A DNA stretch of 64,000 nt, taken from contig CAVPNL010000015.1 of assembly GCA_963706575.1 (NCBI GenBank), positions 352,001 to 416,000 on the forward strand, written 5' to 3'. This DNA comes from an uncultured delta proteobacterium (GTDB lineage: Bacteria; Desulfobacterota; Desulfobacteria; Desulfobacterales; JAHEIW01). The position numbers were made by a program, and so were the translations under genes. This document shows, one piece after another, positions 1-64,000 of the stretch. The notes under the pieces are model-generated. The model was not told the origin of the DNA, ran no database searches, and saw only the letters and a list, made by a program, of their open reading frames with translations. Each line of letters starts with the position of its first letter. The stretch's first letter is position 1.

Positions 1-97
1 TCATCACCGCAAAAATAATTGCACTCAGCCACCCGTTTGAAATGCCTGCAGTGGAATAAACGGGTACATAATTTAAACAATTTAAGGAGGAAAATCG

Positions 98-241
98 ATG
101 GAAGCTTATTGTGTAAAATGCAAGGCAAAGAGAGAAATGAAAGACCCTAAAGAAATAACGATGAAAAACGGCCGGCCTGCAACCCAGGGCGTGTGCCCGA
201 CTTGCGGCACTAAGATGTTCAGGATAGGCAAGAGCAAATAA
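98..241 (+). CDS. 47-aa zinc-ribbon-like small protein (DUF5679-like)
   Basis: Not in ORF track. AAGGAGG RBS, then ATG at 98. Translates MEAYCVKCKAKREMKDPKEITMKNGRPATQGVCPTCGTKMFRIGKSK* with two CxxC motifs. Confidence 0.9.
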   Translation: MEAYCVKCKAKREMKDPKEITMKNGRPATQGVCPTCGTKMFRIGKSK

Positions 242-357
242 GGCTGCCGGTCTCGCATTTTTACGCCATTTAATAAATATCAATCGGAACGCGAATCGCG
301 AGACGCTGCATTTTGTTTCAAAGTATGGCACAACGCGTTCGGTTAAAAATTTTACTG

Positions 358-400
358 TGAATTAACTCCGGTGGCAGTCGCTGCCGGAGTTAATTCATTT
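358..400 (+). terminator. Hairpin, probable intrinsic terminator
   Basis: TGAATTAACTCCGG (358-371) / CCGGAGTTAATTCA (384-397), a perfect 14-bp stem with a short T run after it. Confidence 0.6.
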
Positions 401-507
401 AGGCCGGATGAATACCTCCGTATGTCTGAAGAAATGTTTTTTTCATCGCAGAAGAACATTCCTTAGTGACCATCTGCAATTCCACTTTCAATAAAGATCG
501 CAATTTG

Positions 508-930
508 ATGAGACATCGCTTATTCGTATATGGAACTCTTAAAAAAGGATTTCCGAATCACGACAATTATTTGGAATCCGCCAAGCATCTGGGCAAATAT
601 CAAACGGTTGAGAAGTATCCCCTGGTTCTTTGCGGCGCGCGCTATGTTCCCTGCATGATTTATCGGCCGGGAGAAGGTCATCATGTTGAAGGGGAACTCT
701 ATGAAGTTGACGACGAATGCCTAACTAGGGTAGATGCATTAGAGCGCATACAGGATTCAGATGGTTACAGACGAACCGTTATCCGTGTCAGATCAAGTGG
801 GCGTATACATCAGGATATCAAAGAAGCACAGGCATATTTCATGCTACCTGAGCAAATAACAGATTGCCGATCCAACGATTTGAAGACTTACGGATTGGAG
901 GAGGCCAAGAAGTACACCCCAAGAAAATGA
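508..930 (+). CDS. Gamma-glutamylcyclotransferase (AIG2-like) family protein
   Basis: LFVYGTLKKG motif, VEGELYEV, and DALE...YRR. ATG 508 preferred over the upstream GTG at 466. Confidence 0.88.
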   Translation: MRHRLFVYGTLKKGFPNHDNYLESAKHLGKYQTVEKYPLVLCGARYVPCMIYRPGEGHHVEGELYEVDDECLTRVDALERIQDSDGYRRTVIRVRSSGRIHQDIKEAQAYFMLPEQITDCRSNDLKTYGLEEAKKYTPRK

Positions 931-1011
931 AAGCATTTACCGGTTTCAAATGACAATTAACGCCTGATTGAGCGTTTTCCGCTCAATTATGGCATGAGGA
1001 GGGACGACCAG

Positions 1012-1302
1012 ATGCCTGCCTACATGATTGCCAGAGTCAATGTAACTGATTGGGACCAATACAACGAATACATGAAAGTGACGCCGGGGATCATTGCAAA
1101 ATATGACGGCCGCTTCATTGTCCGCGGGGGAGAAATGGTCACCCTCGAGGGCCCGGAGGAAAAATGGCGGGTCGTTGTGGTTGAATTCCCCGACCTTGCA
1201 AAAGCCAAGGAATTCTACTATTCGCCGGAATACACCGATGCCAAAAAGATTCGCGAAGGCGCAGCACTGGCACAATTTGTCGCCATTTCGGGTGTCGAAT
1301 AG
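1012..1302 (+). CDS. DUF1330 domain protein
   Basis: YDGRFIVRGG...LEG...VVVVEFP...FYYSPEY...R signature. GAGGAGG RBS upstream of ATG 1012. Confidence 0.9.
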   Translation: MPAYMIARVNVTDWDQYNEYMKVTPGIIAKYDGRFIVRGGEMVTLEGPEEKWRVVVVEFPDLAKAKEFYYSPEYTDAKKIREGAALAQFVAISGVE

Positions 1303-1315
1303 ATCCCTAACCACC

Positions 1316-1465
1316 ATGAAAAAAATAAAAATTCGTAATGTCCGCAGAGATGATCTGAAACATCTGCTGGAATTAAACCAGTCCAATTTGCCTCATGTCG
1401 GCTCGCTTCAAATCAAGCAGGTGGTCCTGCTGCGGTCGTCATCTCCTAACGGCGTCGTCGAATAA
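1316..1465 (+). pseudogene. Truncated GNAT acetyltransferase remnant
   Basis: MKKIKIRNVRRDDLKHLLELNQSNLPHVGSL resembles a GNAT N-terminus. The ORF stops at 49 aa with no acetyl-CoA-binding motif. Confidence 0.55.
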
Positions 1466-1543
1466 TGCCTGAATCCTGGATTCGATCATCACAACAGTAG
1501 AAGCGTTGCTTGGATCCATAACGCATTTTTGCAATCTGTAAAT

Positions 1544-2374
1544 ATGAAGAAGCTTATGATACGCCTTCCGATCTATTATCTGATCGTTGTGTCCGGCATG
1601 TATTTTTTTCAGGATTACTTTATCTACCATCCGGAAAAAACAGATTCTAAATTCATCCAAAAAGCGGCAAGAAATAGCAACTTGGGTATTTGGCCGGACG
1701 ATGTTAAAATTTACCGCGGTTTCGTATCACCGATAGAATCTGAAAAAGCCAGGGGAACCATCATCGTATTTCATGGAAACGCCGGCAGTGCCATAGACCG
1801 CTCGTACTATGTACACGCTCTGGGTCGACTGGGGTATCGCATGATAGTGGCTGAATATCCCGGCTACGGGTCACGCCCGGGAAAACCCGGTGAAAATCAA
1901 TTCACAGCGGATGCAGTCAAAACCATCCGCCTGGCGGCAAAGGAATTCGGACACCCGCTCTTTCTGCTCGGTGAATCTTTAGGATGCGGTGTGGTGTGTG
2001 CTGCCGTTGCGCAAATTGATATTTCCATCGACGCTGTTGGATTGATCACCCCCTGGGATTCTTTGCTCAACCTCGCCCGGCACAAATATTGGTTTCTACC
2101 GGTTCGCTGGATGTTAAAAGACACTTACGACAATGTAGCGAACTTGGCAGATTATCGCGGACCCGTTGCCATTATCATCGCCGAGCAGGATGAAATTATT
2201 CCGCCGCGACTGGCCAATCATTTATATGAAACTTTGCGGGGGCCGAAACGCCTGTGGACATTTCCAAATGCGGGGCACAACAGTTGGCCATCCGGCCCGC
2301 AGGAGCCATGGTGGGATGAAATGATGCGCTTTTTAAATTCAACACCAAATGACAAGGAACTAAAATCAAAATAA
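1544..2374 (+). CDS. Alpha/beta hydrolase with N-terminal membrane anchor
   Basis: FHGNAG, YPGYG, GESLG nucleophile elbow, DEII and GHN catalytic motifs. Confidence 0.9.
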   Translation: MKKLMIRLPIYYLIVVSGMYFFQDYFIYHPEKTDSKFIQKAARNSNLGIWPDDVKIYRGFVSPIESEKARGTIIVFHGNAGSAIDRSYYVHALGRLGYRMIVAEYPGYGSRPGKPGENQFTADAVKTIRLAAKEFGHPLFLLGESLGCGVVCAAVAQIDISIDAVGLITPWDSLLNLARHKYWFLPVRWMLKDTYDNVANLADYRGPVAIIIAEQDEIIPPRLANHLYETLRGPKRLWTFPNAGHNSWPSGPQEPWWDEMMRFLNSTPNDKELKSK

Positions 2375-2426
2375 CGGTTTTGATTATTTATCTTCCGTTT
2401 GGTTTGTGCTATGGGCAGTCTCACCC

Positions 2427-2580
2427 AGAAGCTATCTCAAAAATGCATCTAACGCCCAAGGGCTTTGTTGCAAACCGATTCAAAATACTCACATACTAAC
2501 GTGTATGCTCAGAGACACGCATTTTGAATCGGTTTGCGTCGCACCCTTGAACGTTATCTACGATTTTTGAGATACCTTCT
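2427..2580. repeat. ~154-bp palindromic MITE-like element
   Basis: Nested inverted repeats: TATCTCAAAAAT (2433-2444) / ATTTTTGAGATA (2563-2574) and GCAAACCGATTCAAAAT (2470-2486) / ATTTTGAATCGGTTTGC (2521-2537). Confidence 0.75.
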
Positions 2581-2605
2581 ATTGAAGCCTGAAGGAGATT
2601 TTATC

Positions 2606-2830
2606 ATGAGCGATTTTGGAGACAAGTTGATCGACTTAAGGAACAAGAGCAAGTTAAGTTTAAAAGAAATCTGTAAACAGGCCGGAATTCCGCCGTCAAG
2701 ATTGGTGGAGTTGGAAAACGGGGTGAGAATACCGACGCCCGGTCAAATCGAGCATCTTGAAAATTTGTATGGCATCAATTCCGGAGGGCTTGCCGAACTG
2801 TCCCAGGAGGTTGCAAATACCGAATGGTAA
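2606..2830 (+). CDS. XRE-family helix-turn-helix regulator
   Basis: FGDKLIDLRNKSKLSLKEICKQAGI...LENGVRIP. AAGGAG RBS before ATG 2606. Confidence 0.85.
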   Translation: MSDFGDKLIDLRNKSKLSLKEICKQAGIPPSRLVELENGVRIPTPGQIEHLENLYGINSGGLAELSQEVANTEW

Positions 2831-3179
2831 TCTAAAGCAATTAACGACGCATTAAACCTGTCACCAAAGCCTGGTCATCAGGCCTGGATATCAAGCGTTT
2901 ACGCATTGCCCACCCTAATATTGGAAAAATAAAGCTGCTAAATCCCTTTTGAAATCACTTGAAGGGCTCCGGGGAACTCCCAGGGCCCTTATCAATGCAT
3001 GGATGAAGAGCTATGGGCCATCTGATTTCGCCGGGAAAATCGATGGCTGTTTTGGGTACCCGAAGCGGCTTTCAATATGCTCTGTTAGGGTATGTCCCTA
3101 ATTTTTATTAGGAATTTCCAAGATTTGTGGTATAATTAACGGATATATGAATTGAATATCGTATCTTGGAGCAGATTCT

Positions 3180-3929
3180 ATGAAGCTTGATTGGGAATTC
3201 GGCGAGCGAATACAGTGCAGCGAGGATGAAAAGAAAGAATGCATGGCGCTGGTCGCTGATATCGTTTCCATGGCGACCAAAGCCAAACGCAACGGGTTGC
3301 TTTCCCTGGTGCAGGACGCGGAAGAAACCTCTCATTTTCTTTTGCGCAAAGGGCTGCAACAGGTTCTGGAGGGTGTCAACCCCCAGATGGTAGAAAAAAC
3401 GCTTCAGTATTATATCCTGTCCGGCAAACACCACGGCAAGGAACTTTTGATGCGCTGCATCATAATGGAAGGGGTTTTGGCCATCCAAAACGGCGTCAAC
3501 CCCACTATTATTAAAGAGTTGCTTGTATCTTTATTCGGCGAAGGCAGCTATGAGACCTATGAACGCGAATTCGGTGATGGAAAAAATAATCACCTCAAGG
3601 CCTTTTTTAAAAAAATCGAAAAGTCCAGGGCGGCAACGCCTTTAAGCTCCAAACTGGGGCATACCATTATGCAACTCAATGATCAGTCCATTCAACAATG
3701 TCTCAAAGAAATCAGCACCGTCGATCTGGCCCGGGCGCTCAAAGGTATCGAAGGCAAAGCCCAGATAAAAGTATTTAATAATTTGCCGAAACGCTCTGCG
3801 GCTATCTTACAGGAAACCGTTGAACACCTGGATTTGATGAGGGAATCCGAAATGACCGAAGCCCAGGAAAAGGTGCTTCTGATTATTTCCAGTCTTGAAG
3901 ACCGTGATGAAATTCTGGTGTCAAATTGA
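3180..3929 (+). CDS. Soluble MotA-cytoplasmic-domain / FliG C-terminal domain fusion protein
   Basis: MotA-like segments AKRNGLLSL..FLLRKGLQQVLEGVNP and IIMEGVLAIQNGVNP..IIKELL, with no TM helices. C-terminal FliG_C-like LNDQSIQQCLKEI..LARALKG..NLPKRSA..AQEKVL. Confidence 0.75.
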   Translation: MKLDWEFGERIQCSEDEKKECMALVADIVSMATKAKRNGLLSLVQDAEETSHFLLRKGLQQVLEGVNPQMVEKTLQYYILSGKHHGKELLMRCIIMEGVLAIQNGVNPTIIKELLVSLFGEGSYETYEREFGDGKNNHLKAFFKKIEKSRAATPLSSKLGHTIMQLNDQSIQQCLKEISTVDLARALKGIEGKAQIKVFNNLPKRSAAILQETVEHLDLMRESEMTEAQEKVLLIISSLEDRDEILVSN

Positions 3930-3972
3930 GTGTTACCCTTCTGTATATTCTATAGAACCCACGCTGTAAATC

Positions 3973-4653
3973 ATGGACCTCAACAATAAATTAGCCGCAC
4001 TGGATCAGATTTATCAGATCTACGATAATTTCGTCTCCGGACTGGAGTTGGCCTGCAGGAAGCATTGCGCCCACTGCTGTACCACCGGTGTTACCCTAAC
4101 CACGGTGGAGGGATACAAAATAATTAAAAAATTGGAATCCGAAGGGAATAGGCAGTGGATTGAAAAAATTGAACCGGCGGCAACTCAACCCCATTTTCAG
4201 CTTAAAATTACCACCAATCAGCTGGCCAATATGTGCGCTGAAGGCATTGAGCCGCCGGTAGAAGAAAATACCGAGTGGAATACGTGCCCCTTTCTAACGG
4301 ACGACCTGTGCCCGCTTTACACTGTCCGTCCTTTTGGCTGCCGGTGCCTGGTGTCGCGCCAGGATTGCGCCAAAGAAGGCGTTGCCGATATAGACGACTT
4401 CGTGCTTTCGGTCAACACCGTTTTTTTGCAGACCATCGAGCATCTGGATGCCGGTGGCTGTACCGCAAACCTGCTGGATGTGCTGGGGGTAATGGCGCTA
4501 AAAGAGAATCGGCAGGCCTATGCAGGCGGTAAATTGATGTGCCTGTCTGCGGGACTGATTGCAAATCAACCGCTTAAGGTGTTAATGATCCCACCGGAAC
4601 ATCGCATCAAAATGGAGCCCATCCTGAATTCGCTTCGCGAAGTTCGTATTTGA
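3973..4653 (+). CDS. YkgJ/FliB-like cysteine-cluster (CxxCxxCC-type) protein
   Basis: CRKHCAHCC ... CPFLTDDLCPLYTVRPFGCR. Confidence 0.85.
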   Translation: MDLNNKLAALDQIYQIYDNFVSGLELACRKHCAHCCTTGVTLTTVEGYKIIKKLESEGNRQWIEKIEPAATQPHFQLKITTNQLANMCAEGIEPPVEENTEWNTCPFLTDDLCPLYTVRPFGCRCLVSRQDCAKEGVADIDDFVLSVNTVFLQTIEHLDAGGCTANLLDVLGVMALKENRQAYAGGKLMCLSAGLIANQPLKVLMIPPEHRIKMEPILNSLREVRI

Positions 4654-4657
4654 TAAT

Positions 4658-4757
4658 ATTCACCGCAGAGACGCAGAGGTCGCAGAGAGAAAGTTTCTTT
4701 GCCTTGTCGCTGAGACGCACATCTCAACCCTGCGAACTCTGCGTCTCTGCGGTGAAT
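4658..4757. repeat. Inverted repeat element of CGCAGAG units, possible bidirectional terminator
   Basis: ATTCACCGCAGAGACGCAGAG (4658-4678) is the exact reverse complement of 4737-4757. Lies between convergent genes. Confidence 0.85.
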
Positions 4758-4762
4758 TTAAT

Positions 4763-6094
4763 CTACCCTTCAACCTTGAAGAACGACTCATCAAACTCGG
4801 GCCTGTCTTTGTAACGGCTAAGGAAAAAGCCCGGCAGCTGATCGATGTTCTCAAACAACCCGGCATCCGCATCGATGCCAGCCTGGTGAAGGGCCTTGAG
4901 CACGGAATTGGGTGAAGGCGGGCAACCCTTGACCGCAATCCGCTCCTGGATGTCGGGATTGTCTTTGTGGGCTTGAGACATGCATTTACCCAGCAGAATC
5001 GTTTTTTTCATTCCGGGTGTGGGTTGCATGGATTTACCGGTCAGAATCTCGACATCATCCCAGGCTTCACCCTTCCAGGCATAGCGGATCGCTGAAATCA
5101 CTATACCGTTTATCGCGGAGCAGTATGTGCACATGGAAAGGTCGTATTTACGGTAAAAAACACCTTTTAGCCCCTCTTTGGCTAACGCCAACGGCATCAT
5201 ACCGTCTTCGGTATCGTTGTATTGAAAGTCGTATTGGTGAAATTGACTCAAGCCCTCAATGTTTTCACCCAGAATTTCAACGTCACTAAGATCATGAGGC
5301 CTGTTGCGATTGCGGGCGGCATGCACCAGGTGGGGGACATCCCGCCCTTCATAGCCAAGCAGTTTTGCCCCGACCAGATCTGCCGCCAGCACATCGGATG
5401 ATGCCACCAGCAAATTGCTGCGGTGCATGCGGCCGTCCGGACCGGGCCCTCGCTCGTTGGTATAAATCCCATCTTGCAGGGTCAGCATCGGCGGCATCCG
5501 GTCGGCCAGCTTGGCGACCCAGAAATGGAGGTCTTTGTTCGGCGTCATGGTGTGGCATCGTTTGCGGGAGGGGATGTCGATGGCGCCCTTCAGGTTTTTA
5601 ATACCCAGACTCACCACTGTCTGATTGTGGGCTTTCATCACCGGCAGATCCACCACAAAGTCGCTGTTTAAAATATCGGTGTTAAAGTTCAGTTCGACAC
5701 CGTCGCCCAGGTCTACTTTTTCAAAGGGCCTTTCAAAAACATTGATATGCGTAATGCCGTACTTTTGTTTTAAAATGCCGTATCCCAGGGTCTCAAAGGC
5801 GTGGGCCAGGGTGGCGGTATCTTTGGGATTCATGGTGACGGTGCCCTCGCCGATGGTGATATCAGCGATGCCACGTTCCTTGAGCAAAATGATGATATCT
5901 TCCACGATGCGGGATGTGGTGATGACCCCCCATTTGGGGAAGGCAACGGCGCGGGTCCAGAACACAATGTTGGGCTTGATGAAAACCCTGGCCCCGGCAG
6001 GCATAGCATCCAGACCGCCCGATAGTTCGACGGCTTTGCGAACCGATTCGATCGGTTTTTCATACTTCACCACCGCAACCTTGTACTTGCTCAT
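4763..6094 (-). CDS. DUF362 domain (putative Fe-S) protein
   Basis: VFIKPN, LPVMKAH..VSLGIKNLKG, DGI..GP..G, D.LAAD. C-terminal CTYC and GCPP. Confidence 0.85.
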   Translation of the reverse strand: MSKYKVAVVKYEKPIESVRKAVELSGGLDAMPAGARVFIKPNIVFWTRAVAFPKWGVITTSRIVEDIIILLKERGIADITIGEGTVTMNPKDTATLAHAFETLGYGILKQKYGITHINVFERPFEKVDLGDGVELNFNTDILNSDFVVDLPVMKAHNQTVVSLGIKNLKGAIDIPSRKRCHTMTPNKDLHFWVAKLADRMPPMLTLQDGIYTNERGPGPDGRMHRSNLLVASSDVLAADLVGAKLLGYEGRDVPHLVHAARNRNRPHDLSDVEILGENIEGLSQFHQYDFQYNDTEDGMMPLALAKEGLKGVFYRKYDLSMCTYCSAINGIVISAIRYAWKGEAWDDVEILTGKSMQPTPGMKKTILLGKCMSQAHKDNPDIQERIAVKGCPPSPNSVLKALHQAGIDADAGLFENIDQLPGFFLSRYKDRPEFDESFFKVEG

Positions 6095-6118
6095 CAATCT
6101 TCTCCGAAAAAGATGGAA

Positions 6119-6967
6119 TTAAAAAGTTACATTGAAAAGTTTGGCGGCATTGAGACCACAAATTTGCCCCATCTCCTCATCCGACAACCCGGCAGCCTTC
6201 ATCTCCTCAAAATACGTTGCCGGGGGCAGGAGGGGAAAATCACTGCCAAACAGGATTTTTCCCGCCCCGACCAATTCAATTGCCAGGCGATAGACACTCA
6301 GGTCGTATAAGTAAGGAGAGGCGGCAGTATCAAAATACACCCTTTTCAGGCGTTGCTTAACTTCCTTTTTAAGAAGACTGAAAAAAAACAGGCCGCCGCC
6401 CCAGTGGGCCAGAACAATGTTGTTTTGTGGAAACGCATCAACCAGCTGATAGATCTGTGCCAGCGTATTGGGGGTTTTTCCAGGGTATTGATGCCCGACG
6501 GGCTCATTGGTATGAATTAAGACGGGAAGATTCCAATCTCTGCAAATATCCATGACCGGTTTGAGTCTGGCGAGTGAATCATTTTCAATCCCGCTTTGAT
6601 AAAATGCCAGCTCGCCGATTCCGGACAACCCGCCTTCCTGAAGGCACCGCTGAGTTTCTTCAGCCGACCTGTCGCTAAAAGGATCAAAACATCCCAGACC
6701 GATAAAGCGGTCCGGGTATCGGCCGACCACCTCGCTGATATAATCATTGTGCCGCTTAAAAAGTCCTTCATCTTTCCATGGAAATCCAAAAATAACGGAT
6801 TTATCCACCTGGCCGGCATCCATTGACGCCAGCATTTCCCTTGCCCCAATCAGCTTTGATTTGGGCGATTGATACAGCTTTTGAAATGCGGGTTCGTCTG
6901 AAAAATAGGCTTCTCTATTTTTGCGAATTTTTTCGGGGAATAGATGGGTATGAATATCAATGATCAT
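6119..6967 (-). CDS. Amidohydrolase family protein (TIM-barrel metallohydrolase)
   Basis: IDIHTH, GIGEL, LAHWGGG, YFDTA and LFGSDFP motifs. Confidence 0.9.
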   Translation of the reverse strand: MIIDIHTHLFPEKIRKNREAYFSDEPAFQKLYQSPKSKLIGAREMLASMDAGQVDKSVIFGFPWKDEGLFKRHNDYISEVVGRYPDRFIGLGCFDPFSDRSAEETQRCLQEGGLSGIGELAFYQSGIENDSLARLKPVMDICRDWNLPVLIHTNEPVGHQYPGKTPNTLAQIYQLVDAFPQNNIVLAHWGGGLFFFSLLKKEVKQRLKRVYFDTAASPYLYDLSVYRLAIELVGAGKILFGSDFPLLPPATYFEEMKAAGLSDEEMGQICGLNAAKLFNVTF

Positions 6968-6989
6968 CAACTTGGCGCTCCCGCTGAGT

Positions 6990-7316
6990 TTAATTATCTT
7001 CAAATATCCAAAACGATACCGCCGCGCCCGCACCGTCCAAAAACAACTGTTTAAACTTCCAAATACCTTCAGTGGTCAAAGTCAAGGGGCCCAGGATCTT
7101 AATATTCCTGGCCACGAAGACATGGTAGCCTTCCACCACAAAATATCGGTAACCCGAAGCATCCGCCGGCGCCTGGTATACCGGTTCAATCTCTTTTAAA
7201 ACGCCCTTTGGTTCAGCGCGACAAAGATTAAACGTTACGTCTGTAATTCCCTTTTTCTGCATAAATTTTTTCGCGGATGCGGAAAGCTTTATTTTTGTAA
7301 TTCCCATTGAAAACAT
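6990..7316 (-). CDS. Small hypothetical protein, possibly HesB-like / CC-Se-motif-family related
   Basis: IKLSASAKKFM..DVTF..KEIEPVYQAP..Y....VEGYHVFV pattern. Family assignment is from memory only. Confidence 0.55.
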   Translation of the reverse strand: MFSMGITKIKLSASAKKFMQKKGITDVTFNLCRAEPKGVLKEIEPVYQAPADASGYRYFVVEGYHVFVARNIKILGPLTLTTEGIWKFKQLFLDGAGAAVSFWIFEDN

Positions 7317-7396
7317 TTTGGAATTATCCTGGGGTCCTTATAAGATTTGTTTGGATGAGAGGATATTGTTATGGAAAAGGTCATCAAAATTCAAAC

Positions 7397-7437
7397 AAAA
7401 AAATAACGGCTAATCGATTTTTTTCGATTAGCCGTTA
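7397..7437 (-). terminator. Intrinsic terminator
   Basis: TAACGGCTAATCGA / TCGATTAGCCGTTA perfect stem, followed on the minus strand by seven T. Confidence 0.8.
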
Positions 7438-7473
7438 AGGAGGAGAACAGATGAAGAAATTATTAGGCTGCAA
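7397..7473 (-). ncRNA. Candidate sigma54-dependent small RNA with anti-SD/anti-AUG seed
   Basis: Bracketed by a -24/-12 promoter (7484-7500) and a 14-bp hairpin plus U7 terminator (7397-7437). Contains UUCUUCAUCUGUUCUCCUCCUU. Confidence 0.6.
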
Positions 7474-7483
7474 ATGAAGTAAC

Positions 7484-7500
7484 TGCAAAACCCTTGCCAA
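7484..7500 (-). promoter_or_regulatory. sigma54 (-24/-12) promoter
   Basis: Minus strand TTGGCAAGGGTTTTGCA (GG-N10-GC). AT-rich upstream region with an IHF-like site at 7551-7563. Confidence 0.7.
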
Positions 7501-8058
7501 AGATAATTTCGCTCGGCGAAATTATCTATTTTTATTATTTTTATTTTAAAATTCAGGTAGTTATAAATATTAAAATTCCAGCATCGCTGCTTTCACAAAT
7601 AATATGGGGCCCTAAAATTTAGGGGTTCAGTTTATAATTTTTAACCGAATATATCTGAAAATGGAAAAACCTGTTGTTTTTAAACATTTTTTTTATTATT
7701 GGGTGAGGTTCAAAATTTTGAACCACGGCTTTTTTTGCCGGGCAAAAAAAGCATAACTCATTAAAATTAATATATAAAATAGAGTTTATGGCTTTGAACC
7801 CGCCGTGTGTTAGACGGAAAAAAATCCGATAATGGATCCTAAACCGGACAAGGCAGAAATCAATATAAATCTCACGTAAAGACGTCAAAACGCCAGGTTT
7901 TTCATAAATTCCAGCGTGAAAATTTTTCGTCTTGCGAGTTTGCGCGCTTTGCCCGCCGACGCTAAAGCTATGGCGCGACACGCAGCTTTGCGTACTAGCA
8001 AATACCGAGCAATTATCAGGCCAATTTTTTATTGCAGCGCTCATATAACTTAAATCGT

Positions 8059-9222
8059 ATGGAAATGGAATCCGAAAAAGAAATCAAAAATAATCCGATG
8101 TTTTTGTACCTGGCGGTTCTCACCATCTGTTCCACCATCGGATTGCAGGCCTGGCTGACGCTGTTCAATAATTTTGCCGTGGAAATTGCCGGGTTGGATG
8201 GAAATCACATCGGCGTCATTCAATCGGTGAGGGAGATCCCGGGGTTTCTGGCCCTGCTGGTCGTCTACGTCATCATGGTGATCAAAGAGCATCGGCTTTC
8301 CGCATTGTCGATACTCATGATGGGATTCGGGCTGGCCATTACCGGCTTGCTTCCAACCTACGCCGGGCTGATATTGACTACGCTGGTGATGAGTTTCGGG
8401 TTCCATTATTACGAAACCACCAACATGTCGCTGACCCTGCAGTATTTTGATGAAAATTCCTCACCATGGGTTTTTGGCAAACAGCGCAGCTATGCCGCCG
8501 CTTCCAGTATTGCGGTGGGCATTGTAATATATATCCTGTCATTTTTCATGAGCTTTGCACAAATCTACCTGTTGCTCGGCGGGATGATTATGGCCGCGGC
8601 CGTCTGGGCATTATATCAAAAACCGGCTCAACGGCAGGTGGTCCCCCAGCGCAAGCAAATGATAGTGCGTAAAAAGTACTGGCTTTTTTACTTTCTGACC
8701 TTCATGGCCGGCGCCCGTCGCCAGATTTTTATGGCATTTGCCGTCCTGCTGATGGTCCAGAAATTTCATTATTCAATTCAGGAAGTGACGGCCCTTTTTG
8801 TGATTAATAATGTCATCAACTATTATTTGAGCCCGCTGATCGGCAAAAGCATTATCCGCTTCGGTGAACGCAAGGTTTTATCCCTGGAATACGTCAGCCT
8901 GGTTTTCATATTTATGACCTATGCCCTGACCCCTTCCAAATGGGTGGTGGCAGTGCTTTTCATTCTGGATCAAATTTTCTTTAATTTTTCGATTGCGATC
9001 CGAACCTATTTTCAGAAAGTCGGCGATCCGCAGGATATCGCACCCAGCATGGCCGTGGGCTTTACCATCAATCACATCGCCGCTGTTTTTCTGCCGGCCA
9101 TCGGCGGCTTCCTGTGGGTTGTGGATTACCGAATTCCGTTTTTCGGCGGCGCTGTCATGGCTGCAATATCGTTAATGGCGGTGCAAAAAATACGGGTAAC
9201 CGGGCGAAATGTTGCCGCATAG
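8059..9222 (+). CDS. MFS transporter
   Basis: About 12 hydrophobic segments, with SVREIPGFL and GKSIIRFGERK loops. Confidence 0.85.
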   Translation: MEMESEKEIKNNPMFLYLAVLTICSTIGLQAWLTLFNNFAVEIAGLDGNHIGVIQSVREIPGFLALLVVYVIMVIKEHRLSALSILMMGFGLAITGLLPTYAGLILTTLVMSFGFHYYETTNMSLTLQYFDENSSPWVFGKQRSYAAASSIAVGIVIYILSFFMSFAQIYLLLGGMIMAAAVWALYQKPAQRQVVPQRKQMIVRKKYWLFYFLTFMAGARRQIFMAFAVLLMVQKFHYSIQEVTALFVINNVINYYLSPLIGKSIIRFGERKVLSLEYVSLVFIFMTYALTPSKWVVAVLFILDQIFFNFSIAIRTYFQKVGDPQDIAPSMAVGFTINHIAAVFLPAIGGFLWVVDYRIPFFGGAVMAAISLMAVQKIRVTGRNVAA

Positions 9223-9327
9223 ATTCATATCTGCCAGAATTTGATTTGAAGAATTAAAACTCCCTTGACAATCAGCGGCATCAACTCGTCATCTTGACAG
9301 CCGCATAACGATGCCATATGGTGAAGC

Positions 9328-9597
9328 ATGGACTCCGTAATGAAAGAAAAAATAGACCGGGTTCTGGATACGGTTAAAGAACCGGAAACCGGACTGACCA
9401 TGGCTCAACTGGGGTTTGTGGAGCGGGTTCGCTATTATGAAGAAAAGAAGAAGCTGACGGTCTTCTCCTGTAATCTCAAGCCCAATCATAAATATTGCTG
9501 CACCGTTATTCAGGGACTGCTGATTTCCGGCACCATAAACTCGTTGACTGAAGCTTTTCAGAAAGCGTTTCCGGATCTTGCCGTTGAAGTTGTCTGA
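9328..9597 (+). CDS. DUF59/SufT-like Fe-S cluster assembly domain protein
   Basis: VLDTVKEPETGLTMAQLGFV motif and a CC pair. Confidence 0.7.
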   Translation: MDSVMKEKIDRVLDTVKEPETGLTMAQLGFVERVRYYEEKKKLTVFSCNLKPNHKYCCTVIQGLLISGTINSLTEAFQKAFPDLAVEVV

Positions 9598-9760
9598 GAT
9601 AAACCCGCGCCAAAGTCAAGATCAAAAAATGCGTTTTGCCTCCCTCTGAGAATGCCGGGTAATCAGCCCGTTTTAAGCTAAGGCTAATACAGAGCATAGC
9701 AGTCGAATCTGATTTTAACCTCCCCCACAATTATTTTACCTAACTTAAGGAGATTCAAGG

Positions 9761-10579
9761 ATGTCACTGATTACCGTAACAACAAGCATTGGATGCGGTG
9801 CGATGAGTGTCTCTCAAAAGGTTGCCGATGATCTTAAAATTGAAATTTATGACGACGAACGGCTTCAACAGGAGGCGCTTAACATGGGGTATTCATCGGA
9901 AGACCTGAAGGGATTTGATGAAAAGGCTCCCGGATTATTCGATCGGCTTTTTAGGCGCCAGCCAGAATTATATGATGAGCTAATGGCAGCGGTTATTTAC
10001 GAAGTCGCCCATCGAGATGAAGGTATCATTATCGGTCACGGGGCTACTTATTTTTTAAAAGACTTCAGCTGCGCCCTGCACCTGCGAATGCATACGTCGG
10101 AGCAATATCGCATCCAGCGTTTGACCGATCAGTTGAAAATAAACCCGGATACGGCCCTTAACATGATCAAAAATCGTGACCAAGAACTCAAAGCCTTTTT
10201 GGATTTTTTATTTCAAATCGATTGGAATGATTTTTCGCTGTATGATCTGGTGATTAATGTCGACAAACTGGGTATTGATGCAGCGGCAGAGATGATCGTC
10301 AATTTGGCAAAGGCGGACAGCATCCAACAATGCAGCTTAACCGCGCTGGAATCTATGGAGAAATTATCACTGCTAAAAAAAGTTGAAGCCGCTGTTATGA
10401 AAGATAATATCAATCCACAAGAATTGCAGATCGAGGTTCCGGAGCCCGGTGTGGTTCGGCTAACCGGGTTGATCAATCCAATGCGGACCGTCGCCGGTGT
10501 AACTGAAGTGATAAAATCCGTCGCGGGCGTAGAAAAAGTCATTTGCGAAGCCGAACGGCATCCATTGGCCAAGATGTAA
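9761..10579 (+). CDS. Cytidylate kinase-like protein with C-terminal BON-like domain
   Basis: ITVTTSIGCGA P-loop-like start, IIIGHGA, YDLVIN. C-terminal GVVRLTG..V..VAGVEKV. Confidence 0.8.
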   Translation: MSLITVTTSIGCGAMSVSQKVADDLKIEIYDDERLQQEALNMGYSSEDLKGFDEKAPGLFDRLFRRQPELYDELMAAVIYEVAHRDEGIIIGHGATYFLKDFSCALHLRMHTSEQYRIQRLTDQLKINPDTALNMIKNRDQELKAFLDFLFQIDWNDFSLYDLVINVDKLGIDAAAEMIVNLAKADSIQQCSLTALESMEKLSLLKKVEAAVMKDNINPQELQIEVPEPGVVRLTGLINPMRTVAGVTEVIKSVAGVEKVICEAERHPLAKM

Positions 10580-11011
10580 TCTGTAAGATCTCAATATTTC
10601 AGACCGGTGGTTTTATGTAACCGGTTATTCGAAAGTCAATTTTTTGCACATCCTATAACCATCCTAAATTTATACATATTTTTACTAAGGCGAATTAGCG
10701 AACAGCATAATTTCGCGCCTTTTTTTGATTTTTTGCTCAAATTCACCATTATTCATTCCCGAAAAATTATAATTTTAAAAATTTGTTGACTTTTTCCCAT
10801 GCATAAATAAGGATTCTACCCGGTGAAAAAGCCTATCCATGCACGGTAAATTAAGGTGTCACTTTTAGCGGTATAAATCCGTGCTATTAAAGCATTCATT
10901 ATGGACAACTGGAAAGTCGTCAAGGTTCGTGTAAGGGCTTTAAACAAAGCCTTAGTTTAACCGAAACCAAAGGAGGAGAAGGTTAAAACTTACTAACCGA
11001 AAGGAGGAATT

Positions 11012-12755
11012 ATGGGTGCTTTAGCGATTATGGTGATAGCATTCGCCGGGTACATTATCATGTACCAGTTGTACGGCAAGTTTATCGGCGCAAAGATTTT
11101 TGCGCTATCCGGCGCTGCTAAGACCCCGGCGGTTGAAATGGAAGACGGGGTCGATTATGTCCCGACCAAAAAAGAAATTATTTTTGGCCACCACTACACC
11201 TCGATTGCCGGAACCGGTCCCATCGTCGGGCCAGCCGTTGCTGTAATCTGGGGCTGGATGCCGGCCCTGATCTGGGTGTTTGTGGGCAGCATTGTGATGG
11301 GCGCAGTGCATGATTTCGGTGCCCTGATTATTTCGATGCGCAACCAGGGAAAATCGATTTCCGAATACACCGCCAAGTATGTCAACAACCGCACCAAGAT
11401 TTTCTTTTTCCTGATCGTCTTTCTGGAATTGTGGATCGTGATCGCCATCTTCGGGCTCGTGATCGCCGTGGTGTTCAACATGTATCCGACATCGGTACTG
11501 CCGGTCTGGCTGGAAGTCCCCATTGCCATATATCTGGGCTATTTGATTTACAAGAAGGGCGCCAACGTGATGACCTGGTCGATTTTAGCTGTTATTGCTA
11601 TGTATGTAACGGTGGTCATCGGTGCCTACCTGCCGATCAAGCTGCCCACCATCGCCGGTATTCCACCCACCGGTGTGTGGACCATCATCCTGCTGGCATA
11701 TGCCTTTATTGCATCGGTTTTGCCGGTTACCACCCTGCTGCAGCCGCGTGACTTTATCAACTCCCACCAGCTGGTTGTGGCTTTAGCATTGTTGACATTG
11801 GGTGTCCTTTTTACGGGGTTCGGTGGCCGGCTGGATATCGTAGCGCCAGCTGTGCAGCTCTCTCCACCTGAATCACCGCCGATGTGGCCCTTCTTGTTTA
11901 TCACGATTGCCTGCGGGGCCATATCCGGATTTCATTCCCTTGTATCCTCTGGCACTTCGGCCAAACAGGTGCGCGACGAGCAGGATTCGCTGTTCGTGGG
12001 TTACGGGTCCATGCTGCTGGAAGGGGTGCTGGCGACCCTTGTGATCATCGCCGTTACAGCGGGAATTGGAATCGGCTACACCGCCAAGATCGGGTGAAGC
12101 ATTCACCGGTATCGCCGCCTGGACAGCCCACTATTCATCCTGGGCTGCTATAGGAGGTATCGGAAACGCTGCCCGCGCATTTGTTGACGGCTCGGCCAAT
12201 ATGATCGCCACTCTCGGTATTCCGAAGCAATTCGGCGTCGTCATCATGGGTGTATTTATCGCCTCCTTTGCCGGAACCACCCTGGATACGGCCACCCGGA
12301 TTCAGCGCTACGTGATCGCCGAGCTGTTCGGCGGCCTCAACCTGAAAGCGCTGACCAACCGCTACGCTGCCACCTTTGTCGCGGTAGGATCGGCCCTCAT
12401 ACTGGCATTTGCAACCGGAGCCAGCGGAACGGGCGCGCTCAAACTGTGGCCGCTTTTCGGCGCCGTCAATCAAACCCTGGCGGCCCTGGCGTTAATTATT
12501 ATCACCCTGTATCTGAAACGCCGCGGTGGTTTGAAGTGGCTGGTTTCCGGCATCCCTGCCGCCTTTATGGCGATCATGACCATCTGGGCGGTTATTCTGA
12601 ACCAGGTTAAATTCGGTGCCGGCGGAAATATGCTCCTGACGGTGATTAATCTCTGCATTCTGATCATCGCGATCTGGATTGCGATTGAAGGCGTCATCAA
12701 ATTCTTCGTAACAGAAGAAGAACCGGCTGCGCCAGCCGCACCGGAAACAGCGTAA
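11012..12755 (+). pseudogene. cstA: Carbon starvation protein A (peptide/pyruvate transporter), split by a frameshift near 12090
   Basis: DGVDYVPT, GHHYTSIAGTGPIVGP and ITIACGAISGFHSLV lie in ORF 11012-12097. FAGTTLDTATRIQRY and LWPLFGAVNQTLA continue in another frame to 12755. Confidence 0.85.
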
Positions 12756-12764
12756 ATCAATTAA

Positions 12765-12803
12765 GTGGAAGTATCGCCATGCGGCGATACTTCCACATTT
12801 TTT
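12765..12803 (+). terminator. Intrinsic terminator after cstA
   Basis: GTGGAAGTATCGCC-ATGC-GGCGATACTTCCAC followed by a T run. Confidence 0.8.
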
Positions 12804-12884
12804 CAAACCCCTGCAAGATTCGATTAGCCTGCCGGCGTTTTTACGATAGGGATTCACTCAAAACCCACTTGAGATACTTTTTAT

Positions 12885-13319
12885 ATGACCCATGACTTAA
12901 AACGTACGTATTTTACCCTCCTGCTGCCGGCGGTGGCGGGTTTTATTTTGATTTTTGTCCTGCAACATTTCCATCTGGTCAGTTTTGAGATTCCGCAAAT
13001 TCCATCTGTGCTGTCTCCCATCATCTTTATTGTCTCGGTTTGCTTTGCAGTGGCCCTGCCTATTTTTTACCGCACCGTTTTTGCCAACAAAAGGCGCCAT
13101 CAAACAAATACCGCTGAAGATGATTGGTTGAAATTTGAACGCAACCTGCTTTATATTGCCCTGGCAAGCCCCTATGTATGTCTGATTGCCCAGATTTTGC
13201 AGCTGCCCCGTTTTCATCTGGGCGGCACGATTATCATGGCTTTGTATGCGGTGTATTATTACTATCCTTCTCGGAGAAGAATCGATTACGAGCGACGTAT
13301 TTTTCGCGTGAAAGCCTGA
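12885..13319 (+). CDS. Hypothetical membrane protein (about 4 TM)
   Basis: Four hydrophobic stretches and a basic C-terminus. Sits within the cstA-arsA cluster. Confidence 0.75.
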   Translation: MTHDLKRTYFTLLLPAVAGFILIFVLQHFHLVSFEIPQIPSVLSPIIFIVSVCFAVALPIFYRTVFANKRRHQTNTAEDDWLKFERNLLYIALASPYVCLIAQILQLPRFHLGGTIIMALYAVYYYYPSRRRIDYERRIFRVKA

Positions 13320-13347
13320 AACAATACAGACGGGAAATGACGTTCAG

Positions 13348-13638
13348 ATGAATCCTTTTTTAAAATGGCTAAAAGCACAAATCATCGAAGCATTTAAGAT
13401 CAGCGATGAGGTCATGCGCGGCAAGGCCGTGGAAACCATCGAGCATGAGGTGGCGGAACTGGATAATATCTTCGGCATCCTGGTTTTAGGCGCCTTTATC
13501 GGCATCCCCTCACCACCGATTCATATTACCATGGAGCTGTTCCCCCTGATGGACAAAGAATTGGACATCATGCTCGACAAGGTATTAACCGCCCATGATC
13601 CTCTGGGCCATCTTTTTTCGGTACTGGGTATTGATTAA
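13348..13638 (+). CDS. Small CstA/ArsA-associated protein (cory-CC-star-like)
   Basis: E.AELDNIFGILVLGAFIGIPSPP...MELFP pattern, positioned between cstA and arsA. Confidence 0.7.
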   Translation: MNPFLKWLKAQIIEAFKISDEVMRGKAVETIEHEVAELDNIFGILVLGAFIGIPSPPIHITMELFPLMDKELDIMLDKVLTAHDPLGHLFSVLGID

Positions 13639-13693
13639 TTTCTCACCACAGAGAACACAGAGCTTTAAAAATTAAAACAAACACGAGACAAAA

Positions 13694-14590
13694 ATGAAAC
13701 CGCAGCTTCTTTTTTTTATCGGCAAAGGTGGCGTCGGCAAATCAACCAGTTCGGCACTGACAGCCGTTTATCTGGCGGCGAAACCTTATAAAACGCTGCT
13801 GGTGTCCATGGACCCGGCCCATAATCAATGCGATATTTTCGAACAGGATTTTTCTGAAAAACCGAAAAAGGTCTCTGAAACCTTGATGGTCAAAGAGGTC
13901 AACACCGATTTATGGATAGAAAAATATTTGAAGGAGACAACCGCTCAGATCAAAGAGACCTATAAATACGAAAGCGCCTTTAATCTTCAAAATTATTTTA
14001 ATGTCCTGCAGTTTTCACCGGGCCTGGAAGAATATGCGCTGCTTTTAGCCTTTGAGGACACCCTGCACAAATACAGTGATCAGGATTATATCGTCTTTGA
14101 TATGGCGCCCACCGCTTTGACCCTGCGGTTTTTTTCGCTGCCGTTTATCACCCTGATCTGGCTGGAAGAGCTGTTGACCCTTAGAAGCGAAATTTACCGG
14201 AAAAAGGAAATTATTTCTAAAATAAAAATCGCCGGAAAAGAAATCGAGCAGGATAAGGTAAAGGCCAAGCTGCAAACGTTAATCGGCAATTACGAGCACC
14301 TGCGAGAGCATTTTATGTCAGATACCACCAGAGTGAACCTGGTGATGAACAATGACAAGCTGTCGTTTTCGGAAGCCTTTCGCATCCGAAAGAAACTAAC
14401 CGATATCGGCATTGTTATCGATCGAATCGTCATCAACAAACTACACGCGGATGAAAATACAGCAGGGATCGAAAACGAATTCAAGGATCAAAAAATAGCA
14501 AGGCTGCGCTTGGCGCCCGAGGGCCTGACCGGTTATGAGGTGTTGAAAGATTATATTGCGGCGCATACAGAGGCGTTTCAGAGCTTATAA
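13694..14590 (+). CDS. ArsA/GET3 family ATPase (single domain)
   Basis: GKGGVGKST, SMDPAHN, PGLEE, FDMAPT and VINK motifs. Confidence 0.92.
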   Translation: MKPQLLFFIGKGGVGKSTSSALTAVYLAAKPYKTLLVSMDPAHNQCDIFEQDFSEKPKKVSETLMVKEVNTDLWIEKYLKETTAQIKETYKYESAFNLQNYFNVLQFSPGLEEYALLLAFEDTLHKYSDQDYIVFDMAPTALTLRFFSLPFITLIWLEELLTLRSEIYRKKEIISKIKIAGKEIEQDKVKAKLQTLIGNYEHLREHFMSDTTRVNLVMNNDKLSFSEAFRIRKKLTDIGIVIDRIVINKLHADENTAGIENEFKDQKIARLRLAPEGLTGYEVLKDYIAAHTEAFQSL

Positions 14591-14603
14591 TGTAAATACA
14601 TAT

Positions 14604-14930
14604 TAATTGAGGGGTCAGGGAGTTTATCATTCCAAGCTTGTCATTCCCGCGAAGCAGACTGTGTCGTAATTCAAAAAAGCGCTTAAATTCTGCCTGTCAT
14701 GCCGGACTTGATCCGGCATCCAGCACTGTAACACTCTGAAAAAGCGCTGGATTCCGGGTCAAGCCCGGAATGACAAAAGGGCTCATTTTCCTCGTTTGAA
14801 GATTACGACACAGTCTGGAAGGCGGGAATCCAGAAATGTTTTTTTGTTTGGATCCCCGCATGCGCGGGAACGAAGTCTGGATGCCCGCCTTACGCGGGCA
14901 TGACGGCAAAACTCCCTGACCCCTCAATTA
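14604..14930. mobile_element. Nested non-autonomous element: outer 22-bp TIR element containing a dRS3/REP-like palindrome split by an inner 16-bp TIR MITE
   Basis: Outer TAATTGAGGGGTCAGGGAGTTT (14604-14625) / exact reverse complement (14909-14930). Inner CAGACTGTGTCGTAAT (14655-14670) / ATTACGACACAGTCTG (14802-14817), flanked by GAAG direct repeats. Confidence 0.85.
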
Positions 14931-14992
14931 TTTAGCCATCAAAAATTATGGGGCATTTAAAGATATGAGGGCGTTGCCTGCTAAAAATGCTC

Positions 14993-16006
14993 TTAGCTCC
15001 AGACACCGTCAATCTCGGCCCCGCACACTGCACACCGGCCGTCTTTGATTCTGAGAGATCCCACCTGAAACCCCCAACGTTCGATGACAATCTCACCGCA
15101 GCCAGGGCAAAAGGTGTTTTCCGCGGCATTCCCGGGGACATTACCGGTATAGACGTATTTTAATCCGGCCGCCAACCCGATTTCACGGGCCGCTGTGAGA
15201 GTTTTCACCGGTGTGGCCGCACGGTCGGTCAGCTTGTAGGTCGGATGAAAGCGGCTGATGTGCCAGGGCGTGTCGGTTCCCAGATCATTGGCGATAAAAG
15301 CGGCCAATTTCTCAAGCTCGGCGCTGTCATCATTAAGTCCGGTAACAATCAGCGTGGTGACTTCAACAAAGATGCCCTGAGCCTTCATGCGCCGCAGGGT
15401 TTCCAGGACATGCTCGAGGCGGGCACCGCACAAATCTTTATAATATCGGTCGCGAAACGCTTTTAAATCCACATTGGCCGCATCCAGATAAGGGTCGATC
15501 ATCTCAAGGGCTTCAGTCGTCATATACCCGTTGGTGACAAACACATTTCGCATGCCACGCTCATGGGCCATTTGGGCGGTGTCATAGGCAAGTTCAAAAA
15601 ACACGGTCGGCTCGGTATAGGTATAAGAGATGCTGCGGCAGCCGGATTTATCCGCCGCCGCCACGATTTCCTGCGGGGTTACCGTATCGCCCATGATCAT
15701 GCCTTTATGATCGGTGGGCATCTGGGCAATATCGGCGTTCTGACAAAACCGGCAGCGAAAATTACAGCCGACGGTGGCAACCGAATATGAAAGGGTGCCC
15801 GGCAGAAAATGAAACAGAGGTTTTTTTTCGATGGGGTCCACATGTTGCGCAATGACTTTATCATAAACCAGCGTTTGCAGCCCGCCGGCCTGATTCTCCC
15901 GAACGCCGCATTTACCCCGGCGGCCCGTTTTTATCACGCAACGATGGCTGCATAAATTGCATTTGACCTTTTTATCCGCCAGCGGTTCATACAGGTAAGC
16001 TTCCAT
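14993..16006 (-). CDS. amrS: AmmeMemoRadiSam system radical SAM enzyme
   Basis: C..CSHRC....G.CGVR, DPIEKKPLFHF, GCNFRCRFCQN, YTYTEP, PWHISRFHP and YVYTGN motifs. Confidence 0.92.
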   Translation of the reverse strand: MEAYLYEPLADKKVKCNLCSHRCVIKTGRRGKCGVRENQAGGLQTLVYDKVIAQHVDPIEKKPLFHFLPGTLSYSVATVGCNFRCRFCQNADIAQMPTDHKGMIMGDTVTPQEIVAAADKSGCRSISYTYTEPTVFFELAYDTAQMAHERGMRNVFVTNGYMTTEALEMIDPYLDAANVDLKAFRDRYYKDLCGARLEHVLETLRRMKAQGIFVEVTTLIVTGLNDDSAELEKLAAFIANDLGTDTPWHISRFHPTYKLTDRAATPVKTLTAAREIGLAAGLKYVYTGNVPGNAAENTFCPGCGEIVIERWGFQVGSLRIKDGRCAVCGAEIDGVWS

Positions 16007-16027
16007 AATAGGATGACTCCGTCATCA

Positions 16028-16095
16028 AATTGAGGAATTGCGAATTGAGGAATCTAGGAATTAGAAAAAGACCCTAATTTTAATCCCTAAATTCC
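16028..16095. repeat. Short-period inverted repeat (GAATTGAG units / CTAAATTC-like arm)
   Basis: AATTGAGGAATTGCGAATTGAGGAATCTAGGAATTAG ... CCTAATTTTAATCCCTAAATTCC. Confidence 0.6.
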
Positions 16096-16114
16096 AAAAT
16101 ATTATAATTCGTTT

Positions 16115-16861
16115 TTATCCTGTCGCCGCCCCGCTTGAATCCCCGGCCTGGTAACGCATCGTCAGCGGTCGTGTTCTAAATTTGGGGACCAGGGTAACCA
16201 CCATCCCGGCAAAGGCACCAAAGGGACAGCGTTGAATAATTTTAAACTGTTCCAGGCTGGTCGCAATCTTTCCCGATTGCGACGGCAATTGACAGACGGT
16301 TCGCCAGGATATGGGGGTATGGCCAACGATCTTTCGAATCCGTTGCTTCAGTTCCCAGACACTGAAAAATTGAGCATGGTTAAAAATCGTTGAAGTAAAC
16401 ATGCCCTTTACGCGACGCTGGATGCCTTTGATGGCATAACGGTTTAAGACGCCGATAAAGATCCGATCCTTGGTCACCCTGCAGGCTTCCTCCAGTGCCT
16501 TTTGAGGGTCATCGACAAATTCCAGGGTGGTAAACAGACAGGTGTAATTAAACGAATTATCATCAAAAGGAAGGTCTTCGGCGTAACCGCGGTAAAGATC
16601 GGCCCGGTTGCCGACATTGCGAGATGCGATATCAAGCATATATGTGGAAGGATCCAGTCCGGTGACCAGCAGCTCCATCTCGAGAAAGGCCATCAGACTT
16701 GCCCCCGTTCCACATCCGATATCCAGTACGGATTCGCCACGCATGGGTTGCAGCAGGGTATGCATCAGATGGGTTTCAAGCGCTAAAGCTGTTTTTGTTT
16801 GCGGCTTTTGGAGCCATTGCTCGTAGGCAATGGCATCTTTGAAATCGAAGACATGGCCCAT
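16115..16861 (-). CDS. Class I SAM-dependent methyltransferase
   Basis: VLDIGCGTG, GLDPS, AEDLPFDDNSF and EACRV motifs. Confidence 0.9.
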   Translation of the reverse strand: MGHVFDFKDAIAYEQWLQKPQTKTALALETHLMHTLLQPMRGESVLDIGCGTGASLMAFLEMELLVTGLDPSTYMLDIASRNVGNRADLYRGYAEDLPFDDNSFNYTCLFTTLEFVDDPQKALEEACRVTKDRIFIGVLNRYAIKGIQRRVKGMFTSTIFNHAQFFSVWELKQRIRKIVGHTPISWRTVCQLPSQSGKIATSLEQFKIIQRCPFGAFAGMVVTLVPKFRTRPLTMRYQAGDSSGAATG

Positions 16862-16927
16862 GGGAGATAACTTAAGTAATAAATGTGAGTTTATCAAGAG
16901 TGAAAACGACACCTTGTCCGTCGGATT

Positions 16928-18433
16928 TTAAGTTGGTTCGGTCGGGGTGTCCGGCTCGGGCTTCTTGGCAGCCCGGGGAGATCGCTTCTTTTTCCGTTGC
17001 GGTCGTTTTTTGGGGACGGATTTTTCAGACTTTGTGGTGGTTTCGGTTTTAGTCGATTCGGAAGATTCGGGGCCAAAGCCGAAAAATGCGCCTGGAAACG
17101 AACGTGTCTTGGTTTTTTTTGACGGTGGCCGTGAATCGGTGCGCTGCTTTTCCCGATGCTGGCTCCGCTTTCGGCCGGATTTCCGGAGACTTGACCTGCG
17201 TCGGGAAGCGATCGGTCTTGAGGTGTCAGCGACAAACCAGTCGGTTCCAGGCCAGACCACGGGAATTTTGTATCCCAGCATTTCCTCCAAAGGCTCCAGA
17301 TGGTATACGTAGTCTTCACAGGCCAGCGCAAATGCCTTGCCGGTCTTGCCCGCCCTGGCGGTCCGACCGATACGGTGGATATAATTTTCAGAATCCTGGG
17401 GCAGATCGTAATTGATCACATGGCTGATATCTTCAACATGAATGCCGCGGGAGGCGACGTCGGTGGCGACCAGAATTTTGATCTGGCCCTTTTTGAATTG
17501 TTCCATCAGCCGAAACCGTTTGCGCTGGGGCAAATCGCCGGTGATTCTTTCAGCCGGCCAGGCATTGCCCTTAAGCTTGGTTGTCAGCCAATCAACGCCG
17601 ACCTTGGTATTTACAAAAATGAGCATCCGATTCCAGTCTTCTCTTTTCAGCAGACCCAGCAGCAGTTCTAATTTTTTCCCCGAACCGACATGAAACAACT
17701 GCTGCTCGATTCCCTCAACCGTTATGGTCTGAGGGGTAACCGATATAAACTCGGGCAGATTCATAAATTCATAAGTCAGCTCCATCACCCGATAAGAAAG
17801 CGTGGCCGAAAAGAGCATGGACTGGCGGGTATCATAGGGGGGGAGTTTGCGGAGCAAAAAGCGCATATCCTTTGTGAACCCCAGATCAAATAACCGATCG
17901 GCCTCATCGATAACCAACATTTTGATGCCTTCTGTTTTAAAAATGCCCTGCTTGAGGTAGTCAATGATACGCCCGGGGGTACAGATGACAATATCGGTTC
18001 CCCGGCGCAGGATATCCGCCTGACGTTTGTAATCGATGCCGCCGACAACTTCGGCGATCTTTAAATCCGCATGCCGGCACAGGGTGCGCGCTTCCTCGTA
18101 TATTTGGTGCGAAAGTTCCCGGGTGGGCGCAACGATAAGCGCTGCCGGCAGACGGGGATCGCGGTCAGAAAACGTCAAAATACGGGTAATGACGGTCACA
18201 AGAAAAGCCGCTGTTTTTCCGGTGCCGGTCTGCGCCTGGCCGGCAACATCAAGACCGCTCAACGAAATGGGAAGCGTTTGCTCCTGGATGGGTGTGCAGT
18301 AGACAAAACCGGCTTCCTTTAAAGCGGATTGTAAAGGCGCCGGCAAAGCGAACTCGTCGAATCGTTGTTCGGTTAAAAATTCAGGCTTTTCGGCCCGCGG
18401 GTGCGCTGCCGGAGATTCAGATGTCTCGGACAT
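16928..18433 (-). CDS. rhlB: DEAD-box RNA helicase (RhlB-like)
   Basis: CTPIQ, AQTGTGKT, PTREL, TPGR, DEAD, SAT, RGIHV and HRIGRTAR motifs, plus a basic tail. Confidence 0.85.
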   Translation of the reverse strand: MSETSESPAAHPRAEKPEFLTEQRFDEFALPAPLQSALKEAGFVYCTPIQEQTLPISLSGLDVAGQAQTGTGKTAAFLVTVITRILTFSDRDPRLPAALIVAPTRELSHQIYEEARTLCRHADLKIAEVVGGIDYKRQADILRRGTDIVICTPGRIIDYLKQGIFKTEGIKMLVIDEADRLFDLGFTKDMRFLLRKLPPYDTRQSMLFSATLSYRVMELTYEFMNLPEFISVTPQTITVEGIEQQLFHVGSGKKLELLLGLLKREDWNRMLIFVNTKVGVDWLTTKLKGNAWPAERITGDLPQRKRFRLMEQFKKGQIKILVATDVASRGIHVEDISHVINYDLPQDSENYIHRIGRTARAGKTGKAFALACEDYVYHLEPLEEMLGYKIPVVWPGTDWFVADTSRPIASRRRSSLRKSGRKRSQHREKQRTDSRPPSKKTKTRSFPGAFFGFGPESSESTKTETTTKSEKSVPKKRPQRKKKRSPRAAKKPEPDTPTEPT

Positions 18434-18538
18434 AGTAATTTAGGTTTCTCCTAAAACGAGCGTTTCAAATTTTAAAAATGAGGAAAATTTTTTATTTTTA
18501 GGAATTCTATCGTTTTTGGTTTTTAAAATTTGGAACCC

Positions 18539-18649
18539 TTCGGGATTGCCGATCTTACCGCATCTACCGCGTCAGATGCCGTCCCGCATAGTCAACTATA
18601 GCGCAACGACATCTTCCTTGTAGCTGCGGCAACCTCGACAATCGCTCAA
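18539..18649. repeat. Long imperfect hairpin in the rhlB upstream region
   Basis: Nested pairings GATTG/CAATC, CCGCA/TGCGG, CTAC/GTAG, AGATG/CATCT and ATAG/CTAT. Confidence 0.5.
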
Positions 18650-18822
18650 TTTAGGTTTTTCTGAGTATATAAACAGTCTCATATCGATTTTTTGCTCGGA
18701 GTGATTATATACTTTTAACAGGCTGTTTTGCAAGCAGTGAGAATTCTACTGTTTGAATTAAGTTACGTCGTATGCTAACAGAAGACGCGTTCTCTTCGCT
18801 CACGTCATATTGGAACAATGTT

Positions 18823-20052
18823 ATGAAAGAATTCTTCAAAGTTACAGATTTACAAACGGTTTTAGAATACCGTACAAAATTCCTACAGGTCAAGACCGAA
18901 AATATCCCGCTGGTGGAATCGGTTGGGCGCATACTGGCGGAAGATATGGTTGCCGATGATGATCTGCCGGACTTCCCGCGAGCCATTGTGGACGGCTACG
19001 CTGTTAAAGGCGCATCCACCTTTGGGTCCAGTGAAGGCAACCCCGCCTATCTAACGCTCAGCGGTAGCATCGCCATGGGAGAATCGCCGGAAATTGACGT
19101 TGGTCCCGGAGAAGCCGCTCAAATCGCCACCGGCGGAATGCTACCGCAGGGTGCGGACAGCGTGGTCATGATTGAACACACCGAAGCCATTGATGACTCC
19201 ACCATTGAAGTTTACCGCAGTGTCGCCCCCGGCCAGAACATGATTGCCATCGGTGAAGATATCAAAAAGCAAACGCGTGTCCTTTTGAAAGGACAAATGA
19301 TTCGCCCCCAGGAGGCAGGGCTTTTAGCCGCTCTGGGCAAACAGCAGGTTACCGTTTATCAAAAACCGCTCATCGGTATTATTTCCACCGGAGACGAAAT
19401 TGTGCCCATCAGCGAGACACCGAGTCGCGGACAGATACGCGATATCAATACGTACACGCTTTCGGGTCTGATTCACGACGCCGGAGCAGTGGCTGTCTCC
19501 TACGGAATCGTGCGTGATGATTTTAAAATCCTGTTTAAAAAATGCAAACTCGCACTTGAGCAGTGTGATATGATTTTAATTTCCGGTGGCAGTTCGGTCG
19601 GCGCGCGTGACTTTACGGTTGATGTTCTTTCAGACCTGCAGGATGCAAAAATCCTGGTTCACGGCATATCCATCTCACCCGGCAAACCTACCATCCTGGC
19701 AAAAGTCCAAAAAAAGGCGTTCTGGGGAATGCCCGGGCATGTGGTGTCGGCCATGGTTGTATTTTCAAGAGTGGTCAAACCGTTTGTCGAGCATCTTAGC
19801 GGACAAGTGGCTGGTCAGAAAAAAGAACTGCGGCTACAGGCCAAGCTAAGCAGAAATGTCGCTTCGCGGCAGGGTCGCATTGATTTTATCCGGGTTCAAC
19901 TTCGTCTTGTAGAAGGTCGGCTCTGGGCGGATCCGGTGCTTGGCAAATCCGGGCTTATCAGCACCATGGTCAAGGCCGATGGTCTGATTGAAATCGATAT
20001 CAATACCGAAGGGCTGGATAAAGGGGATCAGGTAGAGGTCATCCCGGTGTAA
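18823..20052 (+). CDS. moeA: Molybdopterin molybdotransferase (gephyrin-like)
   Basis: GRILAED, DGYAV, IATGGMLPQGADSVVMIE, STGDE, SGGSSVG..D and PGKP motifs. Confidence 0.93.
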   Translation: MKEFFKVTDLQTVLEYRTKFLQVKTENIPLVESVGRILAEDMVADDDLPDFPRAIVDGYAVKGASTFGSSEGNPAYLTLSGSIAMGESPEIDVGPGEAAQIATGGMLPQGADSVVMIEHTEAIDDSTIEVYRSVAPGQNMIAIGEDIKKQTRVLLKGQMIRPQEAGLLAALGKQQVTVYQKPLIGIISTGDEIVPISETPSRGQIRDINTYTLSGLIHDAGAVAVSYGIVRDDFKILFKKCKLALEQCDMILISGGSSVGARDFTVDVLSDLQDAKILVHGISISPGKPTILAKVQKKAFWGMPGHVVSAMVVFSRVVKPFVEHLSGQVAGQKKELRLQAKLSRNVASRQGRIDFIRVQLRLVEGRLWADPVLGKSGLISTMVKADGLIEIDINTEGLDKGDQVEVIPV

Positions 20053-20107
20053 ATTTATTATCTGGACCTACAAGTCTGTTGAGCCCAGCTTTAATAATTT
20101 CCTATCT

Positions 20108-20208
20108 GTTGGATTGGTTCGATTGGTTTTATTTGTTTGATTGGTTAAAAGAAGGAACAGAGTGCTTTTAACGAATTGAACCAATTCAACCAATAAAACT
20201 AATTAAAC
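20108..20208. repeat. 9-bp-period inverted repeat element (ATTGGTT / AACCAAT family)
   Basis: GTTGGATTGGTTCGATTGGTTTTATTTGTTTGATTGGTT ... AACGAATTGAACCAATTCAACCAATAAAACTAATTAAAC. Related copy at 52843-52932. Confidence 0.75.
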
Positions 20209-20265
20209 GGCTGTTTAACGTCTCAGAGATTAATTTTCAAATGAGCCAATAGTCAGGAATAAACA

Positions 20266-22194
20266 ATGACTTTTAAACGCAACGTCTATCTAAAAATGAA
20301 GACCCTGCAGGAAGCACGGGACATTCTTTTTCAAACGTTTGGGGATTTGCCGCCGCTGCCGGCTGAAAAAATTTCGGTTCCGGATGCCGTTGGCCGCGTT
20401 CTGGCGGAACCAGTCAATGCACGGCTATCATCACCGAACTTCCATCTGGCAGCCATGGACGGGCTGGCGGTAAAGGCTGAAATCACCTTTGGCGCAAGCG
20501 CTGCAGCACCCAGGGAGCTTGTCATCGATCGGGATGCCTTTTACGTCAACACGGGCCATGTCCTGCCGAAAGATACCGATGCGGTCATCATGGTCGAAAA
20601 TGTCAACGAACTGGATGAAGAACGCGTCGAGATCGAAGCACCGGCATTTCCATGGCAAAACGTCCGCAGGGTTGGAGAAGACATTGTCGCCACCGAGCTG
20701 CTTTTCCCGCAAAACCATGTCATCACACCTTATTGCGTGGGAGCCCTGTTGGCAGGCGGTGTGTTCAGCGTTGCGGTCAAATCAAAACCGAAAGTGCTGA
20801 TTATTCCCACCGGATCGGAACTGGTAGACTGGCGCAATCTCCAATTGCATGACTTTAAGCCGGGACAGGTGCTGGAAACCAATTCATTTGTTCTGGGTAA
20901 GCTGATTGAAAAGTGCGGGGGCACCTTCAGGCGCCACGAGATGGTCGTTGACGATACCGCTAAGATTAAACAGGCCCTAAAAAACGCCCTAAAAGAAGAT
21001 TATCAGTTGATCATGGTTCTGGGCGGATCTTCAGCCGGTTCTGAGGATTTCGCCAAAACAGCAATTGTGGATCTGGGTGAAATTAAAGTCCACGGGGTAA
21101 CCATTATGCCCGGCAAACCGGTTGTCATCGGAGCTGTGGAAAATAAGCCGGTCTTTGGCATTCCCGGTTACCCGGTGTCTGCCATTATTGCTTTTGAACA
21201 ATTTGTTCAACCCCTGTTATATGCGCTTCTGGGCCAACCTCATCCGCAAAAGGAAACCATCACGGTACAGCCGACCAAAAAGATCGCTTCCAAACTCGGG
21301 GTGGAAGAATTTTTGCGCGTAAAACTGGGTGAAGTGGGCGGCCGCATTGTCGCCACCCCGTTGCCCAGAGGGGCCGGCACCATAACATCCATTACCGAAG
21401 CCGACGGCATCATCCGCATACCGAATCACGTTGAGGGCATCAACGAAACCGAGAAAGTCTCCGCCGAACTGCTTCGTCCGCTTGCGGCCATTCGCCGAAC
21501 CATTGTTATCGTGGGAAGCCATGACAATTCCCTGGATGTGTTGGCTGACCAGCTTAAGGCCGGTCACAGTGAATTGACGCTGTCCTCGAGCCATGTGGGC
21601 AGCATGGGGGGGCTGATGGCGATTAAACGCGGCGTCTGCCATCTGGCCGGCACTCACCTTTTGGATACCGAAGACGGCTCCTATAACCGATCCTATCTTA
21701 AAAAATATCTGCCGGATACGGCTGTCAAACTCATCCATCTGGTTCAACGCGATCAGGGCCTGATTGTAAAGCCGGGCAATCCGAAGGAGATACATGGAAT
21801 TGAAGATATCGGCCGCAAGGACGTCAGCTTTATCAACCGGCAGGTAGGATCCGGCACCCGGATTTTACTGGACTACAAACTAAACCAGCTGGGCATTAAA
21901 GCGGATGCCATCAACGGTTATCAAAATGAAGAATTTACCCATATGGCTGTGGCAGTTTCTGTCCTCAGCGGATCAGAGGACACCGGCCTGGGGATTTATG
22001 CGGCAGCCAAAGCCCTGAATTTAGATTTCATCCCGGTGGTCACCGAGCAATATGACCTGGTGGTTCCCCAGGAATATTTCGAAACCGAACCGGTCCAAAT
22101 TCTGCTTGATATCATAAACAGCCCGGCGTTCAAACAACGGGTAGAGGCCCTGGGCGGGTACAGTACAAAAAATACAGGCGCTGTTATTTTATAG
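20266..22194 (+). CDS. moeA: MoeA fused to a C-terminal PBP/LysR-substrate-binding-like domain
   Basis: MoeA motifs (AAMDGLAV, PTGSE, PGKP, PGYPVS) followed by GSHD..VGSMGGL..HL..NRQ.GSGTR. Confidence 0.9.
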   Translation: MTFKRNVYLKMKTLQEARDILFQTFGDLPPLPAEKISVPDAVGRVLAEPVNARLSSPNFHLAAMDGLAVKAEITFGASAAAPRELVIDRDAFYVNTGHVLPKDTDAVIMVENVNELDEERVEIEAPAFPWQNVRRVGEDIVATELLFPQNHVITPYCVGALLAGGVFSVAVKSKPKVLIIPTGSELVDWRNLQLHDFKPGQVLETNSFVLGKLIEKCGGTFRRHEMVVDDTAKIKQALKNALKEDYQLIMVLGGSSAGSEDFAKTAIVDLGEIKVHGVTIMPGKPVVIGAVENKPVFGIPGYPVSAIIAFEQFVQPLLYALLGQPHPQKETITVQPTKKIASKLGVEEFLRVKLGEVGGRIVATPLPRGAGTITSITEADGIIRIPNHVEGINETEKVSAELLRPLAAIRRTIVIVGSHDNSLDVLADQLKAGHSELTLSSSHVGSMGGLMAIKRGVCHLAGTHLLDTEDGSYNRSYLKKYLPDTAVKLIHLVQRDQGLIVKPGNPKEIHGIEDIGRKDVSFINRQVGSGTRILLDYKLNQLGIKADAINGYQNEEFTHMAVAVSVLSGSEDTGLGIYAAAKALNLDFIPVVTEQYDLVVPQEYFETEPVQILLDIINSPAFKQRVEALGGYSTKNTGAVIL

Positions 22195-22243
22195 CTGGCG
22201 TAATAGTCGATAATCACGCTAATCAGTGAAACTCAAACACAAG

Positions 22244-22335
22244 GCAGAGAGCAAAGCGCATAGGGCATAGCGTTTAGAATAAATGATGCTCCGCATAATG
22301 ATTCTACGCCATGCTCCATGCGCTATGCCCTTTGC
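22244..22335. repeat. 7-bp-period inverted repeat (GCATAG/GCAAAG units)
   Basis: GCAGAGAGCAAAGCGCATAGGGCATAGCG ... CGCCATGCTCCATGCGCTATGCCCTTTGC. Confidence 0.75.
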
Positions 22336-22408
22336 TGTCGTTTAACGGGTTGATAATCAATTGATAATCGCCAGTTTTTAACATCCACAAAGCACAAAAC
22401 AGGTATGT

Positions 22409-23239
22409 ATGAATTCTAGCGAGGCGATTCTTTTGGGTATCATCCAGGGCCTGACCGAATTTTTACCGGTTAGCAGTTCGGGGCACCTGGTACTGTTTCA
22501 ACAACTGTTCGGGCTGAAGGAAGCCGAGTTGTTTTTCGATGTGTGCGTCCACCTGGGAACGCTGCTGGCGGTCATTGTTGTCTTTCACCGGGAAATACAG
22601 AATATAATAGCGGCGCTGTTGCGGCTTGTTTCTATAACAGCGAAAAAAGAAAAATTCTGGCAGCAGGTTGAATCCGACCCGGACTTAAAAATGGCTTTGC
22701 TTATCATCATCGGGTCCATTCCAACCGCGATCCTGGGGCTCATATTTCACAGTATCGCCGATAAGCTGTTTTCATCGCCGTTTTTCACCGGCCTGATGCT
22801 GATGGTAACCGGATTGCTTCTATGGCTAACCCGCCGTGCCAAAACCGGTGGAAAGGGACCGGACATCGAAGGTTTCTCCAGAACAAAAGCATTTATAATC
22901 GGAATTATACAAGGGCTGGCCATCATCCCCGGGCTTTCCAGATCGGGTTCTACGATCAGCATCGGCCTGTTGCTGGGTATCAACCGTGAAATAGCTGCCA
23001 GATATTCATTTTTACTTTCGATACCAGCCATTATCGGGGCCGGACTGCTGAGCCTTAAAGAGGGTCTATCTCAGACGGATTTGGCTATTCAGATTTCACT
23101 GTTGGGTGCCGCAACGGCAGCTCTTGTCGGTTACGGGGCTTTAAAAGTGCTGCTTCGTATGGTTAAAAAGGGGCATCTGTATGTGTTTGCACCTTACTGC
23201 TGGCTGGCGGGCATTCTGGCAATCGTTTTTAGCTGGTAG
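22409..23239 (+). CDS. uppP: Undecaprenyl-diphosphate phosphatase
   Basis: QGLTEFLPVSSSGHL and PGLSRSGSTI motifs. Confidence 0.95.
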   Translation: MNSSEAILLGIIQGLTEFLPVSSSGHLVLFQQLFGLKEAELFFDVCVHLGTLLAVIVVFHREIQNIIAALLRLVSITAKKEKFWQQVESDPDLKMALLIIIGSIPTAILGLIFHSIADKLFSSPFFTGLMLMVTGLLLWLTRRAKTGGKGPDIEGFSRTKAFIIGIIQGLAIIPGLSRSGSTISIGLLLGINREIAARYSFLLSIPAIIGAGLLSLKEGLSQTDLAIQISLLGAATAALVGYGALKVLLRMVKKGHLYVFAPYCWLAGILAIVFSW

Positions 23240-23241
23240 AC

Positions 23242-24423
23242 ATGAATTTAGGTGATAAAAAAATATTTGCCACACTTTTCTTTTCCATATTCGCCACCGT
23301 CACCGGGGTGGGAATTGTGGTGCCGCTGCTTCCGATTTACGCGCACGACTTAGGGGCCAGCGGCTTTTTTGTTGGATTGATTTTTGGCGCTTTTTCACTG
23401 GGGCGAATATTTTGCCTGCCATATTTTGGGCGCCTTTCAGACCTTAAAGGACGCAAGCCCCTGATCGTTCCCGGGCTTCTGGCGTATGCGGCCATCTCAT
23501 TGGGATTTGTTTTTTTCAAGGAGGTCAACGCCCTCATTATTCTGCGGTTTTTTCAAGGAATTGCCTCGGCCATGCTGATGCCCATCATTCAGGCCTATGT
23601 CGGTGATATTACACCTCCTGGAAATGAAGGATTCACAATGGGGCTGTTTAATATGTCCATGTTCTGCGGTTTAAGCATTGGACCATTATTGGGCGGTGTC
23701 ATCCATGACCGTTTCAGTCTTGAAACCGCATTTATCTGTATGGGAGTGCTGGCACTCATCGGGTTTTTATTATGTCTTTTTTTGCTGCCCCCAACCCGCT
23801 CTGAAAAAAATATCAGCAGCGGGAAATCACCTATCGAATGGAAGCAACTTTTCCTTGATCGGGACATCGCCAGCATATTTCTTTTCAGATTCTCCCATAT
23901 CCTGTGCATCGGAATTGTCTGGGCCTTCTTGCCGCTTTTTGCAAGATTAAAATTTTCATCTTCAAGTTCAGCCATCGGAATTTTAATCATGCTGGGTGTG
24001 CTCGTCAGCGGAGCGCTGCACGTCCCCATGGGACTACTGGCGGACAAACTGAGCAAAAAATGGATGGTGATTGCCGGCGGCTTGATCGTTGCGTGTGCCG
24101 TTTTTTCGTTTGAATGGGTCCAGGACTTCTGGGGACTGGTATGGGCCAGTATTTTTTTTGGAATCGGTGGGGGTATTGCCATGCCGGCCCTGATGGCCAT
24201 CGCAGTCGTTAAGGGCGGCGAAACCGATTCGATGGGATCGGTGATGGCAATTTTAACAATGGCCCACAGCCTGGGTATGCTTTGTGGATCCTTGATCGGC
24301 GGCATGATGATGGATGTGTATCAGCTGCGCGCTGCTTTCCCGCTGGGTGCGGCCGTTATGGCTGTAACCGTCGCTGTTTTTTTTGTCAGTACGCGTTCCC
24401 GCAGAAGATTATCGAATTGTTAA
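23242..24423 (+). CDS. MFS transporter (DHA1-like)
   Basis: GRLSDLKGRK motif A, RFFQG, GPLLGG, about 12 TM segments. Confidence 0.9.
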   Translation: MNLGDKKIFATLFFSIFATVTGVGIVVPLLPIYAHDLGASGFFVGLIFGAFSLGRIFCLPYFGRLSDLKGRKPLIVPGLLAYAAISLGFVFFKEVNALIILRFFQGIASAMLMPIIQAYVGDITPPGNEGFTMGLFNMSMFCGLSIGPLLGGVIHDRFSLETAFICMGVLALIGFLLCLFLLPPTRSEKNISSGKSPIEWKQLFLDRDIASIFLFRFSHILCIGIVWAFLPLFARLKFSSSSSAIGILIMLGVLVSGALHVPMGLLADKLSKKWMVIAGGLIVACAVFSFEWVQDFWGLVWASIFFGIGGGIAMPALMAIAVVKGGETDSMGSVMAILTMAHSLGMLCGSLIGGMMMDVYQLRAAFPLGAAVMAVTVAVFFVSTRSRRRLSNC

Positions 24424-24580
24424 ATTGACATCAATCATAGGTGCATTACATTAGAACAAAACAAGTTCGAGGCTTTGCCCCGATTGGAATGTTGGAATGT
24501 TTGAAAAATTCATGTCTCAAAAGCTACTTAGAATATTCATTCAGTTGTAGAAATTCCGAGACGTTTAAGTGGAAGAATCT

Positions 24581-25696
24581 ATGAGTACCAAACGGGATTA
24601 TTACGAAATTTTAAATGTCAACCGCAATGCCACCGACGACGAATTAAAAACAGCCTACCGCCAACTGGCACTAAAATACCACCCGGACCGAAATCCAGAC
24701 GACAAATCAGCTGAAGAAAAATTTAAGGAAGCGGCTGAGGCTTACGAGGTTCTGCGGGATTCGCAAAAGCGTTCTCTTTATGATCAATACGGCCATGCCG
24801 GGCTTGAAAATACCGGATTTCAAGGTTTCGGCGGCTTTGAGGATATTTTTTCAAGCTTTGGAGACATTTTTGAGGATTTTTTCGGTTTCACATCCCGGCG
24901 GTCCTCAAGGAGCCGGGCCATGCCCGGAGCCGATTTGCGATATGATCTGAGTCTGAACTTTATGGAAGCGGTTTCTGGAACGGAGACCGAAATTGAAATC
25001 GAAAAGCGGGAAATTTGTCCCGTCTGTAGCGGCAATGGCTGCGAAAAAGGCACCGAACCGGAAACCTGCCGGCATTGCAATGGTATCGGTCAAGTTTCCC
25101 GAAGTCAGGGATTCTTTACGGTCCGCACCACCTGTCCGACATGCCGCGGAAATGGCCAGATCATTGCGCATCCCTGTTCGAAATGCCGCGGCACGGGACA
25201 GGTGATGGCCAGCAAAAAAGTCGCGGTTAAAATTCCGGCCGGAGTTGATAACGGTTCCAGATTGCGGTTGACCGGCGAGGGCGAGCCCGGTGTCTATGGA
25301 GGTCCTCCCGGCGATCTCTATGTTTTCCTGTATGTGAAGCCCCATGAATTCTTCAAGCGCCGGGATACGGATATTATTTGTGAGGTCCAGATCTCTTTTG
25401 TCCAGGCCGCACTGGGTGATAAAATCAGTGTTCCGACCTTAAACGGCAACAAAAACCTCGAGATTCCAAAAGGGACTCAACCGGGTGACGTATTTTATTT
25501 CAACGGAAAAGGCATCCCGTCTTTAAGAACCCGCGGACGGGGTGACCAGATTATCCAGGTGGCAATTAAAACACCCACCCATCTGAGCAAAAAACAGGAA
25601 GCCATTCTAAAAGAATTTGCCGAGCTTGAAACAAAAAAACTTTCGAGTAAAATCAAGAATATCCTCAAAAAAGATTCCGGCAAAGCAGCCAACTAG
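24581..25696 (+). CDS. dnaJ: Chaperone DnaJ
   Basis: J domain with HPD, a G/F region and four CxxCxGxG repeats. Confidence 0.97.
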
Positions 25697-25906
25697 GATA
25701 TTTTGGATTGCGGATTGCGGATAGCGGATTTTGGATTTTACGATATTGACAATTACAGAACGAAATCAAATTCAGTTGATGCCCCAACTTGTTTCACCAT
25801 TATTCCACTATTCCATTTTTCCACTATGCCAATGACAAAGGGCAGCCTGATAATCTGATAACCATATGATTTTTTATTTTAAATACGAACATCATGGGTA
25901 GAGAAT

Positions 25907-26278
25907 ATGTATGAATTAAAAGTGGTGACCCGTTTTGCTGCGGCACACCAGCTAGCGATGGTCGGATCCAAATGTGAAAACATGCACGGCCACAACTGGA
26001 AAATCGAAGTCTATGTAACCGGTGATAAATTAAATGCCGGTGGCGTCCTGGTAGACTTCGGAGAGATCAAGGCCCATCTGGCCGGGGTGATGAAAAAATT
26101 GGATCACAAATTTTTAAACGAACTGGATTATATACCTGACGGAAAGCCCTCGTCGGAAAACATCGCCTATTTTGTTGCAACAGAGCTTCAATCCAAAATA
26201 GACAATTCCTCTGCCCGGATCAGCCGGGTTACCGCCTGGGAGTCCGATGATGCGTGTGCGACGTATGTCGTCGAGTGA
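25907..26278 (+). CDS. queD: 6-carboxytetrahydropterin synthase
   Basis: FAAAH, CENMHGHNW, DFG, LDHKFLN, SSENIA and WES motifs. Confidence 0.95.
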   Translation: MYELKVVTRFAAAHQLAMVGSKCENMHGHNWKIEVYVTGDKLNAGGVLVDFGEIKAHLAGVMKKLDHKFLNELDYIPDGKPSSENIAYFVATELQSKIDNSSARISRVTAWESDDACATYVVE

Positions 26279-26343
26279 TGATTCTGGGGTATATTTGTAA
26301 GTTAACAAGGTTTAAAACATCCGAGGCTTCAACTTGCTTTCTG

Positions 26344-26496
26344 GTTTCAGGTGTCGGGTGTCAGGTGTCAGAATTGATTGAGATGAAAATTCGACGGGTC
26401 AGATGCTGAACACTGAAACCTGAAACCTTCCTTTTCCTGAACCTGACACCTGAACACTGAACCCTTCCCTTTCCTGACACCTGACACCTGAAACCT
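26344..26496. repeat. 7-bp-period inverted repeat (TCAGGTG / CTGACAC-CTGAAAC units)
   Basis: TTTCAGGTGTCGGGTGTCAGGTGTCAG on the left. Three blocks of CTGAACACTGAAAC/CTGACACCTGA on the right. Confidence 0.85.
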
Positions 26497-26498
26497 CA

Positions 26499-27059
26499 TT
26501 ATTTAAGTGTTTTGTACCGCTCCACCAGTTCATCCCGGGTGACAATACTGGATACATGCGCTACGTGCCGCCGGATGTTATCGATCCCGCCTTCCTGCCG
26601 ATCAACAAGAATAACGGCCCTGACAACTTCGAGCCCCTCGGAACGCGCTCGCTCGATAGCCTTAATCGTGGAGCCGCCGGTGGTGGCTACGTCATCGATA
26701 ATCGCCACCCGCTCACCCGGCTGAACATCACCCTCAATCCAGCGAATCATTCCATGATCTTTGCGGGTTTTGCGAATGGAAAACGCATTTATCGGCCTTG
26801 ACTTCAATTCGGAGGCAAAAGCGGTGGCGACCGCCAGAGGATCGGCCCCAAAGGTTAACCCACCAACTCCGGTCACATCGTCGTTTTTAATCTCCTCAAA
26901 TAACAGCTGTCCTGCCAGAAACATGCCCCGGGCGCAGAGGGTAACCGGTTTGCAATTCACATAAAATTGACTCATGCGGCCCGATACCAGTTTATAGATC
27001 GGCTCTTTGCTGTATTTAAAAGATTTTTTGCACAGCATATCGATCAATTCTGCTTTCAT
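26499..27059 (-). CDS. pyrE: Orotate phosphoribosyltransferase
   Basis: [31 protein letters not shown] motif, LVDRQEG. Confidence 0.95.
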
Positions 27060-27137
27060 TACGACTGCTCCTGTATCAGAATGTTGAGGATGTAAAAATT
27101 AAACTTTGAGCAAAACCATGAACTCAAAAATATTCAT

Positions 27138-27240
27138 ACCACGAAAGCACCAAAATATAAAAACACGAAATTCCATTCAGCGAGTAAACTAATTCGCTTT
27201 CTTTATTTTTCGTGCTTCCACTATTTCGTTTTTTCGGGGA
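27138..27240. repeat. Inverted repeat element (CACGAAA units)
   Basis: ACCACGAAAGCACCAAAATATAAAAACACGAAA ... TTTCGTGCTTCCACTATTTCGTTTTTTCGGGG. Confidence 0.6.
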
Positions 27241-27522
27241 TATTTTGCTTTTTTTTAAATACCCACATATTGTATTGCTCAAATCTGCAAATTCGATTGG
27301 ATCCGTTTATCAAGAAAACATTGATTTTAACACCTTGTTTCGATATAAAAAAGCCTCCACTGAAATAGAAGAAGCCTGTTAATGGGATTCAGCGGAGGCT
27401 TTAAGCAAGGAAAACCCGGAAAGGCACTCCTTGAACTCGTCCAGGAATGTACCAGTAAAATCCAGGTGGGTCAACTCGGTATCTCAAAACGGTTTAGCCG
27501 TTAAATCAAAACAGATTAAGGT

Positions 27523-28875
27523 GTGAAGATGAAAAATCTGGTTTTTCGGGATCTATTTTTTTATTGGGTCATTGGGTGCCTGGCGCTCTTGCCGTTGGCT
27601 TCGAATGCAGACGATTCGATTGAAAATCTATCGTTAAAAGACACTATCGAAATGGCCATTGATGCCAATCTGAACCTGAAGCAATCCCGGGAAGAAGTCA
27701 AGGCGGCCGAAGAAACCCGCAAGGCGAGCATTACTCGGTTCCTGCCTACTTTCAGTACCTCCTATGACTATCTGCATCGCAATAAAGAACTGACCCAGGG
27801 GCTTACCGGAATTGGAGGGGGTCCAGAATTTATTGTCCGCCCCGATGATCAATATACCTTTGTAACCTCTTTTAACCAGCCGATATTCAGTGGATTTTCG
27901 CTGATTAACCAGTACAGGGTTGCGGATCTGGGTCTCGATGCGGCCGAATTCGGCGAAAAAGTCACCCGTCAGGATGTGATTCTGGATGCCAAGAATGCAT
28001 TTTACTCGGTCTTAAAAGCTGAAAAACTGATGGGGGTTTCCAAGCAGCGCGTCACTCAGATTGCCGCCCAAAAGGATGTGGCTGAAAATTTTTATGAGGT
28101 GGGAATGTCCCCGCTCAATGATCTGCTGGAGGCCCAGGCATCGCTGGCCAATGCCCGGCAGGATTTTATCGTGGCCCAAAACAATCTTGAGATCGCCAGA
28201 TCCCAGTTCAACACCATCCTGCGACGTCCGGTGAATGCGCCGGTGAAAATAGAGGACATCCTCGACTACTCACCCTTTGTCTATGATTTCGATTATTGTT
28301 TGGAAACAGCCAAAGAAAACCGTCTCGAAATTACACTTGCCGATCTGGAGGTCGAAATCGCCGAAAAAGAAGTCGCGCTGGCTAAAAAAGATTTTCTCCC
28401 TTCGGTCAATTTAAGGGGAAATTATACTCGCACCGGCGATGATTATAAAGCCAAGGGCGGGGAGGGCATTACCGATGCTGCCAGCTGGGAAATCCAGGCC
28501 GTCGCCGAATGGGAATTCTGGCAATGGGGTCGAACTCATTTTGGCGTAAGAGAAAAATTGCACCGCCTTTCCCAGGCTCAATATCGCCGATTGCAAATCC
28601 AGGACAACATTGAACTGGAGGTTAAGACATCATTTCTGCGGACCAAAGAAAGTGAAAAAAATATCATCACCGTCGAAAAGGCAATTGAGCAGGCCAAAGA
28701 GAACTTTCGAATAAACCAGGAACGCTTTAAAGAACAGGTGGCCACGACCACCGAGGTTCTGGACGCCCAGACCCTGCTGTCAAATACCCTCACCAATTAT
28801 TTTAAGGCCTTATATGATTTTAAGATTTCAAAAGCCACGTTGTTCCGTTCGATGGGCCAGGAAGTGATGGAATGA
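27523..28875 (+). CDS. TolC-family outer membrane efflux protein
   Basis: Signal peptide and two OEP repeats (FLPTFS / FLPSVNL, G.S...DLLEAQ, EVLDAQ). Confidence 0.9.
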   Translation: MKMKNLVFRDLFFYWVIGCLALLPLASNADDSIENLSLKDTIEMAIDANLNLKQSREEVKAAEETRKASITRFLPTFSTSYDYLHRNKELTQGLTGIGGGPEFIVRPDDQYTFVTSFNQPIFSGFSLINQYRVADLGLDAAEFGEKVTRQDVILDAKNAFYSVLKAEKLMGVSKQRVTQIAAQKDVAENFYEVGMSPLNDLLEAQASLANARQDFIVAQNNLEIARSQFNTILRRPVNAPVKIEDILDYSPFVYDFDYCLETAKENRLEITLADLEVEIAEKEVALAKKDFLPSVNLRGNYTRTGDDYKAKGGEGITDAASWEIQAVAEWEFWQWGRTHFGVREKLHRLSQAQYRRLQIQDNIELEVKTSFLRTKESEKNIITVEKAIEQAKENFRINQERFKEQVATTTEVLDAQTLLSNTLTNYFKALYDFKISKATLFRSMGQEVME

Positions 28876-29588
28876 TTGAAGCAGATGCGAAACGCTCCAT
28901 AATTCGGATGTTCCATGTTCATCACAATTACGGTACCAAAAAGGCCCTGATTGATATTACCCTTGATATTTCTAAAAATGACTTTGTATTTATCACCGGT
29001 CCAAGCGGAGCGGGAAAAACTACCCTGCTAAAACTCCTGTATCTGGCCGAATCGGTGTCAGAAGGTCAGGTCCTGATAGACGGCATCAACCTTTCCCGCA
29101 TTCCTCGCAAACGCATCCCGTTTCTGCGCAGAAAATTCGGAATTATTTTCCAGGATTATAAGCTCATCGCCAGTCGAACCGTATTTGACAATGTCTCGCT
29201 TGTGCTGGCGGCCGCCGGCAAAAAAAGGCGGTTGATTCAAAAAAAAGTCAGAAGCGTGCTGCGGTTGGTCGGTATGGAGGATCGGCAAAACGCCTTCCCG
29301 CCAAGTTTGTCCGGTGGAGAACAGCAGCGGGTGGCCGTTGCCCGCGCCATCATCGGTGACCCCAAAATCATCCTGGCCGATGAGCCCACCGGAAGCCTGG
29401 ATGATGATTCCGCCAATATCATTATGGATTTGCTCAACGGCGTTCACATCAGGGGAACCACGGTTATCGTTGCAACCCATGACAACGATCTTATAAGAAA
29501 AACCGGTGGTCGGGTCCTGCTTTTAAAACAGGGACGATTGGAAGGATCGACGTTTACTGAAAAGCATTATGACGATTCTATTTTTTAA
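28872..29588 (+). CDS. ftsE: Cell division ATP-binding protein FtsE
   Basis: [34 protein letters not shown] and DEPTG motifs. Directly upstream of ftsX. Confidence 0.92.
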
Positions 29589-30450
29589 ACGGGCCGTAGA
29601 AGACTTTCGCAATAACCGGCTGCTCAATATCATTACCCTTTTGACCATTTCGCTATCGATTCTAATCGTCAGCGCATTTATTCTTTTTTTTATCAACACC
29701 AATGAGATTATGAATTTCTGGAAAAAAGGGTTGCGGGTTATGGCCTACCTGAAACCGGAATTGCCCGGCTCGCAATTGACGGATTTAAGCCGCAGGATTC
29801 AAAGCATTTCCGGTGTTGAAACCGTCCGGTTCGTTTCAAAAAAAGAGGCTTTCACCCAGCTAAAGGCACAGATGAAACGGCAGGCGTCATTATTTGACAA
29901 TCTGGCCGAAAATCCACTACCGGATGCGTTTGAAATCAGGATGACCGCCGCGACCCAGACCTGGGATAAGGTCGAATTTTTAGCGGCCGAAATTGAGGCC
30001 CTGGATGAGGTTCAAGAAGTAGAATATGGACAGCGGTGGCTGGGCCGCTACACGCATATTTTCAATCTGTTTAGATTAACCGGGTATGCCATGTGTGGCA
30101 TATTTTTTATGGCCGCCGTATTTATCGTGGCCAATACCATCCGGCTGGTCATCTATTCCCGGAGGGATGAAATAGAGATTATGCGGCTGGTGGGTGCTGC
30201 CGAACGCTTTATCAAAGTTCCGTTTTACTTTCAGGGCCTGCTGCAAGGCGCTCTCGGTGCAAGCATCGGTTTGGCCATATTATTTTCCGCTTATCTGGTG
30301 ATCGCATCCAACATCGAGCAGGAATGGTTTTCCGGCCTGTTTCAGATCCGGTTTCTGTCTCCGCTTATGTCAGGCGTCATCATTTTAATGAGTATGCTGG
30401 TCGGATGGTTTGGATCATACCTTTCCCTCAAGCAATATTTGAAAGCCTAG
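29569..30450 (+). CDS. ftsX: Cell division permease FtsX
   Basis: ENPLPDAF and NTIRLVIYSRRDEIEIMRLVGA..FIKVPF motifs, 4 TM. Confidence 0.95.
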   Translation: MTILFFKRAVEDFRNNRLLNIITLLTISLSILIVSAFILFFINTNEIMNFWKKGLRVMAYLKPELPGSQLTDLSRRIQSISGVETVRFVSKKEAFTQLKAQMKRQASLFDNLAENPLPDAFEIRMTAATQTWDKVEFLAAEIEALDEVQEVEYGQRWLGRYTHIFNLFRLTGYAMCGIFFMAAVFIVANTIRLVIYSRRDEIEIMRLVGAAERFIKVPFYFQGLLQGALGASIGLAILFSAYLVIASNIEQEWFSGLFQIRFLSPLMSGVIILMSMLVGWFGSYLSLKQYLKA

Positions 30451-30470
30451 CAGCAAGGATCGAATTGAAA

Positions 30471-30570
30471 ACCTCACGCAAAGCTGCAAAGTTCGCAAAG
30501 AGAAATGATTTTAGCGATAACATTTTAAGAATATCTTTGCGTGCGTGTTTTTTGGCGTCTTGGCGTGAGA
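30471..30570. repeat. Inverted repeat element (CGCAAAG units)
   Basis: CTCACGCAAAGCTGCAAAGTTCGCAAAG ... CTTTGCGTGCG..TTGGCGTCTTGGCGTGAG. Related copy at 45182-45279. Confidence 0.7.
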
Positions 30571-30644
30571 ATATGGTAAAATGAATTATATCATATAAAA
30601 CGATTGGCTAATTCCAGATGAAGGGCTAGTTTCACAAAGTTAAT

Positions 30645-31850
30645 ATGAGGTTCTGTAAAAAAAACAAGGCGATTCGCATTTTGCGCTTGGCGGCCGGCTG
30701 TTTTTTGATTTTTTCAGCCGGCTCTATTTTAAAGGCCCAGGATCAGCAACCCCGGATCGATGAATTTACAAAAAAGGCCCAGGATATCAACCGTGAAATC
30801 CAAAAAGGCAAGACCAAAATTCAAAAATTTTCACGCCGGGAAACCGATATTATTATGCGGTTAAATCAGGTTGATCAGGCTTTAAATCGATCTCGCAAAC
30901 GGATTGCCGGTTTAGAGCGTGAAATTAAAGTGCTCGAAAAAAAAATAACCGAAACCGCCGCAGTGTCTGAAGAACTGGTTAATCAGATAGGGACCAATGA
31001 GACATATGTCGCTAAGCGCCTGGTCGCCTTGTATAAATTAAACTGGCTGGGGAAATTCCACGTGCTGGCTTCGGCCCAGAGCCTGCAGGAATTGTTGAAG
31101 CGCAAAACAGCCCTCGAGCGAATCCTGGCCTACGATGAAATGGTTATCAGAGAGCTGGTGGACAATCGGCTGGATCTGGAAACTGTCCGATCCCGTCTGG
31201 AGACACACAGGAACGAAAAGCGCCGGCGAGCAGATGAGTACCAGCAACAAATCAAGCAGATAGCGGCTGAGCGCACACAGCGCGCCAAGCTGTTAGCCCA
31301 TGTACGCCAAAAAAAATCCGCCCAGCTGGCCGCCATTGAATCCCTGAAACTCGCGGCGCGGGATTTAGATGAGAAGATCAAAAATTTAGGTATCGAATCG
31401 GCGGCCACGACTCTGCAAAAATATACCGCCACCGAATCGTTTCAGGCATATAAAGGCTTGCTTAAAATGCCGGTAAAGGGTAAAATAGCAAGTCTTTTCG
31501 GTAAGTTTAAAAATACCCGCTATCAGGTTTTGAATTTTCGAAGCGGTATCGAGATTCAAACCGAAAGAGGCGAGCCGATAGCGGCGGTCTTTGCCGGTAA
31601 AATCCTTTACGCTGATTGGTTTAAAGGATACGGAAACATGATTATTATAGACCATGGGGAAAATTACTATACGGTATATGCCCATATTGAAGAAGCCTTT
31701 AAATCAACCGGGGATTCCGTCGAGGCAGGAGAAGTGATTGCGACCGTCGGCGATAGCGGCTCCATTACCGGCCCCAAACTTTATTTTGAGGTCCGCCACC
31801 ACGGAAAACCCCTGGACCCGCTGCAGTGGCTTGAGACCGCATCCAGTTAG
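30645..31850 (+). CDS. envC: Murein hydrolase activator EnvC (coiled coil plus degenerate M23)
   Basis: Signal peptide, long coiled coil, and a LytM domain lacking the Zn ligands (RSGIE, PKLYFEVR). Confidence 0.88.
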   Translation: MRFCKKNKAIRILRLAAGCFLIFSAGSILKAQDQQPRIDEFTKKAQDINREIQKGKTKIQKFSRRETDIIMRLNQVDQALNRSRKRIAGLEREIKVLEKKITETAAVSEELVNQIGTNETYVAKRLVALYKLNWLGKFHVLASAQSLQELLKRKTALERILAYDEMVIRELVDNRLDLETVRSRLETHRNEKRRRADEYQQQIKQIAAERTQRAKLLAHVRQKKSAQLAAIESLKLAARDLDEKIKNLGIESAATTLQKYTATESFQAYKGLLKMPVKGKIASLFGKFKNTRYQVLNFRSGIEIQTERGEPIAAVFAGKILYADWFKGYGNMIIIDHGENYYTVYAHIEEAFKSTGDSVEAGEVIATVGDSGSITGPKLYFEVRHHGKPLDPLQWLETASS

Positions 31851-31874
31851 AATATAATAATGAGGAGTAACTAA

Positions 31875-33221
31875 ATGAGATTAAAGAAGATCCAGCACGT
31901 AAAGCTTTGGATGATCATGGTAACAGCAGCTGTTTTTTGGACGATCGGAGCAGGCTTTTTTGGTGATCTCGCCGCCAAAAGTGAAGAGTCCTATGAGGGG
32001 TTGAAAATTTTTTCAGATGTGATTGAGCTGATTGAAAAAGAATATGTCGATGAAGTGGAGTCAAAAGAGCTTATCCAAAAAGCCATTCAGGGCATGGTTC
32101 AAAGCTTGGATCCGCATTCATCGCTGTTGCCGCCGGAAGCGTTTGAAGATTTGCAAATCGACACCAAAGGTAAGTTTACCGGAATCGGGATCCACATCAC
32201 GATGAAAGACGGATTTGTTACCGTCATATCTCCCATCGAAGACACACCGGCATACAACGCCGGCATCATTGCCCAGGACCGCATCATAAAAGTCGACGGC
32301 AACCCGGTTAAAGATCTGCGTGAAGCCGTGAATATGATGCGGGGACCGAAGGGCACCCGGGTTTCAGTCACCATCGCGCGCCAGGGCGAAAAAGAACCGA
32401 TTGAGTTTGAACTGGTTCGTGATGTCATTCCGATTGTCAGTGTTAAAGAGGTTGATCTTAAACCCGGCTACGGCTACATCCGCCTGTCGCAATTTTCAGG
32501 CAGCACGACCACAGAGCTTGAAGCGGCCTTGCAGAAAATGGAATCCGCCAAAGTGCCGATGAAAGGGCTTATTTTAGATTTGAGAAATAACGGCGGTGGT
32601 TTGTTGAATCAGGCCATTAAGGTGTCTGATCTGTTTTTGGAAGAAGGCAAAATTTTATCCATTGAGGGGCGCAACAAGAAAAATACAAAAGTGTATATGG
32701 CCACACCGGATACGGTCAGCCGTAAATATCCAATCGTGGTGCTGATCAACAGCGGCAGCGCCAGTGCTTCTGAGATCGTTGCCGGCGCACTTCAAGACCA
32801 AAAACGGGCCCTGATTCTGGGGACCACTTCTTTTGGTAAGGGCTCCGTGCAAACCGTGGAGACTCTGCGTGACGGTTCCGGTCTCAAGTTGACCATCGCC
32901 AGGTATTACACCCCCAGCGGCCGATCGATTCAGGCTAAGGGAATCGAGCCGGACATTGTTTTAAAGCACAAACGCATCGATCCCAAGGAGTCGCAGGAAG
33001 AGGGCCTGCTAAAAGAAAAAGACCTGTTAAATCATCTTGAAGCTGAACCGGATAAAAATAAAAACCAAAAGTCCGAACCCCAAAAATCAAAGCCTAAAAA
33101 TCAAGAAATGGAGTTTAGAGTCGGCCCGCTGACCGTCGATCTGCTTCGAACAGATAATCAGGTGATGCGGGCGCTTGAAATCCTTAACAGTTACGACATT
33201 TTTAAAAGTTTAAACAGTTGA
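31875..33221 (+). CDS. ctpA: S41 C-terminal processing protease
   Basis: LDPHS, PDZ GIG, DLRNNGGG, SASASEI, FGKGSVQ and TIARYYTPSG motifs. Confidence 0.93.
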   Translation: MRLKKIQHVKLWMIMVTAAVFWTIGAGFFGDLAAKSEESYEGLKIFSDVIELIEKEYVDEVESKELIQKAIQGMVQSLDPHSSLLPPEAFEDLQIDTKGKFTGIGIHITMKDGFVTVISPIEDTPAYNAGIIAQDRIIKVDGNPVKDLREAVNMMRGPKGTRVSVTIARQGEKEPIEFELVRDVIPIVSVKEVDLKPGYGYIRLSQFSGSTTTELEAALQKMESAKVPMKGLILDLRNNGGGLLNQAIKVSDLFLEEGKILSIEGRNKKNTKVYMATPDTVSRKYPIVVLINSGSASASEIVAGALQDQKRALILGTTSFGKGSVQTVETLRDGSGLKLTIARYYTPSGRSIQAKGIEPDIVLKHKRIDPKESQEEGLLKEKDLLNHLEAEPDKNKNQKSEPQKSKPKNQEMEFRVGPLTVDLLRTDNQVMRALEILNSYDIFKSLNS

Positions 33222-33340
33222 GCTAGATTACCGAAGCTGATTGTTCGTTTTTCATAGCAGCCGGCCTGGAATCCTGGTCATTGAATTCGCTGAGCTAAAA
33301 TGGCTTGAAGGAAGACAGCTCCACCCATAATAACAGCTAA

Positions 33341-34336
33341 ATGGCTAAACGAAAACCAACCCGAAAAAAGAGACGCCCAAAAAAATCTCGTAAAAAATCC
33401 CCCGTTAAAAGCTCCTTTTTTAAAGCGCTGGCCGGCATGGCGATTCTGGGTGCGTTGGTCGTCGCCGTCGGTCTTCTGGTTTATCATCTGTCCCCGCCCC
33501 AACCGCCCTCACCGCCGCCGGCAGCTAAATCAACAGGGAACGAGACCCCGGCGCTGAAGAAAAAGCCGACTTTTGAAATCTACCCGAAGGAAAAGCCTGC
33601 TCCTCGACAGTCCTTGGCCAGGAAAGATATTCCAGCATCAATCCCGAAACCGGCGCCCCGAAAGGCATTGCCTTCTGTGGCACTCATTATCGATGATCTG
33701 GGATATGATAAAAAAATCGCCCAAAAATTTGCGCAGCTGGATGTAACCTTGACTTTTTCGATCCTGCCCCACAGCCCTTTTCAAAAAAAGATAGCCCGGC
33801 TCGCACAATCAAAGGGTTTGGAAATCATGATTCATATGCCCATGGAGCCGGTTGAATACCCGCAGGTGAATCCGGGCCCCGGAACCCTGCTGACCTCAAT
33901 GTCGCCGGATGAGTTGATCAACCAGCTCGACCAAAATCTTAATACCCTGCCCGGCGTTAAAGGGATCAACAACCATATGGGTTCCAGGCTGACCTCGGAA
34001 TCAACTCAGATGTATCAAATTTTTTCGATTTTAAAGAAACGAGGACTTTTTTTTATTGACAGCCGGACAACGGCTGAATCGTTGTGCGAACCATCAGCGC
34101 GTCTGCTCCAGGTCCCTTTTGCCCAGCGTGACGTTTTTATTGACCACTACATCAAACCGGATTTTATCCGCAACCAGATTAAGGAACTCATCCGGATAGC
34201 CAAAAAAAACGGTGAAGCGATAGGCATTATGCATCCGCATTCGACGACACTCAAGGTGCTGCAGGAAATGATGCCTGACCTCAAAGGCCAGGTTCGCTTG
34301 GTCCCGGCTTCAAAAGTCGTGCACCCGATCGGATAG
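33341..34336 (+). CDS. Divergent polysaccharide deacetylase family protein (YibQ-like)
   Basis: IIDDLG, HMPMEP, NNHMGS, FIDSRT, RDVFID and GIMHP motifs, with an N-terminal TM. Confidence 0.92.
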   Translation: MAKRKPTRKKRRPKKSRKKSPVKSSFFKALAGMAILGALVVAVGLLVYHLSPPQPPSPPPAAKSTGNETPALKKKPTFEIYPKEKPAPRQSLARKDIPASIPKPAPRKALPSVALIIDDLGYDKKIAQKFAQLDVTLTFSILPHSPFQKKIARLAQSKGLEIMIHMPMEPVEYPQVNPGPGTLLTSMSPDELINQLDQNLNTLPGVKGINNHMGSRLTSESTQMYQIFSILKKRGLFFIDSRTTAESLCEPSARLLQVPFAQRDVFIDHYIKPDFIRNQIKELIRIAKKNGEAIGIMHPHSTTLKVLQEMMPDLKGQVRLVPASKVVHPIG

Positions 34337-34425
34337 GGCCCCAAGCATGAACCCTGTGCCCGGCAAATCAATATCGAAAATACTTGGGCTTGAAAAGCAG
34401 TTTAAATATCGGATAAAATAACAGC

Positions 34426-37308
34426 ATGAGCGACAATTCAAAACTGTATAACAGCCGCATGTCGAAAAATTATTTGGATTATCTCGGCATGTATCATCCT
34501 GATGTGAGCATCGATGCGGTTCTGGATTATGCCGGGATGAACCGCTACGAAGTGGAAGATCCGGCCCACTGGTTTAACCAGAAGCAGATGGATGACTTTC
34601 ACGAAATCCTTGTTCAAAAGACGGGTGATCTAAATATCTCCAGGGCTGCTGGACGGTATACGGCCTCCGGCGGCGGGTTTGGTGCCGGCAAGCAGTATGT
34701 GTTAGGGTTAATGAGTCCGGTCGCAGGTTATCTATTAACAGAAAAATATTATCCTTTCTTTAGCCGCGGGGCCGTTGTCAAAGCAAGGAAAGTCGGACCC
34801 GTCACGGTTGAAATTGTTTCCAAACCCAATCCGGGGGTCAATGAAAAGCCCTATCAATGCGAAAATAGGACCGGCACTTTTGAAGCGCTCGCAAGATTGT
34901 TCACGGATAAATTCGCCAATGTGGAACACCCTGAATGCCTTCACAAAGGGGATAGCCACTGCCGATATGTGATCACCTGGGAAAAGACCGCCGCACTGGT
35001 CTGGAAACGCATCCGCAATTATGTCCTATTACTGGCCGGCCTGTGCTCTCTGGTCCTTTTTGGGTTCACGACACTCCCGACCTGGGGGGTTGTGGTTCTG
35101 GCGCTTGCCCTGCTTTCGGCAGGCGTTTCATATTATGCGGAGTATCTTGAAAAAAAAGAACTGACCCAAACCGTTGAAGCCCAGAAATCAACCTCTGAAA
35201 ACCAAATTCTTGAAAGCAATATCCGCTATAATAATGCTTCACTGATCCAGGAGATCGGCCAAGTTACTTCGAAGCTACTCACCATTGACGATTTGCTTAA
35301 AAGCGTTGTCAGCGTTATGGAAAGGCGTCTTGATTTTGACCGTGGGATGATCATGCTGGCAAACAAGGAAAAAACCCAATTGTATTATACGGCCGGATAT
35401 GGCCATACAGAAGAGCAGGAAAAATTTTTAAACCAGCTCAAATTTAACCTGAACAATCCCGAATCCAAAGGATTGTTCATCCGGGCGATGAAAGAAACCA
35501 AACCGCTTTTGGTTAATAATATCGATGAAATCAAGGACAGCCTCTCTCCGAGAAGTCTGGAATTTGCAAACCGCATGGGTGGTAAATCTTTGATATGTGT
35601 GCCGATTATCTATGAACGTGACTCGCTGGGTATTTTAGCGGTTGATAATATTAAGTCCAAAACGCCGCTGAAAAAAAGCGACATGAATCTCTTAATGGGC
35701 ATCGCGTCCCAGCTGGCGACCAGCATCATGAACGCCATGTCCTTCAAAAAGACCCAAGAGAGCGAAAATAAATATCGCGAGCTAGTTGAAACTGCAAACA
35801 GCATCATCTTGCGGGTGGACACGCTGGGTCGGATAACTTTTTCCAATAAGTTCGCCCAACGGTTTTTCGGTTATGCTGAAAATGAGATGCTCGGCATCAA
35901 TGCCGCCCAGATTATTTTGCCGGCCGGGCGGGCGAATCAGCAGGGGCTCGAACACCTGACCACATCTTTGCGCAAAGACCCCGACCGGCTGGTTGTCAGT
36001 GAAAATGAAACCGAACTTAGAAATAAAGAAAAGGTTTGGATCGCTTGGACGTATAAACCGATTTATAACAGTGAGGGAAATTTTAAAGAAATTTTGTGTA
36101 TCGGCAACGATATCACCGAACTCAAGTTGGCCGACATAGAAAAAAAGGATTTGCAGGCCCAACTGCAGCGCGCCCAGAAAATGGAAGCCATCGGTACGCT
36201 GGCCGGGGGGGTGGCGCATGATCTGAATAATATTTTATCCGGAATTGTCAGCTACCCGGAACTTTTGCTGATGGATCTGGATGCGAAAAGCCCACTGATC
36301 AAACCGATATTAACCATTCAAAAATCCGGAGAAAAAGCGGCGGCAATTGTTCAGGATTTATTAACATTGGCCCGCAGAGGCGTGGCTGCGACAGAAGTTG
36401 TCCATTTAAACAGCATCGTTTCGGAGTACCTGCTCAGCCCTGAACATGAAAAACTGAAGATGGATCATCCCGATGTAAAAGTGAAGCACCAGCTGGATTC
36501 CAATTTGCTCAACATCATGGGTTCACCGGTTCATCTGTCAAAAAGCATAATGAATCTGGTATCCAATGCCGCAGAGGCGATGCCTAATGGTGGAACGATA
36601 ACGATTCACAGCGAAAACCGGCACGCAGACACACCGATAAATACCTTTGATGATATCGGAAAAGGAGATTATGTAACCCTGACCGTCGCCGATACCGGAA
36701 TTGGTATACCCCCCGAAGATATGGAGCGAATATTTGAACCCTTTTATACGAAGAAAAGCATGGGCCGCAGTGGCACCGGTCTGGGAATGGCAGTGGTTTG
36801 GGGCACGGTAAAAGATCACAGGGGCTATATCGATATCAAAAGCCGAGAGGGTATAGGCACGACCATCACCCTATATTTTCCGGTCACTCGTAAAGAGTTA
36901 GCCGCGGACTTAGAACTGGTAAGTCTTGAAGAAATTAAAGGTAACGGCGAATCCATCCTGATAATCGATGATGTCCTGGAACAGCGGCAGATTGCCTCTG
37001 AAATGCTGGAAAAACTGGGATATGCGGTAACAACGGTGGCCAGCGGCGAGGCGGCGGTAAATTACCTGGTCAATCATTCAGTGGATTTAATCGTGCTGGA
37101 TATGATCATGGACCCGGGCATTGACGGTCTTGAAACCTATAAGAGGATATTGAAACTTCATCCCGGCCAAAGAAGCATTATCGCCAGCGGATTTTCGGAA
37201 TCCGACCGCGTGAAAGAAGCTCAGAAAATCGGTGCGGGAATATATATTAAAAAACCGTATTTAATCGAAAAGTTTGGACGGGCCGTGAAAAAGGGGTTGG
37301 AAGCTTGA
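34426..37308 (+). CDS. Hybrid sensor histidine kinase (V4R-like N-terminus, 2 TM, GAF, PAS, HisKA, HATPase, REC)
   Basis: AHDLNN H-box, NLVSNA, DTGIG, FEPFYT, GTGLG, receiver DD..D..K. N-terminal CENR..HPEC..KGD.HC. Confidence 0.93.
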   Translation: MSDNSKLYNSRMSKNYLDYLGMYHPDVSIDAVLDYAGMNRYEVEDPAHWFNQKQMDDFHEILVQKTGDLNISRAAGRYTASGGGFGAGKQYVLGLMSPVAGYLLTEKYYPFFSRGAVVKARKVGPVTVEIVSKPNPGVNEKPYQCENRTGTFEALARLFTDKFANVEHPECLHKGDSHCRYVITWEKTAALVWKRIRNYVLLLAGLCSLVLFGFTTLPTWGVVVLALALLSAGVSYYAEYLEKKELTQTVEAQKSTSENQILESNIRYNNASLIQEIGQVTSKLLTIDDLLKSVVSVMERRLDFDRGMIMLANKEKTQLYYTAGYGHTEEQEKFLNQLKFNLNNPESKGLFIRAMKETKPLLVNNIDEIKDSLSPRSLEFANRMGGKSLICVPIIYERDSLGILAVDNIKSKTPLKKSDMNLLMGIASQLATSIMNAMSFKKTQESENKYRELVETANSIILRVDTLGRITFSNKFAQRFFGYAENEMLGINAAQIILPAGRANQQGLEHLTTSLRKDPDRLVVSENETELRNKEKVWIAWTYKPIYNSEGNFKEILCIGNDITELKLADIEKKDLQAQLQRAQKMEAIGTLAGGVAHDLNNILSGIVSYPELLLMDLDAKSPLIKPILTIQKSGEKAAAIVQDLLTLARRGVAATEVVHLNSIVSEYLLSPEHEKLKMDHPDVKVKHQLDSNLLNIMGSPVHLSKSIMNLVSNAAEAMPNGGTITIHSENRHADTPINTFDDIGKGDYVTLTVADTGIGIPPEDMERIFEPFYTKKSMGRSGTGLGMAVVWGTVKDHRGYIDIKSREGIGTTITLYFPVTRKELAADLELVSLEEIKGNGESILIIDDVLEQRQIASEMLEKLGYAVTTVASGEAAVNYLVNHSVDLIVLDMIMDPGIDGLETYKRILKLHPGQRSIIASGFSESDRVKEAQKIGAGIYIKKPYLIEKFGRAVKKGLEA

Positions 37309-37351
37309 GTACCACCGTAAAACCGGTCCATTTCCTGTAATGGACACAATA

Positions 37352-38014
37352 CTATGATTTAACTTCGCGCAGCATTTTGTAAAGTGATTTTGGATAAAGA
37401 AAGGTAAACTCGTAACGGGCAAAGCCAACGACATCTTTATCTTTGAGCAACACACGCTTTTTAGCCAGCCGTGAGCCGTTTATCTTGGTGCCATTGGTAG
37501 AACCGGCATCCCGTATGCAATACCTGCCGTCTTCGATATCAATAATCGCATGGCGCTTGGATATCGCATAATCCGGCATAATCATGTCGTTGCCGTTAAT
37601 ACGCCCGATATAAAAGCTGCCGCGCGGCGTCGCCGGATACTCACCTTTAACCAACGGGTATACGGCATGTTTTAAGCTTTCGGAAGCCGACAGGGAAGCA
37701 CCCATACTTTTGGTAGGTTCAAAAATTTGGGTGCTGTTGAGTTCATCGCTGGCCATTCCCGATTGAGTCGATATGATTCCCGTCTTGATCGCAGAACCCA
37801 CCAACACCGGACGCTGTATTAATTTAACGAAGACCTCTACTTCATAATCCTGGGCCATTTTGCGCAAGGAGGCCAGGCTCACCCTTCCGGAGGCGCTCAG
37901 CATTTTTGCAAGCCGCCCGGCGGGCTCGGCCGAGCCTTTTTGCTCTGGCGGTGTCGCCAGGACCGTCTCGTCTGTTTTTTTCTTTTTGAAACGGGCGAAT
38001 GCTCTACCCAGCAT
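37352..38014 (-). CDS. FHA domain protein
   Basis: IGR..GND....ISKRHA..D.GSTNGT.ING. Confidence 0.9.
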   Translation of the reverse strand: MLGRAFARFKKKKTDETVLATPPEQKGSAEPAGRLAKMLSASGRVSLASLRKMAQDYEVEVFVKLIQRPVLVGSAIKTGIISTQSGMASDELNSTQIFEPTKSMGASLSASESLKHAVYPLVKGEYPATPRGSFYIGRINGNDMIMPDYAISKRHAIIDIEDGRYCIRDAGSTNGTKINGSRLAKKRVLLKDKDVVGFARYEFTFLYPKSLYKMLREVKS

Positions 38015-38435
38015 ATTTGCCTCCTCTATATCAACTCAAATCGTTTCATATTTTCAGAACCTTGACGAAAAACGTCCTACAAAATCGCAGCCAAGGTTTT
38101 AAATTTGAATATGAAACTTAAACGTATCTTCAATCAGGGGATTTATTCTCACCCCAGATGATAAAATCATTAAGTTATTACAATAAATTATCGCAGAAAG
38201 ACCGCCAAAAGTCAAGATTTGACCAAAGTGTCAAGCATTACAGTGTCTTATAACTGATAATATCTATATCGGCTGTTTTATGGAAAAATTAAGATATTAA
38301 GACAGATTTGATTGACTCGGAGCGTATGGATTTATAAGATAGCACCTGAATTTTGCATGTAACTGTTTTGTAAATGCCACACGAAGTTAATATATCTGAA
38401 CCATACCTGTTGCAGCTCTGGCCGGGCCGGGCAAA

Positions 38436-40688
38436 TTGAAAATGAAATTATTTCTGAACATCACCTTAATCCTGTTAACGATTTTCGCGTGCTTCGTCGA
38501 AAACATCTATCTATCCTTTCACCCCCCCCAACCGCAGCGCATCACATCACTGACAATCAGAGCCCGCCAGCCTTTCAGCTATGATCAGAAAATAGCCCTG
38601 AGTTCAAAACGGGTCCAGGCCCTCTCGCAGTATGTTCCCGTATTTAATTATGTTCCTGAAAGGGTCAAAGCGTCCAGAAAGAAGATGCTGGCGCTGACCA
38701 GGGAATTATTATCCTACCAGAACCGCAACAAAAACAGCAGCGATGAACTGATCGCATATATCAACTCAGAACTCGGTGTGGCCGTTTCCCCGGATACCAT
38801 GTCCAGGGTACTTCGGTACCGCAATCTTAAAAAACTGCTGAAAAGCATTTTAACAGTTGAAGAATCCATTCTTCAAAACAAAATTTTAGGTGACACACAA
38901 AAATTAAAAGGCAAAAAAACCATCGAGATCCATGACCCTGCCCTCACAGCGCCGGCATTAACAATTGTAGATCAACTCACATCCCTCGAAGCGGCGCGAC
39001 TTTCCTTACAGGAAAAAGTCAAACAGCTCTTCTGGCAGGTAAACGAATCCATTCGGGATCCTGTTTTAAAAATCGCCCAGGCGACCCTGCTACCCAACCT
39101 GGTGTACGACCAAAAGGAAAATGCCCTGCGACTCGATAAAATTCACCGTCAATACCCGGTTGAAACCCTTCATTTTCAGGCTGCCGAAATCCTCATCCCT
39201 TTCCGCAAGGTATTAAGTGAGCAGGATGTGCTTTTATTAAACGCCTATCAAAAGCAGCAAATTAAAAAGATATACCGCAACATTCCCTGGATCCTGTTTA
39301 CCGTTCTGTTTATGGTCATATTTTATAATTTATTCCTTTCAAAGGTGCTGACAACCGGATCGCGCAAAGCACCGCCGCAGCGCCCACTGCTTTCGCTTTT
39401 GATCCTGTGTATATTTATTCTAAAAGGCTGCCTTCTGTTTACCCCGTTGCCGATCTATGCCATTCCCTTTGCATTTTTGCCGTTGATGGTGATTTCATTA
39501 AATCATGGAAAGCTGACGGCCACCGGTACCGCCATGGTGGGCGCTATTCTGGTCAGCCTGTTTGCCGGACCCCAATATGCCGTTGTGCTCTATCTTATAT
39601 TCGGCGGACTGGCTGCCACACTGGTATCGGCCAATATACAGAAGCGCTGGCAAATTATCCTGCCTTCCCTGATTGTGGGACTGGTTAACAGTGTCAGTGT
39701 GCTGGCCTTCAGCCTGGATTGGCAGGCAGTTTTCCCGGTGGCATCCACACTGCCGGGTATTAGCGCATTGCTTCCCGGAAAGGGTTTCGAACCGGCTTTG
39801 GTGCAGCACCTGGGATGGGCCTTTGCCGGCGGCCTGGTGGCCGGTCCCCTGGCGCTTTTATGTTTACCACTGCTGGAAATCAGCTGGGATACGGCTTCTG
39901 CCTTTAAACTCAATCGGTACATGGATCTGCAGCGTCCCCTGATAAAAAAATTGGAGAAGCAGGCTCCCGGCACCTATCAGCACTCTATGACCGTGGCCTA
40001 TCTATCGCAGGTGGTGGGTGAAGCTACAGGAGCCAATTCATTGCTTTTACGAATCGGCGCTTATTACCACGATATCGGCAAAATGGAGACACCCAGGAAC
40101 TTTATCGAAAATCAATTCAACAGTGAAAACCCGCATGACCTTTTAGATCCCTGGGAAAGCACAGAGTTGATTATCAACCATGTTAAAACCGGCATGAAGA
40201 TGGCAATGAATTCGGGTTTGCCAAGAGCGGTAGTGGATCTGATTATGCAGCATCATGGGACGCATCGCCTGGAATATTTTTTCAGTCTGGCTGCCAAAGA
40301 CCAGCCACGGGAAATCATTGATGAAACCGATTTTCGATACCCGGGCCCTAAACCCCAGAGTACGGAAGCAGCCATTCTGATGATCGTCGATGCGGTGGAG
40401 GCCGCATCGCGCACGATGCAGAATCCTACCCGCCTTAAGTTTGAAAAAATGGTCCGGTTAATTGTCGGCAAGCGAATTGAGGACGGACAGTTCAGCGAAT
40501 GTGATCTGACGACCCGTGATATCTCCAAAATCGTGCGCGCTCTGGTCGATGCATTGGAGGTCTCGTTTCATTCCCGCATCCGCTATCCGTGGCAAGAAAA
40601 ATCAGCGGCCAAAAATGACTCCCACTGGACGTTTGGAAGCAGTGATAGGGATAAGCAGCCGCAATCCCGCGAATCCTTTAAGATGTGA
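38436..40688 (+). CDS. 7TM-HD (HDIG) phosphohydrolase, PgpH-like
   Basis: Extracytoplasmic domain, multiple TM segments, APGTYQHS, YYHDIGK, HHGT, FRYPGPKP, DAVEAASR. Start may be ATG 38442. Confidence 0.9.
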   Translation: MKMKLFLNITLILLTIFACFVENIYLSFHPPQPQRITSLTIRARQPFSYDQKIALSSKRVQALSQYVPVFNYVPERVKASRKKMLALTRELLSYQNRNKNSSDELIAYINSELGVAVSPDTMSRVLRYRNLKKLLKSILTVEESILQNKILGDTQKLKGKKTIEIHDPALTAPALTIVDQLTSLEAARLSLQEKVKQLFWQVNESIRDPVLKIAQATLLPNLVYDQKENALRLDKIHRQYPVETLHFQAAEILIPFRKVLSEQDVLLLNAYQKQQIKKIYRNIPWILFTVLFMVIFYNLFLSKVLTTGSRKAPPQRPLLSLLILCIFILKGCLLFTPLPIYAIPFAFLPLMVISLNHGKLTATGTAMVGAILVSLFAGPQYAVVLYLIFGGLAATLVSANIQKRWQIILPSLIVGLVNSVSVLAFSLDWQAVFPVASTLPGISALLPGKGFEPALVQHLGWAFAGGLVAGPLALLCLPLLEISWDTASAFKLNRYMDLQRPLIKKLEKQAPGTYQHSMTVAYLSQVVGEATGANSLLLRIGAYYHDIGKMETPRNFIENQFNSENPHDLLDPWESTELIINHVKTGMKMAMNSGLPRAVVDLIMQHHGTHRLEYFFSLAAKDQPREIIDETDFRYPGPKPQSTEAAILMIVDAVEAASRTMQNPTRLKFEKMVRLIVGKRIEDGQFSECDLTTRDISKIVRALVDALEVSFHSRIRYPWQEKSAAKNDSHWTFGSSDRDKQPQSRESFKM

Positions 40689-40854
40689 TCGGCAGCGCCG
40701 GCGCTGCCGATTTTTCGGTTTTATTTTAAAAATTTAGTTTCCTCGAATCCGCCTCTGATCGAAAACCCACCTGATTGCTTTAATTTTCAAAATAATCCCT
40801 TGCCCCTGAATTTCACCGATGCTAAATTCACATTAACTTGAAGCCGCAAATAAT

Positions 40855-40947
40855 TCGTGGCTGGAAGCCACGCCCACGCCTTCAATAATCAGCGCATTTA
40901 TCATACGCTTTTGAGAAACAACTTGTGGGAGCGGCATCTTGCCGCGA
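40855..40947. repeat. GTGG-type REP doublet
   Basis: Minus-strand GTGGGCGTGGCTTCCAGCCACGA (40855-40877) and plus-strand GTGGGAGCGGCATCTTGCCGCGA (40925-40947). Confidence 0.65.
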
Positions 40948-40984
40948 TATCGGCGGATTGAAGCGACTTATCAAAGGAGAGTGT

Positions 40985-42106
40985 ATGGCTTACAGCCTAA
41001 TGGAAGGCAACGAAGCAATCGCCCGGGGGGCGATTGCAGCAGGGTGCCGTTTTTTTGCCGGTTATCCCATTACGCCGGCAACCACGATTTACCAGAGCAT
41101 GCTCAACCTGCTGCCGCCCCTTGGCGGTATTTGCCTTCAGGGCGAGGATGAGATTGCCTCCATTGGATTTTGCCTGGGCGCATCCATGGCCGGCTTGAAA
41201 GTGATGACCGCTACCTCAGGGCCGGGGATCAGCCTGTACAGTGAAAACATTTCCTTTGCGATCGGCAGCGAAATTCCGATCGTGATCATTGACGTGCAAC
41301 GACTGGGACCTTCTACGGGTTCGGCCACCCGGGGAGCCGATGGGGATATCAACTTTTTGCGCTGGGGCAGCAGCGGGGGCCTTCCGGTTATTGTTCTGGC
41401 TCCGGTAGATGTAGAAGACTGCTTTGTGTTGACCATGCATGCCTTTAATCTGGCCGAGGAATTTCGCTGTCCGGTATTTGTGGCTTCCAACAAAGAAATC
41501 GGTATGACCCGGGAAAGCATTGATCTTCAAGGGTTGGACACCCCCGGCATCGTCGAGCGCAGCACCGCGCCGCCGAATCAACCGCTGTTGCCTTTTCATG
41601 TGGACAAAGGGCAACAGGTCCCGGACTTTCTTCCCATCGGCGACAAGGTTCTGGTTCGCCAGACTTCCTCGACGCACGGCGCCGACGGATATATAACCAC
41701 CGACACCGCTGCCATCGCCCGCAACCAGAAGCGCTTAAAGAAAAAACTGCTGTCGGCTATCGACCGGTTTTCTTTTCATGAAGCCTACCAAATCAAAAAT
41801 GCCGATACCCTCCTGATTGCCTATGGGGTTTCCGCTCGGGCCGCTAAAGCGGTATTCCAGGAGCAAAAGCGCCGGGGCAAACCCATATCTCTGCTGGTCT
41901 TAAAAACGTTGTGGCCGGTGCCGGAAAATGTGATCCGGCAGGCTGCCCGTAACGCCAGGCGCATTGTGGTCGTGGAGATGAACCTGGGGCAATACGTCGG
42001 GGAAATAAAACGTATTCTACCGCGGAATCCGATCGTCTTTTGCGGACAAATGGACGGCCGGCTGATCACGCCCGCCCGGATCAAGGAGGCCATCAACAAT
42101 GAATAG
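40985..42106 (+). CDS. 2-oxoacid:ferredoxin oxidoreductase alpha subunit
   Basis: GNEAIA, YPITPA, EDEIAS, ATSGPG, QRLGPSTG and VEMNLGQ motifs. AAGGAG RBS. Confidence 0.93.
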   Translation: MAYSLMEGNEAIARGAIAAGCRFFAGYPITPATTIYQSMLNLLPPLGGICLQGEDEIASIGFCLGASMAGLKVMTATSGPGISLYSENISFAIGSEIPIVIIDVQRLGPSTGSATRGADGDINFLRWGSSGGLPVIVLAPVDVEDCFVLTMHAFNLAEEFRCPVFVASNKEIGMTRESIDLQGLDTPGIVERSTAPPNQPLLPFHVDKGQQVPDFLPIGDKVLVRQTSSTHGADGYITTDTAAIARNQKRLKKKLLSAIDRFSFHEAYQIKNADTLLIAYGVSARAAKAVFQEQKRRGKPISLLVLKTLWPVPENVIRQAARNARRIVVVEMNLGQYVGEIKRILPRNPIVFCGQMDGRLITPARIKEAINNE

Positions 42107-43403
42107 CCTTTTAAATGCCGATAGGCCGCCGCTTCTCTGTCCGGGCTGCGCCCATGAACGTATCACCCATACCCTGGATCAAGCGTTTCAGAAAATGGGC
42201 CTGGCCCGCCATCAGATCGTGATCGTCAGCGATATTGGCTGCTCCGGCTTATTTGATACCTTCTTTCACACCCACGCCATGCACGGCTTGCATGGCCGCG
42301 CCCTGACTTATGCGGCCGGGCTGAAAATGGCACGACCGGAGCTCAACGTGGTCGTCAGCATGGGCGATGGCGGGCAAGGCATCGGCGGGGCTCACCTGCT
42401 GGCCGCCTGTCGCCGCAATCTAAACCTGACGTTGCTGATCTTAAACAATTTTAATTTTGGTATGACCGGCGGCCAGTTTTCAGCCACCACGCCGCCGGAA
42501 GCCCGGCTGGGTTCGGGATTCTTAACGGCGTTGGAGCGCCCCCTGGATATCTGTGAAGTCGCCCGTTCCGCCGGTGCACCCTACGTCCACCGATGCTCCG
42601 GCTACGACAAGAATCTATCCCAAAAAATTCAGGGTGCCATCGAATATGAGGGGTTTGCGGTGATGGACATCTGGGGAATCTGTCCGGGTCGTTACACCAA
42701 AAAAAATCGTCTCACCCCTAAAATGATCGCTGAAGCCCTGGCCAAGCAGCCGCCGCTGGAAGGTATTATTTCTGAAAATGTTCGTCCCGAATACGGGCAA
42801 CATTATCGCCGCCTGGCAGCCGATCAGAAAGAGGTCCCCGCGCCCGCCGTTATCCAGAAACAATACAAAGCACCTCAGACCGGTCATCAAGAGGTCGTTT
42901 TGCTCGGCAGCGCCGGCCAGCGGATTATCACCGCCGGCGAGCTCCTGTGTATTGCCGGACTGACGGCCGGATTGAAGACCACACAGAAAAATGAATACAA
43001 CATCACCGTACTCAGAGGCCCTTCGATTAGCGAGCTGATTTTATCACCCGAGGAAATTGACTTTACTGGAATTGAAAACCCGACGGTGATGGTGGCTCTG
43101 GATCAGGAAGGGGTGGATCGGCGCCGGGACCTGTTTGAGCGTCTGGCAGAAGATGCGCTCATCATCCAGATCAGGGGCGTAAGCCTGCCGGCCAGCAAGG
43201 CTTGCATCCATCAGATTGATTTCAAAAGCCAGGGAATCAAACGCATGGACTGGGCTCTGGCCTCGCTGGTGGTGCTGGCCAAACTAAAAAATGTCATCCA
43301 TCTGAAAATGTTGGAAGCCGCTTTAAAGGCCAAATTTAAGGGCAAAACGCTGGACACCGCCCTGCAGCTCGTCAAACAGGTTAAAATTGGAGAAGCGGCA
43401 TAA
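42099..43403 (+). CDS. 2-oxoacid:ferredoxin oxidoreductase beta subunit fused to a gamma-like domain
   Basis: CPGC, DIGCS, HGRA, GDG..NN..GMTGGQ, CP, followed by GSAGQRIITAG..RGPS.SE. Confidence 0.88.
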   Translation: MNSLLNADRPPLLCPGCAHERITHTLDQAFQKMGLARHQIVIVSDIGCSGLFDTFFHTHAMHGLHGRALTYAAGLKMARPELNVVVSMGDGGQGIGGAHLLAACRRNLNLTLLILNNFNFGMTGGQFSATTPPEARLGSGFLTALERPLDICEVARSAGAPYVHRCSGYDKNLSQKIQGAIEYEGFAVMDIWGICPGRYTKKNRLTPKMIAEALAKQPPLEGIISENVRPEYGQHYRRLAADQKEVPAPAVIQKQYKAPQTGHQEVVLLGSAGQRIITAGELLCIAGLTAGLKTTQKNEYNITVLRGPSISELILSPEEIDFTGIENPTVMVALDQEGVDRRRDLFERLAEDALIIQIRGVSLPASKACIHQIDFKSQGIKRMDWALASLVVLAKLKNVIHLKMLEAALKAKFKGKTLDTALQLVKQVKIGEAA

Positions 43404-43526
43404 GGTTCGACGGTTGGGGCCGTTTTCCCGTTAAACGCCTTGTCTCGTTAAGATAGGAAAAATGTCTGATTTTATTTTTAACAAGACACCGCGCAAACGG
43501 GCCAACAGAACAAGGCGCTCAACCGG

Positions 43527-44663
43527 TCAACCGTCCTTTAAGACCTTTACCACATCAAAATCCCCATCCTCCCAAATAAACCGCTTGGATGCCTCGGGTT
43601 GACAGCGATCAAAAGCAAGCAAAACTGTCTTTTCAAGCCATTTTAAAAAGCGTGAGGCCGCCCGGGATGATAAGATACACTTTAACCAGATTAACGCGCC
43701 GCCAAAACGCGTAATTCGCTGTCGGTCATCAAAGGCCGGCAGCCCGGCTTTTTTGGCCGCACGCCAGTAATAGGCATAGGTGGTAATAATGAGAAGGATC
43801 GCAGCCCCCCGGGCTCTTGAAATTAGAGGCGCCGGAATGGCATCAAAAAATCGGGGGAATTCACGGAACCGACGAATGGCTCGCAGGATCAGCTGGGAGC
43901 GGACTTCCCGGATACACTGCTCACGCCGGGCGCCTTCCAGACCAGGTAGCTGAGGATGGTAAAAAATTCCGCGCTCATAATCTTTCTCCAGATCCCGCGT
44001 AATGTTGGCCAGCTGAATCACCTCGCCCACTGTGGCGCATAAGCGCAGCCGGGCATCATCAATTTCCGGTGAAAGCTTCTGATCCAGCCGTTGCATTTCT
44101 TCTGCAAACAAAATCGGCGTGCCGAGCACATGCCAGCAGTAGCGCGAAAGCTGCCCCGGAGTCTCTAAGACGCCTTCCTGTTGGGCAAAAATCCGGCTGG
44201 ACCAGATCATGCCTGTGCCCATGCGCTGGACAAGCCGTCGAATGGCATCCTGCTGGGGGCGGTCTAAGCGTTTGAAGTTACGATCAATATCCGGCGCCCG
44301 GTTCACCAACAGCAGATGCGTGCTTTCCCTTGGATCGGCGTTCAGGGCAGGGTCAAGCGCAGGCGCCGGTTTCAAACTGTCCGGGTTGTCAAACCGATCG
44401 ATAAAGCGCTGCAGGGCCCGTTCTTTTTCATGAACCGTGGGCAAAAGATCTTCATAGGTGTCCAGCATCCGGCAGTAAAGATAGGCCAGCGCCAGCGCGC
44501 GCCGCATGCGTGGCGGAAGAAATACAATGACAAGGGAAAAGGTGCGCGCCGCATGGGGCAAAATCTGCCAGAAAAAATGTTCGGGATCTTTGATCTGCCT
44601 CAGCCTTGACAGCGGGGGCTTTCTGCGGTTTGCCAACAAGTTAACAAAAATGGGACCCAGCAC
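43527..44663 (-). CDS. Squalene/phytoene synthase family protein (squalene-synthase-like)
   Basis: ARTF flap, YLYCRMLDTYED, MGTGM, YCWHV.G and QLANITRD...D motifs. Confidence 0.85.
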   Translation of the reverse strand: MLGPIFVNLLANRRKPPLSRLRQIKDPEHFFWQILPHAARTFSLVIVFLPPRMRRALALAYLYCRMLDTYEDLLPTVHEKERALQRFIDRFDNPDSLKPAPALDPALNADPRESTHLLLVNRAPDIDRNFKRLDRPQQDAIRRLVQRMGTGMIWSSRIFAQQEGVLETPGQLSRYCWHVLGTPILFAEEMQRLDQKLSPEIDDARLRLCATVGEVIQLANITRDLEKDYERGIFYHPQLPGLEGARREQCIREVRSQLILRAIRRFREFPRFFDAIPAPLISRARGAAILLIITTYAYYWRAAKKAGLPAFDDRQRITRFGGALIWLKCILSSRAASRFLKWLEKTVLLAFDRCQPEASKRFIWEDGDFDVVKVLKDG

Positions 44664-44788
44664 TGCGACCTCTCCGGTTGGTTAAATTGATCAGAGGATA
44701 ATTTTCATCACAAAAGTGCGGAAAATAAAGCTGAAAAATATTTCGTGTTTTTTAATTTTCGTGATCTCGCGGTTTTATCAAAGCCGTG

Positions 44789-44829
44789 CAAAAATAAAAG
44801 ACCCAACCATCACAGTCAGTCGGGCCTTT
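44789..44829 (-). terminator. Probable intrinsic terminator after the biotin carrier gene
   Basis: Minus strand GGCCCGACT..GGTTGGGTC followed by TTTTATTTTT. Confidence 0.5.
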
Positions 44830-44889
44830 GATCGGGTCTCGCTTGTGCGCTTATACGCTTGTACGCTTTTACTGTGGCTGAAAGGTGTC

Positions 44890-45105
44890 TTATTCGAGGA
44901 CCATCAGCACTTGATCGGTGGATACCTTATCGTCAACTTTAACCTTGATTTCTTTTACTATACCGGCTTCAGGAGTCGGGATGGCATTTTCCATTTTCAT
45001 GGCTTCAAGAATGACCACCTCTTGATACTCTAATACTTCATCACCCTCCTTCACAAGTATATTAATAATCGTACCCGGCATCGGCGCAATAATTTCAGTT
45101 GCCAT
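44890..45105 (-). CDS. Biotin carboxyl carrier protein (71 aa)
   Basis: APMPG and LEAMKMEN biotinylation motif. GGAGGAAGG RBS. Divergent from gcdA. Confidence 0.93.
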   Translation of the reverse strand: MATEIIAPMPGTIINILVKEGDEVLEYQEVVILEAMKMENAIPTPEAGIVKEIKVKVDDKVSTDQVLMVLE

Positions 45106-45181
45106 TCCTTCCTCCCTTCAAAAATTTTAGCTTTATTCAATTAAACTTTCAATTAAGGTGTTCCAAATTAACAAAAAAATA

Positions 45182-45279
45182 GTCTCACGCAAAGCCGCTA
45201 AAGCCGAAAAGAAATGTCGTAATAATTGCTGTTTTATTTTTTCTTGGTATCTTGGCGTCTTTGCGTCTTTGCGAGAGGT
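45182..45279. repeat. Inverted repeat element (CGCAAAG units)
   Basis: TCTCACGCAAAGCCGCTAAAGCCGAAAAG ... CTTGGCGTCTTTGCGTCTTTGCGAGAG. Confidence 0.75.
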
Positions 45280-45297
45280 TATAATTCGATGTCTATT

Positions 45298-45351
45298 TCA
45301 GTTGTTTGTTAACCTCCCCAAAGAGCTGGGGATGTATTTCAGCCAACCCCG
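45298..45351 (-). promoter_or_regulatory. Candidate Na+ riboswitch aptamer (DUF1646 / Na+-I type)
   Basis: Minus strand GGGGUUGGCUGAAAUACAUCCCCAGCUCUUUGGGGAGGUUAACAAACAACUG. P1 GGUUG/CAACU and P2 UCCCCAG/UUGGGGA. Directly downstream of TTGACA-N17-TATCAA. Confidence 0.55.
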
Positions 45352-45352
45352 T

Positions 45353-45381
45353 TTGATACTCAAAGGCGCAAGGAATGTCAA
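45353..45381 (-). promoter_or_regulatory. sigma70-type promoter for the biotin carrier leader
   Basis: TTGACA (45381-45376), 17-bp spacer, TATCAA (45358-45353). Confidence 0.55.
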
Positions 45382-45478
45382 GTTCAAATAGTGTGCTTCT
45401 ATCCTTGACGTGCATGCATCGTTCGTATATGGAACAGATGACAAAAATTTGGAACTACTACAGCGTTGGAGGAGGAAT

Positions 45479-47212
45479 ATGAAACCTTATTTTGAAAAAA
45501 TGAAAGAATTTGGACAAGAACTTAAACCCGGACAGATTAAAAGCACCGAGGCCAGTGTGAAGCAGATTCAGGAAGTCGAAGCTCAGGTGGCCGAAGCCAT
45601 AGAAAAGGTCAAGAACGCCGGAATGCCGGCCGAAAAGATCAACGCCCGGGGACAATTGACCGTGTGGCAGCGTCTGGAGTACCTGGTGGACCCCGGTACC
45701 TGGAATCCGCTGCATACCCTGTACAACCCCGAAGACAATAGCGAAGGCACCACAAATGTGATTGACGGTCTGGCCAAAATCTCGGGCAAATGGGCTGTTG
45801 TCATCGGCTTTGACAACAAGGTTTATGCCGGGGCCTGGATACCCGGACAATCTGAAAACGTATTGCGTTGCACCGACCTGGCCAAACGCTTGAATATCCC
45901 GCTGGTCTGGCTGGTTAACTGCAGTGGCGTCAAATTAACCGAACAGGAAAAATTTTACGCTGATCGCCGTGGCTCCGGCACCACATTTTTCCGGCATGCC
46001 GAGCTCAATCAGGCCGGTGTACCCATTCTGGCGGGCATTTACGGCACCAACCCGGCCGGCGGCGGATACCAGGGTATCAGCCCCACCATCCTGTTTGCCC
46101 ACAAAGACTGTAACATCGCCGTGGGCGGCGGCGGCATTTTAAGCGGCATGTCACCCAAAGGATACTTTGATCTGGAAGGTGCCGAACAGCTGATTTCGGC
46201 CGCCAAGCAATTCAAGGTTGAGCCGCCCGGATCCACCAAAATCCATTACGATGAGACCGGATTTTTCCGGTATGTGTTTGAAAAAGAGGAAGAGGTTTTA
46301 GACGGCATCAAAGATTATATGAAAGACATGCCGGCCTATAATCCGAAATTTTTCCGTGTAGCGGAACCGAAAGAACCGCGGTTTTCCCAGGAAGATCTCT
46401 ATCATCTGGTACCCTTCAACCAGAAGGCCATGTATAATTTTGACGAGATTCTGGCCCGTCTGGTCGACGGCAGCGAACATATGGAATACCGGCCGGATTA
46501 CGGCCCCGAGGTTTACACCGGGCTGGTTAAAGTTGACGGGTACCTCATGGGCGTAATCGGCAACCGCCAGGGATTTTTTGGAGAGGATTATCCCGAATAT
46601 GCCGACTATGCCGGAATCGGCGGCAAGCTCTACCGTCAGGGCTTAATCAAAATGAACGAGTTTGTCACCCAATGCGGTCGGGACCGGGTGCCCATCATCT
46701 GGTTTCAGGATACCAGCGGCATCGATGTCGGCGACATCGCCGAAAAAGCCGAACTGCTGGGACTTGGGCAGGCGCTGATTTATTCCATCCAGCAAACCGA
46801 TGTCCCCATGATGCTGGTCCTGCTAAGAAAGGGAACCGCAGCCGCCCATTATATCATGGGGGGGCCCACGGCCAACCGCCATAATGCATTTACCCTGGGT
46901 ACACCCACCACCGAAATATACGTGATGCACGGTGAAACCGCGGCGGCAGCCAGTTTTTCCCGCCGCCTGGTCAAAGAAAAAGAGGCCGGCAGACCGCTGG
47001 AGCCGATCATCGAAGAAATGAACAAATTGGTCAAGGAGTATTACGACTACTCCAGGCCGACCTATTGCGCCCAGCATGGTCTGGTGGACGAAGTCGCCAA
47101 AATGACCGGCATTCGGCAATACCTGGAAGCCTTTGCCGGGGCGGCGTATCAAAACCCCAAATCCATCTGCCCGCAGCACCAGATGATGCTACCCAGGATC
47201 ATCAAGGGGTAA
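45479..47212 (+). CDS. gcdA: Glutaconyl-CoA decarboxylase alpha (carboxyltransferase) subunit
   Basis: MKPYFEKM start, LNIPLVWLVNCSGV, GTNPAGGGY, GGKLYRQGL, RKGTAAAHY, MHGETAA and PKSICP.HQM.LPR motifs. Confidence 0.88.
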   Translation: MKPYFEKMKEFGQELKPGQIKSTEASVKQIQEVEAQVAEAIEKVKNAGMPAEKINARGQLTVWQRLEYLVDPGTWNPLHTLYNPEDNSEGTTNVIDGLAKISGKWAVVIGFDNKVYAGAWIPGQSENVLRCTDLAKRLNIPLVWLVNCSGVKLTEQEKFYADRRGSGTTFFRHAELNQAGVPILAGIYGTNPAGGGYQGISPTILFAHKDCNIAVGGGGILSGMSPKGYFDLEGAEQLISAAKQFKVEPPGSTKIHYDETGFFRYVFEKEEEVLDGIKDYMKDMPAYNPKFFRVAEPKEPRFSQEDLYHLVPFNQKAMYNFDEILARLVDGSEHMEYRPDYGPEVYTGLVKVDGYLMGVIGNRQGFFGEDYPEYADYAGIGGKLYRQGLIKMNEFVTQCGRDRVPIIWFQDTSGIDVGDIAEKAELLGLGQALIYSIQQTDVPMMLVLLRKGTAAAHYIMGGPTANRHNAFTLGTPTTEIYVMHGETAAAASFSRRLVKEKEAGRPLEPIIEEMNKLVKEYYDYSRPTYCAQHGLVDEVAKMTGIRQYLEAFAGAAYQNPKSICPQHQMMLPRIIKG

Positions 47213-47227
47213 GAAGCTGTATTAAAT

Positions 47228-47312
47228 CGGTTGTGCCCGTTGAGCCCGTTTAAAGCCATCAGATAGATTCCCTTTTTTAACCGGCAAACGGGCTAACGGG
47301 CACAACCGGTTG
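47228..47312. repeat. Inverted repeat element (GCCCGTT / AACGGGC units)
   Basis: CGGTTGTGCCCGTTGAGCCCGTTT ... AAACGGGCTAACGGGCACAACCGG. Related copy at 51835-51945. Confidence 0.75.
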
Positions 47313-47434
47313 AAACAGCTTCCACATGATCTCAGACTTACAGATAGCTGAATTTTTCCACCCCCGTAGGGCCTTCAAATATCCCCATTTAATTTTGTAT
47401 ATTCTTAATTCAACTTTCTTGATATGATTTTTAT

Positions 47435-48343
47435 ATGAAATCGATCTTACGGCGAGCATTCAATACCATTTCAATCCTGCTGATGGCGTGCACCATCGTT
47501 ATGGCATCATCCGGGTCGGCTGCGGCCGTCAGCCTATCATCAGCGAATGTCGCCAATGGGCAGGTGACTGTTCTCGAAATTAATTTGCACGATCTGGATC
47601 CGGCCGCAACCGATCTGAAAGCCATTTTCGGGCAAAACACGATTGCCCTTTTCCAGCACCCGGTTAAGCCCACCGGGATCTATTGCGGGCTGGTCGGAAT
47701 TCCGATAAGCACCACACCACAAAAAGCGGTCATCGAACTGCAATGGACGGATTCCCGCGGTCGTCATAAAGCAAGGGTTGCTGTTCGCATCGTTGCAGGA
47801 AACTACAAAAAAGAAGCCTTGCGTGTGGCACCGCGGCATGTAAAGCCGAGCCCGAAAAATCTGCGGCGTATCAAAAATGAAAAAAAAGAGATCCGCCGCA
47901 TCTATGCCAGCAGCAGCAACACCCGCCTATGGTATGGCAGTTTTAACAAGCCACTTGCCAGCGATATCACCAGCGCTTTTGGAACTCAGCGGTTGTTTAA
48001 CGGCCAGCTTCAAAGCTACCACCGGGGCACTGATTTGCGTGCCAAGACGGGCACACCGGTCTACGCATCCAATTTCGGGATCGTCAGACTGGCTAAAAAC
48101 CTATTTTATTCAGGCAATATTGTCATTGTGGATCATGGCAAGGGCATCTTCACCAATTATGCCCATTTAAGTAAAATTCAGGTGGTTGCCGGCCAGCATG
48201 TTACCCGAGGCGATCAAATCGGGTTGAGTGGTGCCACCGGGCGGGTCAGTGGTCCACATCTGCACTGGGGAGTGAAAATTAATGGGACTTATGTAGATCC
48301 GCTGCAGTTTCTCGCTGTTATTTCCGACCTGTTGGAACCGTAA
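47435..48343 (+). CDS. M23 family metallopeptidase
   Basis: Signal peptide. HRGTD, YAHL and GPHLH Zn-binding motifs. Confidence 0.92.
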   Translation: MKSILRRAFNTISILLMACTIVMASSGSAAAVSLSSANVANGQVTVLEINLHDLDPAATDLKAIFGQNTIALFQHPVKPTGIYCGLVGIPISTTPQKAVIELQWTDSRGRHKARVAVRIVAGNYKKEALRVAPRHVKPSPKNLRRIKNEKKEIRRIYASSSNTRLWYGSFNKPLASDITSAFGTQRLFNGQLQSYHRGTDLRAKTGTPVYASNFGIVRLAKNLFYSGNIVIVDHGKGIFTNYAHLSKIQVVAGQHVTRGDQIGLSGATGRVSGPHLHWGVKINGTYVDPLQFLAVISDLLEP

Positions 48344-48478
48344 TCAAAATACATCCAACGATTAGAAAATTTCTTCGCTTCTTCATCCAGCAACGATTGC
48401 CTATTTTTCCAGGATGCACCGGCAAAAAGAGCAATTTTTTCTTTGTGCCAACATCCATTACCCGGTCATTTTCATCGT

Positions 48479-48536
48479 TAACTATTTGATTTTATATCAA
48501 TATACTGCTGAAACTAATTTTGGAACAGATATTGCT
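48479..48536 (+). promoter_or_regulatory. IHF site plus sigma54 promoter
   Basis: TAACTATTTGATT (48479-48491; reverse complement fits WATCAANNNNTTR) and TTGGAACAGATATTGCT (48520-48536; GG-N10-GC). Confidence 0.7.
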
Positions 48537-48596
48537 AATTATTTTAGGATTCAAAGACCCCCTGACGGCTGATAAGCCCTAATACGGTATTTAAAA

Positions 48597-49367
48597 ATGG
48601 TTTCCATAACGAATTACCCCAACAGCAAAACCCTGGTGAGCCTTAGCGGCATCCCCAAAAATTTACCGAATCGGGTCCTGGAGGCCAGAAACAGCCGGTT
48701 TCAAAAAATTCTTTCCGCATTTGAAGCCCGCAATTCTAAAAATTCTTATAAAACCAGCGGGTTAACGATTGCCGACTACCGCGCCCGAGCGATCATTCCA
48801 AAATCACGTTACCGGCGGCAGCCTCAACCGGCCGATACACAATTGAAAAATACCATTTCGAATCGATTTCCGGCTCAAGCTGCGTTAGGGACCCCGTCGC
48901 GTCCTGACCATAAGATTAAAGATAAGGGTCCCTTTGAACCACTGCTGAAAAAAACCGGACCGCAACCCGTCGCCTTAACCGACCAGCAAATTATCGAACA
49001 AACGGTTCAAAAAGCAGCCGCAAAATACAATTTGCCGCCGGAGCTGATCACGGCTGTTATCCGGGCTGAATCAAACTTTACGGTTAGCGCCGTTTCTTCG
49101 GCCGGCGCCCAGGGTTTGATGCAGCTCATGCCGGCAACCGCTAAAGAGCTGGGAGTCAAAAATCCCTTTGATATCGAGCAAAATATCGACGGCGGCACGA
49201 AATATTTACGGAAGATGCTGGATCGTTTCGGGGGCAGTGTCCGCAAAGCCCTGGCAGCCTATAATGCCGGCCCGGGAACCGTAATGAAATATAACGGCCG
49301 GGTCCCCTATCCGGAAACCCGGCAGTATGTCAAGCGCGTGTTGCGATTTTCCAGGCAGATGACCTGA
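48597..49367 (+). CDS. Lytic transglycosylase (SLT domain)
   Basis: AVIRAESNF, GAQGLMQLMPATA, AAYNAGPG and ETRQYV motifs. Confidence 0.92.
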   Translation: MVSITNYPNSKTLVSLSGIPKNLPNRVLEARNSRFQKILSAFEARNSKNSYKTSGLTIADYRARAIIPKSRYRRQPQPADTQLKNTISNRFPAQAALGTPSRPDHKIKDKGPFEPLLKKTGPQPVALTDQQIIEQTVQKAAAKYNLPPELITAVIRAESNFTVSAVSSAGAQGLMQLMPATAKELGVKNPFDIEQNIDGGTKYLRKMLDRFGGSVRKALAAYNAGPGTVMKYNGRVPYPETRQYVKRVLRFSRQMT

Positions 49368-49595
49368 TTAAAGCCAGCCTTCAAAGATTTTACCCTGCCG
49401 ATTTTCTTCCGAATCTTCATCCCAACAATGATATGAATTTTATCCGCTTTCGAATATAATCAGCTACAAGCACCATATTAATTCAAAATAAAATAATACC
49501 CCAAGTTTTTTTGTTGACAGGCGTCCGCCATTCGATTATACCCCACGCTTTAATTTCCAGCAGCCCTGATCGCTGGGATCAATGAGGAAAGGACA

Positions 49596-50264
49596 TTGAA
49601 CACAATTACCAGATATAATAAGCAGCCGCTTTACGATACCGCAGGACAGGTCCCCAAACTAAGTACCATCGCCGCTGCGCTGGGCATTAAAGATCCCTAT
49701 ACCCGGGAACACAACCGGCGGGTTGCGATTTATGCTCGCCGGCTGGCCGAGCGCATCGGTCTGAGTGCCGGAACCGTTGAAAATATCCAACTGGGCGGTC
49801 TGCTGCATGATATAGGAAAAATCGGTCTGAGCGCAAAGGTTCTCAACAATACGCACGAGCAGCTGTCCGGCGACATGATGGCTGAAGTGCATTTGCACCC
49901 GCTAATGGGTGCAGCTATCTTAAAGAATCTTGATGTTCCCGCGCCGGTTATTGATTATGTCCGATACCATCATGAAAAAATGGACGGCAGCGGTTACCCC
50001 TTTGGACTCCGCAACGACCAGATCCCGCTGGGCGCCAAAATTATCCGGGTGGCCGATTGTTTTGATGCCATTACAACGGACCGGCCGTATCAGCAACGCA
50101 AAAGCTGGATCGAGGCTCTGGCTGTTTTACGTCAAATCAGCGGCACTGACCTAAATCCCGCGCTGGTTGCGGCATTCATTGCCGACATAAAAGAAAACGG
50201 GCTGGCGCTAGACCCGACCCGTTCCATCTCGCTATACAGCCCGATTTCTCAATATCTTTTTTAA
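49596..50264 (+). CDS. Stand-alone HD-GYP phosphodiesterase
   Basis: KDPYT.EH..RV, LHDIGK, HHEKMDGSGYP and AD.FDA.TTDRPY motifs. TTGACA-N17-TATACC promoter at 49514-49542. Confidence 0.92.
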   Translation: MNTITRYNKQPLYDTAGQVPKLSTIAAALGIKDPYTREHNRRVAIYARRLAERIGLSAGTVENIQLGGLLHDIGKIGLSAKVLNNTHEQLSGDMMAEVHLHPLMGAAILKNLDVPAPVIDYVRYHHEKMDGSGYPFGLRNDQIPLGAKIIRVADCFDAITTDRPYQQRKSWIEALAVLRQISGTDLNPALVAAFIADIKENGLALDPTRSISLYSPISQYLF

Positions 50265-50378
50265 AATTTAAAAGACCGCATCCGGCCTTTGTGGCTGGAT
50301 CATCATTTCTTTCGCTGCTCGGCTGGGCAGGCGGCAACCGGTATGTTTTAATCGGCCTGGCAGAATGAGACCATCAAA

Positions 50379-51557
50379 TTGACTCCTCAAACAAAAGGCG
50401 CCAACACAAGGGTTATTCTAGCCTTAACTCTGATCCACTTCATTGGCGACTTCTATAACGCCTTTATCATTCCCCTGCTGCCGCTTTTTATCGACAAATT
50501 CTCATTAACCCTGGCCCAGGCCGGCCTGGTTACCGGTCTGAGCCGTTTTCTGGCCTTTGTGGTCCAGCCCCCGGTCGGGTATCTTGCCGACAGGCACCCT
50601 TCGCGCTTCTTTGCCCTGGGCGGGCCTCTGATGGTGATGGTGTTTATTCCGCTAACCGGAATTACGCCTCATTTCTGGATGCTGGTCCTTTGTGTCTGTC
50701 TGGGTTCGATCGGATCTTCCATGTTTCATCCCACCGCCGCCGGGATGGTCCAACCCTACGCAGGCCGCCATTTCGGAATGGCCATGTCCATCTTTGGCAC
50801 TGGCGGTACGTTGGCATTTGCCGTCGGGCCGCTGTTTATCAGCTGGCTGGTCGCCAGATATGGCCTGGGTGCGACGCCGTTTTCAATGATACTGGGTATC
50901 GGGGTCATCATTTTTATTTTCAGGACCGTTCCGACGCCCCAAGCCAGTATACTGAAAAGTCATGGTTTCATTAATTCCATTAAAGAAGTTTTTGGAGCCG
51001 TATGGCTTCCGATCGTCTTGATCCTGATGGTCATGATTATGCGCGCTTTTGTCAGTCAGTCGTTTATGACCTATCTGCCCGTAAAGGTTGCACGCCTGGG
51101 CTATTCGCTGGTTTCTATCGGCACCCTGGTTTCACTGTTTACTATCGCCGGTGCGCTGAGCGGTCTTTTGGCCGGCCACCTTTCCGATCGGATTGGATTT
51201 AAACCCGTGTTTATTTGCGCTCATCTTCTGGCAACACCCTGTATCGTCGCCGCGCTTTATCTGCCCGGCAATTGGATTTTCATATTTTGTTTTTTGTCCG
51301 GTTTTTTTATTCTGGCCACTATCCCGCTGGGGGTTGCCCTGGCACAAAAGCTGGCCCCCAAAGGAAAAGCCATGGCCTCCAGCCTGATGATGGGGCTCGC
51401 CTACGGCACGGGCGGGTTGCTGACCCCGTTGACAGGAAAGCTGGCGGATATATTTACGATCCAGCCGGTATTGACCGTAATCGCCATTGTCCCCGTATTG
51501 ACCCTCGTGCCCATTATTTATCTATTTAGTAAGGATCCTTCAACGGTCACGGCCTGA
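50379..51557 (+). CDS. MFS transporter (Fsr-like)
   Basis: H..GD, QPPVGYLADR, FHP, GG.L.FA.GP and GHLSDRIG motifs. Confidence 0.9.
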   Translation: MTPQTKGANTRVILALTLIHFIGDFYNAFIIPLLPLFIDKFSLTLAQAGLVTGLSRFLAFVVQPPVGYLADRHPSRFFALGGPLMVMVFIPLTGITPHFWMLVLCVCLGSIGSSMFHPTAAGMVQPYAGRHFGMAMSIFGTGGTLAFAVGPLFISWLVARYGLGATPFSMILGIGVIIFIFRTVPTPQASILKSHGFINSIKEVFGAVWLPIVLILMVMIMRAFVSQSFMTYLPVKVARLGYSLVSIGTLVSLFTIAGALSGLLAGHLSDRIGFKPVFICAHLLATPCIVAALYLPGNWIFIFCFLSGFFILATIPLGVALAQKLAPKGKAMASSLMMGLAYGTGGLLTPLTGKLADIFTIQPVLTVIAIVPVLTLVPIIYLFSKDPSTVTA

Positions 51558-51672
51558 GATCCGCAAAAAGAGCGCAGGAATTCTCCGATCTTCGATTTAC
51601 AAAAAGAAGATCATACCTATAATAGATTTTAGGTTTTCGCCTGGAATCGTTTGAATACAAGGACAGTAAAAG

Positions 51673-51810
51673 ATGGACGAAGATATATTTGAATATATGG
51701 ATGAATTGGATTGTGAAGTAACCGTTTTCGACGGCGCCTACAAAACCTGCGAGATGGCTGAAGAAGAGACCTATGAGGAAATCGAAATTTATAAAGATTT
51801 TGATATTTAA
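51673..51810 (+). CDS. 45-aa highly acidic microprotein
   Basis: Not in ORF track. AAGGA upstream. MDEDIFEYMDELDCEVTVFDGAYKTCEMAEEETYEEIEIYKDFDI* (18 D/E, 2 K). Confidence 0.6.
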   Translation: MDEDIFEYMDELDCEVTVFDGAYKTCEMAEEETYEEIEIYKDFDI

Positions 51811-52034
51811 GCGTTTTATGGTAGATAAGGTTTTGGGTTAGCCGGTTTAACCAGTTGAGTCGGCTGAGCCCGTTTAAATTGGAAAAATATCTGAACTTAA
51901 TTTTTGCGGGCAAACAGGCTAACGGGCAACTGGACAAGGCGCACAACCTGTGGAATTCGGACATCTTGAGCCGAACTATAACACTAACCTGGACACGTAG
52001 ACACCTTTTTAAGAATTATTCCATAAGGAGGAAG

Positions 52035-52268
52035 ATGGAAATGACCGAAACAACTCCCCAAAAAACATTCAAGCAAGTCTGCACCTGCCAAAATTGTGGC
52101 AATGAGGCTGAAATGATTATCACCTGTTCCTTTGAACCCGATGAGAGTAACGCCACCGTACGTGCCGCGCACACCGTTGTGGAAAAACCCGCCCACAAAC
52201 AGCGGCCGGGGCAAGCCACCTGCACGCATTGCGGGAATGAGGCCGAAATAATAGTCGATATCGGATAG
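52035..52268 (+). CDS. Small metal-binding protein with duplicated CxxCGNEAE motif
   Basis: AAGGAGG RBS. CTCQNCGNEAEMII ... TCTHCGNEAEIIV. Start is 52035 or 52041. Confidence 0.8.
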   Translation: MEMTETTPQKTFKQVCTCQNCGNEAEMIITCSFEPDESNATVRAAHTVVEKPAHKQRPGQATCTHCGNEAEIIVDIG

Positions 52269-52303
52269 CGCGATGCCATCAAATGTAAACTAGAGGAGAT
52301 GGT

Positions 52304-52780
52304 ATGAAATCCATCGCCATGATTATGGTCTTCTTTTTTGTCGGCCTAACCGCGTCAGGGGTGCAGGCCGAAATTTACTCCTGGACCGATGAAAACGGTG
52401 TCAAACATTACAGCCACACCCCACCACCCGATCGATCGGTTCCCGTAAAAGCTGCTCCTGAAATCCAGACCGATCCGACAGCCGATCAGAAGATAGAAAA
52501 AATAAACGAAGAAAACATCGACGCCATTCTCGAGGAGCTTGAAAAAGAAGAACAGGCGTCCGCCCCAAAGCCGGCCAAAACCCATAAACAGCCTTCCCGC
52601 CAGGAGCGCATCGCAGCCGAAAAGGAAAAACTGGCAGAAAAGATCGCGTGGTTGGAACAACTCCCGCCGGAGGCCTATACGAACACGCGCAGCAAGCAGG
52701 CCATCATCGGGCGCTATCGGTATCGGAAGCAGCAGTTGGAGTCGAACCCCGATGAATACTTCAAGAATTATGGGTACTAG
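52304..52780 (+). CDS. DUF4124 domain secreted protein
   Basis: Signal peptide, then AEIYSWTDENGVKHYSHTPP and a coiled coil. Confidence 0.88.
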   Translation: MKSIAMIMVFFFVGLTASGVQAEIYSWTDENGVKHYSHTPPPDRSVPVKAAPEIQTDPTADQKIEKINEENIDAILEELEKEEQASAPKPAKTHKQPSRQERIAAEKEKLAEKIAWLEQLPPEAYTNTRSKQAIIGRYRYRKQQLESNPDEYFKNYGY

Positions 52781-52842
52781 GTTCTGGAAGTAGATTTCAT
52801 GTGTCCGTCCTCGCGTATCAGTCAATTTTCAGGTGTTACAAC

Positions 52843-52932
52843 TGTTTCATTCGTTTGATTGGTTTAATTCGTTCAATTGGTTCGCTTTAAACCAACCAAT
52901 TCAACCAATGAAACAAATAAAACAAATCGAAC
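52843..52932. repeat. 9-bp-period inverted repeat element (ATTGGTT / AACCAAT family)
   Basis: GTTTCATTCGTTTGATTGGTTTAATTCGTTCAATTGGTT ... AACCAATTCAACCAATGAAACAAATAAAACAAATCGAAC. Confidence 0.8.
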
Positions 52933-52952
52933 AATCATTTGAAACCCTGAAC

Positions 52953-54248
52953 CTATGAACCTGACGACTGACAGACCAGCTGATAATCCTGCCGTAGCAC
53001 AAGAATAAATCCTATCCAAATGGCGCAGATGGAGACGGTGAGCCAGCTGAGCTGGGGCACACTGACCTGAAAAGGCAACCATTGCGTAAACAGCAGGATG
53101 ACAACAGAGCCGGTAACCTTAAACAGTCGGTAGCCAAACATGTCGATCCAGGCTTTGGCCTGATAGAGCAGGACTGAATCGAGCGGAACATACAATAGCT
53201 CCTTGGAAGCCCGGTTGATTGAATACGAAAGGGCTCTGTCGCTGATTTTGGTGGCACTGCTGAAAAAAAGCGTTGACTGCAGAAAAAAACACCAGGAAAA
53301 AATAAACATCATCAGCGGCTGAACCAGCAACCCGGCAATCGCACCTAAATAGCGGTGCACCAGCGGGGTGATCCCGAGATTGACGGCAATCGACATCATC
53401 CCCAATACGCTAAAAAACAGCGATAGAAAGGCGGTGCGGGCTTCCCGCTCCGGGTAAGCGCCTTCAACCGTGTTCAAAAACTGATACTCAACCAGCGGCG
53501 ATGCCAGCTGCGCAAAAAGCAAAATGGCCGCAATCAACAGTAAATACCGACTGTGCGTTAGAATTCGCCAACCCCCGCTGGCCTTCTGATGCGGGCGAAC
53601 CACGTGCTCGACCTCACAGTAAATACCCACGCGTCCCATCAACCAGGTCAATGCAAAAATGGTCCCGATGATGACGGCGGCGGTCAGCAGCAGATCCGGT
53701 GTCTGCAAGGGCGTGTGCCGGATAAGCATGGCCGAGACCCAGCCCCCGGCCACTCCGCCAACCAGACCACCGGTACCCACCAGCCCGTACCAGGATTTAC
53801 CTTCATGGGTGGTGTAAATCGAGTTGGTCAGACTCCAGAATTGTTCCACCAGAACCACGCCCAGGATATCGACAAAAACAAAAAAACAAGCGGCAACCCA
53901 TACGGTGGAATGGCTCATCAACACACGAAAAACGACCAGCAGGATGCTAATGGTCAGGCAGGTGCCGAGCACCACGTTGATCCGGCTGTGGCGCTCGACC
54001 AGACGGTGATAATAGCTGATAAAAACGCCCATGGTTACGGCGGTGGCGATCCAGATGTAGGGCAGACGCTCGGCGCCCAGGGATTCGATAAAAAGAGACC
54101 GACTGGCCGGCTTGAGCTGATAAAGGGCCATGATAATTAGAAAAAAGTTCATAAATAAAAATGTCGCCCGGAATCCCAAAGTGCGCAGAGCGATATATTT
54201 GGCATCGCATTCCGCGGTAATATCATGATTTGAATTTTTTGCTTGCAT
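52953..54248 (-). CDS. TLC/NTT (Npt1/Npt2-like) nucleotide transporter family MFS protein
   Basis: LKPASRSLF, QFWSLTNSIY...GKSWYG, YSINRASKELLYVPL and KAWID...YR motifs, about 12 TM. Confidence 0.8.
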   Translation of the reverse strand: MQAKNSNHDITAECDAKYIALRTLGFRATFLFMNFFLIIMALYQLKPASRSLFIESLGAERLPYIWIATAVTMGVFISYYHRLVERHSRINVVLGTCLTISILLVVFRVLMSHSTVWVAACFFVFVDILGVVLVEQFWSLTNSIYTTHEGKSWYGLVGTGGLVGGVAGGWVSAMLIRHTPLQTPDLLLTAAVIIGTIFALTWLMGRVGIYCEVEHVVRPHQKASGGWRILTHSRYLLLIAAILLFAQLASPLVEYQFLNTVEGAYPEREARTAFLSLFFSVLGMMSIAVNLGITPLVHRYLGAIAGLLVQPLMMFIFSWCFFLQSTLFFSSATKISDRALSYSINRASKELLYVPLDSVLLYQAKAWIDMFGYRLFKVTGSVVILLFTQWLPFQVSVPQLSWLTVSICAIWIGFILVLRQDYQLVCQSSGS

Positions 54249-54277
54249 TTTTCGCCTGTTGCGTAATAATAATGATT

Positions 54278-55165
54278 ATGAATAAGCTGCTCACAATGTC
54301 CACCCTGCTCTGCAGTTTACTGCTTTTCACCTTCACGGCCGGCGCCCAGCCTCAGGATCCGTCCTGGGCTGAAAGCTGTGACCCCCGCCTGCAAAAAGCG
54401 CTGGAGACGCGTTTGAATACCCTGCACCTGGACCGCGCCACCCAGCGTAAGCTTCTGAGCATTGTCGTCGTCGATATTACCGATGTTTCCGATCCCCGCA
54501 TGGCTTACATTAACCCCAACGAAATGATGTATGCCGCCAGTTTACCCAAGATTGCCATTCTTTTAGGTGCTTTTGAAAAAATTGCAGCTGGGCAAATGAC
54601 CTTGGATGACGAAACCCTCGAAAAGCTAAAGCTCATGATCCAGCGTTCCTCCAATACAGCGGCCTCCGAGATGCTGAACCGTGTGGGTATCGATTATTTG
54701 GCCGAACTGCTGCAGTCCCCCCGCTACCGGCTGTATGATTTTGAAAAAAACGGCGGTATCTGGGTCGGTAAAGAATACGGCAAGGCACCGGCACAAAGAC
54801 GGGATCCGCTCCACAATCTATCGCACGGCGCCACCGCTCTGCAGGTGGCCCGCTTTTATTACCTGCTGGAAACCGGACAGCTGGTTTCGCCGGAACTGAG
54901 TAAATTAATGAAATCGATCCTAGCGGAAACCGAAATCGAGCACAAGTTTGTCAAAGGGCTAAGAGCGGTTCAGCCGGACTCGGAGATTTACCGCAAATCC
55001 GGTACCTGGGGACCTTATCATTCCGACAGTGCCATCATCGAGCACCATGGCCGGCGTTACATTGCCGTGGCTCTTGCCAAAAGTCGCCAGGGTGAACAGT
55101 GGCTCCAAAAGCTAATTGTGGCGCTGGACGGCATCATTTGTCCGGTTGAGACCCATTCGAACTAA
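54278..55165 (+). CDS. Exported class A beta-lactamase/PBP-like serine hydrolase
   Basis: Signal peptide ending AGA. SxxK (ASLPK), SxN (SSN) and KSG motifs. Confidence 0.85.
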   Translation: MNKLLTMSTLLCSLLLFTFTAGAQPQDPSWAESCDPRLQKALETRLNTLHLDRATQRKLLSIVVVDITDVSDPRMAYINPNEMMYAASLPKIAILLGAFEKIAAGQMTLDDETLEKLKLMIQRSSNTAASEMLNRVGIDYLAELLQSPRYRLYDFEKNGGIWVGKEYGKAPAQRRDPLHNLSHGATALQVARFYYLLETGQLVSPELSKLMKSILAETEIEHKFVKGLRAVQPDSEIYRKSGTWGPYHSDSAIIEHHGRRYIAVALAKSRQGEQWLQKLIVALDGIICPVETHSN

Positions 55166-56432
55166 ATTTTCCCACCTTGTAATATTTCTCCAGCATGCGA
55201 TGAATGCGTGTGGCCAGCGTTTGATGTACAACGGCTGAATTTTTGCGCAACACATTCGACATGACCACCACCATGTAATACAGCTGTCGCTCGGCGGCCG
55301 GCGCCTCGATAATCGCCACCGAGTTGAGCATATTGGTGACATTGCCGTGATATTTTTTACACTCAAAACCGGGTTCGGCTTTGCATTTATACAGCGAGCC
55401 GGATTTAAAATAGACCGCCGCGGCGGCCAGCGCCGGTGATGAGGCATAGCGGATACGCCGCTGCGTCATATACAACAGCCGTTTGATTTCGCGGCTCGAG
55501 AAGGCATCCACCAGTTTTCCCTGCTCCAGTTTTAGCAACCAGCGCAGCAGTTCCCGTGGTGTGGCGTAACTGGTCGTTCCCGGCACCAGCCGCTTGCCCT
55601 GCCGCGTAAAAAAAGACCCCTGGCGCAGCTGCTCCAAATCCAGCCCGTTACGCACCACCGGATACTGCAAAGCCCGTGACAGCAAGGCGGCAAGCTCCTT
55701 TTTCGAAGTGGCCTTAAAAAACTGTTGGGCCTCAGTCTCGCTGACCGGATAGGCCGACCCGTAATGCACCAGCAGCATCAGGTGTTTCAATACCATACTG
55801 GCGGCCGCGTTGGAGCTGGCCGAAAGCATCCAGTCCAGATAGGTCCATAAGCTGGCCTGGTCACCCATCTGAATTTTAGGATAGCGCACCCGGGAATCTC
55901 CCGGCTGCCAGAGCGGAACCACATGGTGATCCCATTGAATGAATTCATCGGCGGTGACCAGAGTGTTGCGTAATATGCTCAGGCGCGAATCGATATCGTC
56001 CGGATAAACGTCGGCCAGCGCCTGAAAAATACCCAGGGCAATCAAAATTTTACCCACGCTGCCCGGGTTGGCCCGCTCTGTGCTGCGGTGTTCAGCATAT
56101 CGCGGCTGTTCGATGTTGGTTAGATCCAGCACCGAGACAGAATAGTGATCCGCTTCAGGGCCCAGCAAGTCTTGCAAGCGGGCAACAAATTCCGCGTCGG
56201 GCGGCGGGATCTCAAAATCGGTTCTGGCTCCCAGGCGTATATCCACCTGATCGATTGGCAGCAGGGCACCCGGAGGCTGCTTGGGCGCCCGCACCTTGCC
56301 TTCCATGGCCAGGCGATAGCCTTCCAGCCTGGCGATGCCCGTATAGTCATAACCATCCAGTGGATAGGCTCCACAGGGTGCGGCAAAAATCAAACCGATA
56401 ATACAAACAACAGCACTGAAGCGCAGTTTCAT
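55134..56432 (-). CDS. Exported class A beta-lactamase/PBP-like serine hydrolase
   Basis: Signal peptide. SxxK (GSVGK), SSN and KSG motifs. Start overlaps the dikinase stop (ATGA). Confidence 0.82.
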   Translation of the reverse strand: MKLRFSAVVCIIGLIFAAPCGAYPLDGYDYTGIARLEGYRLAMEGKVRAPKQPPGALLPIDQVDIRLGARTDFEIPPPDAEFVARLQDLLGPEADHYSVSVLDLTNIEQPRYAEHRSTERANPGSVGKILIALGIFQALADVYPDDIDSRLSILRNTLVTADEFIQWDHHVVPLWQPGDSRVRYPKIQMGDQASLWTYLDWMLSASSNAAASMVLKHLMLLVHYGSAYPVSETEAQQFFKATSKKELAALLSRALQYPVVRNGLDLEQLRQGSFFTRQGKRLVPGTTSYATPRELLRWLLKLEQGKLVDAFSSREIKRLLYMTQRRIRYASSPALAAAAVYFKSGSLYKCKAEPGFECKKYHGNVTNMLNSVAIIEAPAAERQLYYMVVVMSNVLRKNSAVVHQTLATRIHRMLEKYYKVGKFSSNGSQPDK

Positions 56433-59353
56433 CTTTGCACCTCTGGCGGGATTTCATCTAGGTTGACCGTTTCAGCATGATGTTGTTGCAAGCGGCTGTC
56501 AAGATTGTTCAAAAAAAGATTTTGCTGGGCCCTGACGCTTTCCAGAAATGGCCGAATTTGAAATAGCATCAGTCGATTCTGGTAAAAACCAAACTCGATA
56601 TCCGCCGGCACCGGCTGGCCCTGAGCGTCCTGTAACTTGGGAAACCGCTCGGGTACCGTGCGGGCAAAATCCATCAAATGCCGGACCTCGGCCTCACTTA
56701 ACAGCGCCAGCGTTCCGCTGGCCGAAATTTTCGATACGCCGCCCCCGCTTAACAGCACCCGTTTATAAGGATCGGTCGCATGGGCCAGAAAACGGATGCC
56801 GCCGTTTTGCGTGTTGATCTTGAGTTCCTCTGCAGTTTGGCCCGAGACCGCTCCGCCAACGCCCTCATTTATTGCCACCGTCAGCCAGCCCGGCTTTCCG
56901 CTTTCAATATCTGCCGTAACTAAAACGCCGGACTTTTCCACCGGAACGCTTTTCATCAGCAGCACCGATGCGTAAACATGTTCCGGGGTTTCCATATAGG
57001 CCTGGCGCCATCGAAACGCGCGCTCGGAAAACGGCGAGGCCCATACCCGCTGAATGGCTGCCATGACGTTTTCAAAACCGACGACATGGGGCACGGTCAA
57101 ATTGAGACCGGCACCGGTAAATCCCGGCAAATCTTCCACGTTGGTGTCGCTGCGCACAAAGACGCCATACGTTCCATCCGGGCCGAAGGTATCCTGCATG
57201 GCTGCCCGCAGCTTGTTGCGAAATGCTTCACCTGGATCCGCCTGCACAATCCATTTGCGAATTTTCTCTAAAAAATTTTGAGTGATTTGATCCTGTCGTT
57301 GGGGATCGCCCTTAAGGAGCCGGATGATTTTGTATTGATCCTGCATCCAGCGAAAAGCCGTAATTCCGCCAGGTTCGATGGGCTGCTCGAGTAATTGCCG
57401 AAATAGTCCAAAGGGAATCACCAGGCCGTCGGCCACAGGTTCCGGAAAATAGTGTTTGAGTTCGCCCAAATTGGCGGCTTTGGGGCCGCAGATCCTTCCC
57501 GAATCCGCGCTACGCAGCATATCGAGGGAAAACAGGCGGCGGGTATCCAGATCCAGCTTTTTAAGGTCCGGCCGAATCAAAAGTGGTTTCGGGCCCTTAG
57601 CCGTATCAAAGATGGGATCCCACTGCGGGCCATCAGCTGCCAGCTGAACAATTCCGCGCGGACTGACGGCCATCACCACCTGCTGGTCTGCCATGGATTG
57701 AATCAAAGGCAACCATTTCTGATCGATGGCCACATTCGGAATACCCAGATTGCGGGCCAGCAGCTGAACATGGGATAAAATATTGCCTTCGCCGGTCGTC
57801 AGTATCCCGGCAACCGGCGGCAGATCTTCGGTGGTCGAGGGTAACACGTAAATGCCTTTTGAATCAAATTTAACCGGGGATTTACCGGATGACGATATTT
57901 TTAGCCTGCCGCGCGCCAGACCGGCATTTAAGCCTCTTAATCCCGAATCGGCCGGCTGCCCGAAAAGAAAGTTGCGGATTCCAAGCTGCCGATTGGCGTC
58001 GGCAATCAGGCTCTCGAGTACCGCCGCATAAGACAGCAGGAGGCTGCCGCGCAGGCGATCATGAATGTAACGGCGACTGAGCGGTTCAATGGTTTCAAAA
58101 TGCCTGACGGTTTCACCCAGGTAATATCGCAGTGTTCGGTCGGCCCATTCGGGCATGCGCGCGGTATACTCTAGTTCAGCCTTGTAATCCATGAGCAGCG
58201 GCTGATTCTGCATGAGCTGGCTTAGGTTTTGCTGCAGCGCCTGTTGCTGGCGTACGGAAATAAGCCCGATGCCGTAAAGACCATCGGCATATTTCATCAG
58301 CCACGAGAGCCTTTCACGGCGGGAGGCTTCCGCCAGTTGCCCGACCATGATATCGCCCATGCGAAACAACTCGCCTTCCAACAAAATACTGGCATCCAGC
58401 ACGGCCAGTTTCTGGGAAGCGTCGCCGGCATTGGCCAGACCATCGCGCAATATTGCCAGCAAGTGGCTGGCAGTTAAAAAGCGCGTTTTAGAATCGGTCT
58501 CGCTGGAAAGCTTGTCCGTATAGGGCTCAAGGTTTCCGGTCAGGGGGGTATTTTTGACCCTTTGGGTCAGCGCTGCAATCTCCTTTTGGATATCCTGGAC
58601 TTTGAACACCTGTTCGATGGTCTCGATGAGATGGGCATAGTCTTTGGCCAGTTCCGGCTTTCCCTGTCGGGCGGCATAATCTTGCACCTGTCGGGCATCA
58701 GCGAGCTCCGGATGGACGTGCAGCTTTATGCGAATCGTTTCAAAATCAGGATCGCTTTCCGCAATCGCGCGTGAAAGCTGCCGCATCTCGGTAATCGGTG
58801 CGCCCGGGCGGCCATGGGGAATAAACCGCACGGCTTCTCGCAGCACCATGAACTGATTTTCGGGCCAGTCCGGATCGGAAACCAGGGCCAGCAAAAGCTC
58901 GCGCCCTGCCCGGGTTTCGTCTTCAGTCTGCAGCGCGCCTCGATAATAGCGAGCACGACGGAAAATCCAACCATCATCAGCTTCAATCAGAAATTGCTCC
59001 AGAATCATTTGCTTGACGATATCCAGATACCGGGCGTCCTGCAGAAATTCCTGGGCGCGCACATCGGCAAAAACATTGGCGATAAAGTGTCCATTGTTCC
59101 GCAGGGTCCGAACCCGGTCCGTCCATTCACCATGCTGCACCCCGCCATCGTGATCGCGGCAGGCATATTCCTGCGGTAGCTGAATGGTGCCGTCATTGCA
59201 AAACCAGCGGATATGTTTGAATGGTCCCCGGGGGGACGTTTTCATGACCTGTACCCAGCTGCGCAGGGTTGCGGCATCGGGCGGGTCCGCCTGTGCAAGG
59301 ACAAGGCTGGGAACCAGTAAAAGGAAAGACAATATAAGTGCTAAGGGCTGCAT
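56429..59353 (-). CDS. Signal-peptide-bearing PEP-synthase/PPDK-like dikinase (phospho-His swivel plus nucleotide-binding domain)
   Basis: MQPLALILSFLLLVPSLVLA-QAD signal. TTGEGNILSHVQLLARNLGIP phospho-His motif. GPKAANLGEL, VRSDTNVEDLPGFTGAG and DIEF..LFQIRP. No pyruvate/PEP TIM barrel. Confidence 0.85.
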   Translation of the reverse strand: MQPLALILSFLLLVPSLVLAQADPPDAATLRSWVQVMKTSPRGPFKHIRWFCNDGTIQLPQEYACRDHDGGVQHGEWTDRVRTLRNNGHFIANVFADVRAQEFLQDARYLDIVKQMILEQFLIEADDGWIFRRARYYRGALQTEDETRAGRELLLALVSDPDWPENQFMVLREAVRFIPHGRPGAPITEMRQLSRAIAESDPDFETIRIKLHVHPELADARQVQDYAARQGKPELAKDYAHLIETIEQVFKVQDIQKEIAALTQRVKNTPLTGNLEPYTDKLSSETDSKTRFLTASHLLAILRDGLANAGDASQKLAVLDASILLEGELFRMGDIMVGQLAEASRRERLSWLMKYADGLYGIGLISVRQQQALQQNLSQLMQNQPLLMDYKAELEYTARMPEWADRTLRYYLGETVRHFETIEPLSRRYIHDRLRGSLLLSYAAVLESLIADANRQLGIRNFLFGQPADSGLRGLNAGLARGRLKISSSGKSPVKFDSKGIYVLPSTTEDLPPVAGILTTGEGNILSHVQLLARNLGIPNVAIDQKWLPLIQSMADQQVVMAVSPRGIVQLAADGPQWDPIFDTAKGPKPLLIRPDLKKLDLDTRRLFSLDMLRSADSGRICGPKAANLGELKHYFPEPVADGLVIPFGLFRQLLEQPIEPGGITAFRWMQDQYKIIRLLKGDPQRQDQITQNFLEKIRKWIVQADPGEAFRNKLRAAMQDTFGPDGTYGVFVRSDTNVEDLPGFTGAGLNLTVPHVVGFENVMAAIQRVWASPFSERAFRWRQAYMETPEHVYASVLLMKSVPVEKSGVLVTADIESGKPGWLTVAINEGVGGAVSGQTAEELKINTQNGGIRFLAHATDPYKRVLLSGGGVSKISASGTLALLSEAEVRHLMDFARTVPERFPKLQDAQGQPVPADIEFGFYQNRLMLFQIRPFLESVRAQQNLFLNNLDSRLQQHHAETVNLDEIPPEVQR

Positions 59354-59534
59354 AAATCTCAACGTTACCTTTGTCGAATCAAACAGAATCGGAAACAGAT
59401 TGTAGCTGTGCTTTCGGATGAAATTCTTCTCGCTAACCGACAGATATTCATATATAATAGTCATGATTTGCGATTTGGCTATATTCAGGACATGCTTTTA
59501 GGCTGTTGTCAACCCTCTAAAAAGGAGACCGCCG

Positions 59535-60380
59535 ATGGCAAAGAAAAAAATGATTCATGATTTTTTGCAAATGAAAAAGGAGGGCGACAAGATCACGTTT
59601 CTGACCGCCTATGACTACCCCACCGCCCAATTTGCCGAAGCGGCCGGATTGGATATGCTGCTGGTGGGTGACTCTTTGGGAATGTGTGTCTACGGATATT
59701 CCGGAACGGTACCGGTTGTGATGGACCAGTGTATTTATCATTGCGATGCGGTTCGCCGCGGCGCTCCCAACACCTTTATCGTCGGTGACATGCCCTTTAT
59801 GTCCTATCAAAGCGCTCTGGAAAAAGCGGTTGAAAATGCCGGTCGCTTCCTTAAAGAAGCCGGCTGTGACGCCGTTAAGCTCGAGGGCGGGGTCCGGGTG
59901 GTGCCCCAGATCAAGGCCATCGTGGAAGCCGGCATTCTGGTAATGGGCCATATCGGTTTAACGCCCCAGAGCTCGGGCCAGCTGGGCGGCCACAAGGCCC
60001 AGGGCCGCACCCTGGAAACCGCGCGCATCGTGATTGAAGATGCCCTGGCGGTTCAGGATGCCGGCGCCCAGATGATTTTGCTGGAGGCCATCCCGCCGGA
60101 GGTGGCGACCTATATCACCAAGGAATTAAGCATCCCGGTACTTTCCATCGGCGCGGGTCCGGATTGCGACGGCCAGCTGCTGATCGTTTCGGATATGATC
60201 GGCCAGTTTCAGGCCTTTACCCCGAAATTTGTCAAAAAATACTGTAACGTCGCAGAAGTGGTGACCAAGGCGATGAAAGAATATGTGGCTGAAGTCAGGG
60301 CCGGACAGTTCCCTGAAGATGATCATTGCTATCATATGATTACCGGCGAGAAAGAAAAGTTCGATGAGGAGTTTAAGTAG
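59535..60380 (+). CDS. panB: 3-methyl-2-oxobutanoate hydroxymethyltransferase
   Basis: TAYD, LVGDSLGM, DMPF, VKLEGG, MGHIGLTPQ, IGAG..CDGQ and PKFVK motifs. Confidence 0.97.
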   Translation: MAKKKMIHDFLQMKKEGDKITFLTAYDYPTAQFAEAAGLDMLLVGDSLGMCVYGYSGTVPVVMDQCIYHCDAVRRGAPNTFIVGDMPFMSYQSALEKAVENAGRFLKEAGCDAVKLEGGVRVVPQIKAIVEAGILVMGHIGLTPQSSGQLGGHKAQGRTLETARIVIEDALAVQDAGAQMILLEAIPPEVATYITKELSIPVLSIGAGPDCDGQLLIVSDMIGQFQAFTPKFVKKYCNVAEVVTKAMKEYVAEVRAGQFPEDDHCYHMITGEKEKFDEEFK

Positions 60381-60448
60381 TATTTCTTGCAAGGATTAGA
60401 GTGAAAACCGGTTTTTTCTTAAATTATTGCGGAGAACAAGTTTCAAAG

Positions 60449-60579
60449 AAGTGACTAAAGTGATCTAAAGTGGGAAGTGACTAAAGTTAAGGTATCGCTG
60501 CGCTCCCTCTTTTTTATAAAAATGATAGAATTCCTCAACTTTAGGCATTTTAGCTCACTTTAGTCACTTTAGCTCACTT
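60449..60579. repeat. Inverted repeat element (CTAAAGTGA units)
   Basis: AAGTGACTAAAGTGATCTAAAGTG..GTGACTAAAGTT ... AACTTTAGGCATTTTAGCTCACTTTAGTCACTTTAGCTCACTT. Confidence 0.8.
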
Positions 60580-60647
60580 GTTATTGAAACAGTAATAGCT
60601 TAGTAACCTGCAATAAAAATGAATTGAACAATGACGAGGAGTCAAGA

Positions 60648-61919
60648 ATGTCCGACCTAAGAAATCTGTTAAAAATATCGGATGATCGCCTGGCGGAAAT
60701 CAATGCATTGATGACGGATCCGGGCAACGAACTCATCAATGAATTGCTGGAAGTCATCGAATCATTCGGCGGGCCCCAGGAAATCAACCGCAAAGCGCAA
60801 GAAGCCGCTAGGCTTGAAAATTTGACGGCCCAGCTAAAAGCTGCCAAATCGTCCTATATAGACGATTTGAACTGGCTCATTGAACAAAGGGACAACGGGG
60901 CTTTCATTTCCATGCAAGACTATTACGAGCGTGTGCTGGGCGACAAAGGCAACACTGCTGAAATCGACCACAAGAATGAGGTGACGCTAGAAATCAGCGC
61001 CTTGCAGTATTTTCCCTGGCTCATCGCTGAAGCCCGGCGCAGCATTGATCAGCAAGAATTGATGCCCGGCCGTTATATCCGGGTGCGAAATATGGCGGAG
61101 CAGGAAACCGACAACGGCGATATCATGGCCACAGCAGCGGCAATGCAGATCATTGGCGCCAGTTGTGTCGAAACACTGGACACCAAGGGAACAGACGGTT
61201 CCAACATCCACCTGGGCGGCCCGGAAACCATCACGGGATATTTCGGCGGGGTGGGGCAGCCCAACGAATATCCCGTCAAATGGGTCAAAGAATATCTGAA
61301 ATTTTATACAACCTTTGGCATCCGACAGGTGCTCAACATCAACCCGGGAACGGTCCTGGTGGGATATTTGCTCCACAAACTGGGTGTGAACAACGAGTTT
61401 AAAATTTCTGTGTTCATGGGCAATGACAATCCGTTTTCGATCCTGTGGACTCTGACCACCGCCCGGCTTTTTTCGCGCGATGACGGCACCACCTCTTTAA
61501 TCGGATTTAACTTGTCCAATTCGGCCAACAATGAAACCATCCGCAAAGCCGCCGTCATCCGCAGGGCCCTGGGCCTGGAAAATGTCGTCCGGTTTGAACA
61601 TCACATTACCGAAACCTGGAAATCCATCGTTCGCCAGCCTTACAACCGCAGAGATGAGCTGGTCGAAATCGCCCGAGAAGTGTCCAACATTTCGGCCAAA
61701 CATGAGGGCGGTGAAGTGGACATCGAAAGTGAACTGGAACACCCGTCCGACATACTGGATTACTTTATGGCCAAAAGTGATGTGGAAAAACAGGGATTGA
61801 TGCCGGCCCTTGAGAAAAATTATATCGAAAAACACCGATCGACAAACCTGACAGCCGATGCTTTAACCAGAGCTGGCATCGGTGTGGTGTGCGCCGCCGA
61901 ACTTCATAAAGCATCTTGA
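60648..61919 (+). CDS. Uncharacterised soluble enzyme-like protein downstream of panB
   Basis: 423-aa ORF with GAGGAG RBS and motif-like LDTKGTDGSNIHLGGPETITGYFGGVGQP, EHHITE and SAKHEGG. No family recognised. Confidence 0.85.
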   Translation: MSDLRNLLKISDDRLAEINALMTDPGNELINELLEVIESFGGPQEINRKAQEAARLENLTAQLKAAKSSYIDDLNWLIEQRDNGAFISMQDYYERVLGDKGNTAEIDHKNEVTLEISALQYFPWLIAEARRSIDQQELMPGRYIRVRNMAEQETDNGDIMATAAAMQIIGASCVETLDTKGTDGSNIHLGGPETITGYFGGVGQPNEYPVKWVKEYLKFYTTFGIRQVLNINPGTVLVGYLLHKLGVNNEFKISVFMGNDNPFSILWTLTTARLFSRDDGTTSLIGFNLSNSANNETIRKAAVIRRALGLENVVRFEHHITETWKSIVRQPYNRRDELVEIAREVSNISAKHEGGEVDIESELEHPSDILDYFMAKSDVEKQGLMPALEKNYIEKHRSTNLTADALTRAGIGVVCAAELHKAS

Positions 61920-61943
61920 AAATATTAAACCGAATGGTTTGCA

Positions 61944-61978
61944 GGGTGGCAAGGATTAACCCTTGCCGCCCATTTTTT
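61944..61978 (+). terminator. Intrinsic terminator
   Basis: GGGTGGCAAGG / CCTTGCCGCCC stem followed by a T run. Confidence 0.8.
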
Positions 61979-62067
61979 ATTAAAAATTTTAGTTGCTCTT
62001 TTACGTATTTTCTAAAACGAATGAGAAATTATAAAGAACGACCTAAACTATTGCTCAAGATCAGATT

Positions 62068-62154
62068 CTACCACGAAGTTCACGAAGGACACGAAGCGTT
62101 GATTTATTAATTTATTTTGATTACCTTCGTGCATCTTGGTGTGCTTCGTGGTGA
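62068..62154. repeat. Inverted repeat element (CACGAAG units)
   Basis: ACCACGAAGTTCACGAAGGACACGAAG ... CTTCGTGCATCTTGGTGTGCTTCGTGGT. Confidence 0.8.
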
Positions 62155-62229
62155 ATAACCTACTTTGACAACAGGCAACCATGTCGAACTCGCTGGAATC
62201 CGGCATATAATCACTAAAGGACACCATTT

Positions 62230-62973
62230 ATGTCCACAACCGAAATTCTGTCCCTGCCCATCGTCGGGTTTCTGGCCTTCTTTTTAAAAGGCATTGCCGG
62301 CATCGGCGTCAGCACGGTGGCCGTGCCGATCTTATCATTGGTCATCGGGGCCAAACAGATCGTTGTTTTATCATCCATCGTCAATGTCATCGGCGGACTG
62401 GTGATGTACCGCATTGACCCCCAGCCGGCTCCCCGCCGCTACTGGTATCCCATTGCCGCTTTGATGATCGCCGGCGCAGTGATCGGCGGCGTCGCCCTTA
62501 AACTGACGCCGCTTAAAAGCTTTGAAAAAATGCTGGGATTCGCCATTCTGGCTGCTGGAATTTGGTTTATTATCTGGCGCGGCAAACGGAGTTCGCGTTC
62601 ATTTTTAGAAAAGATGCCGCCAAAAAGTGGTGTCAAAGACTGTCTGATCGGTTTTCTGGGTGGTTTATCAGGCGCATTTGTGGGAATCAATTCGCCGATT
62701 TTAATCCTTTACTTTGGAGGCTATCTGGCCAAAGGGCCCATGCGTCGACTGCTGGTTTTGATCCTGTTGCCGTCTGCGGTTATTCAGGTCGCAACATACA
62801 CCGCCCTGGATTTAATGAACCGGCAGATTATGCTTTATGCGTTGTTTGCCTTGCCCGGCCTGTTGTTGGGAATCTATTTGGGAAATCGTACCTTTTTTAG
62901 AATCTCGGAGAAAATTTTCGGCACCATTCTGGGCGGTGTTCTCATCGCGCTATCATGGGGTCTGATTCTTTAA
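62230..62973 (+). CDS. TauE/SafE sulfite exporter family membrane protein
   Basis: KGIAGIG..VP.L, GFLGGLSGAFVGINSP, G..LG..LG, about 8 TM. Confidence 0.85.
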   Translation: MSTTEILSLPIVGFLAFFLKGIAGIGVSTVAVPILSLVIGAKQIVVLSSIVNVIGGLVMYRIDPQPAPRRYWYPIAALMIAGAVIGGVALKLTPLKSFEKMLGFAILAAGIWFIIWRGKRSSRSFLEKMPPKSGVKDCLIGFLGGLSGAFVGINSPILILYFGGYLAKGPMRRLLVLILLPSAVIQVATYTALDLMNRQIMLYALFALPGLLLGIYLGNRTFFRISEKIFGTILGGVLIALSWGLIL

Positions 62974-63890
62974 AATTTTACCTGACCAAGGCCTTTCAGG
63001 TTCAATATTTCTCTGGCTTGATCCGGTGTTGCCGGTTCCAGACCGTGTTCCCTGCCGATTCGGATGATCTTTTCAACCTGCTCGGCGCTGCTTTTAGCCA
63101 TGATCCCTTTTTCAAGATAGAGATTATCCTCAAGGCCTACACGGGTATTGCCGCCCATCAGTAGTGCCAGATTGCACATTCGAAACTGCTCTTTACCCGC
63201 GGCGCAAACAGACCATTTGAAATCCCCGATGATTTCCCTGGCAGAATTATATAAAAAGACCAGATTGTTGACCGTGGCCTGCATCCCGCCTAAGATTCCC
63301 AGTACAAATTGAAGGTAAACCGGCTTTTTAACCAATCCGCGGCTGATCAGAAATTCCAGATTGGTCAACATGCCGCTGTCATAAATTTCGAATTCCGGTT
63401 TCGTGTTTTCTTTCGCAAAATATTGGCTGAACTCTTTCAGGGTCTTAAACGTATTGGGAAATATGTAATCTTCACTCATGGCCAGAAAGTGAGGCTCCCA
63501 CTCGTACTTGAAGTCCTTGATTTTTTCCAGAACGGGAAAGAGAGCAAAATTCAGCGATCCGGCATTCAGTGAAGCCAGCTCGGGACCATACGTTTTAACC
63601 ACCCTGACCCGCTCTTCGGCGCTCTGCCCCCTCCCGCCACCGGTGGTGGTACACACAACCACATTGCAGGCGCGTTTGATTTGCGAAAGAATTTCGCCAA
63701 ATAGATCAGAATCTGCAGAGGGCTGGCCGGTCTCGGGATCACGTACATGTATATGTACGATGGCCGCACCGGCGGCATGCGCCCCTATAGCATCTTTCAC
63801 AATTTCATCCGGAGTAATTGGCAGATGGGAGGACATGGTGGGTGTGTGAATCGACCCGGTAACGGCTGCTGTTATGATAAATTTACTCAT
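62970..63890 (-). CDS. 3-keto-5-aminohexanoate cleavage (BKACE) family protein
   Basis: IITAAVTG, GAAIVHIHVRD, TTGG, PELASLN.GS.N, KPEFEIYD and RVGLEDN motifs. Confidence 0.93.
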   Translation of the reverse strand: MSKFIITAAVTGSIHTPTMSSHLPITPDEIVKDAIGAHAAGAAIVHIHVRDPETGQPSADSDLFGEILSQIKRACNVVVCTTTGGGRGQSAEERVRVVKTYGPELASLNAGSLNFALFPVLEKIKDFKYEWEPHFLAMSEDYIFPNTFKTLKEFSQYFAKENTKPEFEIYDSGMLTNLEFLISRGLVKKPVYLQFVLGILGGMQATVNNLVFLYNSAREIIGDFKWSVCAAGKEQFRMCNLALLMGGNTRVGLEDNLYLEKGIMAKSSAEQVEKIIRIGREHGLEPATPDQAREILNLKGLGQVKF

Positions 63891-64000
63891 GTTCGGCTCC
63901 TAGATTTGAATTCGTTATGCAAAGGCTCGTGCCCATGCGAATGGAGATTGGACACTATTCGTCAATGATCGCTACCGGCCGCGCCCAACCCGCACTGGCT

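Follow-up and report, generated by a model that had tools for sequence, protein, structure and literature searches.

The minus strand of the window, a 64,000-nucleotide stretch of a contig from an uncultured delta proteobacterium of the Desulfobacterales, harbors what is, on comparative sequence evidence, a real and conserved small regulatory RNA gene of Desulfobacterales sulfate reducers. The element spans positions 7500-7397: a -24/-12 promoter is followed by some 45 conserved, unpaired bases and then by a 14-bp terminator plus a U7 tract. The preferred explanation, to which a probability of roughly 0.72 is assigned, is that of a stand-alone gene for a trans-acting sRNA of about 77 nt, which is activated by an enhancer-binding protein (EBP) together with sigma-54 and pairs with the start of a porin mRNA. 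The narrower joint claim of the gene plus its sigma-54 control is very probable. The sRNA family is a previously undescribed one of a known kind, and its regulator, its promoter, and its target are all sequence-based predictions. What was computed here comprises the sequence features with their conservation and covariation, the synteny between RNA and regulator, and the complementarity to the target together with its co-variation. The core features are as follows.

7397..7473, minus strand: predicted sRNA of ~77 nt, with the 5′ end placed from the -12 element and the 3′ end at the end of the U7 tract
7484..7500, minus strand: sigma-54 -24/-12 promoter TTGGCAAGGGTTTTGCA, with GG at 7498-7497 and GC at 7486-7485
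7501..7527, minus strand: palindrome AGATAATTTCG-N5-CGAAATTATCT of 12 pairs, adjoining the -24 element
7432..7470, minus strand: conserved single-stranded seed CAGCCUAAUAAUUUCUUCAUCUGUUCUCCUCCUUAACGG, defined by alignment, predicted lack of pairing, and porin complementarity
7445-7439, minus strand: CUCCUCC (anti-SD), part of the seed
7453-7451, minus strand: CAU (anti-start codon), part of the seed
~7468-7457, minus strand: 5′ module GCCUAAUAAUUU, complementary to boxes in the porin 5′ UTR
7397..7437, minus strand: intrinsic terminator with a 14-bp stem, an A6 loop, and U7; compensatory changes in 12 of 12 consensus pairs

The original prediction described a minus-strand promoter, palindrome, terminator, and seed, and each of these is found where it was placed; its reading of the region as a stand-alone minus-strand transcription unit encoding an sRNA is supported by the comparative evidence. 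The element carries its own promoter and intrinsic terminator and no conserved ORF, including on the plus strand. The promoter TTGGCAAGGGTTTTGCA has the GG at -24, the GC at -12, and the fixed spacing of the TGGCAC-N5-TTGCW pattern, with a predicted start (+1) near 7473. The 12 pairs of the adjoining palindrome were recovered by a scan; it is kept in just part of the family-level alignment, with a variable center, and on the plus strand it reads as a terminator-like structure with a T-rich tail.

Comparison with relatives shows where the conserved unit begins and ends. In a BLAST search of positions 7390-7570 against 60 relatives, a full- or near-full-length match is present in 21 of the 24 other genomes of the family, and in the other families of the order the matches start at the promoter and stop at the terminator. 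Within the genus, conservation extends 30 nt past the terminator. A scan for the exact pattern, with one genome per species, yields 99 stretches; the 80 matches examined by title are records of the Desulfobacterales type, namely Desulfatitalea, Desulfonema, Desulfosarcina, Desulfatibacillum, Desulfococcus, an Olavius symbiont, and many MAGs. The matches include a named isolate, Desulfatitalea alkaliphila M08but (L109); Desulfococcus and Desulfosarcina are represented by MAG labels only. In a single match, from Thermoactinomyces, the rest of the element is absent.

A covariance model, R1, was built from an alignment of 102 copies with the promoter excluded, and it matches the RNA in the window with 100.4 bits (E 1.1e-20). 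Conservation of the promoter-seed-terminator arrangement in relatives had been set beforehand as a test, and the arrangement recurs in 109 of 151 genomes sampled evenly across the order (~72%), corresponding to 77 of 109 genera and, among high-quality genomes of the order, 81 of 112. Outside the order, R1 gives two weak matches among the ~146 other genomes of a 151-genome phylum sample, one of which also has the TGGCAC..TGCA motif.

The exact-pattern scan demanded the promoter, and the promoter test was therefore redone on promoter-blind R1 matches: 100 loci were fetched, and the 45 nt upstream of each match, located by its cmsearch coordinates, were examined, with random windows from the same loci as controls. 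The strict sigma-54 motif (TGGCA-N6-7-TTGC[ATC]) lies upstream of 83 of the 102 matches, as opposed to 17 of 12,860 control windows, and a looser motif is found at a further 13 (121 of 12,860 controls). Of the six matches with neither form, four have TGGCA...TTTGA or TTTGT variants; another, L298, resembles on visual inspection a gene start read in antisense. The genome encodes rpoN (206 bits).

The Rfam search with cmscan that the original prediction had proposed matched no family. At gathering scores the whole window gives no match, and at E values up to 10 the RNA region gives nothing credible, with all scores far below the thresholds. The best matches in the region, rli38 (23.5 bits) and NmsRb (19.4 bits), were set aside on these grounds. 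A search of the accessible literature found no description of this RNA, nor of any sRNA with a named target in Desulfobacterales.

The fold of the 77-nt RNA (7473-7397) consists of the terminator hairpin alone, with an essentially open 5′ part; its energy of -21.4 kcal/mol (z -6.0) is matched by none of 200 shuffles. The terminator stem, predicted earlier as 14 bp plus U7 ending at 7397, occupies 7437-7404 with 14 pairs, 6 of them G-C, and is followed by T7 at 7403-7397. RNAalifold on the 102 sequences returns a single helix, the terminator, in which all 12 pairs show compensatory changes, and leaves the seed unpaired. Conservation of the primary sequence is distributed differently: 14 invariant and 28 nearly invariant columns are found among the 102 distinct copies, every one in the 5′ part. 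The seed had been proposed to complement a Shine-Dalgarno sequence (SD) plus a start codon, which is borne out: the stretch UUCUUCAUCUGUUCUCCUCCUU, single-stranded in the fold, is the exact complement of AAGGAGGAGAACAGAUGAAGAA. The spacer UGUUC between the anti-SD and anti-AUG is invariant, yet it has no complementarity to the spacer of this genome's porin, such that some further constraint must act on it.

The trans-acting translational repressor of the original prediction came without a named target; a conserved, co-varying candidate is now supplied by the start of a porin-like gene. A seed duplex screen covered the 13,263 SD-bearing ORF starts of the genome, which were called by a crude rule, with duplexfold energies that take no account of accessibility. 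The energies average -17.1 kcal/mol (sd 4.5, 0.1% quantile -33.9), and the best three of all 13,263 starts belong to three paralogous porin-like genes (-44.9, -44.9, and -40.8 kcal/mol). The next real-looking genes lie near -33 to -36, and the rest of the top 60 are mostly spurious short ORFs with other signal-peptide genes among them. The porin-like protein has 376 residues, a signal peptide, and a C-terminal Phe, and its match to Pfam Porin_2 is marginal (22.5 bits against a cut-off of 22). The two intact copies are on the small contigs C19 and C20. The third (G000:C6:750380-751516) has several stops and frame changes with its leader and start intact, and may be a pseudogene or an assembly artefact.

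The predicted sRNA-porin duplex begins at CCGUUAAGGAGG, continues through AUGAAGAAA, and reaches into the fifth codon. Porin orthologs in relatives share 30-43% protein identity and nonetheless keep the start region; higher up, their leaders also keep one or two GAAAUUAUUAGGC boxes and, close to the 5′ end, a GGAAGGAGGUGA box. In 9 further genomes, the weaker sRNA BLAST matches fall on porin gene starts themselves (twice in G013). Among 36 cognate pairs of porin start and sRNA, the median energy is -31.9 kcal/mol (z -5.3 against dinucleotide shuffles), part of which would come from any strong SD. In contrast, when paired with the seed of this genome, 14 porin starts whose own genomes have no detected sRNA attain about -20 (G078, G136, and G161 were left out of this comparison).

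The two partners also change together. Across 28 genomes, the mean energy is -34.7 for cognate pairs as opposed to -29.6 for non-cognate ones, with 0 of 20,000 permutations as low, a figure that is indicative only because the relatives are not independent and permutation therefore overstates the case. At codon 2, the sRNA agrees with the wobble base in 22 pairs (10 of AAG with C and 12 of AAA with U), and two pairs are discordant, one a mismatch and one a G-U; this count leaves out four sRNAs of another seed type, the rows having been read by eye. Lineage-specific matching changes include CCUGAUAAU with AUUAUCAGG and UUAAUGG with CCAUUAA. For the 5′ module, 12 of 28 cognate pairs contain a perfect run of at least 9 nt against the porin leader, as compared with 0 of 28 reversed leaders. 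The RNA thus has a conserved, unpaired seed that complements, and co-varies with, the SD and start codon of a gene located elsewhere. From these patterns, the sRNA probably shuts off the ribosome-binding site of an outer-membrane porin mRNA, and it is likely that the porin is a directly repressed target.

The distribution of the two genes sets a bound on this assignment. The porin family is detected in 54 of the 151 genomes of the order (E 1e-15). The sRNA is present in 42 of the 54 porin-bearing genomes and in 67 of the 97 porin-less ones, which leaves 12 porin-bearing genomes without the sRNA and amounts to no clear association. The porin cannot be the sole target, since 67 sRNA-bearing genomes lack the family at this threshold, and others must exist. 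Of note, porin leaders in many families (L067, L090, and the porin loci of relatives) keep a GGGAAGGAGGUGAA box some 100-130 nt upstream of the start codon. This box is a near-perfect SD far from any start codon, and might be a 5′ stabiliser, a stand-by site, or a further sRNA site.

Hfq (PF17209) was not found in this genome, which is 91.8% complete; a search of 101 genomes of the order, including 72 high-quality ones, gave no match either. The order thus seems, from these searches, to be without Hfq, such that the long sRNA-mRNA duplex probably forms unaided.

The control region extends well beyond the promoter. Within the family, the 330 nt upstream of the RNA are conserved in blocks (21 aligned loci), and the following features lie in them.

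~7547..7566, minus strand: A/T-rich block with an IHF-like core, TTATAAC.A..TGAATTTTA, conserved in the 21 aligned loci
7624..7646, minus strand: proximal degenerate activator site GGTTAAAAATTATAAACTGAACC at about -164, aligning with GGTTAAAAATTATGAACC of relatives
7707..7724, minus strand: main upstream activator site, the perfect palindrome GGTTCAAAATTTTGAACC, centered about -242 from the predicted start
7782..7800, minus strand: distal activator-like site GGTTCAAAGCCATAAACTC, centered at about -318, in a conserved block

The activator sites are palindromes near -164, -242, and -318, in keeping with the roughly 100-300 bp upstream at which EBP sites are expected. The IHF-like core lies between them and the promoter. 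The IHF-like site predicted earlier at 7551-7563 does fall in a conserved block (~7566-7547), while its match to the IHF consensus was read by eye and has two mismatches. In 27 loci of distant families, the corresponding sites are at about -167 to -177, -243 to -256, and -318 to -333. Palindrome-like sites occur in 25 of these 27 loci, around -170 and -250 and in many cases also -325, with a spacing of about 77 bp, four substitutions allowed, and no shuffle control; the case for them is made by their regular phasing. The 16-mer core of GGTTCAAAATTTTGAACC occurs once in the 5.67-Mb genome, and a genome-wide scan for a regulon gave 5 palindrome matches at two mismatches, no more than scrambled palindromes give (0-5).

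The genomic neighborhood of the RNA in relatives points to the protein that may bind these sites. A Pfam search of 76 flanking ORFs covered 28 wide-flank loci: in 8 of them an EBP (Response_reg, Sigma54_activat, HTH_8) lies directly upstream of the RNA and co-directional with it, and the genes behind the RNA (TPR and PfkB or SH3) are convergent. By comparison of tables by eye, the RNA is at most about 900 nt downstream of an ortholog of this EBP, on the same strand, in 50 of the 109 sRNA-bearing genomes. The window has no EBP gene near it; the nearest of about 33 full-length EBP genes in the genome (41 matched stretches) is 38 kb off. The ortholog is instead encoded away from the RNA, at G000:C6:400508-401881, and is 74% identical to the sRNA-adjacent EBP of a relative (G025), the next best being 52%. 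It is preceded by a histidine kinase gene and followed by TPR/PfkB genes, with just 37 nt to the TPR gene. Since the kinase/TPR/PfkB setting is here without the RNA, the RNA and its control region have moved to where they now lie, flanked by an MFS gene and an Amidohydro_2/DUF362 set.

A search with this EBP separates orthologs (at least 56% identity) from paralogs (at most 50%) by a clean gap. An ortholog is present in 103 of the 109 sRNA-bearing genomes, and also in 24 of the 42 genomes without a detected sRNA. At L212 (G064) and L217 (G047), the GTTCAAAAnTTTGAAC sites are replaced by paired TTTCCAAnTGGAAA palindromes; the adjacent EBP orthologs have a different HTH recognition helix, and the TPR gene is followed by SH3-domain genes. 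This joint change, in two loci as against six, fits the EBP as the binder of the palindromes. With rpoN and a cognate EBP both encoded in the genome, transcription is predicted to proceed from the conserved sigma-54 promoter under a dedicated two-component regulator.

Related loci show some variation on this theme. The genome has an sRNA paralog at G000:C6:88989-89073 on the minus strand (L002), which has the bases CUGCAGCCUACAG..CUUCAUCUGUUCUCCUCCUUAACGG in common and a different terminator, GGGCGACUC..GAGCCGCCC. Upstream of it, a TTGACA-N16-TAnnnT promoter and no sigma-54 motif were read by eye, and this type recurs at 20 further loci of the genus (L041-L060). The sigma-54 form is multicopy or tandem at L172 (3 copies), L167 and L188 (2 each), and L206 (2), and G098 and G113 have 4 model matches each; tandem copies are about 500-570 nt apart, each with its own promoter. 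At L061-L063 and L066 (G023) and at L065 (G012), variants of a core CAUCUGUUCUCCUCCUUAACG (intact in L062 and L063) are followed by a different hairpin, GUGGUGGUUCA. Read on the other strand, these loci present a hairpin, an SD, and a very short ORF.

Two readings of the region would dispense with a trans-acting RNA. The promoter and hairpin might form a leader or attenuator for the minus-strand genes downstream (7316-6990 and beyond), the first of which is as follows.

6990-7316, minus strand: 108-aa gene directly downstream of the RNA, followed by the Amidohydro_2 and DUF362 genes

Against the NCBIfam CC/Se motif family (seleno)protein, this 108-aa gene gives a sub-threshold match, with 30.2 bits where 40 are required. 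The RNA lies upstream of the same Amidohydro_2/DUF362 set in family f1 and several others, and the conservation of the 30 nt past the terminator within the genus would also suit a leader. However, the 14-bp terminator with U7 is strong, and no alternative antiterminator pairing is predicted. Moreover, the convergent TPR/PfkB genes follow the RNA in 8 of 28 wide-flank loci and, as read from tables, in 50 of 109 genomes. With convergent genes behind it, the RNA has nothing downstream to control and is not in general a leader or attenuator; this alternative, also raised in the original prediction, finds no support in these many genomes and is very improbable. Still less credible, with a chance of a few percent at most, is the other alternative raised there, in which the minus-strand features are incidental and the plus strand encodes a micro-peptide, MKKLLGCK (7451-7477), under an SD of its own. 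The SD and ATG are perfect, MKKLLG is kept in most loci, and some of the changes look synonymous, although such a pattern is also what tracking of the porin's first codons would give. The ORF varies from 4 to 64 aa across the 102 distinct loci, with just MKKLLG in common and an end that is not conserved, and the paralog in this genome reads the common bases in another frame. Furthermore, conservation extends to the promoter, the activator sites, and the terminator, each of which faces the minus strand.

A third reading grants the sigma-54-driven RNA and differs on what it does: it could be a broad anti-SD mimic that damps many strong-SD mRNAs, especially those for secreted proteins starting with MKKLL, with the porin as merely the best match or the porin leader as a sponge. 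The stretch CUCCUCCUU resembles the 3′ end of 16S rRNA, from which such damping would follow. The invariant core is the complement of the SD and AUG, the sRNA is more widespread than the porin (the 67 genomes noted above), other signal-peptide genes appear within the top 60 predicted targets, and the extra complementary boxes of the porin leaders would also suit a sponge. In contrast, the porins (-44.9 and -40.8) stand far apart from the next real-looking genes (-33 to -36), and the co-variation is specific to cognate porins. As a replacement for the porin this broader role is unlikely, though better placed than the other two readings; it may coexist with the porin role.

In the preferred reading, a response-regulator EBP with a histidine kinase partner, encoded elsewhere in this genome (G000:C6:400508-401881), would bind two or three GGTTCAAAATTTTGAACC palindromes near -164, -242, and -318. 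The A/T-rich IHF-like block between these sites and the promoter would let the DNA bend, the EBP would open the sigma-54 promoter at 7500-7484, and the transcript would stop at the terminator at 7397. The unpaired 5′ two thirds of the sRNA would then pair with the porin-like mRNA from about -22 to +20 around the start codon, covering the SD and AUG and blocking ribosome loading. The 5′ module may also pair with one or two complementary boxes higher in the porin leader, and the long duplex would probably form without Hfq. A bolder version, tentatively advanced and given slightly less than even odds, is that of an ancient, dedicated, and apparently Hfq-less circuit, run by this whole order of abundant sediment sulfate reducers, that leads from a histidine kinase through the response-regulator EBP and sigma-54 to a single sRNA gene and the porin mRNA. 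The only strong genomic site of the EBP would be the sRNA promoter, the sRNA would clamp both the leader boxes and the whole translation start, and the porin leader could titrate the sRNA.

Metatranscriptome runs were searched as well. Of the 24 runs retrieved, 13 are recorded as RNA, each with just 4-7% of the sampled words. In four runs, available as assembled contigs whose strand and ends are unreadable, some pieces are clearly porin mRNAs of relatives. Other contigs cross the promoter or extend beyond the terminator; these too are assembled contigs only, in which DNA carry-over is possible.

In marine and wetland sediments, a large share of the turnover of carbon and sulfur is due to Desulfobacterales. 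The predictions suggest that outer-membrane permeability in this order is set post-transcriptionally in response to some signal. If the proposed circuit is true, no sRNA regulon would have been defined in Desulfobacterales before it, and it would stand as an Hfq-free equivalent of the envelope-stress sRNAs of enterobacteria. As predicted, it makes up a complete and testable system of a sensor pair, a binding site, a promoter, an RNA present in ~72% of sampled genomes, and a co-varying target, and the sRNA would be a natural case of long-duplex, apparently chaperone-free action. R1 is a ready covariance model for annotation.

Several known systems share parts of this logic. The Qrr sRNAs of Vibrio are transcribed from sigma-54 promoters under the response-regulator EBP LuxO, are sometimes multicopy, regulate translation by base-pairing, and require Hfq. 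The sRNA described here is similar in its sigma-54 promoter, response-regulator EBP, presence in several copies in some genomes, and predicted base-pairing. However, it has other targets and another seed, and Hfq was not found in the order. Its score against the Qrr family (Rfam RF00378) is 15.9 bits (E 7.7) as opposed to a gathering score of 50, and on the plus, and thus wrong, strand. The Qrr precedent invoked in the original prediction accordingly holds as an analogy of logic and not as family membership.

GlmY works through protein mimicry, not through base-pairing at a ribosome-binding site. The GlmY gene is described as adjoining QseE/QseF, the two-component system that activates it through a sigma-54-type activator (PMC8745638). 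The placement of an sRNA gene beside its two-component sigma-54 activator is shared with part of the genomes here. In contrast to GlmY, pairing with a ribosome-binding site is predicted for the present RNA, and the Rfam scans reveal no sequence likeness between the two.

The enterobacterial sRNAs that repress outer-membrane proteins use sigma-E, OmpR, or constitutive promoters, as well as Hfq. MicF, MicC, MicA, RybB, and OmrA/B of this group are reported to pair with the translation starts of porin mRNAs (PMC1804206), as is the short RNA NcS25 of Burkholderia (PMC10117139). The common features are the start region of a porin mRNA as the pairing site and a role in envelope or nutrient control, which for the present RNA is predicted. 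The differences from the enterobacterial sRNAs are the sigma-54 promoter, the duplex of ~40 nt, and the failure to find Hfq. NcS25 was also considered as a sigma-54 porin sRNA and rejected, since its authors describe no sigma-54 motif upstream (PMC10117139).

The RNA described here is predicted to be a sigma-54-dependent base-pairing sRNA in an order that seems to be without Hfq. Campylobacter jejuni is likewise not known to have Hfq. An RpoN-dependent base-pairing sRNA is reported to act in its flagellar hierarchy (PMC11187230). This mode of action is the shared feature; the present RNA differs in its predicted porin target, belongs to an unrelated lineage, and has no Rfam-level likeness to the C. 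jejuni RNA.

The closest parallel is found in Desulfovibrio vulgaris Hildenborough, in which ncRNAs lie downstream of the response-regulator EBP genes DVU0679 (Dv_sRNA2) and DVU0653 (PMC3333781; PMC4641369). In the available text of these reports, no target is named for either ncRNA (Rajeev 2011, PMC3333781; Kazakov 2015, PMC4641369), and the function of Dv_sRNA2 is given as unknown (Rajeev 2011, PMC3333781). D. vulgaris belongs to a different order, and a target is predicted here; no homology to the D. vulgaris ncRNAs emerges from the phylum sample, in which R1 gives just two weak matches among the ~146 genomes outside the order. The arrangement is nevertheless alike: in sulfate reducers of the same phylum, a sigma-54-class response regulator targets an ncRNA just downstream of its own gene.

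Follow-up and report, generated by a model that had tools for sequence, protein, structure and literature searches.

A dikinase and two serine enzymes with predicted export signals, and a putative nucleotide carrier, are encoded together in a conserved four-gene module in the window (the whole 64,000-nt stretch of DNA analysed here), whose host is a diderm member of the Desulfobacterales. The best reading of this module, which we consider moderately probable, is a system for ATP-dependent phosphotransfer outside the cytoplasm, and on balance the carrier probably delivers ATP to the periplasmic dikinase. To our knowledge the periplasm is usually regarded as having no ATP, and the module suggests that the bacteria that possess it feed ATP into that compartment. 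Here the dikinase gene is linked to that of a candidate carrier, so where the ATP comes from can be put to the test. Our literature search found no description of this four-gene system, in agreement with the preliminary description of this DNA, which knew of none of this composition.

Organization of the module

ORF calling places four packed genes at 52953-59356 of the window (Table 1). The spacing reported previously (four tightly packed genes, overlaps of 4 and 32 bp and a gap of 29 bp) is confirmed: DIK and blaL share 4 nt where the DIK stop meets the blaL start, and the divergent start codons of the carrier gene and blaS are separated by 29 nt. The idea of a single operon does not survive, since the 311-aa gene, whose strand had been left unstated, runs in the + direction; blaL and blaS thus converge, their 3' ends sharing the 32-nt overlap, and with blaS on the opposite strand the four genes are neither one operon nor one transcript. 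The length of 311 aa assumes a TTG start (ORF 54230-55165), and the likely start of blaS is the ATG at 54278, which gives a 295-aa protein beginning MNKLL. The DIK ORF (56429-59464) encodes 1011 aa at its full open length; its likely start is the ATG at 59356, one codon away from the end at 59353 given before, because homologues begin there, directly before the hydrophobic segment, and this start predicts a protein of 975 aa. An AT-rich inverted repeat beyond the carrier gene may be a terminator; an Rfam match at this repeat was far under the gathering score and is taken as chance.

Table 1. Features of the four-gene module, in window coordinates
Feature	Position	Strand	Basis
DIK, predicted exported His-swivel dikinase, 975-aa precursor	56429..59356	-	Pfam, homologues, structure model
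DIK predicted Sec-type signal peptide (MQPLALILSFLLLVPSLVLAQ/A)	59291..59356	-	Sequence, homologue N-termini
DIK N-terminal domain, mature residues 1-440	57971..59290	-	Conservation, structure model
DIK phosphohistidine swivel domain	57611..57970	-	Alignment to PEP synthase His domain
DIK catalytic His codon (mature H507 = precursor H529)	57770-57772	-	Codon checked
DIK C-terminal ATP-grasp nucleotide-binding domain (PPDK_N)	56432..57553	-	Pfam, Foldseek, alignment
blaL, predicted exported 432-aa serine enzyme, Beta-lactamase2 family	55134..56432	-	Pfam, motifs
blaS, predicted exported 295-aa serine enzyme, Beta-lactamase2 family	54278..55165	+	Pfam, motifs
Type-A carrier of the TLC/NTT family, 431 aa, predicted in the inner membrane	52953..54248	-	Pfam, phmmer
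AT-rich long imperfect inverted repeat, just 3' of the carrier gene	52836..52940		Sequence

The dikinase

In Pfam searches DIK matches PPDK_N (92.6 bits, cut-off 27) and falls slightly below the cut-off for PEP-utilizers (20.0 bits, cut-off 23.1). Foldseek matches of its AlphaFold2 model (pLDDT 94.7, pTM 0.93) include PEP synthase and, as the best structural match of the ATP-grasp domain, the rifampin phosphotransferase (RPH) 5hv1 (E 1.4e-11). The DIK family profile aligns with PEP synthase 8a8e over the ATP-grasp and His domains (E 6.2e-38), so that the SH motif of the DIK swivel domain pairs with the TSH of PEP synthase and the catalytic His is matched. In a set of 116 sequences with identities down to 29%, residues K604, R713, D897 and R913 of the ATP-grasp domain never vary, and conservation reaches at least 90% at E899, Q911 and H507. 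In sequence, DIK has all the hallmarks expected of a working His-swivel dikinase, the ATP-grasp residues as well as the swivel His.

The domain order of DIK is permuted, with the N-terminal domain followed by the His domain and then the nucleotide-binding domain. PEP synthase and pyruvate, phosphate dikinase have the same conserved nucleotide-site residues in the aligned ATP-grasp and His-swivel domains; DIK differs from them in having the His domain before the ATP-grasp domain, in lacking the PEP/pyruvate-binding TIM barrel (Pfam), in its predicted export and in its score with NCBIfam PEP synthase models (90.6 bits, cut-offs at least 598). RPH, which is cytoplasmic, is likewise a three-domain swivel kinase and transfers phosphate to a hydroxyl on a non-metabolic substrate; DIK is unlike it in domain order and in its score with the RPH model NF041857 (69.1 bits, cut-off 999), and RPH entries are absent among the matches listed for the DIK N-terminal domain. 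In the plant and algal enzymes alpha-glucan, water dikinase (GWD1) and phosphoglucan, water dikinase (PWD), a large N-terminal region binds the substrate, and the phosphohistidine domain precedes a nucleotide-binding domain of PPDK_N type at the C-terminus. DIK resembles these enzymes in domain order and large N-terminal region, and also in its expected chemistry (phosphorylation of an acceptor, with AMP and Pi left from ATP); it is unlike them in being bacterial, in having a Sec signal peptide and in that its N-terminal region is mostly alpha-helical, without CBM45 or CBM20 (Pfam) and without a fold match. The plastid stroma in which GWD1 and PWD work is supplied with ATP by an NTT carrier in the dark, so the same two protein families cooperate there.

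The DIK N-terminal domain (440 residues) is modelled as a small beta element followed by an all-alpha region (pLDDT 92.0), and within it W29, W108, R117, Q121, E125 and H191 are invariant and the Cys pair C31/C44 nearly so. A search of solved folds with this domain gave no match; the model indicates a mostly alpha-helical domain of novel fold, and it is presumed to be the acceptor-substrate domain. As it matches no solved fold, the substrates suggested in the preliminary description (glycan, muropeptide or antibiotic) gained no support; the export signal and the genomic co-occurrence in that interpretation did hold.

The signal peptide proposed for DIK is shared by its homologues. A hydrophobic segment precedes the conserved RGPF motif in 21 of 21 listed DIK locus N-termini (by eye), a hydrophobic core is scored in 116 of the 128 distant representatives with 25 or more residues ahead of the conserved (K/R)GP(F/Y) motif, and the AxA-type end of the segment is kept while its sequence varies. 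The export signal is a predicted trait of the DIK family. The Cys pair C31/C44 of DIK is at least 90% conserved (116 sequences) and the blaL pair C350/C358 is invariant among homologues, as would be expected for periplasmic disulfides. Since DIK, blaL and blaS all have Sec-type signal peptides, the periplasm is their predicted workplace in this diderm host.

The serine enzymes

Both serine enzymes match the Beta-lactamase2 family (PF13354, 76.9 and 40.7 bits, cut-off 22). The SxxK, SxN and KSG motifs attributed to them earlier are present as S125-V-G-K, S206-S-N and K343-S-G in blaL and as S88-L-P-K, S124-S-N and K240-S-G in blaS, and they are kept across 79 blaL and 68 blaS homologues; the signal peptides also attributed to them agree with hydrophobic N-termini in 74/79 and 62/67 homologues, respectively. 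In motifs and family the two enzymes are like the PBP-A (Tll2115) DD-peptidases and the class A beta-lactamases. The blaS profile weakly matches PBP-A Tll2115 itself (E 0.028), and a PDB sequence search with blaL gave no match. They are unlike class A beta-lactamases in the score with model NF033103 (16.7 bits, cut-off 200).

The carrier

The assignment of the fourth gene to the TLC/NTT transporters is upheld by its match to TLC (PF03219, 77.2 bits, cut-off 21) and by phmmer matches to two ATP/ADP translocators of known structure, 9j3n (E 2.4e-10) and 9j3j. It scores 67.3 bits with TIGR00769 (cut-off 387.2) and has 431 residues, compared with 586 and 610 in the two matched solved translocator chains; by these comparisons the carrier is a true but divergent relative of the solved translocators. 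Its TLC score, above the gathering cut-off, places it with the NTT/TLC transporters (TC 2.A.12), which include the Chlamydia and Rickettsia translocases, plastid NTT1 and the 'Ca. Azoamicus' TlcA. It is unlike the characterised members in being short and divergent, in having a free-living sediment bacterium as its host and in its proposed destination, which would be the bacterium's own periplasm, with no host cell. It is the sole TLC homologue found in the 5.7-Mb host genome.

Type-A carriers, including this one, have residues of the same charge at three of the four critical AtNTT1 positions: E245 corresponds to D127 (33/33), E385 to E254 (28 E and 5 D, n=33) and K527 to K377 (33/33); the K155 equivalent was not placed in the alignment. 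K527 of AtNTT1 is linked to nucleoside-triphosphate specificity in the supplement of PMC7969357. Type-B carriers (n=8) are without equivalents of E245 and K527 in a rough alignment. As a precedent, PMC7969357 proposes that TlcA passes ATP outward from the bacterium; Major et al. 2017 (PMC5381601) list NTTs in free-living bacteria and leave their roles open.

Conservation of the module

Among 113 related loci, the four module families are present in 111, 82, 72 and 67 loci and the next family in 23. The four-gene arrangement is far from chance, since only the module's four families are widely common to these loci. In 45 loci the sequence extends 5 kb or more past DIK on its downstream side, and 41 of them have a TLC-type carrier near DIK, of type A in 34, of type B in 6 and HEAT-fused in 1; no nearby carrier was found in the other four (L027, L076, L091 and L104). 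Three divergent carrier subtypes occupy the place by DIK, with at least three subtype switches on the DIK tree and a TLC-type carrier retained. Gene order varies: the carrier is directly upstream of DIK in genomes G448 and G645, and in G206 and G349 it carries a HEAT fusion and forms an operon with blaS. A second DIK paralogue adjoins a type-B carrier in two genomes, and G375 has a second DIK copy without an adjoining carrier.

Counted over related genomes, which are not independent, and with thresholds set after a gap in the score lists was visible, a near-orthologous carrier (at least 70% identity) is present in 22/26 DIK-positive and 0/55 DIK-negative genomes among 81 relatives, and a carrier with E <= 1e-130 in 25/27 DIK-positive and 0/273 DIK-negative genomes of a 300-genome sample from the class of the gammaproteobacterial locus L033, the A5 profile being derived from DIK-linked carriers. 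In the DIK-positive gammaproteobacterial genome G524 the TLC search gave no match, and in the gammaproteobacterial G464 the carrier is ~1 Mb from DIK. The co-occurrence of dikinase, carrier and serine enzyme genes across genomes that the preliminary description envisaged is found in distant lineages, and an NTT-family carrier gene accompanies DIK across phyla, a second phylum included.

Phosphatase-type genes are near the module in a few loci, a 5'-nucleotidase C-terminal domain gene in L122, L111 and L095 and a class B acid phosphatase gene in L106, L045, L013 and L047; known members of both families are periplasmic, and their presence speaks for the ATP-delivery reading. The four-gene module itself encodes no means of returning or re-phosphorylating AMP, and these phosphatase neighbours are in seven loci only; both points weigh against that reading.

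Proposed function and alternatives

We infer from the sequences that ATP may move outward through the carrier, that the dikinase may use this exported ATP in the periplasm and that it may share a substrate with the serine enzymes. With high cytoplasmic ATP and the membrane potential as driving forces, the carrier in the inner membrane would swap outgoing ATP for an adenine nucleotide from the periplasm, which could be ADP or AMP and might come with Pi. The dikinase would bind the exported ATP, pass its beta-phosphate to His529 and release AMP and Pi, and the His domain would then swing to the N-terminal domain and phosphorylate a hydroxyl of an envelope or imported substrate or, alternatively at this step, activate an oxygen of a carboxyl or carbonyl group. 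Either ahead of this step or following it, the two acyl-serine enzymes of PBP type would act on that material too; we would guess, with little confidence, that it is a cell-wall component containing peptide or D-Ala. One objection to ATP delivery of this kind is that general porins are wide enough for ATP and AMP to leak out.

Genomic coupling implies that DIK and the carrier work together and says nothing on direction, and it is possible, though unlikely, that a periplasmic, carrier-linked dikinase is served by a carrier that imports a product or by-product, whether AMP or some other nucleotide or a compound that has been phosphorylated or nucleotidylated, or that moves a different nucleotide, with environmental ATP or something else as the donor. 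The phosphatase genes by seven loci would suit such nucleotide salvage, and the characterised NTTs are mostly importers, some of them for other nucleotides or NAD, according to PMC5381601 and the supplement of PMC7969357. Against this, the ATP-grasp site of DIK is fully conserved, so a nucleoside triphosphate would still be required outside the cytoplasm, and nothing else that is encoded would supply one; type-A carriers all keep K377, at the position linked to specificity for triphosphates, and a free-living bacterium with a 5.7-Mb genome has no obvious need for energy import.

The module could also be read as an antibiotic-resistance island, whose RPH-like kinase and pair of beta-lactamases would disable drugs in the periplasm. 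RPHs are the closest solved structures to the DIK ATP-grasp domain, both serine enzymes match Beta-lactamase2 and the blaL relatives are named 'putative beta-lactamase' in Atlas. We consider this reading improbable, given the scores far below cut-off with NF041857 and NF033103 and a DIK domain order unlike that of RPH. The module is also a stable chromosomal feature (DIK is present in 22/24 other genomes of the same family, and the syntenic housekeeping neighbours include panB), no mobile-element genes were seen adjoining it within the window, and an obligatory nucleotide carrier is left unaccounted for.

Very improbable, in our estimation, is a dikinase working in reverse, which would make ATP from AMP, Pi and the phosphate of a high-energy periplasmic or environmental phospho-compound for import by the carrier as a form of energy scavenging. 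PPDK and similar swivel dikinases are reversible, but the water dikinases (PEP synthase, GWD and RPH) release Pi to water, and reversal of their reaction is unfavourable with ordinary phosphate esters. DIK has no PEP/pyruvate-binding barrel, and the role of the two PBP-like partners would be unexplained, although PMC5381601 describes ATP import by characterised NTTs. Already disfavoured, and hardly to be expected, is that DIK is an ordinary cytoplasmic enzyme with coincidental neighbours, its hydrophobic N-terminus being no export signal or its start codon wrong: the DIK signal peptide in the window is without a basic residue after the Met and the ORF is open for 36 codons further upstream, but homologues with unrelated N-termini retain a basic n-region, a hydrophobic core and an AxA-type end, the DIK Cys pair is conserved, both partner serine enzymes have the hydrophobic N-termini of exported proteins, and co-occurrence extends far past local synteny.

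ATP-dependent phosphotransfer in the periplasm, as we prefer to read the module, has parallels in other systems. The periplasmic DNA ligase Lig E is an exported ATP-dependent enzyme with no known ATP source, and the lumenal kinases of the eukaryotic ER and Golgi are fed by dedicated ATP carriers; DIK is like both in being a predicted ATP-dependent enzyme outside the cytoplasm, and the protein families are unrelated.

Gene organization of the module

Homologues of the exported His-swivel dikinase begin at the ATG equivalent to that at 59356, immediately preceding a hydrophobic segment. The preliminary description presented this gene, the genes for the two exported serine enzymes (blaL and blaS) and the gene for a TLC/NTT-family carrier as four packed genes; the spacings stand (overlaps of 4 and 32 nt and a gap of 29 nt), but blaS lies on the opposite strand, which makes for three or more transcription units, namely dikinase plus blaL, blaS, and the carrier. 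blaS is convergent with blaL, while the start codons of blaS and the carrier gene are divergent with 29 nt between them, and the promoter and 5' leader of each must therefore lie inside the coding region of the other. The orientation of blaS is retained in most related loci, and this combination of divergent starts and overlapping 3' ends may couple the expression of the genes or set it in opposition.

Features of the module and its surroundings (window positions)
Feature	Position	Strand	Remarks
Envelope-related genes	47435-52780		upstream of the module; M23 peptidase, SLT lytic transglycosylase, HD_5/HD-GYP-type protein, MFS transporter, DUF4124 protein
Inverted repeat	52836-52940		AT-rich, long, imperfect, with aacc/ttgg-type words; between carrier and DUF4124 genes
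Rfam miRNA-family match (rejected)	52846-52929		30.7 bits, cut-off 91
Carrier ORF	52953-54248	minus	431-aa membrane protein
blaS ORF	54230-55165	plus	311 aa; likely start ATG 54278, giving 295 aa
Carrier and blaS starts	54248-54278		start codons back to back
blaL ORF	55134-56432	minus	432 aa
3' ends of blaL and blaS	55134-55165		shared
Dikinase ORF	56429-59464	minus	1011 aa; ATG 59356, giving 975 aa
Swivel histidine codon	57770-57772		H507 of the mature dikinase
ORF adjoining panB	60624-61919	plus	431 aa, no Pfam match

Distribution of the module

One genome-collection scan and one metagenome scan gave 113 loci, 107 of which include the dikinase C-terminus, and carriers were counted in the 45 loci that have at least 5 kb downstream of that C-terminus. 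Thirty-three of these contain blaL, blaS and a carrier of the window's kind (type A), and three contain blaL, blaS and a divergent type B carrier (21-23% identical); before the exceptions were re-examined the remainder comprised three loci with blaL and blaS alone, four with blaL alone, one without blaL and one with none of the three. Re-examination by Pfam and hhalign added PF03219 carriers in loci L095, L106 and L110; in L103 it brought out a TLC-like protein of the HEAT-fused kind (96.4% probability in hhalign). That the dikinase gene keeps company elsewhere with NTT-type and serine enzyme genes is borne out by the totals: a TLC-type carrier is present in 41 of the 45 loci, blaL in 43 and blaS in 40, and no carrier was found nearby in L027 (whose dikinase is decayed), L076, L091 or L104. 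When the 903 ORFs of the 113 loci were clustered, just four families were widely shared (111, 82, 72 and 67 loci), the next being present in 23. The commonest of the other families (panB, an ABC-F ATPase and ferredoxin-type proteins) were rejected as module members, being lineage-local synteny.

Carrier type is clustered in a tree of 57 dikinases (in which L103 was labelled "none"), and its well-supported branches require at least three switches between types A and B; to judge from this tree, the dikinase has swapped carrier subtype while retaining a TLC-type partner. We note that L121 and L122, from two genomes of the same genus (G307 and G320), carry a second dikinase that is 48-49% identical and has its own blaL and type B carrier, so that the module is present as two paralogous systems within one cell. 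L027 (8001-10023) is a decayed module in which the dikinase lacks roughly residues 297-608 and blaL is reduced to its first 87 residues, with no blaS or carrier within 8 kb.

The 5.67 Mb host genome encodes a single dikinase of this family and a single TLC homologue. The dikinase is rare in an even sample of the phylum (2 of 301 genomes) and is found in 26 of 81 relatives, including 22 of the 24 other genomes of the same family. A second sample consisted of 300 genomes of the class that holds L033, the locus of an uncultured Gammaproteobacteria bacterium; 27 of these have the dikinase family, and four further matches, confined to the ATP-grasp part, were counted as other dikinases. Counted over related genomes that are not independent, and with thresholds chosen after the score gaps were visible, carriers of at least 70% identity occur in 22 of the 81 relatives, every one dikinase-positive, and in none of the 55 dikinase-negative relatives (12 with distant TLC-like genes), and in the second sample matches to the carrier at E ≤ 1e-130 are present in 25 genomes, all within the 27 dikinase-positive ones, and in none of the 273 dikinase-negative ones (36 with weaker TLC-like matches). 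With the unpublished genomes G415 and G672 left out, the latter counts become 24 of 26 and 0 of 272. Among the 81 relatives, G206 and G349 have a HEAT-fused carrier about 4 kb or less from the dikinase, the dikinase of G311 and G314 is at a contig end, and neither gene was found in G303 or G317, which belong to the same genus and are 85% and 82% complete. In 19 genomes of the second sample the dikinase shares its contig with a TLC-type carrier no more than about 10 kb away; two of these genomes have the carrier directly upstream, a different gene order, and one (G580) has a weaker, fused-type match 3 kb away. The carrier of G464 is about 1 Mb from the dikinase, and dikinase-positive G524 has no TLC match.

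The carrier and the putative supply of ATP

The carrier matches PF03219 (TLC) at 77.2 bits (cut-off 21) in two stretches, and a phmmer search of PDB matched it to the solved ATP/ADP translocators 9j3n (E 2.4e-10) and 9j3j, Arabidopsis NTT1 (E 1.6e-7). It falls short of full-length similarity to the curated NTP/NDP exchanger model TIGR00769 (67.3 bits, cut-off 387.2) and is divergent and short. According to the supplement to PMC7969357, residues K155, E245, E385 and K527 of AtNTT1 matter for transport, with K527 important in addition for specificity towards triphosphates. Positions 161, 301 and 443 of the 9j3j chain are E, E and K in the printed alignment, giving an apparent offset of 84 between chain and AtNTT1 numbering, and when placed by this offset the equivalents of E245, E385 and K527 in the window's carrier are D127, E254 and K377. 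Among 33 type A carriers D127 and K377 are present in all and position 254 is E in 28 and D in five, so that the charge is the same at three of the four AtNTT1 positions; K155 is not alignable, and K46, invariant in types A and B, is a candidate equivalent. Type B carriers differ at two of these positions in a rough alignment.

The most economical reading of the module is that the inner-membrane carrier would move ATP out and periplasmic adenine nucleotide in, that the exported dikinase would spend that ATP on phosphorylating an acceptor held by its N-terminal domain, and that the two PBP-like enzymes would act on the same material. Export signals, intact catalytic residues and genomic coupling are evident in the sequences; transport and its direction, the acceptor and what the serine enzymes do are what we infer. 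ATP can leak through porins, which counts against ATP export, as do the absence of an AMP return path from the module, the divergence of the carrier and the few loci without one. A carrier that imports the product or salvages nucleotides is, in our estimate, an unlikely alternative. Co-folding of the ATP-grasp domain of the dikinase (residues 560-953) with the carrier gave a score of 0.00 in a run without controls, and is evidence neither way.

The module carrier is often followed closely by a longer TLC-like gene of about 730-1090 aa, in some cases with HEAT and cyclic-nucleotide-binding domains, as in L095 (14242-17505) and in genomes G391, G474, G505 and G647; these genes tie the widespread NTT-HEAT fusions to the same neighbourhood.

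The serine enzymes

Both blaL and blaS belong to the Pfam Beta-lactamase2 family (the two scores being 76.9 and 40.7 bits) and contain the SxxK, SxN and KxG motifs of class A beta-lactamase. Neither reaches the class A beta-lactamase equivalog level, blaS scoring 16.7 bits against NF033103 (cut-off 200) and blaL having no NCBIfam match. The blaS profile matches the PBP-A protein Tll2115 (2j7v) weakly and in fragmentary stretches (E 0.028), and searches of PDB sequences with blaL, both as a single sequence and as a profile, gave nothing meaningful.

The ATP-grasp part of the dikinase has a Foldseek match to rifampin phosphotransferase (5hv1, E 1.4e-11). The dikinase scores 69.1 bits (cut-off 999) against the rifampin phosphotransferase model NF041857 and 40.3 (cut-off 1700) against NF000283, below the equivalog level and with no rifampin-binding domain recognised, and no NCBIfam equivalog was approached by any of the four proteins, with PEP synthase, RPH, class A beta-lactamase and NTP/NDP exchanger all far below their cut-offs. 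That the module is a resistance island is very improbable.

The dikinase

The dikinase matches Pfam PF01326 (PPDK_N) at 92.6 bits (cut-off 27) over profile positions 4-314 of 328, and PF00391 (PEP-utilizers) just below threshold (20.0 versus 23.1 bits). Its other Foldseek matches, PEP synthase and HpeI, are like the first all limited to the ATP-grasp part. The family profile aligns with PEP synthase 8a8e (E 6.2e-38) in two pieces: profile positions 658-955 with the ATP-grasp domain (residues 77-374), and positions 475-556 with the His domain (residues 382-467), where the SH motif falls on TSH and the catalytic His on His. With both an ATP-grasp and a mobile phosphohistidine domain, the protein belongs to the His-swivel (PEP-utilising) superfamily. 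Unlike PEP synthase and PPDK, it has no C-terminal PEP/pyruvate-binding TIM barrel by Pfam, and its domain order is swapped, the His domain being ahead of the ATP-grasp. Operation of the dikinase in reverse is scarcely credible. Plant glucan, water dikinases have an N-terminal substrate-binding region, a His domain and then a nucleotide-binding domain, and the dikinase shares this order with GWD/PWD; Pfam found no CBM in it, and it has neither of the starch-binding modules CBM45 and CBM20.

An exhaustive search of 1.84 billion representatives returned 4417 proteins at E ≤ 1e-3, of which 454 reach E ≤ 1e-30. Most of the top 150 among the 4417 are full-length relatives (about 940-1010 aa, 30-55% identity), with one 459-aa fragment at 58%, and ten distant representatives carried no cluster names. 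In an alignment of 116 of the best 150, the swivel residue H507 is at least 90% conserved, and the ATP-grasp domain has four invariant residues (K604, R713, D897 and R913) and two, E899 and Q911, with conservation of at least 90%; the catalytic residues are intact by sequence. The N-terminal residues W29, W108, R117, Q121, E125 and H191 are likewise invariant, and the cysteine pair C31/C44 is at least 90% conserved.

The AlphaFold2 model (pLDDT 94.7, pTM 0.93) consists of a small beta element followed by an all-alpha part (1-437), a swivel domain (~440-560) and an ATP-grasp domain (~580-953). Folded alone, the N-terminal domain is mostly alpha-helical (pLDDT 92.0). A Foldseek search of PDB with this domain found no match at E ≤ 0.001 (best E 0.24), VIA-align against 48,161 chains found generic helical bundles alone (residues 231-439, best Z 10.8, 90 residues aligned) and barely covered residues 1-230, the most conserved part, and the ESM Atlas gave only clusters resembling the domain's own family (best 0.90). 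Because these searches of solved folds gave no relative, the predicted substrate-binding part is probably new or at least unrecognised, though it may yet have a known fold.

Export of the three enzymes

The N-termini of dikinase homologues are mutually unrelated in sequence, yet share a pattern of basic n-region, hydrophobic core and terminal small residues, seen by eye in all of the 21 locus N-termini listed and also in a further list. A core was scored as a 10-residue window with mean Kyte-Doolittle hydropathy of at least 2.0, and was sought in the 128 of 150 representatives that have at least 25 residues ahead of the (K/R)GP(F/Y) motif (the other 22 lack the motif region or start within nine residues of it). 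The signal peptides ascribed to the dikinase and the two serine enzymes in the preliminary description are supported by cores in 116 of the 128 dikinases, 74 of 79 blaL homologues and 62 of 67 blaS homologues; the 12 other dikinases are mostly borderline (1.8-1.99) or apparently have miscalled starts. Conserved cysteine pairs in the dikinase and blaL agree with a disulfide-forming compartment. All three enzymes are very probably exported, and that the dikinase has been assigned to the wrong compartment is hardly tenable.

Implications

The periplasm is generally taken to be ATP-free, and accounts of periplasmic processes accordingly invoke energy passed on from the inner membrane. If the carrier does deliver ATP to the dikinase, the module would be the first genetic sign of ATP being supplied deliberately to the periplasm, would establish a dikinase family and a substrate domain that are both new, and would point to hitherto undescribed phosphate-dependent envelope chemistry with PBP-like enzymes as partners. 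A search of the openly accessible literature returned no description of an exported dikinase with a nucleotide carrier and no paper on the solved NTT structures. ATP delivery would also give free-living bacteria a use for their NTT homologues; Major et al. 2017 (PMC5381601) list such NTTs, leaving their roles unassigned where they do so. Graf et al. 2021 (PMC7969357) speculate that a TlcA carrier exchanges ATP between endosymbiont and host. A broader proposal, which we hold unlikely, is that some diderm bacteria energise their own periplasm, with an NTT-type carrier exporting ATP, a dikinase phosphorylating wall or envelope material or activating it in acyl-phosphate fashion, and PBP-like enzymes resolving the intermediate. 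This would amount to ATP-driven wall chemistry outside the cytoplasm, and as a corollary the NTT carrier and GWD-type dikinase that are paired in plastids may derive from, or be a parallel to, a bacterial module of this kind.

Flanking genes and RNA

A protein with a 5'-nucleotidase C-terminal domain is encoded after the type B carrier in L122 (719-2539), L111 and L095, and a class B acid phosphatase close to the module in L106 (9399-10247), L045, L013 and L047; these seven loci are a minority, and both genes are absent from the window. In both families the known members are nucleotide phosphatases of the periplasm, and such neighbours could dispose of AMP made by the dikinase. The envelope-related genes upstream of the module are syntenic with it within Desulfobacterales relatives only, and the ORF on the other side adjoins panB in 14 related loci.

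Two sediment studies have RNA libraries whose contigs match parts of each of the four genes at 90-99% identity, for instance over 581 nt of the carrier gene with three differences and over 1041 nt at blaS with 20 differences. They are a hint that close relatives express the module genes, and only a hint since RNA libraries can contain DNA and the contigs give neither strand nor level. The Rfam miRNA-family match within the inverted repeat was dismissed as a chance match on a hairpin. On this repeat RNA-library contigs accumulate to a summed depth of 133 in run X2 and have many loose ends, an indication that the repeat is common to many organisms.
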